A stretch of DNA of 64,000 nt, from the NCBI GenBank assembly GCA_965113315.1, contig OZ220368.1. One strand, given 5' to 3'. The position numbers and the translations under genes were made by a program. The number at the start of each line of letters is the position of its first letter. The first letter of the stretch is position 1. Below the pieces are notes generated by a model. It was not told the origin of the DNA, ran no database searches, and worked only from the letters and a program-made list of their open reading frames with translations. This document shows, one piece after another, positions 1-64,000 of this stretch. This DNA comes from Podarcis vaucheri. Taxonomy: Eukaryota.

Positions 1-16
1 ATTCTGTGATTCTATG
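1..16 (+). mobile_element. Probable 3' tail of a CR1 LINE cut by the window edge
   Basis: attctgtg-attctatg, the CR1 (ATTCTRTG)n terminal octamer, also seen at 47060-47085. Only 16 nt are visible. Confidence 0.45.
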
Positions 17-3000
17 AACATTATGAGGGCAACAAGTTTTCTCCATCTGGATTATAGGGTCCCAGCTGTTCAAAATATTTGGATAGGATTTTGGCACTAG
101 AATACCCAGATTCAAATCTTAGATGTAGATCTACATGTAGATGTAGAGATAACTATCTAGTGGGATGAAGTACTAATGTTTTAATACTTATAATGGGAAC
201 AACAAGGTATTGTGATAATCTGACTGTCAGGCTTTTGTAAAAGGACAGGATATTGCACACCTGTATATATTATTCATGACAATATATTAATCGTAAGCAT
301 ATTAATCTTACCCCATTGTGTTGCCCATTGTTCCAAATCACTGAAAACCTCCTTCATGAACCTATTCAGATTCAATATAATCATTTGAGAAATATCCAAA
401 ATACCTAAGTAAGTTAAAACCCTGTTCACCAACAAAATGGCCAGTTATCGAATAAGGTATTTCAGATTTTGATTAATTAATTGTATACCCTGACATTCTA
501 CCAAAACTATTTTTATTAAATAACATTGCATTGAAGACTTTGTTTCCTTTGTTGCTCTTTGCCCTGTGCAACATGGCTCCAAGACAATTCCTTTTCTACT
601 AGTATGGCCCATCCATTCAGTTCTTAGTAATAGATAATGCAGAACTCATTTTTACTTATGGGTCTCTCCCCCCCCCCTTTAAGTCATTTTAAGGGAACAA
701 TTCTACAACTATAATTGACTTGACATAAGCCAGACCTGGACCTTCAGAGACTTAACATCAAAGTTCTGCACTGAGCTACAGAACAACTGTTAACATTCAA
801 GACAGCCACTAAATAAATCTGGCACACATTTCCAGTATCCTACACTGCTGGAGGCCTGAAGCTCAGTAAGAAGCGTTAATGAATAGCCAGCTTTTAGGAC
901 TGCCAGTTGTAAAGCTGAGTTTTGTTTGAAGTGCTTTTACACATCAGTTATCCCTTTTTTGTTTTTCATTTTTTTGTGTCATAAAGAAGTAATAAAGACT
1001 AACCAAATAGGTGCTGAGTGCATAGGGAAACTAGGCTCCATTGACTGACACTTCCTTTTTCTGTGCATCTCATGGCAAATTGAACCAGACTTGAAGGAAT
1101 CCTTCTCTAGTGTCAACAGCAATCTGCCTTTAGTTCAAGAGACAATTTCCAGCTGCCAGCACTGTATAGCAGAGGGCCTGGATCTCATGATGTACATGGC
1201 TCTATCTTGGCTCTGAGCTGTGGGCACTTACTTAAAATGTGGTATATTCATAGTAGACTTATTGAAATCAATGAACCTAGACTCCCAGCCTGGCAGAGAA
1301 TGGCTTTTGAACTTGTGTCCCCAAAGAACCAACCTGAGAGAGCATACAATGACTAAAATGTTGCACTACAGCAGTATAGTGGCCATCCTCATTAGATTTG
1401 AACCACCTTCCAGGAAATATAAGTGTATTTCATTCTTCTATAATAAAAAGGTATATTCCAGTGGGTGGGATAAAAGAAGGTACAGCCTTATAACCCTTCT
1501 CATGATGAACTGAAGAGAGGCCCTGCATCTTCTGTGAATGCCTGCATTTTATTTCCTCTTGATACTGTCTTTCTGGAGAGCTTTAGATTTTATTGTCGGG
1601 TGGAATGTTTGCTCAACAGCATTTTTCTTTAAAGTGGTCAAGTAGGTAGGTTTCTGAATTCTGACCTTTTATGAAGTTAAATAAAGTTCATCTTGATATT
1701 GTGTGTAGCGTTGTCTATCTTTAGGTTTGATGCTAATGAAGTGCAGCTGCACAGACCTTGAAGAGGCAGCTGGGGAAACTGAGGCAAAAGACAGAAATAA
1801 TCAAGCCTTTTAATACTACAGTGTTTCAGTCCTATTTGAGTACTGTATTGGAACCATGTGCTAGTCAGATGTAGATGCCAGTTAGAATTACAGAACTTGC
1901 TTCAAATTAAACAAGTTCTGTTTCTGTTGTGAATACCATAAGCTCTTCAACTAGATGGTGGAACTGCCATTCATAACAACTAATCCTTTATGTTCTAGCA
2001 AAACCAAACCAAAACAACCAGGGATTTTTCTGTTAAATCCATTGATTTATAGCTCCTGAAAAATCATGCTTTGTGTTAGACATATTGGGGTTATTCAAAG
2101 GTTGCTCAGTTACCCTGGGTTATTAATCACATGGATAGGATTGGAGATCCTTGTGCTAACAACTGAGAACACTGCCTGGGTTTGAGAAATACATTGGGTG
2201 ACCTTGGCTGTCCAGTACCTTGGCTTCTAAGTCCTCTGTCAAATCTCCAGTTTTTCACAGCACAGCTAACATAAAATGACTGCTTGTCGTGCCCAGTAAT
2301 CTTTGTCAGAATGGGCATCACTGTGCTCAGACTAGTAAATAGTAGTTAAGTTTTTACCCTTCAAAGATGGAGTTTAAAAAAGAACAGAAGATGGAGTTCA
2401 AAAGAGAACAGGGAGTGCAGTAATTGTTTATGGAACAAGGTATGCAGTCCTTATTGTACTAATAGTAGAGTACAGTTGCATCCTGTAACCCTTTCCACTG
2501 CAGAGAGACAGAAAATTTCCATGAAGATTTAATGCCAAGTTATGCCACCTGTTTTTTAACATTGGCATCAAATAAAAATCTTCTCCATTCATGCATATTT
2601 AAACTCTTCTTTTCAGCTTTTGTGAATATAATTCATAGCCTATAAATCAGTCTTAAGTAAAATAGCATTCTTCTTGCCTAAAACAAGACAATTCATGGTC
2701 TGGGAGATTACTATAATGACATGGCTTTTATGGACAAAGACCATCCTTCCCTAAAGTTTCCACCTCATCTTAGCTGCAGTTGGTTAAGTTTTGAGCTGGG
2801 ATGAAAGTCTATTGTAGAAAAACTGCTCTATGTTTCAGCCAGTTTTGAACATGATAATTTTATAAGAGGTGGTTCAGCTACTTGGTCAAGAACAAGCTTG
2901 TTGGGTTATAGGCACGTGGCACATCAGTGGATGTTACACACATAAGCAGGAGGGGAGAACAGGCCTGAAAATACATTTGCTTTTGTTTTGGAGCTTCAGG

Positions 3001-3734
3001 AAGTTATCTGAAAATAGTTACTTGAAGTGAGTCATTAAGTTACTTTTCAACATGACTTAAAACTTTTCTGTGAGAAATGGAAGAAGACAGCTCGGTTGAA
3101 ACCATGAACCAAGTTGGCAAGTATTTTTGTACCTTCCAAAAGACCACCTTTGGTAACTTTTCAGTGAGTCAAAAGGGTGTAAAATTGTTCTGAGGGCAGA
3201 GAAGAGGGATCACCCTAAGGATCTAAGCCATCAATGAAGCAACAGAGCCAGTGTTCTCTGGGTTGCCAAAGTTCATGTGTAAGCAGTGAAATCTCAGTGC
3301 GACAAAATAGATTTTCTGGTCCAGGAGCAGAGAAGCAGGCTTAGTGTTCACCTATTGCTTACTGAAAAAAGAGCGGCAGCTTAAATAAGATACCTGTCCA
3401 GATGACAGGCGATCAATCCTCACTGGATTGCTTCCAATATAATGTGTATCCCCATTCTCATTCTGTGGCTGTTAACTGGGTGAACAGACTCGGAATATAA
3501 CAGTGGTACCTTATTGACCTAAAAATACATGTAGTATAATGTAAACTACATCAGTTATGATACCATTTGCTAGAAAAGCTCAAGAAAGTACAAGAAGCAC
3601 TAGAATATCTCCTCAGGTGCAGAATGTTATCATTCTTCCCACAGCAGTTGAGAAAATAGCTTAGGTTTTTTTCTGTTCTGTCCATCGGAATGTATTTTTC
3701 AACCAGAGTTCCATCTTCTCATTAGTGTTACTTA

Positions 3735-3999
3735 GGTTTGTTTCACTTGCGGAGAGCTGCCCGAAGCCCGGGGCGCACTCCGCTGCGCTCCCCGGGTTTC
3801 GGGCTGCAAACTCCCGCGAGCTCCCAAGGGTTGCGGATAGCTTCCTGAAGCCTGGAGAGCGAGAGGGGTTGGTGCGCACTGACCCCTCTCGCTCTCCAGG
3901 CTTCAGCGAAAGCCTGCATTCGCCCCATAGGATGCACACACATTTCCCCTTCATTTTGGGAGGGGGGAAAGTGTGTCCTATAGGGCGAAAAATACGGTA
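3735..3999. mobile_element. Half of a Tc1/mariner (Tc2-like) non-autonomous element
   Basis: GC/CpG-rich island ending ggcgaaaaatacgg+TA, the reverse complement of a TA-CCGTATTTT terminus. It contains internal palindromes (3845-3906). No left TIR was found. Confidence 0.6.
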
Positions 4000-4004
4000 T
4001 ATAT

Positions 4005-4101
4005 GCTGAACTCCCATCATCCCAGACCACTGACCATACTAGCTGGGATTGATAGAAACTGTGGTTCAGCAACATCTGGAGGGCCAGAATTTAGCTACCT
4101 G
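4005..4101. mobile_element. Short hAT-like squamate MITE fragment
   Basis: aactcccatcatccc...caacatctggagggcca motif, shared with copies at ~16120, 30821, 36855, 52405 and 58835. Confidence 0.55.
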
Positions 4102-4560
4102 GGCAATAAGTGATTGGTGCATAGGTGTAGGCTCCAGATCACCTGTCTCCTTAGTCCAATGGGGTCACTTGGTTTTCTGCAATCCACCAATAGTTTCTTT
4201 GCTTGCCACCACAGTGGGGCACAACAGGAAGCATTATTTCACTTGTTCAGAAGTGGGCCAATGTGTTTTCTCTTGTCCTTTCCATTCAGAGCTAAAACAA
4301 TGTCGCTTTCCCCAGTGACATTGCTACACAGCTTAACCTTGCTGTGTGACACCATGGTGCTGTCGTGTTAGCTACATGATCCCTGATATGCTGGAAATAT
4401 GTAGTTTGCAGGAAATAAAACTTAATGAATGGTGTTGAAGCAGTTTCCAGAAGGGACTGTGAACAGGACAAGATAAGCATGAAAACCTTGGAGGAAAAAA
4501 AAAAACATTTGCGGGGGGGGGGGCAGGGGAGTTCAGTCAACCATCAAGCCATTGTTTTTG

Positions 4561-4561
<1 letters not shown>

Positions 4562-4616
<55 letters not shown>
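4562..4616. repeat. (TA)n microsatellite, left flank of the Penelope palindrome
   Basis: Pure TA run read directly from the sequence. Confidence 0.98.
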
Positions 4617-4619
<3 letters not shown>

Positions 4620-4702
4620 CTTTCGTAGATTTTCACGGGTACAGGAATGCAGGTTTTGGTGTCTTCGGGTGTCTTCCCGTGTAAGAGTCGGGGTGTCTGG
4701 GC

Positions 4703-4736
4703 GACGTTTCGACGAGGTCTCACTCGTCATCTTCAG
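4703..4736 (-). ncRNA. Minimal hammerhead ribozyme core (left arm)
   Basis: The - strand reads CUGAAGA-U-GACGAG-ugagac-CUCGUC-GAAAC-GUC. Core boxes and 6-bp stem II are intact, but stem I is weak. Confidence 0.7.
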
Positions 4737-4970
4737 GCTGGTGCTTTCGGCTTCTTGTTACTGGAACAGAGCAGAATCTGGTGTTTGAGTTCCTATAAAT
4801 ACTGTTGAGGGGTGTGGTGTATAGCCTCCAACGTTCTGGGCAGAGAGGAAGTTCCTAGATTAGTGTGCCTTTTCTTCTTTTGTTCCTTAATTACTTGAGG
4901 GATATCTTGAGTGATTTCATGAGTGATATTCTGAATACCACTGGGTGGGTCATTAAGTGTAGATTAGTTG

Positions 4971-6404
4971 CTAAAGCTTTCGTGTCTTGACCTCTTGAGC
5001 TTGTGAAGAGTTTTTCTGAGAAGATGGCTGTGCTGCATTTAGTTGTGCTCTGGCTTGGCTTCGTGTATAGGGGCGAGCTGTGATTTTGTGCCTTGTGCCA
5101 GCCAGATCTGTGTAGGGATTGCAGGGGGGTGCAGCATCCGGAGGTGCCACTATAGTTTGGCTACTGGATGGAGTCTGTAATATGTCTGTGGAGAGGGTCT
5201 GGGTTTGGGTCTGGTGTGGTTGATTGGTGACGGCATTCTGTGTGCCTCTGGTTCTGGTGTCGGTTTTTGTGGGGAGGGCTAATTTCCAGATGTCTGGCAG
5301 GCGGGACGTGTCGTCACGCTTGTTCATGTTGTGAGGGTGTTTCTCTATCTCGATGGCTTCCATGATTATTCTCTTGTGGTGATGTTCCATGTTAAAGAGC
5401 AATTTGGAATCTGCAAAATTAATTTCGTGTCCTGTTTCTTTCATGCGTTGGAAAAGAGAGGAAGTTTTTTCTTCTTTTTTGACGGCATTCTTGTGTTCTG
5501 CGATACGTGCATTTATTCGTCTGTTTGTTTGTCCAATGTACGTGGCTGGGCAGACTTTGCAGGGTATTTCATAGACCCCTTGGTTTTCCAGCTGGATTTT
5601 GTCTTTTGGGTTTTTGAGGATATTGGCTATTTTTTGGTTGGTGCAGAAGGCTGTTTTGATATTGTGTTTATGGAGGATTTTGCTAATTTTGTCTGTAGTG
5701 CCCTTGATATAAGGAAGGAGGGCCATGCCATTGTTTTCTTCTGTGTCTTGGTTTTTGGGGGGTGTTTCTTTTTGGATTAGCTTAGTAACCCTGTTTTTCT
5801 GGTATCCATTGGCGATTAACACATTTGAGAGATTCTGTAACTCAGTTGTCAAGTGGTCTTTGTCAGCCAGGCGTTTGGTTCTGGAGATGAGAGTCTTGGC
5901 TACGGAGTTTATTTGTGCAGGGTGGTGGTGTGATTGTGCGTGTAAGTAGCGGTTGGTGTGTGTTTTTTTCCGGTAGATAGTGTGTCCTAGGGAGCCATCA
6001 GGTTTTTTGTAGATTAGGACGTCAAGAAAGGGGAGTTGGTTGTTGTCTTCTATTTCCATAGTGAATTGTATTTTGGGGTGTAGGCTGTTGAGATGTGTGA
6101 GGAAGCTATCTAGTTTTTCTTTCCCGTGTGGCCAAATTACAAAGGTGTCGTCAACATATCTGAGCCAAAGTTTGGGTTTGTGTTCTGACTTGTCTAAAGC
6201 ATTGGTTTCAAAGTGTTCCATGTACAAATTTGCGATGACCGGTGAGAGGGGTGATCCCATAGGTGCTCCTTCTATCTGTTTGTATCTTTGTCCATTGTGG
6301 ATGAAGTACGTGTTGGTTAGGCAGTGGTTGGTCAGGTCCAGGATGTATTTGGGGGGATTGTATTTGTTTTGGATGGCTGTCAAGGCTTCATTAATGGGCT
6401 TCAT
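4971..6404 (-). pseudogene. 5'-truncated Penelope-like RT/GIY-YIG ORF (left arm, 477 aa)
   Basis: GAPMGSPLSPVIANLYME and YVDD RT motifs, plus GVYEIPCKVCPATYIGQT endonuclease. The RT N-terminus is missing and the ATG comes from the junction. Confidence 0.92.
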
Positions 6405-6419
6405 TCACTCAAGGCTTCA

Positions 6420-7859
6420 TTCACTCAAGTACCCATTAATGAAGCCTTGACAGCCATCCAAAACAAATACAATCCCCCCAAATACATCCTGGACCTGACC
6501 AACCACTGCCTAACCAACACGTACTTCATCCACAATGGACAAAGATACAAACAGATAGAAGGAGCACCTATGGGATCACCCCTCTCACCGGTCATCGCAA
6601 ATTTGTACATGGAACACTTTGAAACCAATGCTTTAGACAAGTCAGAACACAAACCCAAACTTTGGCTCAGATATGTTGACGACACCTTTGTAATTTGGCC
6701 ACACGGGAAAGAAAAACTAGATAGCTTCCTCACACATCTCAACAGCCTACACCCCAAAATACAATTCACTATGGAAATAGAAGACAACAACCAACTCCCC
6801 TTTCTTGACGTCCTAATCTACAAAAAACCTGATGGCTCCCTAGGACACACTATCTACCGGAAAAAAACACACACCAACCGCTACTTACACGCACAATCAC
6901 ACCACCACCCTGCACAAATAAACTCCGTAGCCAAGACTCTCATCTCCAGAACCAAACGCCTGGCTGACAAAGACCACTTGACAACTGAGTTACAGAATCT
7001 CTCAAATGTGTTAATCGCCAATGGATACCATAAAAACAGGGTTACTAAGCCAATCCAAAAAGAAACACCCCCCAAAAACCAAGACACAGAAGAAAACAAT
7101 GGCATGGCCCTCCTTCCTTATATCAAGGGCACTACAGACAAAATTAGCAAAATCCTCCATAAACACAATATCAAAACAGCCTTCTGCACCAACCAAAAAA
7201 TAGCCAATATCCTCAAAAACCCAAAAGACAAAATCCAGCTGGAAAACCAAGGGGTCTATGAAATACCCTGCAAAGTCTGCCCAGCCACGTACATTGGACA
7301 AACAAACAGACGAATAAATGCACGTATCGCAGAACACAAGAATGCCGTCAAAAAAGAAGAAAAAACTTCCTCTCTTTTCCAACACATGAAAGAAACAGGA
7401 CACGAAATTAATTTTGCAGATTCCAAATTGCTCTTTAACATGGAACATCACCACAAGAGAATAATCATGGAAGCCATCGAGATAGAGAAACACCCTCACA
7501 ACATGAACAAGCGTGACGACACGTCCCGCCTGCCAGACATCTGGAAATTAGCCCTCCCCACAAAAACCGACACCAGAACCAGAGGCACACAGAATGCCGT
7601 CACCAATCAACCACACCAGACCCAAACCCAGACCCTCTCCACAGACATATTACAGACTCCATCCAGTAGCCAAACTATAGTGGCACCTCCGGATGCTGCA
7701 CCCCCCTGCAATCCCTACACAGATCTGGCTGGCACAAGGCACAAAATCACAGCTCGCCCCTATACACGAAGCCAAGCCAGAGCACAACTAAATGCAGCAC
7801 AGCCATCTTCTCAGAAAAACTCTTCACAAGCTCAAGAGGTCAAGACACGAAAGCTTTAG
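6420..7859 (+). pseudogene. 5'-truncated Penelope-like RT/GIY-YIG ORF (right arm)
   Basis: Element-derived sequence starts at FTQVP, the tail of RT motif A. YVDD is at 6672-6683, GIY-YIG at 7251-7298 and the stop at 7857-7859. The first ~30 aa of the 511-aa track ORF are antisense/junction read-through. Confidence 0.92.
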
Positions 7860-8093
7860 CAACTAATCTACACTTAATGACCCACCCAGTGGTATTCAGA
7901 ATATCACTCATGAAATCACTCAAGATATCCCTCAAGTAATTAAGGAACAAAAGAAGAAAAGGCACACTAATCTAGGAACTTCCTCTCTGCCCAGAACGTT
8001 GGAGGCTATACACCACACCCCTCAACAGTATTTATAGGAACTCAAACACCAGATTCTGCTCTGTTCCAGTAACAAGAAGCCGAAAGCACCAGC

Positions 8094-8127
8094 CTGAAGA
8101 TGACGAGTGAGACCTCGTCGAAACGTC
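8094..8127 (+). ncRNA. Minimal hammerhead ribozyme core (right arm)
   Basis: CTGAAGA 8094-8100, stem II GACGAG 8102-8107 / CTCGTC 8114-8119, GAAAC 8120-8124, GTC 8125-8127. Confidence 0.7.
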
Positions 8128-8178
8128 GCCCAGACACCCCGACTCTTACACGGGAAGACACCCGAAGACACCAAAACC

Positions 8179-8181
<3 letters not shown>

Positions 8182-8232
<51 letters not shown>
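8182..8232. repeat. (AT)n microsatellite, right flank of the Penelope palindrome
   Basis: Pure AT run read directly from the sequence. Confidence 0.98.
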
Positions 8233-8234
<2 letters not shown>

Positions 8235-9572
8235 CTTCATTCACTCATATAAGGGCAGTAATTAATACACAAATGCAAACTAGATTTTGCTATGCAGTCT
8301 AAGCAAGTCTTGTTTTCTGTTAGCTCAGCCAGTTGGAGAAGAGCATAAATGTTGGAAACATTTTTGTTTGCAAAACATGTAAATATCATACTTTCCCTCC
8401 CCTTTCCTTCCTTTTGGGGTCAGATGTTGGCCACAGAAGAAAGCATTTGCAGCCAATTAAGCCAGTTTCTCTTTTGGCAGGAGACTTCAGCTGTTCATGC
8501 CTCAGTCTTTTAAAATTGCATTGCTGTAAAAGGAGCATGGTTTTAATTACACTTATGCCATCTGTAGAACCTTTTGAGTTTAAAAGTAGGACTCTAATGT
8601 TCCATAATCCTGCATATATCTACAATCAAAATTCTATGCTTTTCCTGGCTCTTTACAATCCTTTTGTTGTCCAAATTCACAGAATAATTGCCAATACCTA
8701 ACCCTGTTCTTCTACATTAAAAACAGAAATGAAGTATGTATGGTAAAAGAAAAAGCTATGCAGCAACTTATTTGCCCCTTTCTGTTTATTTTACTATCTG
8801 CTGCTACAGGTTCACAGTTAGGTCAGCTAAGCCCAATTTTATGAAGTTTTCTCTCAGGGTATTTCCACATGAGAATTAATTCTGAAACTCACACATGCAC
8901 ATTGGGGCTTTTTGTTTCTTTGCACCATTCATATGACATCAGTGTCATCAAAATTCCATCTCTTAATCTTTAGTCATTTAATTCAAATTTATCCATTCTG
9001 TAAGAAATCTGGCAAGTATAACATATGCAATCATTGCTGGTGTGGAATCCTGTCAGCAGATTTGTTAATGGGTGATTTATCATGTGTGTGGTGGGTGGCT
9101 TCTACTGTCACAGGGCTGTGTGCATTTGCTCCTCACCTGAACACAATCCTTTTCATTTACAGCAACGCCTATAACTACTGATTGCTGCCTGCTTTGAATT
9201 ACAACACCCCAGCTAGGAGGAGCTCATGTCTCCATTTTGTCCATTGTGAAACATGATAACCCAAGGCTTTGGTTTTTTTACTCTTGCATGCATCTGGGGA
9301 TTTCTTTGGGCCTTTTGGTAAAGGAGTGCATGCACAAGTGAAGAAAGACTTATGTATGTGCCCAGAATAGGGAAAGGGGGAGGAGTGATTGAGGTGAAGG
9401 ACAAGAAACAGAAATTGGATGCCCATATTCAAGGTATTTCATGGGCATACATGAATTGGGGGGCAGGGATGGAGAGCATCAATAACCTATCTTGCAGGGG
9501 GGAAAGAACAGTGGAAGTGCCCCTGCCTCCACTTAAAAAACAAACCCAAGCATAGGAGATTATTGTCTTTAT

Positions 9573-9853
9573 CAGGGTTCAGCAAGGCTTACCAGCCATG
9601 GGGTGGGTCACTCCAGTGGAGATCGTCCGTGGGCTGGACTGGCACAGTGCGACGCCGGAAATCGCATCTGCACATGTCCGCAGTGCACCGGAAATCACTT
9701 CTGTGCATGCCCAGATGCTGGAAATGATTTCCGGTATCTGTGCGTGCACAGATGCGATTTCCGGCGCCGCTCGGTTTGGAGGTGGTTCGTGGGCCGGTAA
9801 AATGGTCTTCGTGGGCCGCATTCAGCCCATGGACTGCACGTTGCCGACCCCTG
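9573..9853. mobile_element. hAT (Charlie-like) MITE with 8-bp TSD
   Basis: Termini cagggttcagcaa / ttgccgacccctg. Perfect 8-bp TSD gtctttat at 9565-9572 and 9854-9861. Internal ccggaaatc repeats occur in both orientations. Confidence 0.85.
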
Positions 9854-11395
9854 GTCTTTATGATGTAATTCTAATTTCTAAAATTCACATAAAGTGTAGT
9901 TTGCACATATGTCTATTTATTTAGTACATTTTACCTAAGTTTATTCAAGAGACAGAGAGAAATTGAGCTCCATACATGTTGTTTATATAGGGTGGTATTC
10001 ATATCAGTTGCTCTTGCTGGGATTTGTTAAATGTGAGTTTCTTCAAGAAGTAGGAAATGAGTTTCTTTTCTCATCTCAAAAGGGGGAAAAACATTTGCCA
10101 ATCATTTTTTCCTCTCTCCCAAGAAAGCTTGTAGCCAGTTGTGCTGGCCTCGTGATGTGAACTGCTTAGGAACCTTGATTAAATTGTAGCCATTACCAAC
10201 AGCTGCAGTAATGTCAAGAGTTGGCTCTGCTTTCTAAATAAATTCATAACACAGCTGCTCAGAGAAAGTTCGCTTTTGTCCCAACCTTAGTTTTCATAAA
10301 CTTAATCATGCAATCTTGGTTTATGTGGGATACAAATAGGCCAAGCGTGTCCAAGGATTCCAAGTACTGGAAAAGGTCTAAGCTTTCCAAGGAGCAACAT
10401 CTGAAATGTCAAATCACTTCCTGTAACTTGTTAAGTTTTTATTCACTTGGGTAACTCGACAATGCATCAGTTACAAGTCCCACTGCTTCAGTGGAACTTG
10501 CTTCCAAGAAAGTGTGGTTAGAATTACATCCTTTAGCTTAAAATTTATTATTATTATTATTATTACATTCTGTTTCTTGGGTTCTGGTCTTATTTTACCT
10601 TTTACATACACCATGTCTGAACTGGTAGAATGTCATTTTATGACATAAAATTGTCATTTTATCCCCACAGTGTTTTCACTTAGAATGCTCAGAAATTGGA
10701 CAAAGGTCCGGTGAGATTCTGTTAGGAGAAAGATGCCATATATTGTCTCAGTTAGACTTCACTGAAATTGCAGATTATGGTTTTCATTGTAAACCAAGAA
10801 GACAAAACCAATGTTCACCCTTCCCTTCCCGAGTTCTAATGGAATTATTCAATTAAGATTTGGATCATGCTCTCACATGGAACCTAATCAATCACAAACC
10901 TCTATTAACATTAGACTAATAAATATGTAAACTGCCAGACCTAAGCAAGAAGGGAAACAAGCTATTTATAGGCATTGCTAAGTATTCTGAGTATTTATAG
11001 TGCTTTCAGAGTATAATCAATGGGACACTAAAGATGTTAGTTTGACAACTCTAACCTTTTGATCAGATGCAAGTCTGATAGCCGTGATGGATGCTTCTGC
11101 ACTCACAACAACTCATTTCCGAACAGTATAAATATATTTCCCCATCTGTCAAGTCACAAAACTGCTATTACACAAACATTTCAAACCCTTTCACTAAATC
11201 CTTTGGAACCCTGGATGCCATGTGTAGAAGTTGCTGCTTCTGACACAGTTTTGTTTTTCTCATCTTTGGACAGGTTCTGAGGCACACACTTCGTCTGTAA
11301 GATTTAATATTGCAGCCCAGTTTATGGATGATTGTCAGGATTTATGTTTTTATTATGTTTTTAGATATGTTGCAAGCCAGCCAGATAGGCCGGGG

Positions 11396-11397
<2 letters not shown>

Positions 11398-11446
<49 letters not shown>
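11398..11446. repeat. (TTA)n microsatellite
   Basis: Read directly from the sequence. Confidence 0.95.
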
Positions 11447-11447
<1 letters not shown>

Positions 11448-11516
11448 AAAATAGTGTGTATGTCTCGTTATGAATGTTCCACTCACCCTTATTGTGTGGA
11501 TTACTTGGATGAATAT

Positions 11517-11945
11517 TGTAATGGATTTAGGGGTTGCTTGTGCGTAAGTTGCCGCCACTGCTGGCGAGGTTACCTGGTTAAACCCTTTCCGACTGAACAG
11601 CCTCCAGCATCGTGACTGTCTCAGTCGCTGGCAGAATCCGTCAGTGGGCGTTTCTTGAACCTTTTCCAGTATAAAAGTTGTATGACGCCAAGTCTCCTCC
11701 TACTCTCCCTGCACGGAAGTCTTCTGCGCAGGGAGGGTGTGGGCAACGGAGTGCCTGTACTCTCTCCGCTGGTCTCCAGAGTCTTGGAGCCTCCTCTCCG
11801 ATTCCCCCATCTACCCCCCTCTCCACTGGTGTTACGCTGATTTCCTTCCCCAGCAGATGGGCTGCCTCTCTCCCTACTGGGACTCTCTCCGGCATCCCTC
11901 TGGAGCCTTCCCTCCGCCTCTAGCTCCGATGGCAGTTCCCTGACA
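11517..11945. mobile_element. Solo LTR (429 bp)
   Basis: TG...CA ends (tgtaa...tgaca) with a 5-bp TSD aatat at 11512-11516 and 11946-11950. GC-rich against AT-rich flanks; tataaaa at 11670-11676. Confidence 0.7.
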
Positions 11946-12083
11946 AATATGAATCCACTTATTGCATTTATCCATGTAAGGATGATTAGAGCTCATTGTC
12001 ATGAAATGGCTTTAATTCACAATACATGCAATTCTTCAGAACAGAACTTTACAAATATCAGTTTTTATATATCACATATATTA

Positions 12084-12085
<2 letters not shown>

Positions 12086-12118
<33 letters not shown>
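12086..12118. repeat. (CA)n microsatellite
   Basis: Read directly from the sequence. Confidence 0.95.
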
Positions 12119-12120
<2 letters not shown>

Positions 12121-12402
12121 GTAGGACAGTAATAAAGGTCCCCTTCATGTAAACTGTGTGTAAAAAATTTATGGAGATTTTATGTATGTTTACAACAGGA
12201 TTTTCCCTTAGCCTTGAATGTTTTTCAATTTATTTAAGTTGGTTCAAATGAACCTATAGATAAGGTGCAGCAATTTCACCCCATTGGATTTATGGTGCAG
12301 TCACTTGTCAATCGCTTTCACAATTGTCAGGCTTCAGTAGCTGTTAACACTGGTATCTTTGTTTTGTTGCTAATTGTGTTTTCTTTTTTCTCCCTCTTAT
12401 AG

Positions 12403-12419
12403 CATGAGAGGCTTTCCAG
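12403..12419 (+). CDS. PPP1R12B: PPP1R12B (MYPT2) 17-nt microexon, HERLS(R)
   Basis: Long pyrimidine tract + tag acceptor and gtaagc donor. The peptide matches MYPT2 HERLSRL as I recall it and is in phase with the next exon. Confidence 0.88.
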
Positions 12420-12870
12420 GTAAGCTATTCAGAATGTCTGCTTTTCTTAAAGCATACATTTCTATATGTTTCTTCCCAGCATTTTTCTCTAAACTGCTTA
12501 TGAAGTTAGAATCAGGAATCCTGATAACCTGTCAGTGACTTAATAGGCACCCCTTACATAATATGAACTCGCTTTCCTTTCCCCAAACCAAGTTTGTTTT
12601 AACAGTGAGCAGCAAAAGGATATAAATATATAAATGTTTTTCTATTTACTTGAAGTTATCTTTCCCACACATTTGAGTTAGAGGAAAGTATTTATTGGGG
12701 AACACTTTTTTTTGTCACATATAATAGGGTATCTCTCTGCAACTCTCCTAATTCCCCCGCCCTAAATTACCCAAACACTAAAACTTTGAAAAATAGTGAT
12801 TGAGAACGATACAAGTCTGTTAGTGGCCTTAAAGTGAGTGAAGCTGTTTTTATATCATGTTTGATGCCAG

Positions 12871-13015
12871 GTTGGACGCAGCAAGTTCAAGTTCTGGCAC
12901 CAGCGATGCCTACGGGGACCGGCCCTCTGGTCGCAGTGCCTACACCAGAAGAGAGAATCGCCTGGCTGCCCTCAGCAGCAGGACGGAGGATGACAGTAGC
13001 AAGGATTATAAAAGA
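12871..13015 (+). CDS. PPP1R12B: PPP1R12B exon, (R)LDAASSSSGTSDAYGDRPSGRSAYTRRENRLAALSSRTEDDSSKDYKR
   Basis: cag acceptor and gtgagt donor; 145 nt keeps frame. Resembles MYPT2 SDSYGDR...RLATLTSRVEEDSNRDYKK. Confidence 0.92.
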
Positions 13016-14212
13016 GTGAGTAATTGAAATGGACAGGCCTTCAGTCCTTCTTTCTTCCCCACCCCCACCCCTCATTAATCAAATAAGCAGCAATTTCACA
13101 TAAAGCTAGACTCTGTTGGAAAAGAAAAGAAAAACATTAAAAATATATATGCACAAATGCCAATACAGCATAGTCCCAACAAAGAGGGACTAAAGACAAA
13201 TAAGCATCAACTGAGAGAGCAAGTTGAATGAGGAGAATTAAGAGCATTCAACAGGGCTTGGCACTGGTACATTTGTGTTTCTACCCACTGCCTCTTCCAT
13301 AGGTGTGCTGAGCAGCCTTGGGCAGGTCACCAATATTTCGCGTCTGTAAAATGTGGATTTGTTGCACTGTAAAACTTGAGATGTCGTGCAGATCTCTGGA
13401 AAGACATCCGACTTTCTGAATAGTTCACTTGGAAGATCAGTGTTATTTCATTTGCTAAAATATGTTCTGCCATTTTGCATGTTACGGAGCAGAAAGTGTA
13501 CAGTGCCACCTGGTGCAATTGCTTGTTGAGTTGGTGCTGGGGCAGGAACGGATTTGCTTCTATTTGTAGCGGTTGCCACACAAAATATGCTTTAATGTTA
13601 GTAGTAATAGTTGAAAGGCAGTAGGAATGACCTGAACGGAGTGCTGTGCATCACTTCAGATTAGGATTCATTGAGTTAACGGAGTAGTGGCATTCACACG
13701 TTTAGGGGACCCTTTCCTTGGTGGATTTTCCTACATGGAATCCTTGTGCGTGGCATATTTTCAGGTTCTTCTATGAAGCGCTATTGGAGCTTGCTTTCAT
13801 TTCACATGAACGGAAAGGATGTACTCTGGAATAATGATTAGATCTCTCTTGAGGCCGGGCAGGATCAGTTGTTCAGCTTCTTTTAGGGAAACCTGTTTGC
13901 CATTACCAGTCTTCTAATTCAGAAATACCTGATAAGTTTCCAAGGAGCACTAGGGTTCCCCTGGAAGAGAGTTGTTGTTTTTAAAGTAAATATACGCATG
14001 AGTTTGCCTGAGGATTTTTGTGCATTGGTTTTTTAACTTCCTATTCTACAATAAATGAAGATAATGATTTACATTTAATACGGCTGCGGTAAAATCTGGC
14101 CTCCGGGGTCTGAAAGCAGCAGGACGGGCATCTATTTAACTGCATTAAATGATTGTTGATGTTTCAATAGATGATACTGTGAGTTAACTCCACTTCTCTT
14201 TTTCCTATCCAG

Positions 14213-14317
14213 CTCTATGAAAGTGCTCTGTCTGAAAATCAAAAGCTGAAATCAAAACTGCAAGATGCTCAGTTGGAGCTCGTCGATATCAAGACAAAAA
14301 TTGACAAAATAGCCCAG
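14213..14317 (+). CDS. PPP1R12B: PPP1R12B exon, LYESALSENQKLKSKLQDAQLELVDIKTKIDKIAQ
   Basis: AG/GT boundaries, 105 nt; MYPT C-terminal coiled coil. Confidence 0.95.
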
Positions 14318-14569
14318 GTGAAGAGACCTAGGAAACAAGGGATGTACTGGGATTGCAGCTAGATGGAAACAAATGTTTGGCCCTGGTGATAAGGAGTTAA
14401 TAGCATTTGAAGGAGGGCTATCACTGCTTCTCAGACAAATGATAAAATAGAAGCAGTTGTGCTGTAATGTTATATTGCTTGGTTTCTTAAGAATTCTGAT
14501 TTTATTTGGAAAGTATTTCTTTGTAATACTTTCTACTTTTGTGATAACTTTGGTTTTTCTTTTCAATAG

Positions 14570-14623
14570 CAGAAGCAAGAAAAAACCTCTGATCGTTCGA
14601 GTATGCTTGAGATGGAAAAGAGG
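14570..14623 (+). CDS. PPP1R12B: PPP1R12B exon, QKQEKTSDRSSMLEMEKR
   Basis: AG/GT boundaries, 54 nt, with a tandem TAGCAG acceptor. Confidence 0.93.
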
Positions 14624-16119
14624 GTATGTGTTTCTGCTTTTTGGTGTCCACTTACGTAAAACTTAGCATGGTTTTAGAATGCATACTCATTTTAAAAGAG
14701 AAATATCACTACAGGAAGCTGATACTGTTCCTCCTTCAAGAATCCTTGGGTAATCCTGATCTCCTTGGCTTCTCATACTTGTTTACAGCATTTTTGTTAA
14801 CTGTAAAACTGTTCATTTTGGCATCCTGCCATAGTAAGATACACGGTTTGATAAATCACCACTAATGAAGCCCAGAACTTACTGTTCTAGCATGGCTGTT
14901 GATGTCATATAGTTGATTAGAGACGTTCCATTGATTGTGGTTATGTTTTGAAAACATGAGATCGAATAGAGTCAATTTTATCATAAGTTATCAAAATACG
15001 CCAACTCATTGTGTTACAATTATTTAAAATGTGCAAGTTTCTTACGAAGATGATTACCAAAAATACTTAAATTCCAGCAAAGTTTAAATCTAAAGATGAA
15101 CACATAACAAGCTTAGTATGTAAGCATATTATGTTTGTGCTACTGAATTCCCTTTATCCAGTACAAAGCTCTGTTTCTTCTTGGGCTTATTGGCATGTAA
15201 GTTCTTAAAATACCTTCCAAATACTTTCCTTGGAAAACAGTAAATCGTTTGTGGTTTCAGTGCCCCGTTTTGATTTTGTTTATTATTTGCTTGTTTTTTC
15301 CTGAAAATATTGCATTTGGGTTTTGTTTTTGTTTTTAACGGAGACACTAAAACGGAGCTTTGTAAGATGTAGGATGAGAGGTACAATTGAAGTTGGAGTT
15401 GTTGGTGGCCCACAGTGAAAGCAGCACTCACCTGGCTTCTGGTTGCATGCATTGCTGCTGCAAACTGAGAGGGAGGTCTGAGGTGGCAACAAAGCCAACA
15501 GGAGCATTGGGTTGGCTTCGTTGGTGTGTTTGCACTGCACCAACCTTACAGTCACTTCCCCACTCCCGTTTTTCATCTCAGTGCTTAGCAGCAAAGTGGA
15601 TCAGATGTGCTACTGCCTTGAAAGCAATTGCCCCTTGTTATTATCCACCAACAACTGGTATTCAGTGCCTCTTGCCTTGGAACATAGAGGTTTCTTCCAA
15701 CCATCCTGGCTCAATGCCATTGATTCTCGCCGCCTTGTCTAACACTTTCCAATATGGTGTGTGTGTTCTTTTTAAAGAGGTGCTTTCTTTGCACTCAGAG
15801 CTCTCAGCCAGAGGATAAATAAGAAAGAGTAACTAGGCACACCTTCTATCCACTATAGTAAGATGACGCTATGCCAGTTTTGTTTGTTTGGGAAATGGTA
15901 CGTCCAGTACACAGCTTCCAAACTAGTTAAATTAAGCATCCTCAGGGTGCAATTCAAACTGTACACTATCCATAGGCTGGGACTGAAAACTGAGCTCTTT
16001 TCAATGACCCCACTGGCTCCTATCAAGCTAATGACAAAACAATTGATTGTCTGTGAGGTGAAAGGAGCTGATAGGTAGTTGTGGCCAGGAAGAAACAGCA
16101 AATGGGCCTGTATAGAGCA

Positions 16120-16229
16120 CAGGTGACCCTTAAGATTCTGGATTACAACTCCTCTCATCCCTGACCATTGGCCATGCTCTCTAGGGCTAAGGGAGTTGAA
16201 GTTCAAAAACATCTGTTCCCCTATCTCTG
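16120..16229. mobile_element. Short hAT-like squamate MITE copy
   Basis: acaactcctctcatccctgaccattggccatgct...ggagttgaagttca, same family as 4005-4101. Confidence 0.5.
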
Positions 16230-16437
16230 GTGCAGAGGTTGGAGATGAGCTGTGGAAACACACCAAGAAGAGGTTTTTTTTGACATTGTTTATTCTTAGT
16301 GTAGGCCTTGTGATGTTTGACAACCTTATCAATGCTATTAATGATGCATTTTTCTGAGGGAAATACAGCCATAGTGTACATTTTCATGTAGAAAAATTAC
16401 ACCAAAAATGGTAATTGTGAAAATATTTTTTAAACAG

Positions 16438-16488
16438 GAGAAACGAGCTCTTGAGCGGAAGCTCTCAGAAATGGAAGAGGAGATGAAG
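16438..16488 (+). CDS. PPP1R12B: PPP1R12B exon, EKRALERKLSEMEEEMK
   Basis: AG/GT boundaries, 51 nt; canonical MYPT motif. Confidence 0.95.
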
Positions 16489-16689
16489 GTATGAACAATT
16501 CTTCATTTATTTTCCGCCTTCTGTACATAGTAGCATAGTTTTGGATTGTCACATGACTCTGCTGGAGTTTTTTTGCTGCAACAGATTAACAGGTGCCCCT
16601 CAGAAAATATTAGAATAGTGTGAGTCATTGTTAAAATGTTGATATTGGATTAACCATTCATGCATGCACACCACTACTAGCTATTGGGA

Positions 16690-17560
16690 ATTTATTTATT
16701 CATAAAAATATTTATAAGCCGCCTTTTATCCCTACAGGGCTCTCATGATGGTATTCAAAAACAAAAACAGATTTAGGCTATAAACCAGATTGAGAACATA
16801 CTAAAAATTCAGAGCCATGCAGAATGGAAACTGTTTTACTGCCCCCCTGGAAATAAGTAGAGAGAAGCCATTTTCACCTCCCTTGGGTGAGAGGGCCACC
16901 ATTTTGTTACTGCCACAAAAAAGGCCCTGTATCCTGCAGTCACCTCTTTAGGCAGTGGAACCACGCCACAGGGCCTTAGAAGAAGATTGTACACTCCTAT
17001 GGGAAGAGATGGCTTTTCAGATATCCTGCCTCAAGTCATCTAAGGATTTAGAGGTTAGCACCAGCATCTTGATTTGTGTCCAGAAGCCAATGCAGTTGGT
17101 ATAAAACAGAGTGAATGTGGTCTGTGCCGTGCACATCAGAAAGCAATTTGGCTGCAGTATTTTGCACCAGCTACAGTTGGCCAACCCTGTAGCCCCACAC
17201 AGTTCGTGATGCAATAAACTAAATGGCAGCTGGCTGAAGCATGCATCACTATAGCCAGATCCATCTTCTGCAGGAAGGGGCACAGCTAGTGCATCAGTCA
17301 AAACTGGGCAAAGGCATTCCTAACCGTAGCAGCAACCGGATAATCGAGGACCAATGCCAAATCCAGTAAAGCACACAAGTTGTGGGAGAGAATGCATCCC
17401 TGTCCAAAGCAGGATATAGTCCAGATAAGATTGCTGACTACCAGAACCATTGGCTTGGATTGAGCCTCAGTTTGTTGCCCCATATCTAATCCATCTCTGC
17501 ATCCAGGCAATGGTTCAGGACTTCCACAGCCTTCTTGGGGATTAGTTGATCAGATAGTGC
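16690..17560 (-). mobile_element. Old, decayed L2 LINE 3' fragment
   Basis: The left edge tttatttatt...tataagccgcc is a reversed L2 3' end. Degenerate antisense ORF2-like segments (gctgcagtattttgcaccagct) follow. Boundaries are approximate. Confidence 0.55.
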
Positions 17561-18869
17561 TTGGGTGATAGGGAGTTGGTGGATATACCAAAATTTAAAG
17601 TGTGCTAAAAGTCTGCCCAAAACTTCACTTGCATGGAAAATAGAAATGTTTCCCAGCTTGCAAGATAAACACTCCACAGTTTCGTGTTGCATTTTTTCTT
17701 GAATTTTGTATGCAGTGCCTTGCAAATGCCTCCTGAGTTTGTATGCTTCATAACTCTGAGGCTCTTACTCCTTTAGGGTGATACCATTTTATTATGAAGC
17801 AGGGTGAGGGTATCAGTTTATGTAGCAATGTGTGCTCTCAGTCCTCAGCCAACTGTTAGAAATACAGTGGCCACCAAGTATGCAGAAGTTTACCCCTGCT
17901 TTAGTGACATCACTTCAGACACAATATGGAGAGTGGCTTTTCCTGATGAAAGAAGGGATTTTTTTCTTGGTGTTCTTGCCATAGGGGTAAGAAGCAAAAG
18001 TGGACACAAGCCCTGGCCACGCAGTACTGTGCATGTCTACTCAGTGGTTGGTCCCATTGAGCTCAGTTGGGATTACTTGTGTGTAAAATATGATTGCTGC
18101 CTAAGAGAAGCACCCACTGCTGCAACATGCCAAAAACCATGTCTTTGCCAAACTAGTTCCTACTGTATAAATGCACCCAATGCTTTAGGTTTCTAAATGG
18201 GAAAGCTATTAGTAAATGTTATGAATGGTAAAAGAAAACAGAAACAACAGATTCCGTTATTGCACAGCACCTGCATGTAAAATTGCAATATGGACATAGA
18301 GAAGCCACTGCCTGTACATTGTCTGGGAAAATGCAGTCAGTTATAGTTTTTCTATGTCTCCAAACAAACCACAAGCTGCCGCCAAGGTTCCTTTTGGCTT
18401 ACCGTGTGTGGTTTGTTTGCAGAAGACAACCTGTGAGCCTGCATTCACATGTAACACTAAGCCAAACAACAGCTTAGTTCCAGGTAGTGTGGCACCAACA
18501 GAACCAGGAGTGGCAATAAGTTGTGGTGATTTTTGCTCTGTGTCCCTGCACACTTTCTTATCCATGTTTAGCTATGGTTTCACTTAGTGTTACAAGCAGA
18601 CTGTTCACTCTTTGCGTCTGTGCACAGTTTGATTGTAACTAAGGTTTGTATGCTTTGTTTCCAATCTGCCAGTAATACATTAAGGTCTCTGGCCTTGAAA
18701 TACTAAATGCCTAGTGGGTCAGACTTTGCCTTCCACTGGTTATAGTATCTCGCAGAATCATTCCTGCTAATGTTAAATAAAATTTGCTTTGGTATACAGA
18801 TTCTCTTTTACTCTGACGCACTGTGCAGGTTAAAATGTGCAGCTGACAGTTGTATAAAAAAGGCATAAG

Positions 18870-20488
18870 TGGAGCTGTGCATTCACCTCAGACTTGTGCC
18901 TCATCCATGCTGAGGATCCCTACCTCTGGGATATTTGGACCCCCTTGGGATCTGAGGTGGGCACCCAAGTCATTGGAATCACCTCAGAGGGCTTCAAATG
19001 TGTTTGATATAATTTTGTAACCTTCCTCAATCTCTTTATCAATAGAAGATGACATGCAAGTGAGGAGGCAGGCAGGCAGAAGAGGAGTTTTACAACTGAG
19101 CGCTCTAGCTTCCAATTAGGAAATTTTACCAGGCAGGCTCCTTCTTTTACTTCCAATCACAGTACTTTTGGGAGGGATATAGGAAGAATTCCCCACCTGA
19201 GCATCCCAGCAAGGGAGTGCCGCCCTCACACTGTTGCTGCATTTCTCTAGTGCACTTGATAAAGGCATTTCAGCTTGTTGATTCTTTCTCTAACAGACTC
19301 CGCTCTAGTTTTGGGGTGGAGTTTTTGCATCTTTCCCCCTCATGTTCACAAGTCAGGATGTATGTGCAGCAACAGCAGCAGCCACAATGTAATGGGCTAC
19401 TATTCTCCCACCACAATTCACTTGCTGGCTTATCCAGTGACAACAGCACTGTAGCATGTTGGGAGCCAAACAGCTGCTCTGCTCTGCTCTGCTCCTTGCC
19501 CGTTACAGTGTCACTGCTGGGTTGGCCTGCAAGTGAAAACATGGCGGGGAAATTAGTGACTTCAGCAGCATCGCTGCCAGTGTTGGGTGCTTGGGGCAGG
19601 GAGGTAAGTGTTGACTCCAGCACACTCTGCACTGGTGCAGGTCCCAACATATATGCTCTAGTTGTTGGAATATTTTCTACCTCGTGCAAGAATTGTTTTG
19701 TGTGGCTTGGTGATTGGCACACTGAACATGCCAGGTCTTACATGCCAGACTCGGTGTTCCCTTTGTCTTCTGCTGCCTCTGCCTGCCGTTCTTTCAGTGC
19801 GCTATGTCAGCTCCGAACTTGAAGCAGTTACTCTGCTCCAGCATGGTGTCTCCACACTGATTCGAGGAATGTGCCTTGTGAAGGCATGTGCCTTGCTCCT
19901 TCCTCTGTCTCTTTCTCATTGTCTCCAGAAGTGTCTGCTAGCCCCCTTGCCTGCCTTCCTCTTATCAGGCTTGCTGGTAAAGGTGCATGCATTGCTGTTT
20001 CTCTTCCTGCCTTCCTCTAATGCCAGGACTGGGGGGGGGGAGGGGTGTTGTGGGCCTTGCTGCTCACTTGGAATGCTAGACATGCAAGTTTTGCCTCATG
20101 CTCACATCAGCCCTTTTTTCTTCAGCTTTCCACTTCCTGTGACTTTGGTGCAAGGGCACCTCTACACCCACAAAACCACAGGGACAGGCATGACACCTCT
20201 TTTTTTTTCTTTAAAGAACCACACCCTCGGTTTGGCAGGCTTCATCCCCTCAGAATAGACTACAATGGAAATGTCATCCAATTCTGCCAAAATATAGGTC
20301 TTCTTGATTTTCCCCTTGTAGTCAATGGGGACGACATCGGGTGCTTCGGAAAATGAGGCGAGGCGACCCTCTGCCTTGGATCCGAGGCGAACTGCGATGT
20401 TAAGCCAAGCCACCAAGCCGAGGCAACCCCCAGTCCGAGCCAATGAGAGGTGGGTTCCAAGGCCATTTTTTTCCTGTGCACAGCCCTA
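18870..20488. mobile_element. Probable ~1.6-kb non-autonomous hAT element
   Basis: Degenerate TIRs tggagctgtgca / tgcacagcccta. Flanking 8-mers ggcataag / gtcatgag match at 6 of 8 positions. A ggatcYgaggYg motif lies near both ends. Confidence 0.5.
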
Positions 20489-23400
20489 GTCATGAGGTAT
20501 GCATTTTAAATCTCATGGCAGTTTGGGGCAAAACTTTTATAACTGCATTTCTTCCCACTCATTCATACTTCATGGCTCCAGAATATTGCTTGAAGGACGA
20601 TTGATAGCACAAGTAAGTACATGAGAGGAGTTGTCAAGCTTCCGGTTTCCTTGCGCCACCATTTGAGCTTTCTGTCTAAAGACATACAGATTGGTGCTGG
20701 ACTGGGCAGGAATTTGCCTTTTCAGGCAGCTCCTTTGAAATGCCATCCCTTTTTTGGACATCTGCTATAACGAAGTGCTGTTTTCTGGCGATCATGTTTT
20801 TCTGGTTAAGGCAGAGGCAACGTCTTGTGCTTCCCTGGTGACCTGAAAATACTAAGCTGGCTTCACTGTACTATATAGGTTTATACAATATGCAAATACT
20901 TCTGCTCCCAAAATGTGCCTGTTCTTTTGTCTGCCCCCTGGTGTTTATTCCCCTAGAACCTAAGTTCATTTCTTGGTGGTGGTGGGGAGAAATGTTTCTG
21001 CTTCAAAAACAGGAGCTGCTGCACCCCTGAAACCATAGTAGTGATGAAAGCCATTTCCTGCCTTGCTGGAGATGGTTCCAATTTATGTCCTTTATGTTTT
21101 TACTGAGTGTGATAATCCTTTGAAGTCAAGATCTGTTTCGACTTCGGGGGGGGGGGGAGTTTCAAAAGCGGAAATTGCGCTCCATCTTACAGCATGATCC
21201 TCAGTTGCAGGGGATGGGTTGCACCATTGGCCTCTCTAGAGGTCTTATTAAAATGTAATTATTTGAAAGCTCTTAAAGAATTAAAATGAGAACGCAGAGG
21301 GGCAAACGCAACACCACCTTGAATTCAGCTACACAAAATAGCTATACTGTACCTTGTTCTGAAGGATGGTGTGACTAGCAATAACAACAAAAAACCCCTC
21401 CTAAAAACATACTTGTAAGAAGAACAATGATGTTGTGATACATGTAACCAATATGCAGTAGTTACCAGGATTTTATCCTTCAGGTGTCATTGCTGAAGTG
21501 TTCGGCTCTGGAAACCCTAAAGCAGCAGTACTGATTTGTGTGAGGTGGTGAAACTATGAAAATCCTCGATAACCTTATTTACTATTTTTCTTCTGAACTA
21601 CCTTTTCTAAATAAATGTAGTGCCCTTGAGAGGTCCGTCAACTTTGGGTGTGCTGCCATAATATTACAGGCCATTTTCAGCATGTCTGCTTCTCTCGAAT
21701 GACATCCATTTCATGCATTACATGCCTTATCTGTCCACAACTTCTTTTTATAGCCAAAGTCACCTTGAGTTGACAAAGCAAATATGCACGCATCCTGCCT
21801 CAATCCCTCTTGTGCTGTGGTTGCATTTTGGCTTACTCCTCGTCCAGGAACTGCTTTTTCAATTTACATTCTTTCCCTGCTGTACAGTCACCTCTTTTCT
21901 TGCTGTCAGCAACTCACTTGGAGGAAGGAAGGTAAAAAACTGAGTTTGACACTGAAGCAGTGTCGTTAGGCTCTCTGGGCTGCTTGATCACTTTGTGACG
22001 TGGCTGAACAAAGACACAGCTCAGCTATATCAGCTTAATCAGCTGGAATGTTCAGCAATTAAGCCTTTTAAATTATTGACAGGTTGGACTTTATCATTTT
22101 AGTAGTGAGACCTTTGATGCAGAATTCAGTTTCTTTTCTGGCCCTGCTGCCCCATTTATGATCTGTCCTCCTATGCAATATAATTATTGTGAAGAACTAA
22201 ATTAATGAAGCATAAACCAGGCACACCAGCATTAGGATTTCCTAATAGTCACAGCATAGATGGGCGGGATAAGGATACTATGTTGTGTGTCCCTCACAAA
22301 AATGTTTGGAGAGTTTGCTAACCTTTTTGTGTTTTTGTCTTATGGGCTTAGTGCCCTGTGCTTTAAAAAAATAAAATAAAATGACTCTCACAGTTGAAAA
22401 TTAAGTAAATTATGTTCAGGGATCTGTTTAGCCAAACGGTTGTGGAGAGCTTTTGGTTGCAGCCTGGATTTAGTCAATAAATCTCTATGCTTCAGTCAAT
22501 GAAGAAGAGAAGAGTAGAATGGAATGCAAGCTAATGGAAGATATTTGCTTCTGCAGAAAATTCTAGGTTGCTGTACCACAATCATCCCAGAAGTAACAAA
22601 AAGGATGCTGTTCCATTGGATTTGTGTTGCCTTTTCTGCAAATTGTTGTCACATGGATGTTGTATCTCATATTTTGAGATTATGTCAAGATTATTCCCCA
22701 TCCTACTGGCCCAGTAAAACTTTCTGTAGGGTGTTTATATCCTCAGTTATATCTTCATCATTGTGTTTTCTTCACTTATTATTACACCATATTGAAAGTG
22801 AAATGCATTAGACATTTCTTTCTTTAGAAAATTGGGTCCTTTTAGAGTCTGCATTGGAAACCCTTCTGAAGCAATTGCCTTTGATGCTATAAAAGCAATT
22901 TCAAAGCACTTAATTGTCTGTATACTTGGCCTTTAGCATTCATACAAGATTTTAGTTCCATTTATACTAGAGAAAAATGCCATGAGCACATAAATTAACA
23001 CTTGTGTTTCATGCCAGTTTGGGACAGTAAGGCATGCTGACCATTTTTTCCATACGCATATATGAAAAAGTGTGTGCTTGTATTTAGAGGGGTGTTTTTG
23101 AAGATTCTGCATCAGTGGTGTTTAGTGTAAAGCTACTGTTTGGCTAAATTGTGGAGCACAAATTCAGCACAGGGACACTTACAGACTGCACAGGCTATAA
23201 GGGTTGTGTATTGTGACAGTATTCAGCATTGTACAAACCAGTTTCCCTTTCTACTGCAAATACTACCACATGTTGTAAAGTGAAGGATAGCATTAGACTC
23301 ATTTTAAAGCAATTTACCTCAGCTGCTACAGCTATCCCCTTTTGCTATGCAAAGCCACATTGGCTGGGATGTGGGCCATTAAAAGCTTTTATAAAGATAC

Positions 23401-23806
23401 TTAACTGCCCCATTGGTGCTCTTCCAACCAGCATTAGTCATCTGTCAGTACCTTGCAAAAGGACTTTAAAAGTGCTGTGCGCAAGGTTTTCCTGATGTGG
23501 TTTTCAGCCATGGTGAAGTTTCTCACTCCATTTAAGAGCTATAATTTGTCACCTTTATGGTGTTTCGTTAAATTTGAAACTTGGTTAGGTTCAAGCCTTA
23601 AGAGAATGAACTGCATTCTCTGTGGTTTCTTTTTTGGTTAGTCCAGTGCTTTAGTATGTTGTCCAGCTTCTTCTGTGCTTTCACTGCTCTCCACCTCTCG
23701 TTGCTGCTCTTCTTTTTTTCTTGCTTGCCAATTGAATTCATGTTTCTGTGCTGTTTTATATTCTCTGTTTTGTCTTTGTCTATCTCCTCCATGTCTCACT
23801 TTGCAG

Positions 23807-23941
23807 AACCTTCACCAGCTCAAACAGATTCACACTTTGAGGCAGATGAATGAGCAGCTGCTGGCCGAAAACAGGGCTTTGACCCGGGTTGTAGCCAGGC
23901 TCTCGCAATCCGCTGAGACCCCAGAGTCAGAAGAGCTATAG
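23807..23941 (+). CDS. PPP1R12B: PPP1R12B alternative C-terminal exon, [44 protein letters not shown]
   Basis: cag acceptor after a long pyrimidine tract, phase 0 after ...EEEMK. Matches the known alternative MYPT2/M21 C-terminus [18 protein letters not shown]. Confidence 0.93.
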
Positions 23942-24289
23942 CATCTCCCCCTCCAGTTGATCTCTCCTCTCCTTCCAATCTTCCAGGCAGGTCTTTGCTC
24001 TTATTGTCTGACTGAGCTATTCCCTACCCTTTCTACAATCTTCCTAAATGTGGCAGATAAGGAGCGTGACACTCAAATAGCAGTATGGAAGTCACTGCCT
24101 GTTCATATACTAAACTTTGCATTTCTAATGCATACAAGGTACTTCAGTCACTTCTTTTCAGGTATACATTTCCCCCATATGGGTTCTGCATCTCAGGATG
24201 ATCACCAGCCTAATAATAGTTTTGTTCAAGCTTTATTTTGCCTTTTTAAAGCGTTGTTGGGTAAGCATTGGATGAATGAAAGAGGCAGA

Positions 24290-24346
24290 ATCCAGCCACC
24301 TGGTTTCCAAAATCCAGACACAAAAATCCAGCCACCTGGTTTCCAT
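24290..24346. repeat. Local direct duplication of aatccagccacctggtttcca
   Basis: Two identical ~21-nt copies about 15 nt apart. Confidence 0.85.
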
Positions 24347-24611
24347 GACTGTGAAAAAGAATAACGCAGTTCTGAAGGTAAATGTAGGATATCATTAATA
24401 CTAACAAAATATATGTAAGTGATCAGAACTGGGACATACGGCTCAGTGTTAAAGATGGTTATGTATTGAATATTTTTATGAAATGGTGTAGTATCTGGTG
24501 TGAGCTAACACTGATGTAATCCAGCAATGTTAAAAAAACACAGTTTTGTCATTGGGGAGGTAGGTTGTATTCTAGCTGTGGTTTTGTAAGGATCTAAAGC
24601 TTTTAGACGGC

Positions 24612-24963
24612 GGGACACGGGTGGCGCTGTGGGTTAAACCACAGAGCCTAGGACTTGCCTATCAGAAGGTCGGCGGTTCGAATCCCCGTGACGGGGTGAG
24701 CTCCCGTTGCTTGGTCCCTGCTCCTGCCCACCTAGCAGTTCGAAAGCACGTCAAAGTGCAAGTAGATAAATAGGTACCGCTCCAGCGGGAAGGTAAACGG
24801 TGCTTCCGTGCGCTGCTCTGGTTCGCCAGAAGCAGCTTAGTCATGCTGGCCACGTGACCCGGAAGCTGTACGCCGGCTCCCTTGGCCAATAAAGTGAGAT
24901 GAGCACCGCAACCCCAGAGTCGGTCACAACTGGACCTAATGGTCAGGGGACCCTTTACGTTTT
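24612..24963 (+). mobile_element. Sauria SINE, full length
   Basis: tRNA-like head (ggtggcgctgtggg, B box ggttcgaatccc), aagtagataaataggtacc core and accttt-type tail. taaagctttt is repeated at 24595-24604 and 24964-24973. Confidence 0.92.
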
Positions 24964-27900
24964 TAAAGCTTTTCTGCTAATTGTGCATGTAAGTTGTGAG
25001 AGAGAAAGTACCGGAAACTGCAAAACAAAGATCCAAGTCCTCATGTTTGTTTATTTATTACAAAATTTTCATACTACGCAGATAACTATCCCCCCCAAAA
25101 AAATACTAAATATGTGGGGGGCAACAAATTAAAGAACATGCAGCATTTTTATTTAATGAAAGCCATTATTGAATAGTAAAGCTTATAAATGGTATGTGTT
25201 CATCAGAAAAAGTAGGTATAGGAGGTTTTTTTTAAGGACTAGATAGCTTCATGGAAGATATGAGTATCAAGACCTGAGGATGCCTTTGTCAGAGGTCAGG
25301 CCTATGTGGGTGGGAAAAAAATTGAGTGGCCCCCAGTAAAGCAAGAGTGCCTCAGGTTTTCCCAACACTATAAAGATTCTACCCAGTTAGGATGGCGTTT
25401 TGCAAAGCACACATGAACAAAATAAAACCAGTTGTTTTGTTATAATGTTCTTTACTGGTGCTTTGAGCTCTCCTGAAGCTTTTAAGTTGCACACGGTGTT
25501 TGTTTTATGTGCTCGGTGTCTTATAGGTTGGCATGTTATGCTTGCTACATATAGCAGCTCTAATGCAAAAGTGTAAGTATTTTTCTCTTGAGAACTTGGA
25601 TCAGTGAAGCAAAGATTTGGTCCTTTGATACTTTGTCCCTGTATGTTGCAATTCATCTGACTGAAATGTCACTATAAGGTACCATGTTTCTTTGCAGATA
25701 CTAAACATTACAGGGACATACCATTCAGGCACATTGTCTTCTATTTCACAGTTGTATTACTTAATATACCTGGAATCTACATTTGTACTGTACATGCAGA
25801 AAAGTGCTTTTCTGGGTATTCATGGAAACACCATTAAAGCTAGTTGGTTCCCCCCATACATATATTTTCATAGCTTGTGTTTAGTGTGAATGTTTTAAAT
25901 GGATATCATGTAGTGAATCCTGCATAATAGTTTTGGGGAACACCAGATGTGTTGTGTAGTAAATTGCACATTAATCATTTTGTCCTCCTTGCCCTAATTT
26001 GACTAGTCATCTCTCATGTTTGGGCTAATTTGCTTTGAAGGAACTACTGAAGGATGCCATTGGACTGATGGTAGAACTTGTTCTGACACCCCAAGTTTTG
26101 TTAATGATCTCACTTGGCCCTGCTTTCCTATGATAAAATGAAAATAATGGTTGTACCTGTCAAAGACATTCTAGAAAGTGTATGTCTGACTGTTGTTTGC
26201 AGGCTCATCCTATAACTGCCTATACAACATTAACTATTCACACCATCGTGTGAAGCTCAGGATGAAAACTATGAAGTTCAGCTATCATTGTTATACCGGA
26301 AACCTATTTGCATATTCAGGCCCCACAAAGAGAAAAGTTGAATGCTGATTTTATAAATCCAATACCATTCCAATCTCTGCTTGCAATTTTTGGCGATATT
26401 CAAGCAAATATTAAAGAACTCTGCTAACCTGGGATGAAATACCTCACCATTAAGGTTTTGTTGCTACTGACTGGTCAAATAAGTGTGACTACATCTGTTG
26501 CAAAATGTCCTAAATTTGCAGCATCTCACGTTACCTGTAGCAAATCATAAAGTTTGTCCCTCCAGTATTGACAGTAAATCTGTGGTGGTTGCCTTTCTAA
26601 ATATTCAGAATGCCAAGTACTGTATAAAAATTGAAACACTGAACAGGATTTGGGATTGTGCCTCTTTACCTTTCTCATTGCTAGGCTAGGTCAAAGGGCC
26701 ATCCACGTTGGCATGGATGGAGGAGAGTGTGTGTACTTCTTATCCTATCATGTGTCAAAGTGGCAAGGTCAGCAAGCTGTCAGTCATGTATTCCCATTAG
26801 CGACAGGCTCCCAGTAAGTCTGTGTGCAGAAAGGTCACATAACATAGCCCCCTCCCCCTTCTGCCATGGTTGGAGTGTCCTTTGTGGCTTTATCTTGACC
26901 TAGTCTCTTCTCCCTGGGCTAGAGGTTGTGCATCATTTCAATATCCCTGATCAGGCCAAGCACCCGGTCATTTATTTCAACAGAGGACAACCTCTAGGAA
27001 TTCCTGGGAGCTTGAGCGGTTGGCAAAATGCTCAGGAGTCTGGAAAGCAAGCTGTCATAATTAACCATGTGCTGCATACCTCAATTAGTAAAGGCATAAG
27101 AATTCCAGACTTAAGCCATGGCCCAAAATAGATCACTCTTGGTTGTCCTTGCCCCAAATCACTTAGCATTTCTAGGCACCCAGTACTAACCCTTACTTTT
27201 AATGCAATATATAAATATATTGCATTAAAACAAAACTTTTATCTCGTAAATTAGTTGTTAATCAAAGAGATATTTTGTTTTATTTAAAGAGTCCAGTTTT
27301 GGTCTATGATCTACTGTATATTTTGATTAGTTGTTCCTGAGATCAAGAAGTAGGCTTTCATCTACGTTGAGATGCAACTGGATGCCATTTTGAATCAAGA
27401 TGCAGACGGAACCTTTTAAAACTGCTCTGGGTTTTTTTTTTTTTGTTTTGTTTTGTTTCTTGAGCAATGCTGGGTATGAAGCTGCTGGTATTTCATAACT
27501 TGCCCGAAACATAATTGGGTGCCTGCTGTCAATGGAAAAACTACTGGCTGGAGGTTACCAACACTTTCCAAAAGTCAATCCACCTGCATAAATTGCTGCC
27601 TCCTAAGTCACTGGTGTGGGTGGGGTGCAAGGATAGATTTGAATCAAATGTGCATGATAATACCGAGACCTTGTGAGCAAAGTATCCCTTCTTGACTATT
27701 GCTTGCACATGTTGAAAAAGACATTAACATGGCACATAGCATGTAACAGAAATCGCACCCAACCCCACTGTTGGGCTGTAATTGTGACTGCACATGGAAG
27801 TATAATGTGTGAACCAACCCTAAGTTTTCTGAAAGTATGCAACTTTTCCTTCTGAGTTTAAAAGTGAGAGATTTCTTTTGCATGGGATTTATCCAGGTGT

Positions 27901-28342
27901 GAAGGAACAATGCTACAAGGCAAGTGCATTTCCTAAAATGAAGTAAAGCGAAAGAGAGCAAGTAGCATTGTCCAGGACGAAATGCCTTTCAAGTTATGAT
28001 AGATTGCAATTGTTCTTCAAAATGTACTTCTTTCTCATAATATTTCTGGGTATAATTTAATGGGCTTAAAAATGTCCACGAGTGTGACGTCTAATATAAC
28101 ATACTCACTCAAGTAGATGCTGCTCTGTATATGTGAGAATGAAAGAGTCAAATTCATGTTTAATCTTAGAGATATGAATATGAAATGGATACACTTCGTT
28201 GGTGTGGCTTAGTTGCTTTTGAGATCAAATCCATTTTCGATTAACACTAGAAATGCTTTCGTTTGAGTGGTCGTGTGTTTCTCACTGCATAGGAATTTCA
28301 GGACAACCAATACTGAATTGTTTGGATCTTGTCTTTGAACAG

Positions 28343-28429
28343 GTTTTGACAGAACTGAAGTCCGACAATCAGCGGCTGAAAGATGAAAATGGAGCCCTCA
28401 TCCGTGTCATCAGTAAACTCTCGAAGTAG
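28343..28429 (+). CDS. PPP1R12B: PPP1R12B last coding exon (leucine zipper), [28 protein letters not shown]
   Basis: cag acceptor; hallmark MYPT terminus; TAG at 28427-28429. Confidence 0.97.
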
Positions 28430-30820
28430 TATATTGAACATAGGATGGGCAGAAAGAGGAGATATTTGTGCACATGCTGCCAACCCTGCCACCTGCTTCT
28501 GATCTTCCAGTTGAAAGAGCAGCTGGCATTTCAGACACGGATCAGCTAGCCCCACCCTTCACTGCTCTTTGCACCTTGCTAGGCATTCCCATATTGCACA
28601 GTGCTTATCCTTCCCCCCCCCCCAACACAGCATGCCCTGCCATGTTTTAATATTTTTGGAATGTTGAAGTAACTCATTTGAAGGGACAAAGACTGGGTTG
28701 GCACCGTCTGAGCTGCCCAAACAATCTGCTGTAAGCTCCATATCCGTCCACCATAATCTGATGTAAAGAAGAATCTACTGTAATAAGTGATATAGAAGTG
28801 ACTCCATAGCGTTGACCCAACATGTCTTAAGATACTGTCTTGGAGTAGGAATAATGAGTGAAACTAGGAATTGCCACTGAGGATTTATCAATCTCCATTC
28901 TGGAATTTGGAAGTCTGCGGTGCTGGTGAAAGCCATGATGACTTATTTCTCTGGGAGTCTGACAACAGTCACTTGGCTTGGAGACTCGTGTTTTCCATGT
29001 GTCTCAGTAGCTAACTGATTTATTTAATGTAAGATTTTTGATAATTTAATTTGGGGATCCAATCACTGGCTCCCCTTTCTGTTTTGCTTCACTTTTGCCT
29101 GCTACCCTTTGATGGTTCTTGCTGTTTTTTCCATGGGTGCCTTCTTTGGTACTGTTTAATAATAACGTGATCTTACAGCCTCTGCATTCTTTGGCTAACA
29201 GTTTGCCCCTTGATTTTTCAAGACTTCTGGTGGAAAGAGAGTTAACCAGCAAAAAGTGCTTATTGAATGAAATCCCATAGACACAATGCCAAAATACTTC
29301 TTTATTAGCAAGATGTTTGGTTTTTCTACATGAAAAACCTCACAAAAGACCTGGGCAAACAAATCACATTTATGTTAACTTGCCAATGGATACGCATTCT
29401 GTTGAATAGGTGAGTGTTCTCAGTTTTAACAACAGCAAGGTTTGAGGGATGATGGATAGATGTGCATATCCCTGTGGAAAATGATGAGCCTCAATCTTGG
29501 TGGAAAGTCTTTACAGTAGCATTCTATGATGTCTGAGAATTTTGATACCGTGATCATTTGCGCAGTTTTAAGACATGAATTTGCATTTAATGAGGGCATC
29601 AACAGCAGGACCTACATTTCTCAAAAAGCCATTTCTCTGCATACTGGAAATGAACGAATTCATGTTTATGGGTTATCATGATGCAACTAATTTGCCCGCT
29701 CTGTTCTTCTGGATACTACAGAGAACCAGATTTCATCTGCAGAACCTGTTAAGGAGTTTCCTGTCAAAATGCAACTTGCCAGTGCATTCTTTTAATTCTC
29801 ACAATTATTTAAAATAAGGAACTTTGGGATCTGAGAATAACTACTCTTGAAAGCATACAAGTGAGCAGTAGAAATTCAGACATTTAATTCAGCATTTATC
29901 AGAGGGGGAAGGTGCTTTTTTGATCAGTTACGAATCAGCTCTGAGATGAAGACAGAATTGTGCAAAGAGACTCAGCAAGACTTCATCTTCCTTTCTTACC
30001 CCCATGCACTCTCAGAATTTCCAGAGGGGCCCCTCAACCCTTGAGCAAGTTTGAGGGCATACCAGAAGGAAGGAGAGGACGTTGGAAGTCCCATTGCACA
30101 ATTAGAAATCTGTTTCACTCAAATATGGAGACTCCATATGTTTGCACTTTGTTTCTGAGTAGAACTGTATGAATTCAGTTAAAAACCAGTGGATATCATC
30201 TTTACATAGAAGCACCTCAAAAGACTAATTCAGGCTTCTACTTTGGTGAAGATAGCTTGTCCCTTTGAACAGAAACAATGTAAACTCCGAGTTCCTATCA
30301 GACTATTGCTTAAAAAAAGAAAGAAGCACCAGAAATATTTTCTGACATTATGTTTCATTTTAAGAACAGCAGATAGTCAGGATTCTGGATGGGTCAGATA
30401 AATTACCTGGTACAACCTCTTATACTCTACTAATTTTATGTGTTGCTTTTCTTACATCCAGTGCTTTTCTTCAACAGTCACCTTCCTACCAACCTTGTTT
30501 CAGAGCTAGAAAGGCTTGGGGGGGGGTTGTTTTATACTGGCCACAACATGCACTGATCTCTGTGAGTGGTATCTTCCAGCTCAAGCATTCTAGCTCACCA
30601 GTCTAGCTGATTTTACACTGGTGAGAGTATTTTGCTGAACTTTTTCAGACTCTGCCATTTAACATCACAGAAGGAGCAGGCATCTGGTGCTTATGGTCCT
30701 TTCTATAATGATCCCTACATTCTCCTGTTGGCAGTTCTCACTAAGCATATAGTAGGTTAAGTATATCTCACAGTTTATTGTGCGGACCTTAAAAGACACA
30801 GACTATGGTGACTAATGCAG

Positions 30821-30945
30821 CAAGGATGGCGTGCCTGTGGCCCTGCAGAAGTTGGAGGGCTCCAATTCCCCCCAGCCCCACACAACATGGCCAGGGATGG
30901 TGGGAGTTGGAGTCCAGCAGCATCTGAAGGACCACAGATGGCCAC
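30821..30945. mobile_element. Short hAT-like squamate MITE copy inside the 3' UTR
   Basis: cctgtggccc...tgggagttggagtccagcagcatctg; palindromic family motif. Confidence 0.55.
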
Positions 30946-33900
30946 AGTGATACAGCATGAAGGATGGTGACCGATGAAGTTGAGACTTTTTAACGTTGGG
31001 ATTCGATATTTAAACTTGAATTCTGTCCAGCCTGAAATTATGTGAGCAAATTAATCCTCGTGACAAGCCAAAACACTATGAAGTCTAGTGCTACTGAAAG
31101 TTACTTAAGCAGATTATTTTGGGGGGTCACCAATATCAGTGTTGTCCTCCAAGTATCCTGTGTCTGACATTCTGGGCTTCATGTCATGTAACAGATAATC
31201 AATTTTTTACTTATTTTAATACATAGCTTTGTCTTCCTTAGTAAGGCTTCCCTAAACCAATCACCTGAGAACCCATTTTTATTCCAGTATTAAAGTTAAC
31301 ACTGGCCTGGATTGGACAACCATCTCATCTTAAAAAACTGAGGTATGAATGAGAGTTCTGCCCCCCCCCCATCAAGCTGTTATTTTGTCCAAGCTGTGAC
31401 TAAACCAGGAATAACTTGGGGGAAAGCCTGGATCTTAAATCTTAGTTTGAATTTGGTTTGACAATCCTGTCTTGTTCCAAAGCTGGTAGCCATAGTTTCA
31501 CAAACTGGAAAACACTGGTAAATAGAGGCCCTTGTTGAAACACAACTCACTCAAAAGGGAGCAGCCGAGGGGCTGTGAACAGGAGCAAAATCATATCTTG
31601 ATTGATTAAGCTGATATATGATTGTTCAAATGCAGGCTATTATTTTAATACAATGTTTTAACCAAGGGAGTAGACAATTCAGGACAGTCTACTCATAAAC
31701 AAATTCATGCCTGTTTTTAAGAAAACCCAGAGAGAAAATATTACTGCTACTGAATTATGATTGCTTTGTACTGGTGCGTTTTAGTGTTCCAATGGATTTT
31801 ATATAATGTTAGCTATAAGTGTGAAGTCTGCTGGAATATTCTCTACATAAAGTACAAATTATGCGGAGAAAGCATTGCAAGTTTATTCTGTGAGCTGTGA
31901 GAGCTTTTAACTGGAAGGCACTGGGTGGTTTTTCTTTAAACTCTTCTGCCTCACTGCTTTCTTACTCCCAGAAGCTTCTACAGCTCAGTGTACATCCTAA
32001 GACGTACTTGCATGTCGAAGGTCTTAGAAACCTCTTCCACATCTGTGTTGAAGTTCCAGTGCAACTTTTTTGATATAAGAAGCAGAGCTTGGAGTAAGGA
32101 AGGAGCAGGTTTCATTGCTTGCAAATTGTGAACGCGAGGTTTATGTGCGGTGGCTTGTTGGTCTGAAGCAAAGTTTCAGAAGAAACTAGAGGCATGCAAA
32201 AGGGCCAAGTTGAAGGAAACAAATGCAGATACAGAAGTAGTATTGAGAGCTGACATATTGTGGTTGAATGCCTTGCATTAAAGGAGGTTGTGTTGTACTG
32301 CTAAAGTACAACATGAATAATATGGATGAACAGCTGTCATATGCAGAGAACTCTTAACCAGTGGAATGGAAATGGAATTTTAAGTGGGGGGGGGGGGTAG
32401 ATTTAGAGCTGCAAGAGCATGTGTACTTGATTTGATCTGTATTTTGTGACAGCTGATGATGCAGCATCTGTGCACTGTCCATATTGATTTACTGTTAATG
32501 GAAGGAATTAAAGAATGACTCTAGAGATCTGACCAGATATAATTCAGTCAGTCATCTTCAGTAAGTCAGGGTTTAAGAGTGCACTGTGTTTTATCAAATC
32601 AGCTAATTTCAGATTTATTGGTGGTTTCTAGTCCACATAGGAATAATTATTATCAGAAGCCAGTCTATAGAAATCTGATAGCAAAGTATTTGATGCCATA
32701 GGACTGACTTCTTTTAAGGGCTGTGGATACAATACAGTCGGTGGCTGTTCATTAGCATTTAAAAGTCTTATTCTCATGGGATAACCAGGAATGTTAAGTC
32801 TTGCCATGATGATATTTGCCAATAGGTCAAGTCGTATTCAACTCCCTGACTGTACTTGGGAGACTTAACAGTTGTTTTTCATTAGGGAATAGCTAGTCTG
32901 TTCCCAAGGCTGGTGAGCTTAATGTATGCCTGTAGATGGTAAAGAGCAGAATGTAGTCCTTTTCCCCACAAAGGATATTGACTGAATATCTCTCCCCTGT
33001 CCTGCCAATTCTGCCATTACCAAGTGATGGTAGGTCGCCAAGGCCTTGGATTTACTGACAGTGAATAGAAATCATGATTGAAATCAAAATATACTTGAGA
33101 GATGATTTCTACTGTATCATGTTTGCTTTCCCCCATAACCACTATAATTCTTTCTGAATTAGAGAGTTGTTTGTGAGCAGGGTCTTAGCACGTTTCTGGA
33201 CGACTTCCAAATTCCCACTTTGATTCAAATGCAGATTCTCCTTAACAAACATGTCTCCAATTTTTTTGAATGGGTGTTCATCTGTATCTGAGAGTGATCA
33301 TCTTTTGCTGGGACTCCTTGCAAGCGAGTCAGAAGGCAGAAATGTCTCCCCCCCGCCCACCCCGAGATAGAAATTTGTCCTTTGCACTCACACTGATGCC
33401 CCCTACTTTCATCTTTGTTTTCCTTTATTCTACTTCACTCCTGCCATATTAGCCCACCTGTTGCACAAGGCAGCTTCTCAACTTAAAGTCCAGCATTTTT
33501 GGATGTACTCCTTCCTTCAGCGATGTTAAGGGGCCTGTTTCAAAAGGCAATTTTAAGTTTATTTCAAGCTAGCAGACTCCCCAAGGCCTTTTCCCTGAGT
33601 GACTTAGGTTTGGATCATGATCACCTTCATGTTTGGAAATCCTTTTGCATGATTCTCCTAGAAGCAGCATGCTCCATGAAGGGCTTTTTACCAAGATTAA
33701 CTCCACAAGCAGCTCACAGGTGAAATTTAACCCAATTCCTAGGGGCAATTCTTTTCTTCCTCTGTTCCTTTCCCCCTGACAACTGTTTTCTCTTTTCCTG
33801 GGGCAAATCGGACCCTTGGCGTATGTGACCTTCAGGGTGTTCTCAGTAAATACTCTCGAAAAACAGCACAGCCCGAGCTGTTGCCACAGAGCCTCTTGTG

Positions 33901-34274
33901 TTGTCCCCTCCCCTTGCTTCCATCATGTTGTTGAGGAATCTAGTAACAAGTCCCCTCTGCAAATGCTAACTCGTGGAAAAGAGTGGTGTTATGCACTTGG
34001 CTCGCTAACTTCCCAAGCTGCAAGTATTCTGTACTTACCTGTTTTAAGGAGAGTTTTACAGATTGTTGTAAATACACTACTTGGAGAAAAGACTAGCCTG
34101 TGAGTGATGAGAAAGAATGTATTTTTATGCAATTTTTTGAGTGGCCTTTCAAACTCTTGAGATGAATGGTTTTTGTTTTCTTGATTGTTATATAGTATTC
34201 TAAGTATATGTTTGAAAGTTTGGGGATAATATTCACATCTATGATGCTTGTAAACACAACAGTATTTATAAATG

Positions 34275-34280
34275 AATAAA
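34275..34280 (+). terminator. Probable PPP1R12B poly(A) signal
   Basis: AATAAA downstream of several TGTA motifs and U-rich blocks. Confidence 0.65.
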
Positions 34281-34649
34281 GTGCTTTAACACAGCCTGAG
34301 TTTATCTTAATAGTGACAGCATGGTCTTAGGATGCTTTGGTGAGTCACTGGGGAAGTAGAAGTTTCCCATCTCCTCATGAATGTTTGCTTTGAACTAAAG
34401 TTACATTTGTCTTAGTCAGATGGGAAACTTGATGCAGTGGCCGAAAATAATAGCAACACGTGAAAGTCTCAAACTGCATGAGGAGCCAAGTGATGTAGAT
34501 CCTATCATCCCTCTTAACTTAGCATTTGCTACATTTCTTTGCCATTGGAAATATGGACCAGGACAATATGAAGGGGCTGTTGAACTGTGATAAAGAGACA
34601 TGCGAATGAAACAATGGCAATATGCCACATTTTTATATCTAATGGCTAA

Positions 34650-34711
34650 CGCCGCAACCCCAGAGTCGGCCATGACGGGACCTAATGGTCAGGGGTCCCT
34701 TTACCTTTACC
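34650..34711 (+). mobile_element. 5'-truncated Sauria SINE (3' end only)
   Basis: cgccgcaaccccagagtcgg...ggtcaggggtccctttacctttacc matches the 3' end of 24612-24963. Confidence 0.85.
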
Positions 34712-35070
34712 TATGCCTTCCATACATGAGAGTTGAAATTGACTAAAAAGTGGAAAGCCTTTGCTTGAATTGAATGTTTGCCAACACATACTTTTTAGAA
34801 ATGAATAGGACAGAAGCTACATTTTATGCCCTGTTGTGAGGATTTTCAATTGTTTTGAAACTATTTTGTAATTAAATTAATGAAGTCTTCAGTGGGCCCC
34901 CCCTGCCAGCCCCCTTCCCCACAACAATTAAAAGCTGCCTGCATATAGCAAATTAGCCACTGGGCAAAGGGCAGTCCTTTTCCCCTGGTAGTTTGCTCCA
35001 TGGCCTTTTCAAAAATTGCTAATATGGGAAGAGCATTAATAGGCTCTCCCCTGCAGTCTGCATTGGTACA

Positions 35071-35392
35071 GTGCAGAATTCTACAACAGTGGATGTAATA
35101 GATGGAATGGCTCCCTGCGAGCACTGCAGTTGGAGAGCAGCCTCGACCAAAGGCATCAACGATTTTGAAGCACGAACTCGGGATGAAAGGGAGAAACGAG
35201 CTAAGAGGAAGGCACGTTTGGCAAATCCTCACCGCTATCAACTCCTACCCGGAAACCTATGTCCCCACTGTAGAAAGATGTGCAGATCCAGAATTGGCCT
35301 CCACAGTCGTCTATGGACACACTGTTAAGCCCATATTCATGGAAGACAATCTTCGTCGGCTGCAAGTGATTGCCAAGGAAGAAGACGACAAC
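35071..35392 (+). mobile_element. RTE-clade LINE 3' fragment
   Basis: The ORF ends CPHCRKMCRSRIGLHSRLWTHC*, a decayed RTE C-terminal zinc finger, followed by a short UTR and a (gaa)n-like tail. Confidence 0.75.
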
Positions 35393-37797
35393 ACTGGATG
35401 TAATATATGAGATGACTCCATGAGAAAGGTATGATGCCTGACACTTGAATCACTGATTTGCCTGTTGGATGTTTCTACTGTGTAAGTTCTTTTGGAAATG
35501 CAAACAGGGATGGTTCTCCCCTCACTATCCACCAATTTCTTTTGAACATGGGATCACTGCCAAAATCCCCTCTTCTGTAAAGGGACTTTGTCCTCCAGCT
35601 GAGTCTCTCCTAATTCTGAGATCCAATAAGTATTCCTATTAAGAAAAATGCACTTATGTAAATAACAGGAAAACAGAGAACAGCTGGGTCTTTCAGCTAG
35701 TTTCTTTAATAAGGAGACGCATATCATTACAAAATAACAGTTTAACAATAGAGACAGAAACGGTCCACATGAGGACAGGAAAGGGAGCATTAAAAGCAGC
35801 TTCCTGCAGAGAGGGGTGGGGGTGGGGGTTGGAGGTCAGTGCTGCAGAGCTCAGGCTGCACCAGAAATGGTGGGAATGAAGTGGGGCCAAGAAATGAGTT
35901 GGTTCAGGACGTTTGTATGTGACAGAGGGCCTGGCTGGAAGAGAAGGCAAAGGAAGCAAAAACCTTGCCTCAGAATATCAAAGGTCTGAAGCCTTTCTCT
36001 AGCCTTTTTCGGATGTGTAGGTGTGTATCACCTAGGCCACCTCTTGAGTTTACGTTCTGTATATCTGCCACTCCTCAAATGGACTTGCCAACTTTTCAAA
36101 CCTTGAAGTGCTGCCTTTAACAATCCCACTTTGCCACATTGCACTATACACCTGCATGAAGGATAGCAGATTTTAGCAGCCTGCTGTGACCTGGGTCATC
36201 ATGTCCAAATCTGTACTCCATACATCCATAACGTTCCTGCTACCTGCCGCTTTTTTGATGTTATCCTGCAGTTTTATAGCGCTGGTGATAAGCTGAGATA
36301 AAGCCCAGTTCGCACCATATTGGGTGGGGGTTTTTTGCCAAGCTCATTCACAACACACACCTCATGGAGTGGTGCTATGGCCAGAAAACTTGGATCAACC
36401 ATCGCTTGGAACAGAGGCTTTTTCAAAAAGTAGTCCTATAATTCCTTTCAGAACTGGGTGTTACAGAAGTAGCTTAAAGGGCCCAGCAATCTCATTGCTT
36501 GAGGATGCCACCATTTTCCTTTTCCCCCACAGACAGCCCCTTGTTCAGACAAAACCTCACTGGCAGTAAACACACAATGGGAAATCCTTGACCAGATAAG
36601 ATTCCTGTGAAGCCCTGCCATGTATCGATGGGCCATGTTCAGACTTTTAACTGCAAGTTGGGGGTTCAGGGCCAATGCAGGTGTGCCCCTTCCTGTTCTG
36701 CTAAACATGCATTCAAAGAAGATGTGAAAGTTTTGCCTAAAACAGGGTCGCTGTCTGGCCTAGCTTGAAATAAACTATCCCACTTCCTATTCTCCTCCCC
36801 AAGGTGAGGACTACTCCCTTTGAATCCTTCCCACCCACTACCCAAAACTTCCTCTGGGCATGGTGTCATCCAGCCACTACTGGACTTAGGTGGCTAAGAC
36901 TGATGGAGTTGGGAGTCTGAAAACACCCAGAGGGTCTCCTGCTCTAGATGAACACATCATGCTGATACAGGAACTATAGACCTTGCCCATGCCTGCCCAC
37001 TGCTCCAATTGTGGTTTTAAAAACTCCAATTGTGGTTTTTAAGAAAAACTATTGGCTTATCTGGTAGCAGTTGAGGTGGCTAAGAACCATTGAAATTTCC
37101 CATAATGCTATGTTGGGTGTTCCAGGGCATCATGGGAAAGTATTAACAGTGGTCTTCCCAGATCCATCCACTGCCACCGGATAAGCCTTCAACTGGGGAA
37201 GATGGGTGGACAAGAGGGTTAAAAGAGACACCAGGGTGTTTTGATCCCTGAATGGCTGCCTCAAATGCTGAAGCTAATCCTGACTGTTGAGCAAGAGAGA
37301 ACGTCAGAACGATGTTATTCGCAGCCAGTGTCGAAAGGCCTATACTTGACGGCTTTCCTTCAGAGCTCCAACCCAAAGTGAAGCCACAGCCTCCAAGCTG
37401 GGTCTCTGTCATACACAAACGTCCCCAGGAATAACGTAAGACATGGACGGCACAATAGACAAAGACAGAGGCGGGGAAACATTAGCGAGGGAGAGGAGAG
37501 ACTGGGGATCACCTGTCAGCCAATCCCAGTTTCAGGATCCTGGCAGCCTGTGATCTAATATGGCTTCTAAATTTGCTTCAACAGTGAAATGCTTCAGCAC
37601 GACACAGAACATTGAAGCGGCAATGTTGCTGCTACTAGGACATGGTAAAAATGCAACAAGTTACAGTTTTGTAAATATAGATTACAACACACTGATGAAA
37701 TCCACTGCCATATTGTTGGTGTTGTATCCCCCACCCCACCCCATACAACGCTTCTATGAATATTTTTTTAAATGGATCAGGCATGCTTTGTTGCTTT

Positions 37798-37825
37798 TTT
37801 ATTAAAAAAATTATTACTTTTTATT
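37798..37825 (-). terminator. Probable SYT2 poly(A) signals
   Basis: TTTATT on + at 37798-37803 and 37820-37825 (AATAAA on -) within AT-rich UTR-end sequence. Confidence 0.6.
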
Positions 37826-38605
37826 GAAAATAAACTTACATTGTTACAACCACTCTCTCTTATTTATTTTTTTTACAGTCCCCTCCCCCCATCTTATTAG
37901 GTAAAATAAGTTCATTCACACCACATTTTAAAAATAACTCTGTAGCCTGACTGTATTCTAGAAAATGGGCAATGACACACATGGTCTATGGGTTCTGCTC
38001 TTTGCATGCTGCTGCTACTTACATACGGGCTAGGCATCATGCATTGCTTACAAGAGGGTTTCGTTTATGTTAATAGATCTCTATATCATTTTATATATAA
38101 GTACACACAAATGATGGGATTTGGATGAGGCTCAGATGGCTTGAGTTGGTTCACTTTTTCTCCCCCTTTATAGAAAAAGAAATTAAAACCAAAATACTGT
38201 GTATTAAAGTTACAGCTCCCCCATTTTAAACTGTAGAAGTTGGAGACACCATTCATTAATGGCTGTGTGTTCTGACCTGGTTCTTAGTGCTAATATTTCC
38301 ACATCATTGGTTTCAAAGAGGACACCCTGGATCGTTTATCAGCAGGGGAAGATTAACAGAACTAGGTTTGTGTGGCGATGTTGCCGTTTTGCAGTGCAGT
38401 CCGATCCTTTTTGCTTGCAAAAATTCAAATTCTTCAAACATATTTGTTCTAATTCAGTAAGATTAATCTATGCCCATAACCACTATTGATATAGAGGCAT
38501 CTTCAATGCACCTGAGCCCTCGCAAACTGTCTACATGCCTCTTGAAATATCAATAGATATATGCATCCACATATGCACAGTATCTTATTATGGGGCTATA
38601 GATTA

Positions 38606-38970
38606 AAGGTAAAGGTAAAGGTACCCCTGCCCGAACGGGCCAGTCTTGACAGACTCTGGGGTTTGTGCGCCCATCTCACTCAAGAGGCCGGGGGCCAGCG
38701 CTGTCCGGAGACACTTCCGGGTCACGTGGCCAGCGTGACAAAGCTGCATCTGGCGAGCCAGCGCAGCACACAGAACGCCGTTTACCTTCCCGCTGGTAAG
38801 CGGTACCTATTTATCTACTTGCACCCGGGGGTGCTTTCGAACTGCTAGGTTGGCAGGCGCTGGGACCGAGCAGCGGGAGCGCACCCCGCCGCGGGGATTC
38901 GAACCGCCGACCTTTCGATCAGCAAGCCCTAGGCGCTGAGGCTTTTACCCACAGCGCCACCCACGTCCCC
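38606..38970 (-). mobile_element. Sauria SINE, full length, young
   Basis: Reverse tRNA head and (aaaggt)3 tail, CpG-rich. Perfect 13-bp TSD gggctatagatta at 38593-38605 and 38971-38983. Confidence 0.95.
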
Positions 38971-41900
38971 GGGCTATAGATTACTTTGTATCTTACTGCC
39001 ATCTGTTTACGTAGACATCACCTTTATAGCCACATGTGAATTGGCAATATAAATGCTAACTCAAGGTAAATTTAAGCTATGAGCTGGATCCAGACTTCCC
39101 ATAAGCAGAATTCCATTTAAGACTGCAGGAGCCCAGGATGACTTCACCCTGAAAAGCTCTTCCAGAGGACATGGAAGATGGGGAATGGTGAAATTGCCCC
39201 AATTCCTTTCAGCAAGAGCCTCTGCTGGATTCCAGTCCTTTCCATTCACAAAAAAAGCAGCTCTCTATCCAACCTTATGAATTTTGCAGCCATCACATGA
39301 TTGTCAATGAGGCAATTTGGAGTGCCACATACGGTAGATTCTGCCACCCACACCCACACGGACCCCTTTCTTTAGTGTGAATTAAGAACCGATAAGCCTC
39401 AAGTGACACTGTTTAGAAGCATGAATTGCCAATCCAGGGAAGGAAGTGACGTTTGCAAGCTTTACATAACACATCACACAGTTGCAAATCAACAAAATTT
39501 ATATTATGGCATATATTTGTTTGCACCATAATAAATGTATTGGGCTTTAAAGGTGAAACAAGACTCTTTGCTGCTCTCGTTGCAACAGACTTAACAGGGC
39601 TTCTGCACTAGAAACAGTTATAAATGTTAGTATTTTGCAGATCAAAGCAAAGTAATCCCACCAAACGGTGGCGGGTCTGGGAGAGAACTGGCATCAGGTT
39701 CTACAGCTGTAGGTAAGAGGAGGCAAAAAAAGCATAACCTGGGGAGATAATCAGCACTGTAATTCACTGTAACAAAATAATACAAATTGGTTTGGCAGCC
39801 TTTATCCAAATGTATAGATGCCTGCAGTGACCAGGAACTGTACACAAAGACTGGCACACTGGCACAAATGTGCGCGCACCCATAGATTCCAGTGCTCACC
39901 CACTATTGAAGAAAGCAGGACATTGCAGAACCTCATGAGAATCTCTGAGGGATGAAGAGCTCATTATTCCACCATGCTTACAACCTGCAAAGGCACCTTT
40001 TGATCTTTGTGGACAGAAACATGTGATCCTTCCCTCTGCTATTGGGACTTCCTGGCACTACAGTGGTGCTGTTGCGATGGCATCTGATTAGGGATGGTGC
40101 CATGTCTAGGTTAAGAAGAAGAATCTCATGGACAGATTCAGAACTCCACAAGGACACCCTTCTGCAAGGATGCCTTAAAACCCTATCTTTGCCAGTGGCA
40201 GCATTAAAAGCTAAGAGAGGCACAAATTTTATCTACCCTTAATCGGGAACAAATTTAATGTACCCTTTAATTGGGATGGACATATTTGTTTTTTTTAAAA
40301 AAGAACAAACCAGTACCAAAGCTATCTTTTCAGAGATGCTGCAGTGATTTTTTCCCCTTCTGATTAAGCATAGGCACTATTGCATATGGTCCTGCAGGTC
40401 TGATTAATAAATAAACCCAAGTCTCACTTCATGGGGCTTAGGAGCACAACCCACAGGTGGTGATACCATGGTAGCAATGTGCAGATAGAACAGGGCTGCA
40501 ATTGTAGCTTTTTAGGTTTGATTAAGGAAACTTGCAGGGAAGCATGCGGAAGACCTTTAAAGAGTCCCTCCCATTTCTTTTCTTCACATTTCTAGAGCAT
40601 TTTTAAGCAGCTGGTGATGGCTCTCCCTTTCCATCTCTGTAGTAAAGTTGGTGAGGAAGGAAAAAGAAGCAGAGCCAAGCCTCAAAGTGCATTAACATCA
40701 AGGTATTTACTCACCCCTACAACCAAAGTGGTTTAACTCTGCCTGTACATGAATGATCCTGGGATTTCTACTTGCAATGGCCCATTTGGGCAGGAACCAC
40801 CTATTTTTAAGGCCTAGTTTCTGGGCTGTACCATTTGAGATTGAAAGGGGAAGATCACACAATGGAATGCTCCTCCGTACAAACAAACCAACAAACCTAT
40901 CCTATGCAGGAAAGGAGATGCCTTCTGTCATGCTAGTTTTCTACACGGCAGGATTCTTGTTTCGTTTTTGTATATGGAGGAACATTCAGTTCTCATCTGC
41001 GGGCTGGAATGGCACAAAACAGAGACAGTTACTGCCACCCAGCTAGACCTGAGGCCTAATCCTAGCTAGCTAGCTGAAAAACAAAGAATTCAAAGAAACC
41101 TACAACCCATGGGAGGTCAGCGTACAACACCCAAGAACCCTATGCTTTGTCTGCATTAGCCAAGCTGTTCTTTCAAGCTCAGAATTCCTTACAGGTGGCA
41201 AAGGCTGACAGGCAGCTCAGAACATTAAAGCCAATATTGGTACTTAAGTCTTGCCTTGGTGGCCAGAATAGGAAGGGAGACATTATTGCCACAGAGGCTG
41301 CTGAAGCACAGGGAGGGACTGCCTTATTCTGCATGCTCAGAACACCACCAGTGCGCTCTCTCTGTCTATTCCTACAAACACAAAAGTATAAGTCGCTATT
41401 TGGCTGTGCAGCCAAAATATTAAAATGATCATGGTAAGCAGGACTGATTTGGTCCCAGCTAAGCCAATGAAGAAGCTTGCACAAGAGATCTTCCTTGGCT
41501 AAATATTTTGCCCTCACAGGACAGTTTTTTGAGGCCTTTTGCTCCATGAATCTGCAGCTTGTATAAAGCCTGAGCCTTGCTCAACCATCTTCATGGCTAG
41601 AATCTGTTTTCCCCCTATCAGCACCAAAAGGTCCGAGGACCACCATGGTGACTAAATGGAACACAACCAAGGCAAACATTAAAGCGTCAGGCCCGCATTC
41701 ACCGCTGTATTCTTTAGATGATGAGCTTGAACTGAGCAGGACTGATGGTCCTTCAGTAAAACAGAGGCCTGGGAGTGGTGCCAGTGTCTACATCCTTCCT
41801 GTTCCAACAACCTGAACAGGGAGTCAATACGTCCAAGACATTGGTATCTGGTGCAACAAATGAAACAGGAAGGCCCTTCAGGGATCAGTGCAAACACTAG

Positions 41901-42304
41901 GTAGCAAAGATAATATGGCTTATCCCTCTGGGATCAGCAAAGAAACCATAAATGTTTTTGGCAGCCGGACAATACTATATAGAACAGGAGATGCTGCTGC
42001 CTTTGGTGCATCTTTGGTCCTTAGGTTGGAATGGATTCACTTTCCCTCTAAACTCGAACATGCACAATGCTCCCTCTACTAGCCAAGAGTGACGTTGCGG
42101 GGGCGGGAGGGGGGGGGAGAAGGCTCCTAGCCGAAAGCTGCTTCAACTCTCCTAATTGAGAAATTAGATAAATTAATCTAAGATCAATACAGCATTCTGT
42201 AGGCCTTTGGGCAAATCTGCTTGTCCTACCTGCTCTTCCCATCTAGCAGATCATCAGAGTATTAGAAAAACACAGGTACTTCCCATACGCCTTTGGCCCT
42301 TAAG

Positions 42305-42480
42305 ATGTTAGGAATGTAGGAAACTGTCTTATACTGAGTCAGGCCACCTATCCCAGTGCTGTCTACTCGGATGGGCAGTGGCTCTCAAACAGGACATTCC
42401 CAGTGATACTTGAGGGCATAATGGATGGAACCTGGGATCTTTTTGCATACAATGCTTGTGCCTTACCACTGGCATATGGA
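42305..42480 (-). mobile_element. Decayed tRNA-derived squamate SINE (Squam3-like)
   Basis: taggaa...cttatactgagtcag reversed tail and gaacctggga...accact reversed head. The family name is from memory. Confidence 0.5.
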
Positions 42481-43544
42481 CGCAAATTAACCTTCCTGCT
42501 AAATATCTCTACAGTGCAAGGCAGGATGAGAACTGTATGCAAACCAACCCAGGGCTGCCGTTTTCTTCAGGTCTCAAAGCTGCATTGAAGTTCTTGCTAC
42601 AGTTTTCCACTATGCACCCAGTTTAACACCACTATCTAGAAGTTGACTTACCTGCAGGGCTGGGCCTTCTAATTTCCACATGGCAAGGCTACTAGCATAA
42701 ATATCCCATGGTGCTGTCCTTCAAAAACAAAGTGTGTTTTATGCTCTGCCCTGCACTTAAGACAGAAGAGTGGCAACTCACAAGTGTAGTTATTGCACCC
42801 CAATAATCTCCTAGTACCACTCCACTGTTCTACTCAAGAACTGAAAACTATAAGGGAGCAGAAGACTATTACCTAGATAATACAGGGCAATTAGTATTAG
42901 GTAATTTGTATGCTCAAAACCACACTCCCCTCACCAAAGAGACTTAAGCCACCAGCTATCCACATAATCAGGGATGTTCCAGTGCCAGAGTTGCTCCTTG
43001 TTCTCTCTGCTAGGTGGCCAATGGCTGAAGGCCACAAATCTCGAAGTGTGAGGATGCTCGTATGGTTCCCAAGAGCACCACTTCGTGCACCTTGCTGTCT
43101 TCCAAAGCAAGCACAGTGTATCTGGTCAACTCACATTGTCAGGCTCTGGTATCATCCAAGCACGGTATTCAAAGGTCCAATTTAAGGAAGAAGATCCCAA
43201 AGCGAGTAAAAGCAAAGCTTGCTTTGTGCTGCTATTCATGGTGGCCTTGGGGAGAAACCCAAGTACGAAGCTTGCTTTGCGCTCAAAGAGAACGACACAG
43301 AGAGACGATGGAACATGCAGCAGACAAAACTACTTTGAAGAATGCGAAAGGAACAGCTGTGTCTTTAAACCTTTCCCCTCTGGATGCTCTCGAGTTCATC
43401 CAGAATCCCTCTACAGCCATCAAAGAAAGGGTATTGCAGCTTAGAAAACAGAACGGAACAGAAACCAAATGTTGCCTAACTGAGGTATTGATAGCTCTGG
43501 ATCACTTTGAATGTTCAGAAGGTGATGCTGGGGTATGGAGCTGC

Positions 43545-43751
43545 CTATTTGTTTTTCCCAAGAGCTGCATCCACCTCCTCTTCAGGCTTCAGGGAATGCC
43601 ACTGGGCAATGGGGCGGCGTGGGTTGGCCAGCATGTCAGACCAGTGCCTTAGCTCCGTGCCAGTGGATTTGTTGCCGACAAATACTTTGCCAATGGCTTC
43701 ATTCTTCCCCAGCTTGTCATAATCCAGCACAGTAATCACAACTTGCACTTT
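43545..43751 (-). CDS. SYT2: Synaptotagmin-2 last coding exon (C2B end), [21 protein letters not shown]...[12 protein letters not shown]
   Basis: ccag acceptor. The [18 protein letters not shown] terminus is SYT2-type. Confidence 0.97.
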
Positions 43752-45227
43752 CTGGATGGGAGGCAAGAAAAGAGAAATTATTATTATGGTATACTATTTC
43801 CGCTTGAAGTTCAGTAGGTGCTCAGTTGATCTTTTTTTTTAAAAAAAAAAAAGGCTGGAAATGATAGTTGCTGGTTTGTTCCCACATGTCGGGTTTTAGG
43901 AGCAATGAGATTGTTCTGGGATTAATGGGCAAGGAGCAGAGGATCACAACAGGGTGACAATCTCATTGGGGGGAAAATCCTGATCAGAAATAGCATGTAT
44001 TTTTGGTTGAACAAGAGCTTGCTGCAAAGATGAGATGATGCACGCAAAATTTGATGCATGTGATTTGTATGTGACTAGGGCTGCAATGTTTAAATCACTG
44101 GATTGCTCAGATTGAATTTTTACAGTGCAATCTTATGCTTGCCTTCTCAGAAGGAAGCCCCATTGAGTTCAATGAAACTTGTTCCCAGGCAAGTGCTTAT
44201 AGGACCGAAGCCTTAATCCACTCAAAAGAATTGTTTGTAACTGGAAATATTGATTTTAAAAACTCTCTTATATGAGGAAAAGCCTCTAAAAAAGTATCTG
44301 CTACCACATGTGCCTGCATTATATAAAAACAAAACAAAAAAGTACACTTATTCTGTCAGATTTTAACTGATAAATTTGATGGAAGCATGTACAATGCATC
44401 AGCTGAGGCTGCAATCCTATATACACTCATGTGGGGTCAACTCCATGAGGCTTACATCCAAGTAGGCATACCTAGCATTGCACTGTGAGCTACACCTGCA
44501 GCTTGAAGTGACCCAGACCAGGTTAAAAGCTTTAACAATGGATTCTGCAGAATGCTCCCTGGATGCAGCTACAGCGAGCTAGTTACTATGCATCATTTAC
44601 ACAAGTGATTATATGTTAATAGGACTCTACATCATTTTATGGATAAGTACACAGAAATTATGGGATTTGGACAAGGCTCGGATGGCTTGAGATGGTTCAT
44701 TCCCCCCCCCCTTTGTAAAATCCCTAAACTCATTACTAGGCATTAACATAAAAGCATGCTATTTTAAACAGTTCACGTGGGTAATGCTATTATAGAATGG
44801 CTATGTAATCTAATTCTGCTGTGTGTCTTACTATCATTAGATTTGAAAGGGGGCCCTATGGATCAGGAATGGCCGACTTCTGTATTCACAAGAGCTATCC
44901 TATTCCCCTATCCCTGGTTCAGCCACTGCACTGTCGTCGCCCCCCCCCCAACTACAATCCCTTCCACAAGTGGTTGGGCACCACAAAGCCACAAGAGCTC
45001 CACCAAAGCAGTGGTGTACAGGCAACACAGCAAAAGATATTAAATCCAAAATCTCTCAGTGTCAGAACATCTTTAAAATCATATCTTGACTGAAATGTGG
45101 CTTGCAGGAAGACACAAAAACAGCTTGTGGGTTCAGTATGGTTCAGATGGCACCAGCTAAACAATCATCACCTAAACTGATGATAGAAGAAACGGAATCG
45201 GAATCAGGTAGGGATGTGGCACAGGAC

Positions 45228-45575
45228 TACAAGGACTGCCTGTCTCCATATAAACCCACTCAGACCCTGCAATCACCATCTGAGGCCCTTCTTCGTGTGC
45301 CTCCTCCACGAGAGGTCCAGAGGGTGGCAACACAAGAGCAGGCCTTTTCTGCAGTGGCTCCCCATCTGTGGAATGCTTTTCTCAGAGAGATTCGCCTGGT
45401 GCCTTCATTACACACCTTTAGGCACCAGGCAAAAAATGTTCCTTTTTAACCAGGCCTTTAACTGACATCTTTAACTGACCTTTTGAATATGTTGTGGGAT
45501 TATTGGTTTGCTTTTGTTCTTTTTATTATATGTTTTGTTCTTTTTTAATGTTGTTAACCACCCTGAGATCTATGG
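45228..45575 (+). mobile_element. L2 LINE 3' fragment
   Basis: ORF2 end QAFSAVAPHLWNAFLREIRLVPSLHTFRHQAK followed by a T-rich 3' UTR. Confidence 0.8.
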
Positions 45576-45779
45576 AGGACTTAATTTTGACACAACAAAG
45601 AGGGCAGCTGTAGCTCATGCTTCCTTCTCCTTTATTCTATATAGTGTCTGGACCGAATGCGCAAAATGTCCACAACCTAGCTCTGGTTGCAGACACTGAA
45701 ACTGCACTCTGGCAGGCTTCTGGTTGTTCTTTACAACATTTGTGTCCTGTGATGGGAAACAATGAACTGAGTGCTGGTG

Positions 45780-46000
45780 CAGCAATTACGAGTGTTGGGT
45801 GAGGGTGAGGGAGACTTGGGTTCAAATCCTCATTCATCCATGAAGCTCACACTGTGTCCTCGGGTGGGTTGCTGTATCTCAGCCTCACTTACCACAAAGT
45901 GTTGCTGTGGGGATAAAAGGGGGAGGGGGAATCATGCATGATGCCTTTATCTCTTCAGACGAAAAGGGGAGATATAAATGTAGTAAATAAATAAAATAAA
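45780..46000 (+). mobile_element. CORE/MIR-like tRNA SINE
   Basis: B box gggttcaaatcc, tctcagcct core, tataaat...aaataaataaa tail. Confidence 0.6.
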
Positions 46001-46349
46001 TGCAGTACAAAACATGTCCCTCGTCAGAGAATGGTTGGACCAGGCAGGCCTGGACTTGTTAAAAAAACGCCTAACTTAAATCAAATCTTTTACAGGATTC
46101 ACCCTGTACAAAACTCACCAGGCTTTTTAAAGCTTATCCCTTGAGAACATTCCCCTTCCATTGCCAACAGGGAGGAAATGAGGCTAGACTATTCAGAGAT
46201 TTGGCCCATGCACTTTGAGAGCCCAACATAAGATCCCATGGTACAGGTAAGATGGCAGAGGACTTTATCAGCCCAGGGATGAGCTCAGTGACCTGGGAGC
46301 CCTTTGCATGGCCCTCCCCCAAACTCCCTCAAGTGAGAAGCAGGCGAAC

Positions 46350-46483
46350 CTGTATCTGCTCAAAGGGAATTTCAAAGCTGAACGACTCGTTGAAATAGGG
46401 GTTCAGAGTCTTCTTCTTGACGGTGGTCTTCTTCTTCTTGAGCCTCTTCCCATTCTGCAGCAGGTGGATCTTCACATAGGGAT
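46350..46483 (-). CDS. SYT2: SYT2 exon (C2B polybasic), [45 protein letters not shown]
   Basis: AG/GT boundaries, 134 nt, phase consistent with neighbours. Confidence 0.97.
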
Positions 46484-46755
46484 CTGAAAAGCAAGGCTAA
46501 GCAGTTCAGACTTTGCAGGCAGCTAACACACACTGAAAGGAAACCTCAAGGGGAAACAGCTAGGAATCAGCCATGCTGCACAGAGGAACAGGGCAGACAG
46601 AGATGCCATTAACTTTTTGCTCCATAATCCGGAATCATTGGTTGTTTAGAGCCACTTATGCAGGATGCATTTCCTATGGATCCTCCGCCTCTTCCCAGAG
46701 AGTCCTTATCTCTTTTGTAAAAGCTCAAGATACCCACCGACTTGGGATAAGAGGA

Positions 46756-47085
46756 TTATAAAATATATAAAAGGATGTCACATAGAGGAGGGAGAAAGGT
46801 TGTTTTCTGCTGCTCCAGAGAAGCGGACACGGAGCAATGGATCCAAACTACAAGAAAGAAGATTCCACCTAAACATTAGGAAGAACTTCCTGACAGTAAG
46901 AGCTGTTCAACAGTGGAATTTGCTGCCAAGGAGTGTGGTGGAGTCTCCTCCTTTGGAGGTCTTTAAGCAGAGGCTTGACAACCATATGTCAGGAGTGCTC
47001 TGATGGTGTTTCCTGCTTGGCAGGGGGTTGGACTCAATGGCCCTTGTGGTCTCTTCCAACTCTATGATTCTATGATTCTATGATT
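46756..47085 (+). mobile_element. CR1 LINE, 5'-truncated, young
   Basis: ORF2 end KYIKGCH...RTRSNGSKL...RKNFLTVRAVQQWNLLP...FKQRLD, then a short UTR and an (attctatg)n tail. Confidence 0.92.
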
Positions 47086-47114
47086 AGACAAATGCATGGA
47101 GCACAAGGCTACTA

Positions 47115-47285
47115 GCAATGATGGCTGCGCTCTACTTCCACCGTGTGGAATTGCAAGTGGGGAAAGGGCTTTCCTCAGCTCAGGGGATGCTTGTGGGCTT
47201 CCCATAGGCATCTGGTTTGCCACTGTGAGAACAGGATGCTGGACTAAATGAGCCTTTGGTCTGACCCAGCAGGTTTTCCTCACGT
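47115..47285 (+). mobile_element. Dispersed squamate repeat (LINE 3'-end-like) fragment
   Basis: ggcatctgg...ccactgtgagaacaggatgctggact recurs at ~55530-55625 and ~55940-56024. Confidence 0.5.
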
Positions 47286-47778
47286 CCTGGGGCAGCATAA
47301 GGCTGGCTCATGCTTCTCTAGTGGAATGGCTGACATCTCAAGATTGAAATGGCCACAGTCCCATGCAGGAGGCTGGAGGAAGCAACTTTCCATACCAGTA
47401 CAACTCTCCCTTTTGGGGTGGGTGGGTCAAGAAGCCATAGATATAAATGGTCACAGCCATATGGGAAGCTGCCCAATGCTCACAACACATGTTTCATTTT
47501 CAAGTAGCATCCATGCAGCTGGTGTCACTCAGACTTAAGCAATGTGAGACCAAGGACACCCCCCCCCAAAAAAAAAAAGAACTATGAGACCTTAGGGTGA
47601 AGGGCAGGTAAAAAAAATACCAAATCAAAATAAAGTAATTAAGAGGAAGAATATAGAGGAAGAAGCAGCATTTTGGCAGGTGTGGGTTATACATTCATAT
47701 TACAAAGCAATGAAAGTAAGAACTACTTTATGCCTCAATGTGCAAAAAGCCCAGAAAATCCTTCAGCCCTGGCTCCTA

Positions 47779-47973
<195 letters not shown>

Positions 47974-48509
47974 CTACTCAGTGCCAATAAAAGTTCAGAG
48001 TCCTAAGGCGGAAGTCATGGCATAACGCAACTGCCCTGTTCACACTGTGCTATGAAGGTGCTGCCCCTTCTTACCGTCTAGTAGACAGATAATTTGAATG
48101 TTGCCCTGTCACTGCAACTCTGGCCACCATCGCCTCCTCCAGCCAGGAAAGCAAAGGACCTGGTGTCAGGAGCAGGAGAAGCATCTGACACCTTCCTTAC
48201 GTTGTCTGTCACATGCTGAAAATGCCCCTCTTTATCCTGGCCTTTGACATTTGAGATATATACTTTAAGGACCATCCTATTCGCTTGACCGTAATTTGTT
48301 TCTAACTTATTTTAATATTGCATTTATAAATTGCTTTATAAAGTCACCCTGGGACTTCATGGTGAAGGGTGGGTGAGAAACTGAATAAATAACAGCGAGA
48401 TTATTCCATATTTTGGTACGCTTATACACAGGCATTAATACTAAAACCAGAGGAACAACGGACAATACATTCAAAGTACAATGAGCTGTCTTTATGCATT
48501 TTTAGTTAT

Positions 48510-48720
48510 GATTACATTTATATCTCCCCCGTTCCTTCAAGGGGTCAAGGTGACGTATAAATTTATTACCTTCTCTATGTTATCTTCACAGCAACTCTGT
48601 GAGGTAGGTTAGGCTGAGAGATAGAGACTGGCTCAAAATCACCCCGAGGGTTCCTGACTGAGTGAGCCTCCCCTGGTCTTACAGGTCCTAGTCCAACGCA
48701 CTAACCTCTACACCACACGG
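48510..48720 (-). mobile_element. CORE/MIR-like tRNA SINE
   Basis: ctgtgaggtaggttaggctgagaga core. Reverse-orientation relative of 45780-46000. Confidence 0.6.
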
Positions 48721-49327
48721 GCTGGATGCACAGAAGGAATAACAAGTTCCTCCACCCCTCGGAAATCACCGAGGTGAGAAACCCCATAATGATGTTAAGA
48801 TTTATTTCCTGAAAAGTAATAAATAGCCAATTTTGGACTCAACATTGTTTATATGTAGTTAGGGTTTAGGGATTCCCCACCATCACAAACACACACATCG
48901 ATATGCATCACTTTTGACTTGTCAATGTTATCTTTTTTAATCCAAGACCTTATTCTTCCAACTAGGCAGTAGAGAACTTGGTTTTCAGACTTGACCAATC
49001 AGTTTCCATTCCTATGGTACTGACAAGAGGCAAATGATCTTCCACAAAGATCATTTAGCAGCAGAAGGCTGAGGTGCAGAGATGCTCTGCTGAGAGACTG
49101 AGGGTTTCCTTAAAGAAGGCAGCTCAGCCCAGCAAGAACCTAAGCCTTCTAAATCTGCATTTCTCCAATGCCAACTTCCTACCAAAGACCTTAGCAAAAT
49201 TCACTTTCAGTATCAGTACCCACATTTGCACAGCTGAGATAAAAAGAAGCAATAAGGTAATGGAAAAAAACAGCAGCAAAAGGCAATGAAAGAAACCAAG
49301 ATGCTTCCACTTCCCTCGGCTCCTTAC

Positions 49328-49495
49328 CTCCTCTTTTTCTGCACTCTCCAGATCCCTCCATTCTTCAATGGGCTGCCCCAGGTCCACCGTGTTCATGGGC
49401 ACCTTGACTTCTCCAATGATGTCATGTTTGGAGAAACGGTCAAAGTCATAGATAGCCATCACCAACGTCTTGCCACCCAGCTCCTGATATGGAAT
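49328..49495 (-). CDS. SYT2: SYT2 exon (C2A end), [56 protein letters not shown]
   Basis: AG/GT boundaries, 168 nt; Ca2+-binding YDFDRFS loop. Confidence 0.97.
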
Positions 49496-49769
49496 CTGTT
49501 ACACAGAACAGAAGACTGTGGTTCAGTAACTGCTTTGGCACCTGGAACAAACTCTCTTAAGAGGCTGTTGGAATGATCTTGCCCAATAATACATTTTGTT
49601 TCAATTGCCAGGAATTATTCCCCCCCCCCATTTTTTCCCGAGCGACACTGGGTATTGCTCCCTGCAGTACTTCTTTATTTCTGTCTGGGGGCTACCACAA
49701 ATATGTCAGTGTTCTAGCTGTGTGCAATATATCCTCTGCAGAGGATGCCTAGGCCAACAGAAGTCTTAC

Positions 49770-49937
49770 CTTGAAGACAAAGGTCTCATTGTAGGTTGGA
49801 TTAAGGGTCTTCTTTTGCACTTTGGTCTCAAACTTCTTCTTCTTGTCAGGAAGCAGGAAGACTTTGACGTAAGGATCAGATGTGCCCCCCATGTCCAGTG
49901 CTGGGAGCTCAGCTGCTTGGAGGATCCCTACTGTGAG
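49770..49937 (-). CDS. SYT2: SYT2 exon (C2A), [56 protein letters not shown]
   Basis: AG/GT boundaries, 168 nt. Confidence 0.97.
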
Positions 49938-51220
49938 CTGTCAGGGAAAAATAGGTCTTAGGAAATGAAATGGCTTTGCAAGGCCACATGCCAAACAGCA
50001 CAATGCATAGAGAAGGAAATTGGCCTCGGAACTAATATGAACTGTCACCTTCCTTCTGATCTTGCTAGATGCCCTACGTTGTCCTTCTGTGTTATACTCA
50101 CAGGTGTTATTCTTCAATTAGCCTAGAAATACCATCTTATTTAGTTTAGTTTATTGCTATGATATATAACATACATAACTGTATAGTGTAAACCGCCCTA
50201 GGAAGAAGGGCAGTATAAGTAATTTAATAAATGAAATAATGACGAAGAATGAAAAGCAGCAACTAACCATGTGTTCCTTTTTCATTATGCTTGCGATAAA
50301 TACGGAGACTACCCTTCTGTAACATTGAAACAAACCATGATTCAGCCCAAACAAGCAGTCTCTGGGAGAGATTTCGGCCAGTCCTTCTGGTTGCTTTGCT
50401 GCTCTACCAAACTGAGCCAAGCCATGATTTCACTTAACATATCATCCAAACTTGTGTTTGTAGCTCAGCCTTGCCTGATAAACCATGAGCTACAAACCAC
50501 AGGGCAAACTTCGGTTAAAGCTCATTATTTGTTGAGAAACCAAAACTGCAAGCCAGGCTTGGATAAGATGCTAAGCCAAACCACATCTTTGACTAGTGCA
50601 GCAGCAAAACAACCAGAGGAGCCAAGCAACTTCAATCATTTTTCTGGAGCTTACACCTTTTGCCATGCTAAGCCATTATGTTTGGCTTAGCACCATGCAC
50701 AAACTGGGCCTATAAATCCATTGGCCACTATGTCATGCCCATGAAGCTGATTATCTCATTGACCACCAAGAGAGAGCCATTCACATTACTTCTTACAAAT
50801 AAAAGTATACTGGGAAAGTACCATTATTCCATCACCTGGTTTGTGAAAGAAAAAGAGCATAAAATTGCATGCCACTGTTTTTAAAGGAAAAGCAGTGTGT
50901 GGAGAGAGAATTTGGAATGGGAGAAGGGGATGTTTAATCTTTTCCTAACCTCAACTTCCTGTGGGCAGGGAAAGAGCAAAGCTTCTCTTTCACATATACT
51001 GCTTCTCAACAATACTGCCATCTCGCTGAAGCTGCTTTCCCTCAAAATCAAAATGGCACTGAGGCTCTCTGACATGTGTTGCTAAATAACACACAGCTAC
51101 CAACTGTGTTAACTGCTTCTGCTATCATTGCTCTCCCTCTGGGTGACATCTCTCCAACAGCTTTGGGTGCATAGCCTTTCCCCTTCTCTCTCGCCCCACC
51201 TATTCATTTGGGTGCCTTAC

Positions 51221-51349
51221 CTGGTTCGCCTGGAAGTCATAGTCTAGGGAGAACTGCAGCTTGCCCAGGTTCTCTGGTTCCTTCTCCTCTTCCTGTTCCC
51301 CCTCTCCTTCCCCTTCTTCTTCATCATCATCGTCATCATCCTGTTTGTC
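51221..51349 (-). CDS. SYT2: SYT2 exon (acidic linker + C2A start), [43 protein letters not shown]
   Basis: ttccag acceptor, a second in-frame acceptor 9 nt in (exon start 51340), and a gtaagg donor. Confidence 0.94.
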
Positions 51350-54300
51350 CTGGAAGAGAAGCAATACCATAATGTTTTGCACAGGAACACCATGCACTGA
51401 GAACCTAGTTCCCCTTCACACATGCGTATCCTTTCCCCCATACCTTGCCTAAGCACTGAAATGCATGTACATAATCCATAAAGCGTTACTTCAGGAGTAG
51501 GAAAAGGAGAGTTGGCAAAAGGGGAGCCTAAGGTTCCTTATCAGTATTTTGCTCATAATTTTGGGTCTCTCTCTGACTTCAGTCATCACCACACAGGCTG
51601 GGCACATGTTTATTCCAGTCACGACAAAGAGTTAAAAATTTCTAGATACCCTAAATGACGGAATCATTGAAAAGTTGGGTAGAGGGGTGACGGTCCTGGA
51701 CTTAATCTTAAGTGGTGCCCAGAACCTGGTACAAGATATAAGGGTTGTTGGACCAGATAGTAACAGTAACCCTAGTGGTGAAAAAGTCAACATATATGTG
51801 AGTGGGCAAAGCCCAACTTTGAAGGAGGAAATTCCCCCAAAATGAGGGGATTGGTAAAAAGGGAAGTTGAAAGTGAAAGTCAAGAGGCGTCAAAACTATC
51901 TAAAATTCTTGGGAGTAAGGATTGTTCAAAACTAGAAGCTCAGCTAGACTGCATACAGATCAGGAAAAATGCCCCCAGAGCAACGAGGAGGCCAGCAGAG
52001 TCAAGGAAGCTATCCAAAAGGCTTCCTTCAGAAAATGGAAGCCTTCGCCAAAGGAAGAGAACAAAAAGGAACACAAATTTTGGCAAAAGAAATGAAGGCA
52101 GATGGTGGCCTGGTTCACATATCACAATAAGCCAAACCATGGCTTGATGTGAAGGTGTGACTATGTCGAGCTCACATCCACTTTCCTCCTCCCTGGTCCT
52201 TCTCGCTCCCTGCTGAGGTTTGGCATTATGTGGCACCTACAATAGTGCCAATCCAGTAGCACCTGGATTTCATGCATTTAAAATTCCACTTTGTTAGTAA
52301 TGGTTTTGTTCTGTTTTATGTGGTGTTTTTATTGCATATTTTTATTTAACTGTATATTGCCTTGGAGGGAGTAATGAATTAATCATCATAATCTACTAGA
52401 GAGATTATAGGCCTGAGGCCACCCAAATGTTGATGAACTCACATCAATCCCAGACAATGGTCAGGGGTGAGAGATGAGAGTCCTGCTTTATCTGGAGAGC
52501 CACAGGTCTCCTATCCCTGGTCTACTGGATAGCAGATTTAGTGAAAGGAAGAGACAGAACCCATGGCTCAGTTAAGACTATTGCTAATTGCACTTTAAAC
52601 TAACCTTGGGCTATTGTGGCCAGTGACGTTTACTCTGGCTTGTAAACGGTTTCTGTTGTTTCTGTTGCAAATAAAAGTCTATTTTTTGGATGCCTGAAAT
52701 TTCTTAGTGTTGATTTTTATTATTACATGCTGTATTTAATATTGATTGTAAGCTGCCCAGTATATATATTGATAAGCTGCTACATAAATTTAACACCTCA
52801 GTAATTTTCTGCATACATGCCGAATGCTCTGACTTTCAGAATATAAAGATTAGATTTCTGGCAACTGTGAGCTCTGAGAGATTTCAAGGAGAACAGTGTA
52901 AGCAATGGAACTGTAGTTATCTGGTTTGTGTACAAAGGGGACCAATCTATGCCAAGAGGATTATGGGAAGTGGGGTTGCCATGATGCAGCAGGGGGAGGA
53001 GCCTGGCTGTTCAGTAGCTTTAATGAGAGGGTGGCTGGTGCTCACTACGGGATTGGTGCCTAGGAAATGAAACAGGGGCTTCACCTAAATCCAATGTTCT
53101 CCTTTTGTACCTTGCATAAAACAAATGGGACTGGAACACTCACACATTTGTATGCATGCATACATACCCTCAATGTACATGTTAATCGTTCAAGCAATTC
53201 ACACATTTAAAATGAAATACATTGATCTAACTTGGTCAAATGTACTGTATATTTTCAAACTAGTTCCTTCCCCACAAAATTCTTGCAAACACAATCAGGT
53301 CACTGATACATGCAAATTCATTCAGAGTTTCATTTTGCCTTGTGGAGTTTATCCACACACTTTCTTGTCCCACTGCTTCCCCCCTGACCGTTACTGTTTA
53401 ATCAGAGCAAACTGCAGTCAGGTTTTCCACATATTGCTGTTTGCTCCGATTTAAAGCTAAAGAGCAATATTTCCCTGGGAAAGGAGCAAGCGGAAAACTG
53501 CTCAGCTCAGACACAGGACAAGCGGAAGTATGGACAAGTCTCTTGTCTTGCCAGAGAAATTGATCTGCTAAGAAACTGCACATTATCCAACAATTAACAC
53601 AAAACAGACTTTGCACTCAACCTCATTTACAACTGGGTAGATTTGCAGGAATTTAATGTCCCCTTAACCAAAAATTTGTAAGAAAAATTTGTTTACCTTC
53701 CCCAGTATAAGTCCCATGTCACAATTAACGCCACCATCTTAACAAAGCCTGTGTGGAACTTTGAATTGTGTGTTAGTTAAACCCTCTTCCCTTGTCCCTT
53801 TAAGCCTAAAAGGGAAGCGACGTTTGCATCAGGACCTACCGTGAGTTGACATCCAGGTTAGTCAGATAAGATGGAGACAGAACAACACAGAAGGAGAGCA
53901 ACGAGAGCACAGAGAAGGAAGAGAAGGGCATTATAGAGACAAAAACTGCACACATCATCAACAACACCTAGTGCTCCTGAGAAACCACAGACTCCACACC
54001 TTCAAAATGTATGCTGTATGGGTGATTGGGTAATTACAATTTCAAGAAATCATTTTGGGGGTGGGGTGAAGGACTAACTACACATTACATTAAGCTAGTT
54101 GCTTCAGTTTGAAAGAAAAGTATCTGTGTGGGAAGCTGACTCAGATCATGTTCCTGATCCAAATTGGGACCATGCACCAATTTCCCACTGGAAGCCACAC
54201 CCCTGGTTGTAATTTCCCACTGCAGGTCTTGTTTGCTGAAAATTGCATGGGCCCTCAAACTGGACTGGGAGCTTTTCCTTCAAAACAGAAGTTGCCATTC

Positions 54301-54794
54301 TGGGGTTGCTTCTTTTTTTAAAAAAAACTTGTGCATTTTGTCCCTTGTGACAATGCTGTATCTGCACTCATTTTGCTTAGAAGGGTGCGAACATGGTAAT
54401 TTGCCACTGTGTGTTTTGAACCAGCCAATTTCTTCTCCCTGCTTTATTGTAAATTGTCTCACAAAACTGAATGAAGGTAACTACTGGACCTGGATTTCTC
54501 TGGAACCTGAAAAGCACAGAAGTACATAGGGGAAAAGAGAAAGACAGAGAGAAAGAGAAAACATGACTTTCTATGTACATTAGTAACCTAGGGACTGCAT
54601 ATTTGTCTCTGCTTCTAGAACAACAACAAAGAACAAAAAATAAAGTGCAAAGAAAAGACACATAGCTGTTGTAATGATCCTGTTAAGAGGGTGCGGTCTA
54701 GTGCTTCCAGAAACTTATAGGCAGAAAAAGCTCCAATACTGTCTGTTGCTATTGGCATTCATCCTTTGTTTGAGACAGAAGATATACAGTCACT

Positions 54795-55088
54795 GGCCTG
54801 GTTTGCATAAAACTATGGCTTAGCCCAAATGTGGGAACTACTGTAGAGCTCATTGACACTTTGCTCTTCCCCAGGCATTTTGCTGGTGCACCAGGTCTCA
54901 TGGTTTAACTATCTCCAGACTAATCATGAGTGGTAACCAAGGCTTGTCCTATGGCTTATGGCTCATGGTTCATTTGGGGAGCAGCAAAATAACCCAGGGA
55001 GGAGTGAAGCACTTGCACTCTCCTCTCCAGAAGACCATGCAATCACACTAACCCATGATTTGCCTTAGTGTGATGTGCAAACTAGGCC
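54795..55088. mobile_element. PIF/Harbinger-like MITE
   Basis: TIRs ggcctggtttgca / tgcaaactaggcc with a 3-bp direct repeat act on both sides. Related fragments lie near 18300-18480, 50330-50710 and 52107-52240. Confidence 0.6.
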
Positions 55089-56259
55089 ACTGAGTTCTGC
55101 ACAACAGAGTTCAGTTCCCCCAGCACAATGACAGCTATACATTTGTGACTAGTGTAGCTCAGCTGGAAGATATGTAGGAAAATCTTACGTTGTACCCATT
55201 TAGTAAATGGCTCTTACTATGACCAGAGACTCAGGGCAGATTTCTGCGTCAAACACATTCAACAGAACTGTGCCTTTTTATGTTATCCTTACACACGTTA
55301 TCCTTGCTAGGGAAGCATTTTTTCAGAGGTTTTTATGTCTCAATTAAGTGAGGCATCTAGGCATTCCTCATTGACATCTAATCTATCCTTCCTGTCTGAA
55401 AATCCTGAATACTGCAATTAATAGTTGCTCAAACATTTGCTCAAGTTAATCAGCAACGGGGAAACCCCAATTTAATAAAATCAAAGGATTACAGAATAGT
55501 TGAATTCCAGTGGTGGTGGTTGTGCTCAGGGGCTGCTTGTGAGTTTCCCACAGGCATCTGGTTGGCCAATGTAAGAACAAGATGCTGGACGAGACGGGCC
55601 ACTGGCGTGATCCAGCAGGCTCTGTTGCAATAGTTTCCCTACAATCCCAGGATGGAGCATGCATGTATTAATAAGGTGGAAAGAACCACGCAAGTCCATC
55701 GCCCCACCCCACCCTGGAATACACTTGGCTTTGCATTAGGCAATGTGGTTACACTAATGGCACGCCCATTAGTGGTTACACTGGGAAGTTACACAATAAT
55801 GAAGCTAGCAGGGAAGGCATAGTTGCCTTGCCGTGAGTAAGGAGCCTTAGAGCTGAGACTGACTGCTAGCCTTCCATGGTCAGAGGCAGTAATGCTCAGG
55901 AATACCAGTTGCTGGAAACCTCAGAAGAGACCATGCTCTTGCCCCTGGGTGGCCACTGTGAGAACAGGCTGTTGGATCTGATGGACTATTGGCTTAGATC
56001 CAATAGGCTCTTCTGGTGTTCTTAACCTAGAAAACATGTCCAGGTCTTGTGGGAAGTGAGAGGGAGGAAGGTGACTGCTCTGTCCCATGTTCAGGATGCA
56101 CATCCTCCTTCTGCGTATGATGTCCAAAAGCAAGAGGAGTCGTTCAGCTTCCCATCATTCCTTTCAAATGTCTGAAGTGGGCCAGGTACCAGGCTAAAAT
56201 GATGAATGTCAACCTTTCACTTGGGACTCTAAATGATGCACAAAACCACCAGATCACTT

Positions 56260-56462
56260 CTATTAGGAAGACAATTTATACCTGGTCAGATTATTTCCCC
56301 ATCTATCCTAGTCCCCTGCCTGACAGCAGCTCTCCAATGTCTCAGACAGATATCTTTCTCATTGTCTGCTACCCAATCCTTTTTTTTAAGTGAACATGCT
56401 GGGGATCAAACCTGGGATGTTCTACATGCAAAGCATGCACACACTTTTACGGAGCTATGTCC
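56260..56462 (-). mobile_element. Decayed tRNA-derived SINE (Squam3-like)
   Basis: Reversed head gggatcaaacctggga...atgcaaagcatg...gagcta. Confidence 0.45.
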
Positions 56463-58006
56463 TTTCCATTATTCCATACTGCCTAGTTGCAAGGAAGTGG
56501 GTGTTGTCTTAGTAATTTGTTATCTTGCTTTTGCATACATTTTCTGGGTCCTGCTACCAACAATGCTGAAATGCCTCAAGGAATTTAACTGTTTAGCCTT
56601 GGCCCAGCTTTCCTCATTTTCCAGTGTCTCTGGAAACACAACCAGTTAATGACATCCAAATCTTCCACTGTTGGATTTGGCAAGAGAAGTGACTCAAGGC
56701 GGAGAATCATGAGGAAAGCTTTGTGACATCTCTTCTCCATCCTCCCTTCATTACATGCAGAATCTTAGCACACAGCAGAGGGATCTGGATGACTAGGCAC
56801 CTCTGGGCTGTGCTTCATTAAAGCACCTCATGCAAATAGCCTCATTAACAGAGAGAGAAAGAGTTCCAGCAATATGGGCTATAAAAGTCCCATTTCTGAG
56901 CCTGCTACCCAAGTTACCAAATCAAAAGTTTCCAATATGGGAGAAGAATTTAGTGCCCATAAAACCTTCCAGAGTTTCACAGGTTTGTCTATCTTTAACT
57001 GCTAATGGGATTTGCTGCTGAGTTAGTTTGATTGCTGTCAGCAAAGCAAACATTATAACCCTGAGCAGTAAGAGGGGGGGGGGATTGGTGTGATGGTGGC
57101 ATCAGGTGGGACGCTGCACCAGACACTTTTATGAGCTGGGATTTATTGACTGTTTTGTACACATTACTTCTGGGGAGCAACACCCTTTCAGATCCTCTAG
57201 TGCATTTGTGGCCTTTAATATTTTTCATCTGCAGGTACTAGGCAAGAGAAGTCACCACTGCTGGTGGGAGAAAAGGTATGTATTCCTACCTTCCATTGAC
57301 TTCTAGTGCATTGCAGGCTGTAGATAAGGCTCACAGGAAAATCTACTACAAAATACTATAATGCTGATAGAACCATAATCTACTTAACTTCCCCCTTTTA
57401 AACAGAGTATTATCCACTACTCTAAGTCTTGCATAGCTCCCATTCATGTCTAGTAGGGTTTGCCCAACAGAACTTCCTAGAAAAGCTGAAATATACAATA
57501 TAATTAAGGATCTGCCCATCAAAAACATACCCACATGAGAAGCATAATGCTTTTTTTTACCAGCCAGCATATGTATATTTTTAATGCACCAGAAAAGCTG
57601 GATATCTTGATCCTGAGTGTTCTCTAACAGCTACTGGTCTTCTGTTTGATGCAGGTAAGTCCTCATAGCATTTACTTACCAAAGAGGAACTCTGTGAGCT
57701 TTACTTCTACACAGACAGGTTTTAGGGATGGGTTGCAAACTACCCTGACTAATACCAAGGCTTGCATTTTGATGGTCAATCTTTTATCTTAAGGCTGCTG
57801 CTGCTACAAGCAATGAAGGGCCAATTTCAAATCTCACTGCTGGCCCTACCTGGTTGGGGCTCTCATGCACTCCCTGCATAAAAAAAGAACTGAACTCTTT
57901 GCTTGTACATCCGATTTTCATCCCGCCAAAAGCACAAGCAAGTCCTCACCGCATCATGCTAACTGCAGCATCATAACCGATCCTCTCCCAGGAGGCGTCA
58001 TTTTAC

Positions 58007-58167
58007 CTGGCCTTTCATGTCTTTCATGTTCATTGCGTTTTTCATCCCCTTTTTGTCCTTCTTGTTCTTCTTCTTCTTGCAGCAGCATTTCTTGCAGATG
58101 CAAAAGCAACAGGTGAGGATCAGCAGCCCAGCAACTACAGCAATGGCAATCAGGGCCCAAGGTGGCA
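58007..58167 (-). CDS. SYT2: SYT2 transmembrane exon, [54 protein letters not shown]
   Basis: AG/GT boundaries, 161 nt; TM helix, Cys cluster and polybasic stretch. Confidence 0.97.
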
Positions 58168-58834
58168 CTGAAAATACAAAACACTCTCATTGCACAGTTA
58201 TAGGGGAATTTACTGGGATGGCCGAGTGCCTGAAATGCAAGCATGGGTCACACTACTCACAACCCAGGAAATGTATTTAGTTATTCCAAGGGTAATTAAC
58301 TTGTACCCTGATTGTTGGGTCCAGGATTCCCACAAGCACCACTTCTAAAGTCGCCTCCATTTTTAATTTTTTTTAAAAAAGCATAAAACTAAAAGTAATA
58401 ATTTGCAATGCTTGCTGAAATGCACGACCTTTTGCTGCATGCCGACAGGCATTCCATTATTTAGATGCCATGACTTAAAAGACACCATCCCTACCTGCTG
58501 CACTTTTGACCGTGGGTTTTCAGATGTTGACCTGGATACAGGGGCAGCCCTATGCAGCAATGACCATTCCTATCCTATGAAAATGCTATGTATATAACAT
58601 TTCCTGTGAACAGTTCTGTTATAAGTTTCATCCTTCCAGGTGGCTTCTTAAAGGCTAAAAATCAATATGCTTTCCATTAAATATAGAGTGTATTTTCTCT
58701 CTCTTTTTCTTTTTTAAAAACACAATTATTTTCTTAGTCTCTGTCCTTCTGCAAACCACACATATTTTTCAATAAAGCTCTTTTTTAAAGCAGAAAACCA
58801 TTCAGTAATGTTCCTGAATAAGGTTGACTTAAGT

Positions 58835-58950
58835 CAGGGATGAGGAACTTGTGGTTCCCCAGATGTTGTTAAGACTCCAGTCCCTGTCATCCGCAGCCAA
58901 CATGGTCAATGGTCATGAATGATAGGAATTGCAGTCCAACAATACCTAGA
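58835..58950. mobile_element. Short hAT-like squamate MITE copy
   Basis: cagggatgaggaacttgtgg...ccagatgttg; same family as 4005-4101. Confidence 0.55.
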
Positions 58951-59091
58951 GCAAGGGTGGGGAACTGGATCTGGTCTGAGGGCCAGAACATCATCTCCTC
59001 AACCCCCAGTGGGCCAAACTTGACCTCTCCAACACCTGATGTTGCAATGACATCAGGTGCCCATTTTAACCCTTGTGTTCAGCCCACAAAG

Positions 59092-59150
59092 CACCTACAA
59101 TGTTGCAAAGTCTTAAACAAGTCTTAAACACCTACAATGTTGCAAAGTCT
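59092..59150. repeat. Local duplication of cacctacaatgttgcaaagtctt with an internal aagtcttaaac repeat
   Basis: Read directly from the sequence. Confidence 0.85.
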
Positions 59151-59368
59151 TTGGCCTGTACCATAATGATGTCCTGACTATACATCATTGTCATTTATCC
59201 CACAAGTAGTGAATTGCCCACAAGTAGTCTTCTGCCAAGAGGGAATTCAGGCTTGGTGCCAGCCCAGTCCTTTGCATTCTACAAACAGGTTTAGAAACTG
59301 CAGTGATAGAGCTAGCAGAACATTTCTGCAAAGTCTCCAAAAAGGGGCAGCATATGCAAGTTACTTAC

Positions 59369-59579
59369 AGGGAATCTTGTTTATCTCATTCATGAACTTT
59401 TCTTTAATCTTGGCAAAGACATCCTCCTGGCTCTCTACTGGGCCCGAAGGCTGTGTTGTGTTGTCCATTGACACTGCTGGTGCCACTGCTGTGGTAGAGA
59501 TATGGGGTGCCGCAGTGCCCGGGGTAACAGCTATGATGGGCTCCGGCTGGGGCTTCTTCTTGAAGAGGTTCCAAGTCAT
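59369..59579 (-). CDS. SYT2: SYT2 first coding exon (luminal domain), MTWNLFKKKPQPEP...ESQEDVFAKIKEKFMNEINKIP
   Basis: Acceptor at 59601-59602 (exon begins 59600), ATG at 59579, gtaagt donor. N-glycosylation sequon NTT is present. Resembles SYT2 ESQEDMFAKLKEK. Confidence 0.95.
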
Positions 59580-61550
59580 CTTGGCTACTCTTGAGGGTCA
59601 CTGAAAAAATATAGGCACAATGATAGTTGCTCTACACTATTTGACAGAGGACTAAGAACAACACTGTGAAATAATAGCCTCTTACATATGATGAAGTAGG
59701 CATGGAAGCATTTGTTTATTTCAGCTCATTTCCCCCCAAAAAAAACAGATTATTAAAACTGCACTCTTATAACCTTATGAAGGCCCAGTGCCCAATGAAG
59801 GATGTCAAAACAAGTGCTCCTTAATAATGAAGCAGCCAAACATGTTCCAACTCTGAATCTTCTTCACTAGCCACGTATTTATAATTAGATAAAATGAACA
59901 CAATTAGTTGTGGTTAGTACCTCAGAGGAACATGCATCTAGTGGCATAGTCCTAATTCTACCACTTGGACTTAGGTTTTGAAGTCAAAAAGCATTGTTAA
60001 TAGACTGAGAACAAGTCGGATTTAAGTGCCTTAAATCCTGCATGAACATGACTACAAATGGAAACCTTAAGGAATGCATGTGAAGATTGGTACATGATCA
60101 ACAGGGCTTTCGCAGAGTCAAAATAGTACTCACATCTCAATTTCTTATTCTAGTTTTGTCATCAGAAAACATCATAATAATTTCAAAGAGCATCACTTTT
60201 TTCCTGACATGAGATCAGGTTCATCTATCCTTCCCCAAAGGTCTGGGCCAAATGCCAAGAAAAAAACAAAAAGCAGGTCACAGAAAATAACCCGTTAATG
60301 TTTCTGATCTGAAGAGTTAGCAGTCCATTTGAACATGCAAATTAGGCCACTCCGGATTCTGGGCAGGACAGCAGGGAGAGGGAGAAGGATTGGGATACAA
60401 CAATCCTATTCTGAACTCATGTCAGGCATGCCTAAGGTGTCCCCAAAGGAAGCTCTAAAGATTAAAAGAATCCACTGCACGGCAGTAGGAGGAACATATT
60501 TTCTCTCACCCCACTTCAATCTCCCATAGGGAATTTATATCCATTTATTGCTCCACTACAAACCTGAAAGAAGCACGGCAGGCTCTGCTACAGTAGCTGA
60601 AGGACTGGAGATCTCGTGCAAGGAATTCCTGCCTATTAGAACTCGGGTAACACAGAACCCTAGCAATGGCATTGCAGAAATGTTGTGTATCCTCAATGAA
60701 CAGAAATATCAGATGTAGTTTTCATCCTGGACCATGTTCTTCTGTTCTAATTTATCTTCCTCACTTTCTCTGCTTTCATGTGCCATTCTCTTTCATGGCA
60801 ATGTTGGCACTGCATCAAAACTGATCGCTTGACCATCAGAGTTTCAGCACTTGATTCTGGCTGGCTCACCTCTAAGTGGTATTTAAACTGTGCAACTGTA
60901 GGTATGTTTACTCAGAAGAAAGTCCCATTAAGTTCAATGGGGCCTGCTATCCAGAATAGCCTTGCAACCTAAAAAAGTGGCCATTTCCCAACTGTATGTA
61001 TTCATTCATTTTAAATTTAAAGGTGAATGTATCTAAACACAGCAAGAACTAGGGTGACTACCTGGGCAATGCCCAAAAAGAGGTCAAAGATTTGCATGGG
61101 ATTTGTACATGCAAATTGATAGTCATAGATGCAAATTTAGAAATAATTACTACAATACACCTCACAATTGCGGGGAAGAGTGATCAGGCACCTTTTTAGT
61201 CTGCTGTCTATATGCTAACTGCAGGTGGGCAACTTGAAGGATGCTGCTGAGATCATTCTGTCAGGGGAAGCATTTCAGCCTTTCTCTCCTTGCATGCCAT
61301 TCTGGGGATTCGCCTGATCTCCCTGCAGAGCCAATTTCAGGAGGTGTATGGGCAGAGGAGAGCAGGGAAAGCCCCAAAGCACAAGTGGAAGTTCTTGCAC
61401 TGGGCATCTCTTGTCAGGACACTTTAGTTGGATCCTGCCCCCAATTTTTAATCTGGACTTGGACCAGTCGGTTCTTCAGGTGATGGTCCTTTGTGAAGTC
61501 AGATACATAGCAACCCTATGAACAGCAAGACCAGGTCAAAACTGGCAGCT

Positions 61551-61586
<36 letters not shown>
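61551..61586. repeat. (CAG)n microsatellite, intronic
   Basis: Read directly from the sequence; not within a supported exon. Confidence 0.95.
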
Positions 61587-61589
<3 letters not shown>

Positions 61590-61736
61590 ACCCCACTTAG
61601 TGATACATAAATGTTGTTAGATAAATAAATAATGTGACATGCTTACTCACCTCACAAGACCTGAGTTTTTCTTTTTACATTATTATTATTTTGTTTTAAT
61701 ATAAGTTGTTTGGGGTCACTTTTGTAAGGAAAATGA

Positions 61737-61737
<1 letters not shown>

Positions 61738-61779
<42 letters not shown>
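61738..61779. repeat. (ATT)n microsatellite, probably a retroposon tail
   Basis: Read directly from the sequence; followed by ccacccttccttccaaaggagcccagggc. Confidence 0.9.
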
Positions 61780-61780
<1 letters not shown>

Positions 61781-62415
61781 CACCCTTCCTTCCAAAGGAG
61801 CCCAGGGCTATGTGGTCATCTAGCCAGTTTCTCAAAGAGTCGCAACAGTCTTTAAAATGAAGTGGATACATTCTGAAGGGCATTCCATGGTGAATGTTAA
61901 TATGACGCATATTAGAGGTCAAAGCAAATTCTTCCTCTAATAATCTGAGTTCTCATTTTTTTTATTAAATAAGTTTTTATTGTTAAAATAGTTCATCATT
62001 AATGCACATATACAAGCATACAAACATACATTTCATACAATCCTTAGAAGTGTTCAAACATACTTACACTCAATCCCACAAATAATTCCTTTTCCCATTC
62101 CCCATCACCATCCACCACCCCTCACCCCACCTTTGTGTTTGACTTCACAATTACAATTTCTTTCCACTTCTATTACTTTCCTTCACATTTCAGTTTCAAA
62201 TACTGAAATATCAAATAAGATGGATAACAATGTGTAATAGAAAAAGAAGTATGAAATTAGGCTAAAGGTGTGTGAAGGATAATCTGAGTTCTCTTTCCCC
62301 TGTTCCACTGAAGCATCAGAGAAGGCCACAGTTAGATACAGGATGCTAGAAGGGGTAGGCTATTGCTGAGAAACAAAGAACAAATTGATAATGTAGGGTG
62401 CACACTGCTAAATAA

Positions 62416-62851
62416 CAGGTAGGTAGCCGTGTTGTTCTGCCGTAGATGAAACAAACAAACAAAAAATTCCTTCCAGTAGCACCTTAGAGACCAACTAAGT
62501 TTGTTACAGTGGTACCTTGGGTTACACACGCTTCAGGTTACACAGTCCGCTAACCCAGAAATAGTGCTTCAGGTGAAGAACTTTGCTTCAGGATTAAGAA
62601 CAGAAATCGGGCTCCAGCGGCCTCATTAGCTAAAGTGGTGCTTCAGGTTAAGAACAGTTTCAGGTTAAGAACGGACCTCTGAAACGAATTAAGTACTTAA
62701 CCTGAGGTACCACTGTATTGGTATGAACTTTTGTGTGCATGCATACTTCTTCAGAGGTGAAGCAGTGTGCATGCACACGAAAGCTCATACCAATAACAAA
62801 CTTAGTTCCTCTCTAAGGTGCTACTGGAAGGAATTTTTTTATTTTGTTTCG
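62416..62851. mobile_element. Miniature palindromic Penelope-like remnant (two 3' ends head-to-head) with a nested MITE
   Basis: With 62507-62715 removed, the arms are reverse complements around ~62755. Each arm carries a decayed CTGAAGA-stem-GAAA core. 12-bp TSD actgctaaataa at 62404-62415 and 62852-62863. Confidence 0.8.
62507..62715. mobile_element. Tc1/mariner (Tigger-like) MITE
   Basis: TIRs cagtggtacct / aggtaccactg, with TA duplicated at 62505-62506 and 62716-62717. Confidence 0.9.
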
Positions 62852-64000
62852 ACTGCTAAATAAGTTTCTTTAAAACCCACTGCAAATTGTTTTTTACCCT
62901 CATGTTTGGAGCATAACCAACCACCATGTTTGGCACTGGAAAGGTGTCCTCCCAACTAAAACCAGATTTTTCCGGTCATTTTTCTTTTTGTTAAAAAAAA
63001 GAGGAGAAAGAAGAAAGAAGCTTCCATGCAATTCATTCCTTGCGCAGGATGAAGTGGCAATTTAATATGCAATGTGAGTCAGAGGGAAGAAGACGCTATA
63101 CCCTCCCTTTGCCCAGGCTTCCCTGCATCCCTGATACTATTTTTAATTTCTTGCACAGTGGGGAGAGGGATGTCAGCTTCCTTCTCCTGCCTGGCCATAA
63201 TTAACTTCAAATCACATCCTTCCAACCTCACATCTAGTTGGTGCCGAAAAGGCTGCACAATCTCGACTCTGTCCCGCTCGCAAATCCCCTCGTCTCCTGA
63301 GCCTGTCATTTCACTTTTTCACGTAAGAGGCGGCCTGCATATTTATGAGTCAATATTTATGGCTGACTGGTAAACAATGAGAGCGCCTGTGGACAAGCAT
63401 CTCATTTTTGCTCTTTGGCGTCTCTTAACTGATTAATGCTAGTACGATAGCCAGCCACTGGTACGTGAGAGCCTCTGTAGACCAAGTGTAATAGATTAAT
63501 TCCCCCGTGTAATAATTTAACATTTGAGAGCAGAGGGAGTTGGGGAGACAGAAGACGAAGAATGAGGAGATGGAGGGGGAGTGGGGTGGAGGCGAAGTTA
63601 GAGAGAGTCATCTCTGAAAAAGCCAATCTGCCACTTTTCATGGCAATGAGTGAGTCAATCTCTCCTTTTTCTGCTTCTTCTCCATTGTTAACCTAGTATA
63701 TTTCAAGCCTCCATCAATCAGGAACGGGGTGGGGGCTATTTAACAATCGTGCTTCAACGTAAATGACAGCTTCTTAGGGCTATAAAAGAAATGGAAGGGG
63801 AGGAGGGAAAGGAGGGAGGTGAGCACCTATCCATCAGGCCCAATCTGTTGATGGAGAAAAACAACAACACAAGCTAACAGATGCTCTTCAGCAGCTATTG
63901 GACACAATTCGGGAAAGCAATGCCAGGAGGAAAGCTGCCCTTTTAAATTTCTTAAATTACACAAATGTCAACAGCAAAGTACAGATTGTGGAGGTGCCTG

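Follow-up and report, generated by a model that had tools for sequence, protein, structure and literature searches.

Several features are standard in Penelope-like elements (PLEs), among them adjacent copies that are inverted and 5'-truncated, one tailed end and a bias towards microsatellites (PMC8557442, PMC3846280). The published tail measures 30-40 nt and lies between two reverse transcriptase (RT) start sites (PMC8557442, PMC11167929). In the anole element, RT initiates at two adjacent sites and the tail is the interval between them; the commonest start in vitro falls within the ORF, at 111-118 nt, and both DNA strands are cut and extended by the purified protein (PMC11167929).

The locus described here lies in a window of 64,000 nt, the whole stretch of lizard DNA that was analysed, and forms a 3.6-kb near-palindrome. 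Its plan is that of Poseidon_Ac / PAc from Anolis carolinensis, in which one ORF likewise encodes RT and, C-terminal to it, GIY-YIG. Poseidon_Ac is collinear by eye with the ORF of the lizard arms (FDVVSLFTKVP, RYVDD, LPYIKGTTD, GVYRIPC..YIGTT), and about half of the residues match, again judged by eye. Its insertions, too, end inside the ORF of the next unit, at about 80 and about 112 nt, which makes the tail, and its hammerhead-like layout also has the start codon in the core (PMC11167929). PLEs of the Penelope/Poseidon type share with the lizard family an AT-rich or microsatellite target, a very high number of near-identical copies and a head-to-head, inverted, 5'-truncated partner. In contrast to canonical PLEs, the lizard copy lacks a full-length or tandem unit, and both of its partners break off at almost the same position in the RT domain.

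A comparable geometry is seen in Penelope of D. virilis and Pen2a of A. vaga, where an inverted pLTR is joined to pLTR-ORF-pLTR. These are also head-to-head with one inverted end tailed, and the inverted part is nearly as long as the direct part that it faces (181 versus 218 bp in Pen2a, with a 15-bp overlap; PMC3846280). By comparison, the facing parts in the lizard measure 1.75 kb and include part of the ORF, with no complete unit after them. The original prediction had treated so long an inversion as out of the ordinary. This view finds no support, inverted 5'-truncated copies being a regular PLE feature (PMC8557442, PMC3846280): the head-to-head layout is usual for the class, and as an object the locus is ordinary. 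It is useful because it preserves a clean natural trace of the still-unsolved cycle of PLE integration, its centre junction above all bearing on the formation of such pairs.

Anatomy of the near-palindrome

The mirror-image Penelope structure is confirmed in the window sequence. A repeat search returned an inverted repeat with arms at 4647-6398 and 6432-8183, 1752 nt apiece and 33 nt apart, which reproduces the predicted arm and spacer lengths, and exact comparison of the arms gave 3 mismatches in 1752 nt (99.83% identity), at 5446/7384 (a CpG), 5779/7051 and 5799/7031. The left arm, a 5'-truncated PLE copy delimited by the repeat search, ORFs and Pfam, spans 4647-6398 with its sense strand on the minus strand. 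The right arm is the same truncated copy with its sense strand on the plus strand (6420-8183), with 12 nt more at its inner end and no tail. As predicted, RT and GIY-YIG sequences are found in both arms and both 3' ends face outward (ORFs, Pfam), into a (TA)27.5 microsatellite at 4562-4616 on the left (TRF) and an AT microsatellite at 8184-8232 on the right ((AT)25.5 by TRF, at 8182-8232). These runs are the target and the presumed primers of the left and right arm, respectively. In the left arm alone, additional 3' element sequence separates the shared sequence from the TA run, evident on the minus strand from the sequence and from an ORF at 4533-4730 (-); expected to be about 30 nt long, this tail measures 30 nt (4617-4646).

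Each arm holds the C-terminal half of the RT, the GIY-YIG endonuclease and a 3' region, with RT and endonuclease in one ORF (Pfam). The RVT_1 match (E 1e-8) covers profile positions 101-175, that is the C-terminal half only, because of the 5' truncation. GIY-YIG matches at residues 274-314 of both arms with E 5e-4, at 20.7-20.9 bits against a cut-off of 22.6, and the arm motif GVYEIPC..YIGQT agrees by eye with the GIY-YIG of Poseidon_Ac. The 3' region beyond contains a hammerhead-like core together with the opening 28 codons of the ORF of the next unit, or 38 codons in the left arm, where the tail is included. Because the RT motifs upstream of FTQVP are absent, the insertion has no intact ORF. 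The original identification is upheld: a Penelope-like element with an RT and GIY-YIG ORF, head-to-head arms, a TA target and a tail on one arm. Judged from its sequence, it is a canonical endonuclease-bearing (EN+) PLE, an assignment to the class rather than to the Poseidon or the Neptune clade. Reads show the family to be very abundant in this lizard, at very high copy number and with near-identical copies; no further copies lie elsewhere in the 64-kb window. The insertion is young, given the 3 differences in 1752 nt and a CpG o/e that is higher in the arm (0.49) than in the flanks (0.24); it was probably dead on arrival.

The two outer ends differ. The right one lies 82-84 nt past the next-unit ATG at 8100 and the left one 112-114 nt past the next-unit ATG at 4730, the latter matching the start region of 111-118 nt used by the anole protein in vitro. 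The locus thus has the one-sided tail in the expected size range, at 30 nt on the left arm, as well as the adjacent inverted 5'-truncated copy and the AT-rich microsatellite target. Within the family both the tail-less end and TA targets are recurrent, since contigs and reads from three runs start at the tail-less end (4647) after (AT)n, and a consensus from one run (X7) has another flank there, AATTTCGAAT(AT)n. Because both ends of the insertion lie in TA repeats, a target duplication is unreadable.

The inner ends are asymmetric. In contigs and reads from other copies of the family the alignment begins at 6420, and TTCACTCAAGTA codes for F-T-Q-V, a conserved part of the RT motif FDVVSLFT(K/Q)VP; the right arm therefore begins at 6420, and the junction filler is the 21-nt CTTCATTCACTCAAGGCTTCA at 6399-6419, an interval covered by no piece among those listed. 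The predicted 33-nt spacer accordingly stands as the gap in the mirrored sequence but not as non-element DNA: 12 of its 33 nt are element sequence of the right arm with no counterpart in the left. The filler is composed of short alternating pieces with overlaps of 2-5 nt, and together with neighbouring bases it forms 2.1 repeats of a 16-nt unit (6397-6429; TRF). A 13-mer, CTTCATTCACTCA, found in the right flank at 8235-8247 (+), is identical to two filler copies (starting at 6399 and 6415). With 1 mismatch allowed it has 3 matches, against a shuffle mean of 0.23, and 0 of 100 shuffles reached 3. A parse of the filler from the element alone does tile it but leaves the identity of the 13-mer with 8235-8247 unexplained, and was rejected. 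The source of the 13-mer is ambiguous: it may have been templated by the flank, or the insertion itself may have created the copy in the flank.

Probable priming on both strands of the target

The arrangement of ends probably reflects a single recent insertion of a canonical EN+ PLE into (TA)n, in which both strands of the cut target primed reverse transcription. The top strand would prime at the downstream RT start of the element RNA, yielding the left arm with its tail, and the bottom strand at the upstream start 30 nt away, yielding the right arm without one. Some 1.76 kb into the RNA, the two cDNAs would halt no more than 12 nt apart; short template switches, whose order we infer, would then join them and leave the 21-nt filler, and each cDNA would template the second strand of the other. 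Neither arm is a plain copy of its partner, because 12 nt are present only in the right arm and the tail only in the left. A second head-to-head pair, of another family, lies at 62416-62851 with a tail of ~32 nt on one arm only; since it sits inside one 12-bp target duplication, such pairs can form in one event.

The proposed mechanism has a counterpart in L1. Ostertag and Kazazian reportedly proposed in 2001 that in L1 twin priming both cut strands prime RT and the cDNAs are joined through microhomology. Both target strands would likewise prime here, with joining via microhomology. In L1, however, the second primer anneals inside the RNA and the segments cover different parts of the element. 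An inversion of the L1 type was rejected for the lizard locus, as abutting different segments would be expected whereas the arms cover the same 1752 nt. With both cDNAs initiated at the 3' start sites of the element itself and spanning an identical 1.75 kb, a palindrome would result instead.

Stops within 12 nt of each other are unexpected for independent cDNAs and count against both-strand priming; an extra coupling mechanism, as yet hypothetical, would be needed. One tentative form of coupling, to which we give limited credence, is leader-follower reverse transcription, in which both target strands prime at adjacent start sites of one RNA molecule. The follower, which would carry the tail because it starts downstream, would displace the leader cDNA, catch up and stall behind it at a distance of about one enzyme footprint, 12 nt in this case; it would then switch templates, moving to the displaced cDNA of the leader at its 3' end. 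Here the arm with the tail, the left one, is indeed the shorter of the two at the centre. In other copies, the inner ends lie <=15 nt from symmetry in 22 of the 26 antisense-to-sense joints listed, a count that may include library fold-back chimeras. If true, leader-follower synthesis would account for near-symmetric head-to-head junctions of PLEs and for a tail at one end only, and start sites in successive units of a tandem RNA would give the classic layout of inverted pLTR and pLTR-ORF-pLTR.

Other routes to a head-to-head pair

The near-symmetry of the junction is also what a snap-back would leave, in which one cDNA folds on itself and RT copies back to the target by self-priming, with no second RNA-templated synthesis. 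An 8-nt palindrome, CATTAATG (6389-6396), lies 2 nt from the inner end of the left arm, and self-priming from palindromes at inverted junctions was proposed by Arkhipova et al. (PMC3846280). Yet CATTAATG occurs once in each arm and not at the axis, and such octamers are common (7 per arm, with a ~12% chance of one near the junction), so that we rejected it as the fold-back axis. Snap-back should moreover give equal outer ends, whereas a 30-nt tail here stands opposite a canonical tail-less end, and the 12 nt of TTCACTCAAGTA (F-T-Q-V) are genuine element sequence without a left-arm complement. Both formation routes had been put forward in the original prediction; both-strand priming fits, while a plain cDNA fold-back conflicts with the differing outer ends and the 12 nt confined to the right arm, and we consider it unlikely. 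The composition of the filler would also fit another origin, in which one 5'-truncated copy was later duplicated in inverted orientation at the DNA level, by replication template switching or by break repair with templated insertions. Alternating short pieces with overlaps of 2-5 nt, a 16-nt tandem duplication and a 13-mer common to filler and DNA about 1.8 kb off would all follow, such filler marks being typical of microhomology-mediated repair. But the new arm would then need to stop precisely at the canonical tail-less terminus and gain a TA run of its own, and the same blueprint is present at many loci of the genome (read joints) as well as inside the single target duplication at 62.4-62.9 kb, which makes a later duplication very unlikely.

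Least probable, in our estimate, is that the family inserted twice, on separate occasions, into one TA microsatellite, or that the pair is a fold-back artefact of the assembly. The reads do mark TA runs as hot targets for the family; but inner ends within 12 nt have only ~1% probability for independent truncations of a roughly 3-kb element, neither TA nor host DNA separates the arms, and these differ at just 3 positions. As to an artefact, PLE structures are known to trouble assemblers (PMC8557442), and among the contigs and reads examined none spans flank, arm, centre, arm and flank, the Logan contigs ending in the TA runs. An artefact, however, would yield identical arms at a contig end, whereas the locus shows 3 mismatches, a one-sided tail, a structured filler and a 12-nt inner asymmetry, between two different unique flanks that are both found in one run (X1). 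Under both-strand priming, which we prefer, several features of the locus are informative on how pairs form: one arm per start position, the 12-nt inner offset and the 13-mer that filler and flank have in common. A survey of these footprints across the genome could tell models of snap-back and of two-strand priming apart.

RNA structure and host context

The candidate hammerhead-like core lies at 8094-8127 (+) in the right arm and, in mirror image, at 4703-4736 (-) in the left, where the arms are identical; the next-unit ATG, at 8100 and 4730 respectively, falls within it. Its pieces can be read from the sequence as CUGAAGA, a 6-bp helix II (GACGAG-CUCGUC) and GAAAC-GUC, with the ATG inside, and helix I has only about 2 bp. 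The predicted fold of 8060-8183 has a z-score of -0.05, the helix II hairpin alone being stable. A scan of 4000-9000 at E<=1 gave no Rfam match to a hammerhead family, and exact hammerhead strings had no match in the Frangieh supplement. Sub-threshold matches of miRNA type in the same Rfam scan track the palindrome centre and the TA runs, and we dismissed them as trivial.

On sound physical grounds, a transcript across the locus would fold into a hairpin of ~1.75 kb. With its short loop, this extended and nearly perfect inverted repeat resembles hairpin-RNA loci that give rise to endo-siRNAs, a likeness of structure only; a hairpin-RNA role, such as the endo-siRNA/ADAR substrate of the original prediction, would, if true, matter for self-silencing of the family. 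One RNA run (X23) carries a species label that differs from the source, and its DNA run contains neither flank at 95% likeness. Its changes (A>G 18, T>C 18, C>T 16, G>A 17) are balanced transitions that are mostly present in a DNA run (X5) too. The original prediction had named PPP1R12B as the host gene, and a regex search for its ankyrin-repeat exons returned none. A C2-domain, synaptotagmin-like exon lies at 49.1-49.5 kb of the window.

Two truncated Penelope-like copies in a TA microsatellite

An inverted-repeat search delimits two arms of 1752 nt each, the left at 4647-6398 (- strand sense) and the right at 6432-8183 (+ strand sense), which face each other head to head across a 33-nt gap. 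Compared base by base over the 1752 nt, they differ at three positions (99.83% identity): 5446/7384, a CpG transition, 5779/7051 and 5799/7031, all three of which alter an amino acid. Tandem Repeats Finder places (TA)27.5 at 4562-4616 and (AT)25.5 at 8182-8232, and the left TA run is separated from the sequence common to both arms by an extra 30 nt (4617-4646), absent from the right arm. Because the repeat search, the base comparison, the TA runs and the left-only 30 nt agree, the arm length, spacing, left extra and TA flanks described in the original prediction are borne out. Neither blastn nor tblastn found a third copy of the family in the 64-kb window.

Each arm is a 5'-truncated copy of a Penelope-like element (PLE) with an open frame of ~475 codons. 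The Pfam RVT_1 match in this frame is confined to the C-terminal part of the profile, and the GIY-YIG match scores slightly below the gathering score. Set beside the translated anole PLE consensus, Poseidon_Ac (PMC11167929 supplement), the frame is collinear by eye and has in common with it the motifs FDVVSLFT(K/Q)VP, RYVDDTF, LPYIKGTTD and GVY.IPC...YIG.T. With the N-terminal domain and the upstream RT motifs missing from both ORFs, the copy is unable to transpose alone. An ATG at 6402-6404 (-), in the filler between the arms, is in frame with the truncated left-arm ORF and yields a 477-codon ORF (4971-6404, -); the right-arm ORF has no such filler-supplied ATG. This in-frame ATG is probably accidental, with no evident meaning.

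Past the stop codon (7857-7859 in the right arm), the 3' region contains CUGAAGA, a 6-bp helix II (GACGAG/CUCGUC) and GAAAC-GUC, with an ATG at 8100 inside this core. The layout is the same as in the anole element, whose ORF begins at helix II and whose cut site lies 26 nt past the start codon (PMC11167929). We call the motif hammerhead-like, because it receives no score from Rfam and its helix I is very short. Like other PLE insertions, each arm stops shortly after entering the next unit's ORF within a tandem transcript. PLE insertions frequently come with an inverted 5'-truncated copy next to them, bear a tail of 30-40 bp at one end, show a bias for microsatellites and pose problems for assemblers (PMC8557442), and head-to-head is their commonest inverted arrangement (PMC3846280). 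The present locus is a well-preserved, long-armed case of this already known structure, and the details of its junctions offer a modest yet usable clue to the open question of PLE mechanism.

Outer ends and centre junction

Relative to the ATG, the next-unit ORF extends for 82-84 nt in the right arm and for 112-114 nt in the left, the positions being ranges because an AT is common to arm end and microsatellite. Frangieh et al. found that the purified anole protein begins reverse transcription at two adjacent internal sites separated by the tail, most frequently 111-118 nt into the ORF, and that it cleaves and extends both target strands, favouring DNA that is AT-rich (PMC11167929). The left arm's outer end agrees with this start region, and the two outer ends lie one tail length apart. 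The tail-less end and the TA targets recur in the family, since contigs and reads of three runs contain matches that begin at 4647 after (AT)n, a signal that must partly derive from the locus's own right junction, and one consensus of pieces starting at 4647 has another flank, AATTTCGAAT(AT)n.

At the centre, the loose ends of aligned pieces show that other family copies align from 6420 on, with ...GAGCTTCGATGTTGTATCTCTC ahead of that point. Its in-frame translation, S-F-D-V-V-S-L, stands immediately upstream of F-T-Q-V-P, and together they form the RT motif found in Poseidon_Ac too. Thus, 6420-6431 belongs to the element itself: at the centre the right arm exceeds the left by 12 nt, and only the 21 nt at 6399-6419 are true filler. 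The predicted 33-nt spacer therefore holds as the distance between the repeat arms and fails as the length of the filler.

Two tilings of the filler are possible. In the first, which draws on the element only, short pieces of both element strands alternate with overlaps of 2-5 nt (antisense 6397-6405, sense 6404-6413, antisense 6409-6421, sense from 6420). When the flank is used, the 13-mer CTTCATTCACTCA appears at 6399, at 6415 and at 8235-8247, 3 nt past the right TA run; at the centre (6397-6429), Tandem Repeats Finder reports 2.1 copies of a 16-nt unit. The three copies are far above chance: a scan allowing at most one mismatch gave three matches where shuffles averaged 0.23, and 0 of 100 shuffles reached three. 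The right-arm cDNA end (...TGAGTGAA), with 8 nt in common with the flank, may have gained a further 5 nt (TGAAG) copied from it, and this copying cycle would have been repeated, or duplicated by slippage, before both cDNAs were joined end to end. The 13-mer might instead have been copied from centre to flank.

Formation of the pair

The original prediction offered two routes to the pair, priming on both strands of the target or a cDNA fold-back. A plain snap-back of a single cDNA predicts identical outer ends and nothing unpaired but the loop, but what separates the observed outer ends is exactly the canonical tail, and the right arm contains 12 element nt for which the left arm could not have been the template. 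Two RNA-templated syntheses, one per DNA strand, are therefore the better reading, and of the two routes the first is preferred. Contigs end in the TA runs, no piece spans the structure, and no listed piece covers the filler. A fold-back artefact of assembly is made unlikely by the mismatches at three positions, the tail on one side only, the offset of 12 nt and the presence of two distinct flanks. Both unique flanks occur without differences in run X1, and the right flank was found in X7 as well, which samples the same organism a second time.

That both syntheses belonged to one event is supported by the difference of only 3 in 1752 nt, by the fact that no host or TA DNA separates the arms, and by a second head-to-head pair, from another PLE family, at 62416-62851 (62404-62863 with duplications). 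This pair is enclosed by a single 12-bp target duplication, ACTGCTAAATAA, at 62404 and 62852, and has a 4-nt inner spacer (GAGG) and a ~32-nt tail on its left arm only. Nested in that arm is a 209-bp SINE-like insertion (62507-62715) whose ends are inverted (CAGTGGTACC...GGTACCACTG) and in which CTTCAGGTTAAGAAC motifs recur; it entered the pair later.

A speculative account of why the two cDNAs stop at most 12 nt apart is that both strands could prime on one RNA, and the follower, which would give the tailed arm, could stall right behind the leader and jump onto the displaced leader cDNA. Such a model would suit the present pair, whose tailed arm is the shorter of the two at the centre, as well as the near-symmetry seen in the majority of listed antisense-to-sense joints of other copies, where by our arithmetic the mirror offset is at most 15 nt in 14 of 15, or in 22 of 26 with a second joint set included; this is a lead rather than a result, since the joints come from short contigs and library chimeras may account for part of them. 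Many contigs of X1, X7 and the DNA run X5 join an antisense to a sense 3' end at near-mirror positions (4647-4810 and 8020-8183; for example 4764>8071, 4759>8072 and 4803>8028, or, further in, 5761>7081), and some joints recur in a second sample or organism, which suggests that the family contains numerous short head-to-head pairs, with library chimeras possible among them.

Abundance, transcripts and neighbouring features

Word depth in X1 is ~1e5 over the element versus ~40 on the unique flanks; summed depth does not equal copy number, and the contrast marks the family as very abundant. Of the words sampled from the 4.2-kb stretch, mostly element, runs of six coded organisms contain at least half. 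A CpG observed/expected ratio of 0.49 in the arm versus 0.24 around it, together with the 0.17% arm divergence, points to a recent insertion, whose age would be below ~1 million years at an assumed ~1e-9 per site per year and with gene conversion between the arms ignored.

A transcript across the whole structure would fold into a ~1.75-kb hairpin, which follows from physics and is no evidence of a role. PLE families of one rotifer yield antisense small RNAs, which makes a hairpin-RNA or small-RNA role a reasonable hypothesis for this locus. The raw RNA run X23 has another species label, one whose DNA run had neither flank at 95% likeness; the RNA reads match the family, not the present locus, and most fit either arm. 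The base changes counted in these family-level reads (A>G 18, T>C 18, C>T 16, G>A 17) are balanced, most of them occur in DNA as well, and no editing signal was seen. X23 reads also exit the element at 4737-4739, near the hammerhead-like core and the ATG, into unrelated sequence with two distinct continuations, supported by 5 and 7 reads, which might represent transcripts that are chimeric or spliced, or else different contexts of insertion.

Elsewhere in the window, the one exon found that bears on the putative PPP1R12B context lies in an open frame at 49124-49465 (-); it is a C2-domain exon (Pfam C2, E 5e-6) whose 36-residue peptide looks like a synaptotagmin C2A exon, so that a synaptotagmin gene probably lies on the - strand, in keeping with the vertebrate SYT2-PPP1R12B neighbourhood. 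An ORF at 46665-47003 (+) has no Pfam match and ends in ...RAVQQWNLLPRSVVESPPLEVFKQRLDNHMSGVL, as CR1-type LINE ORF2 typically does in reptiles and birds.
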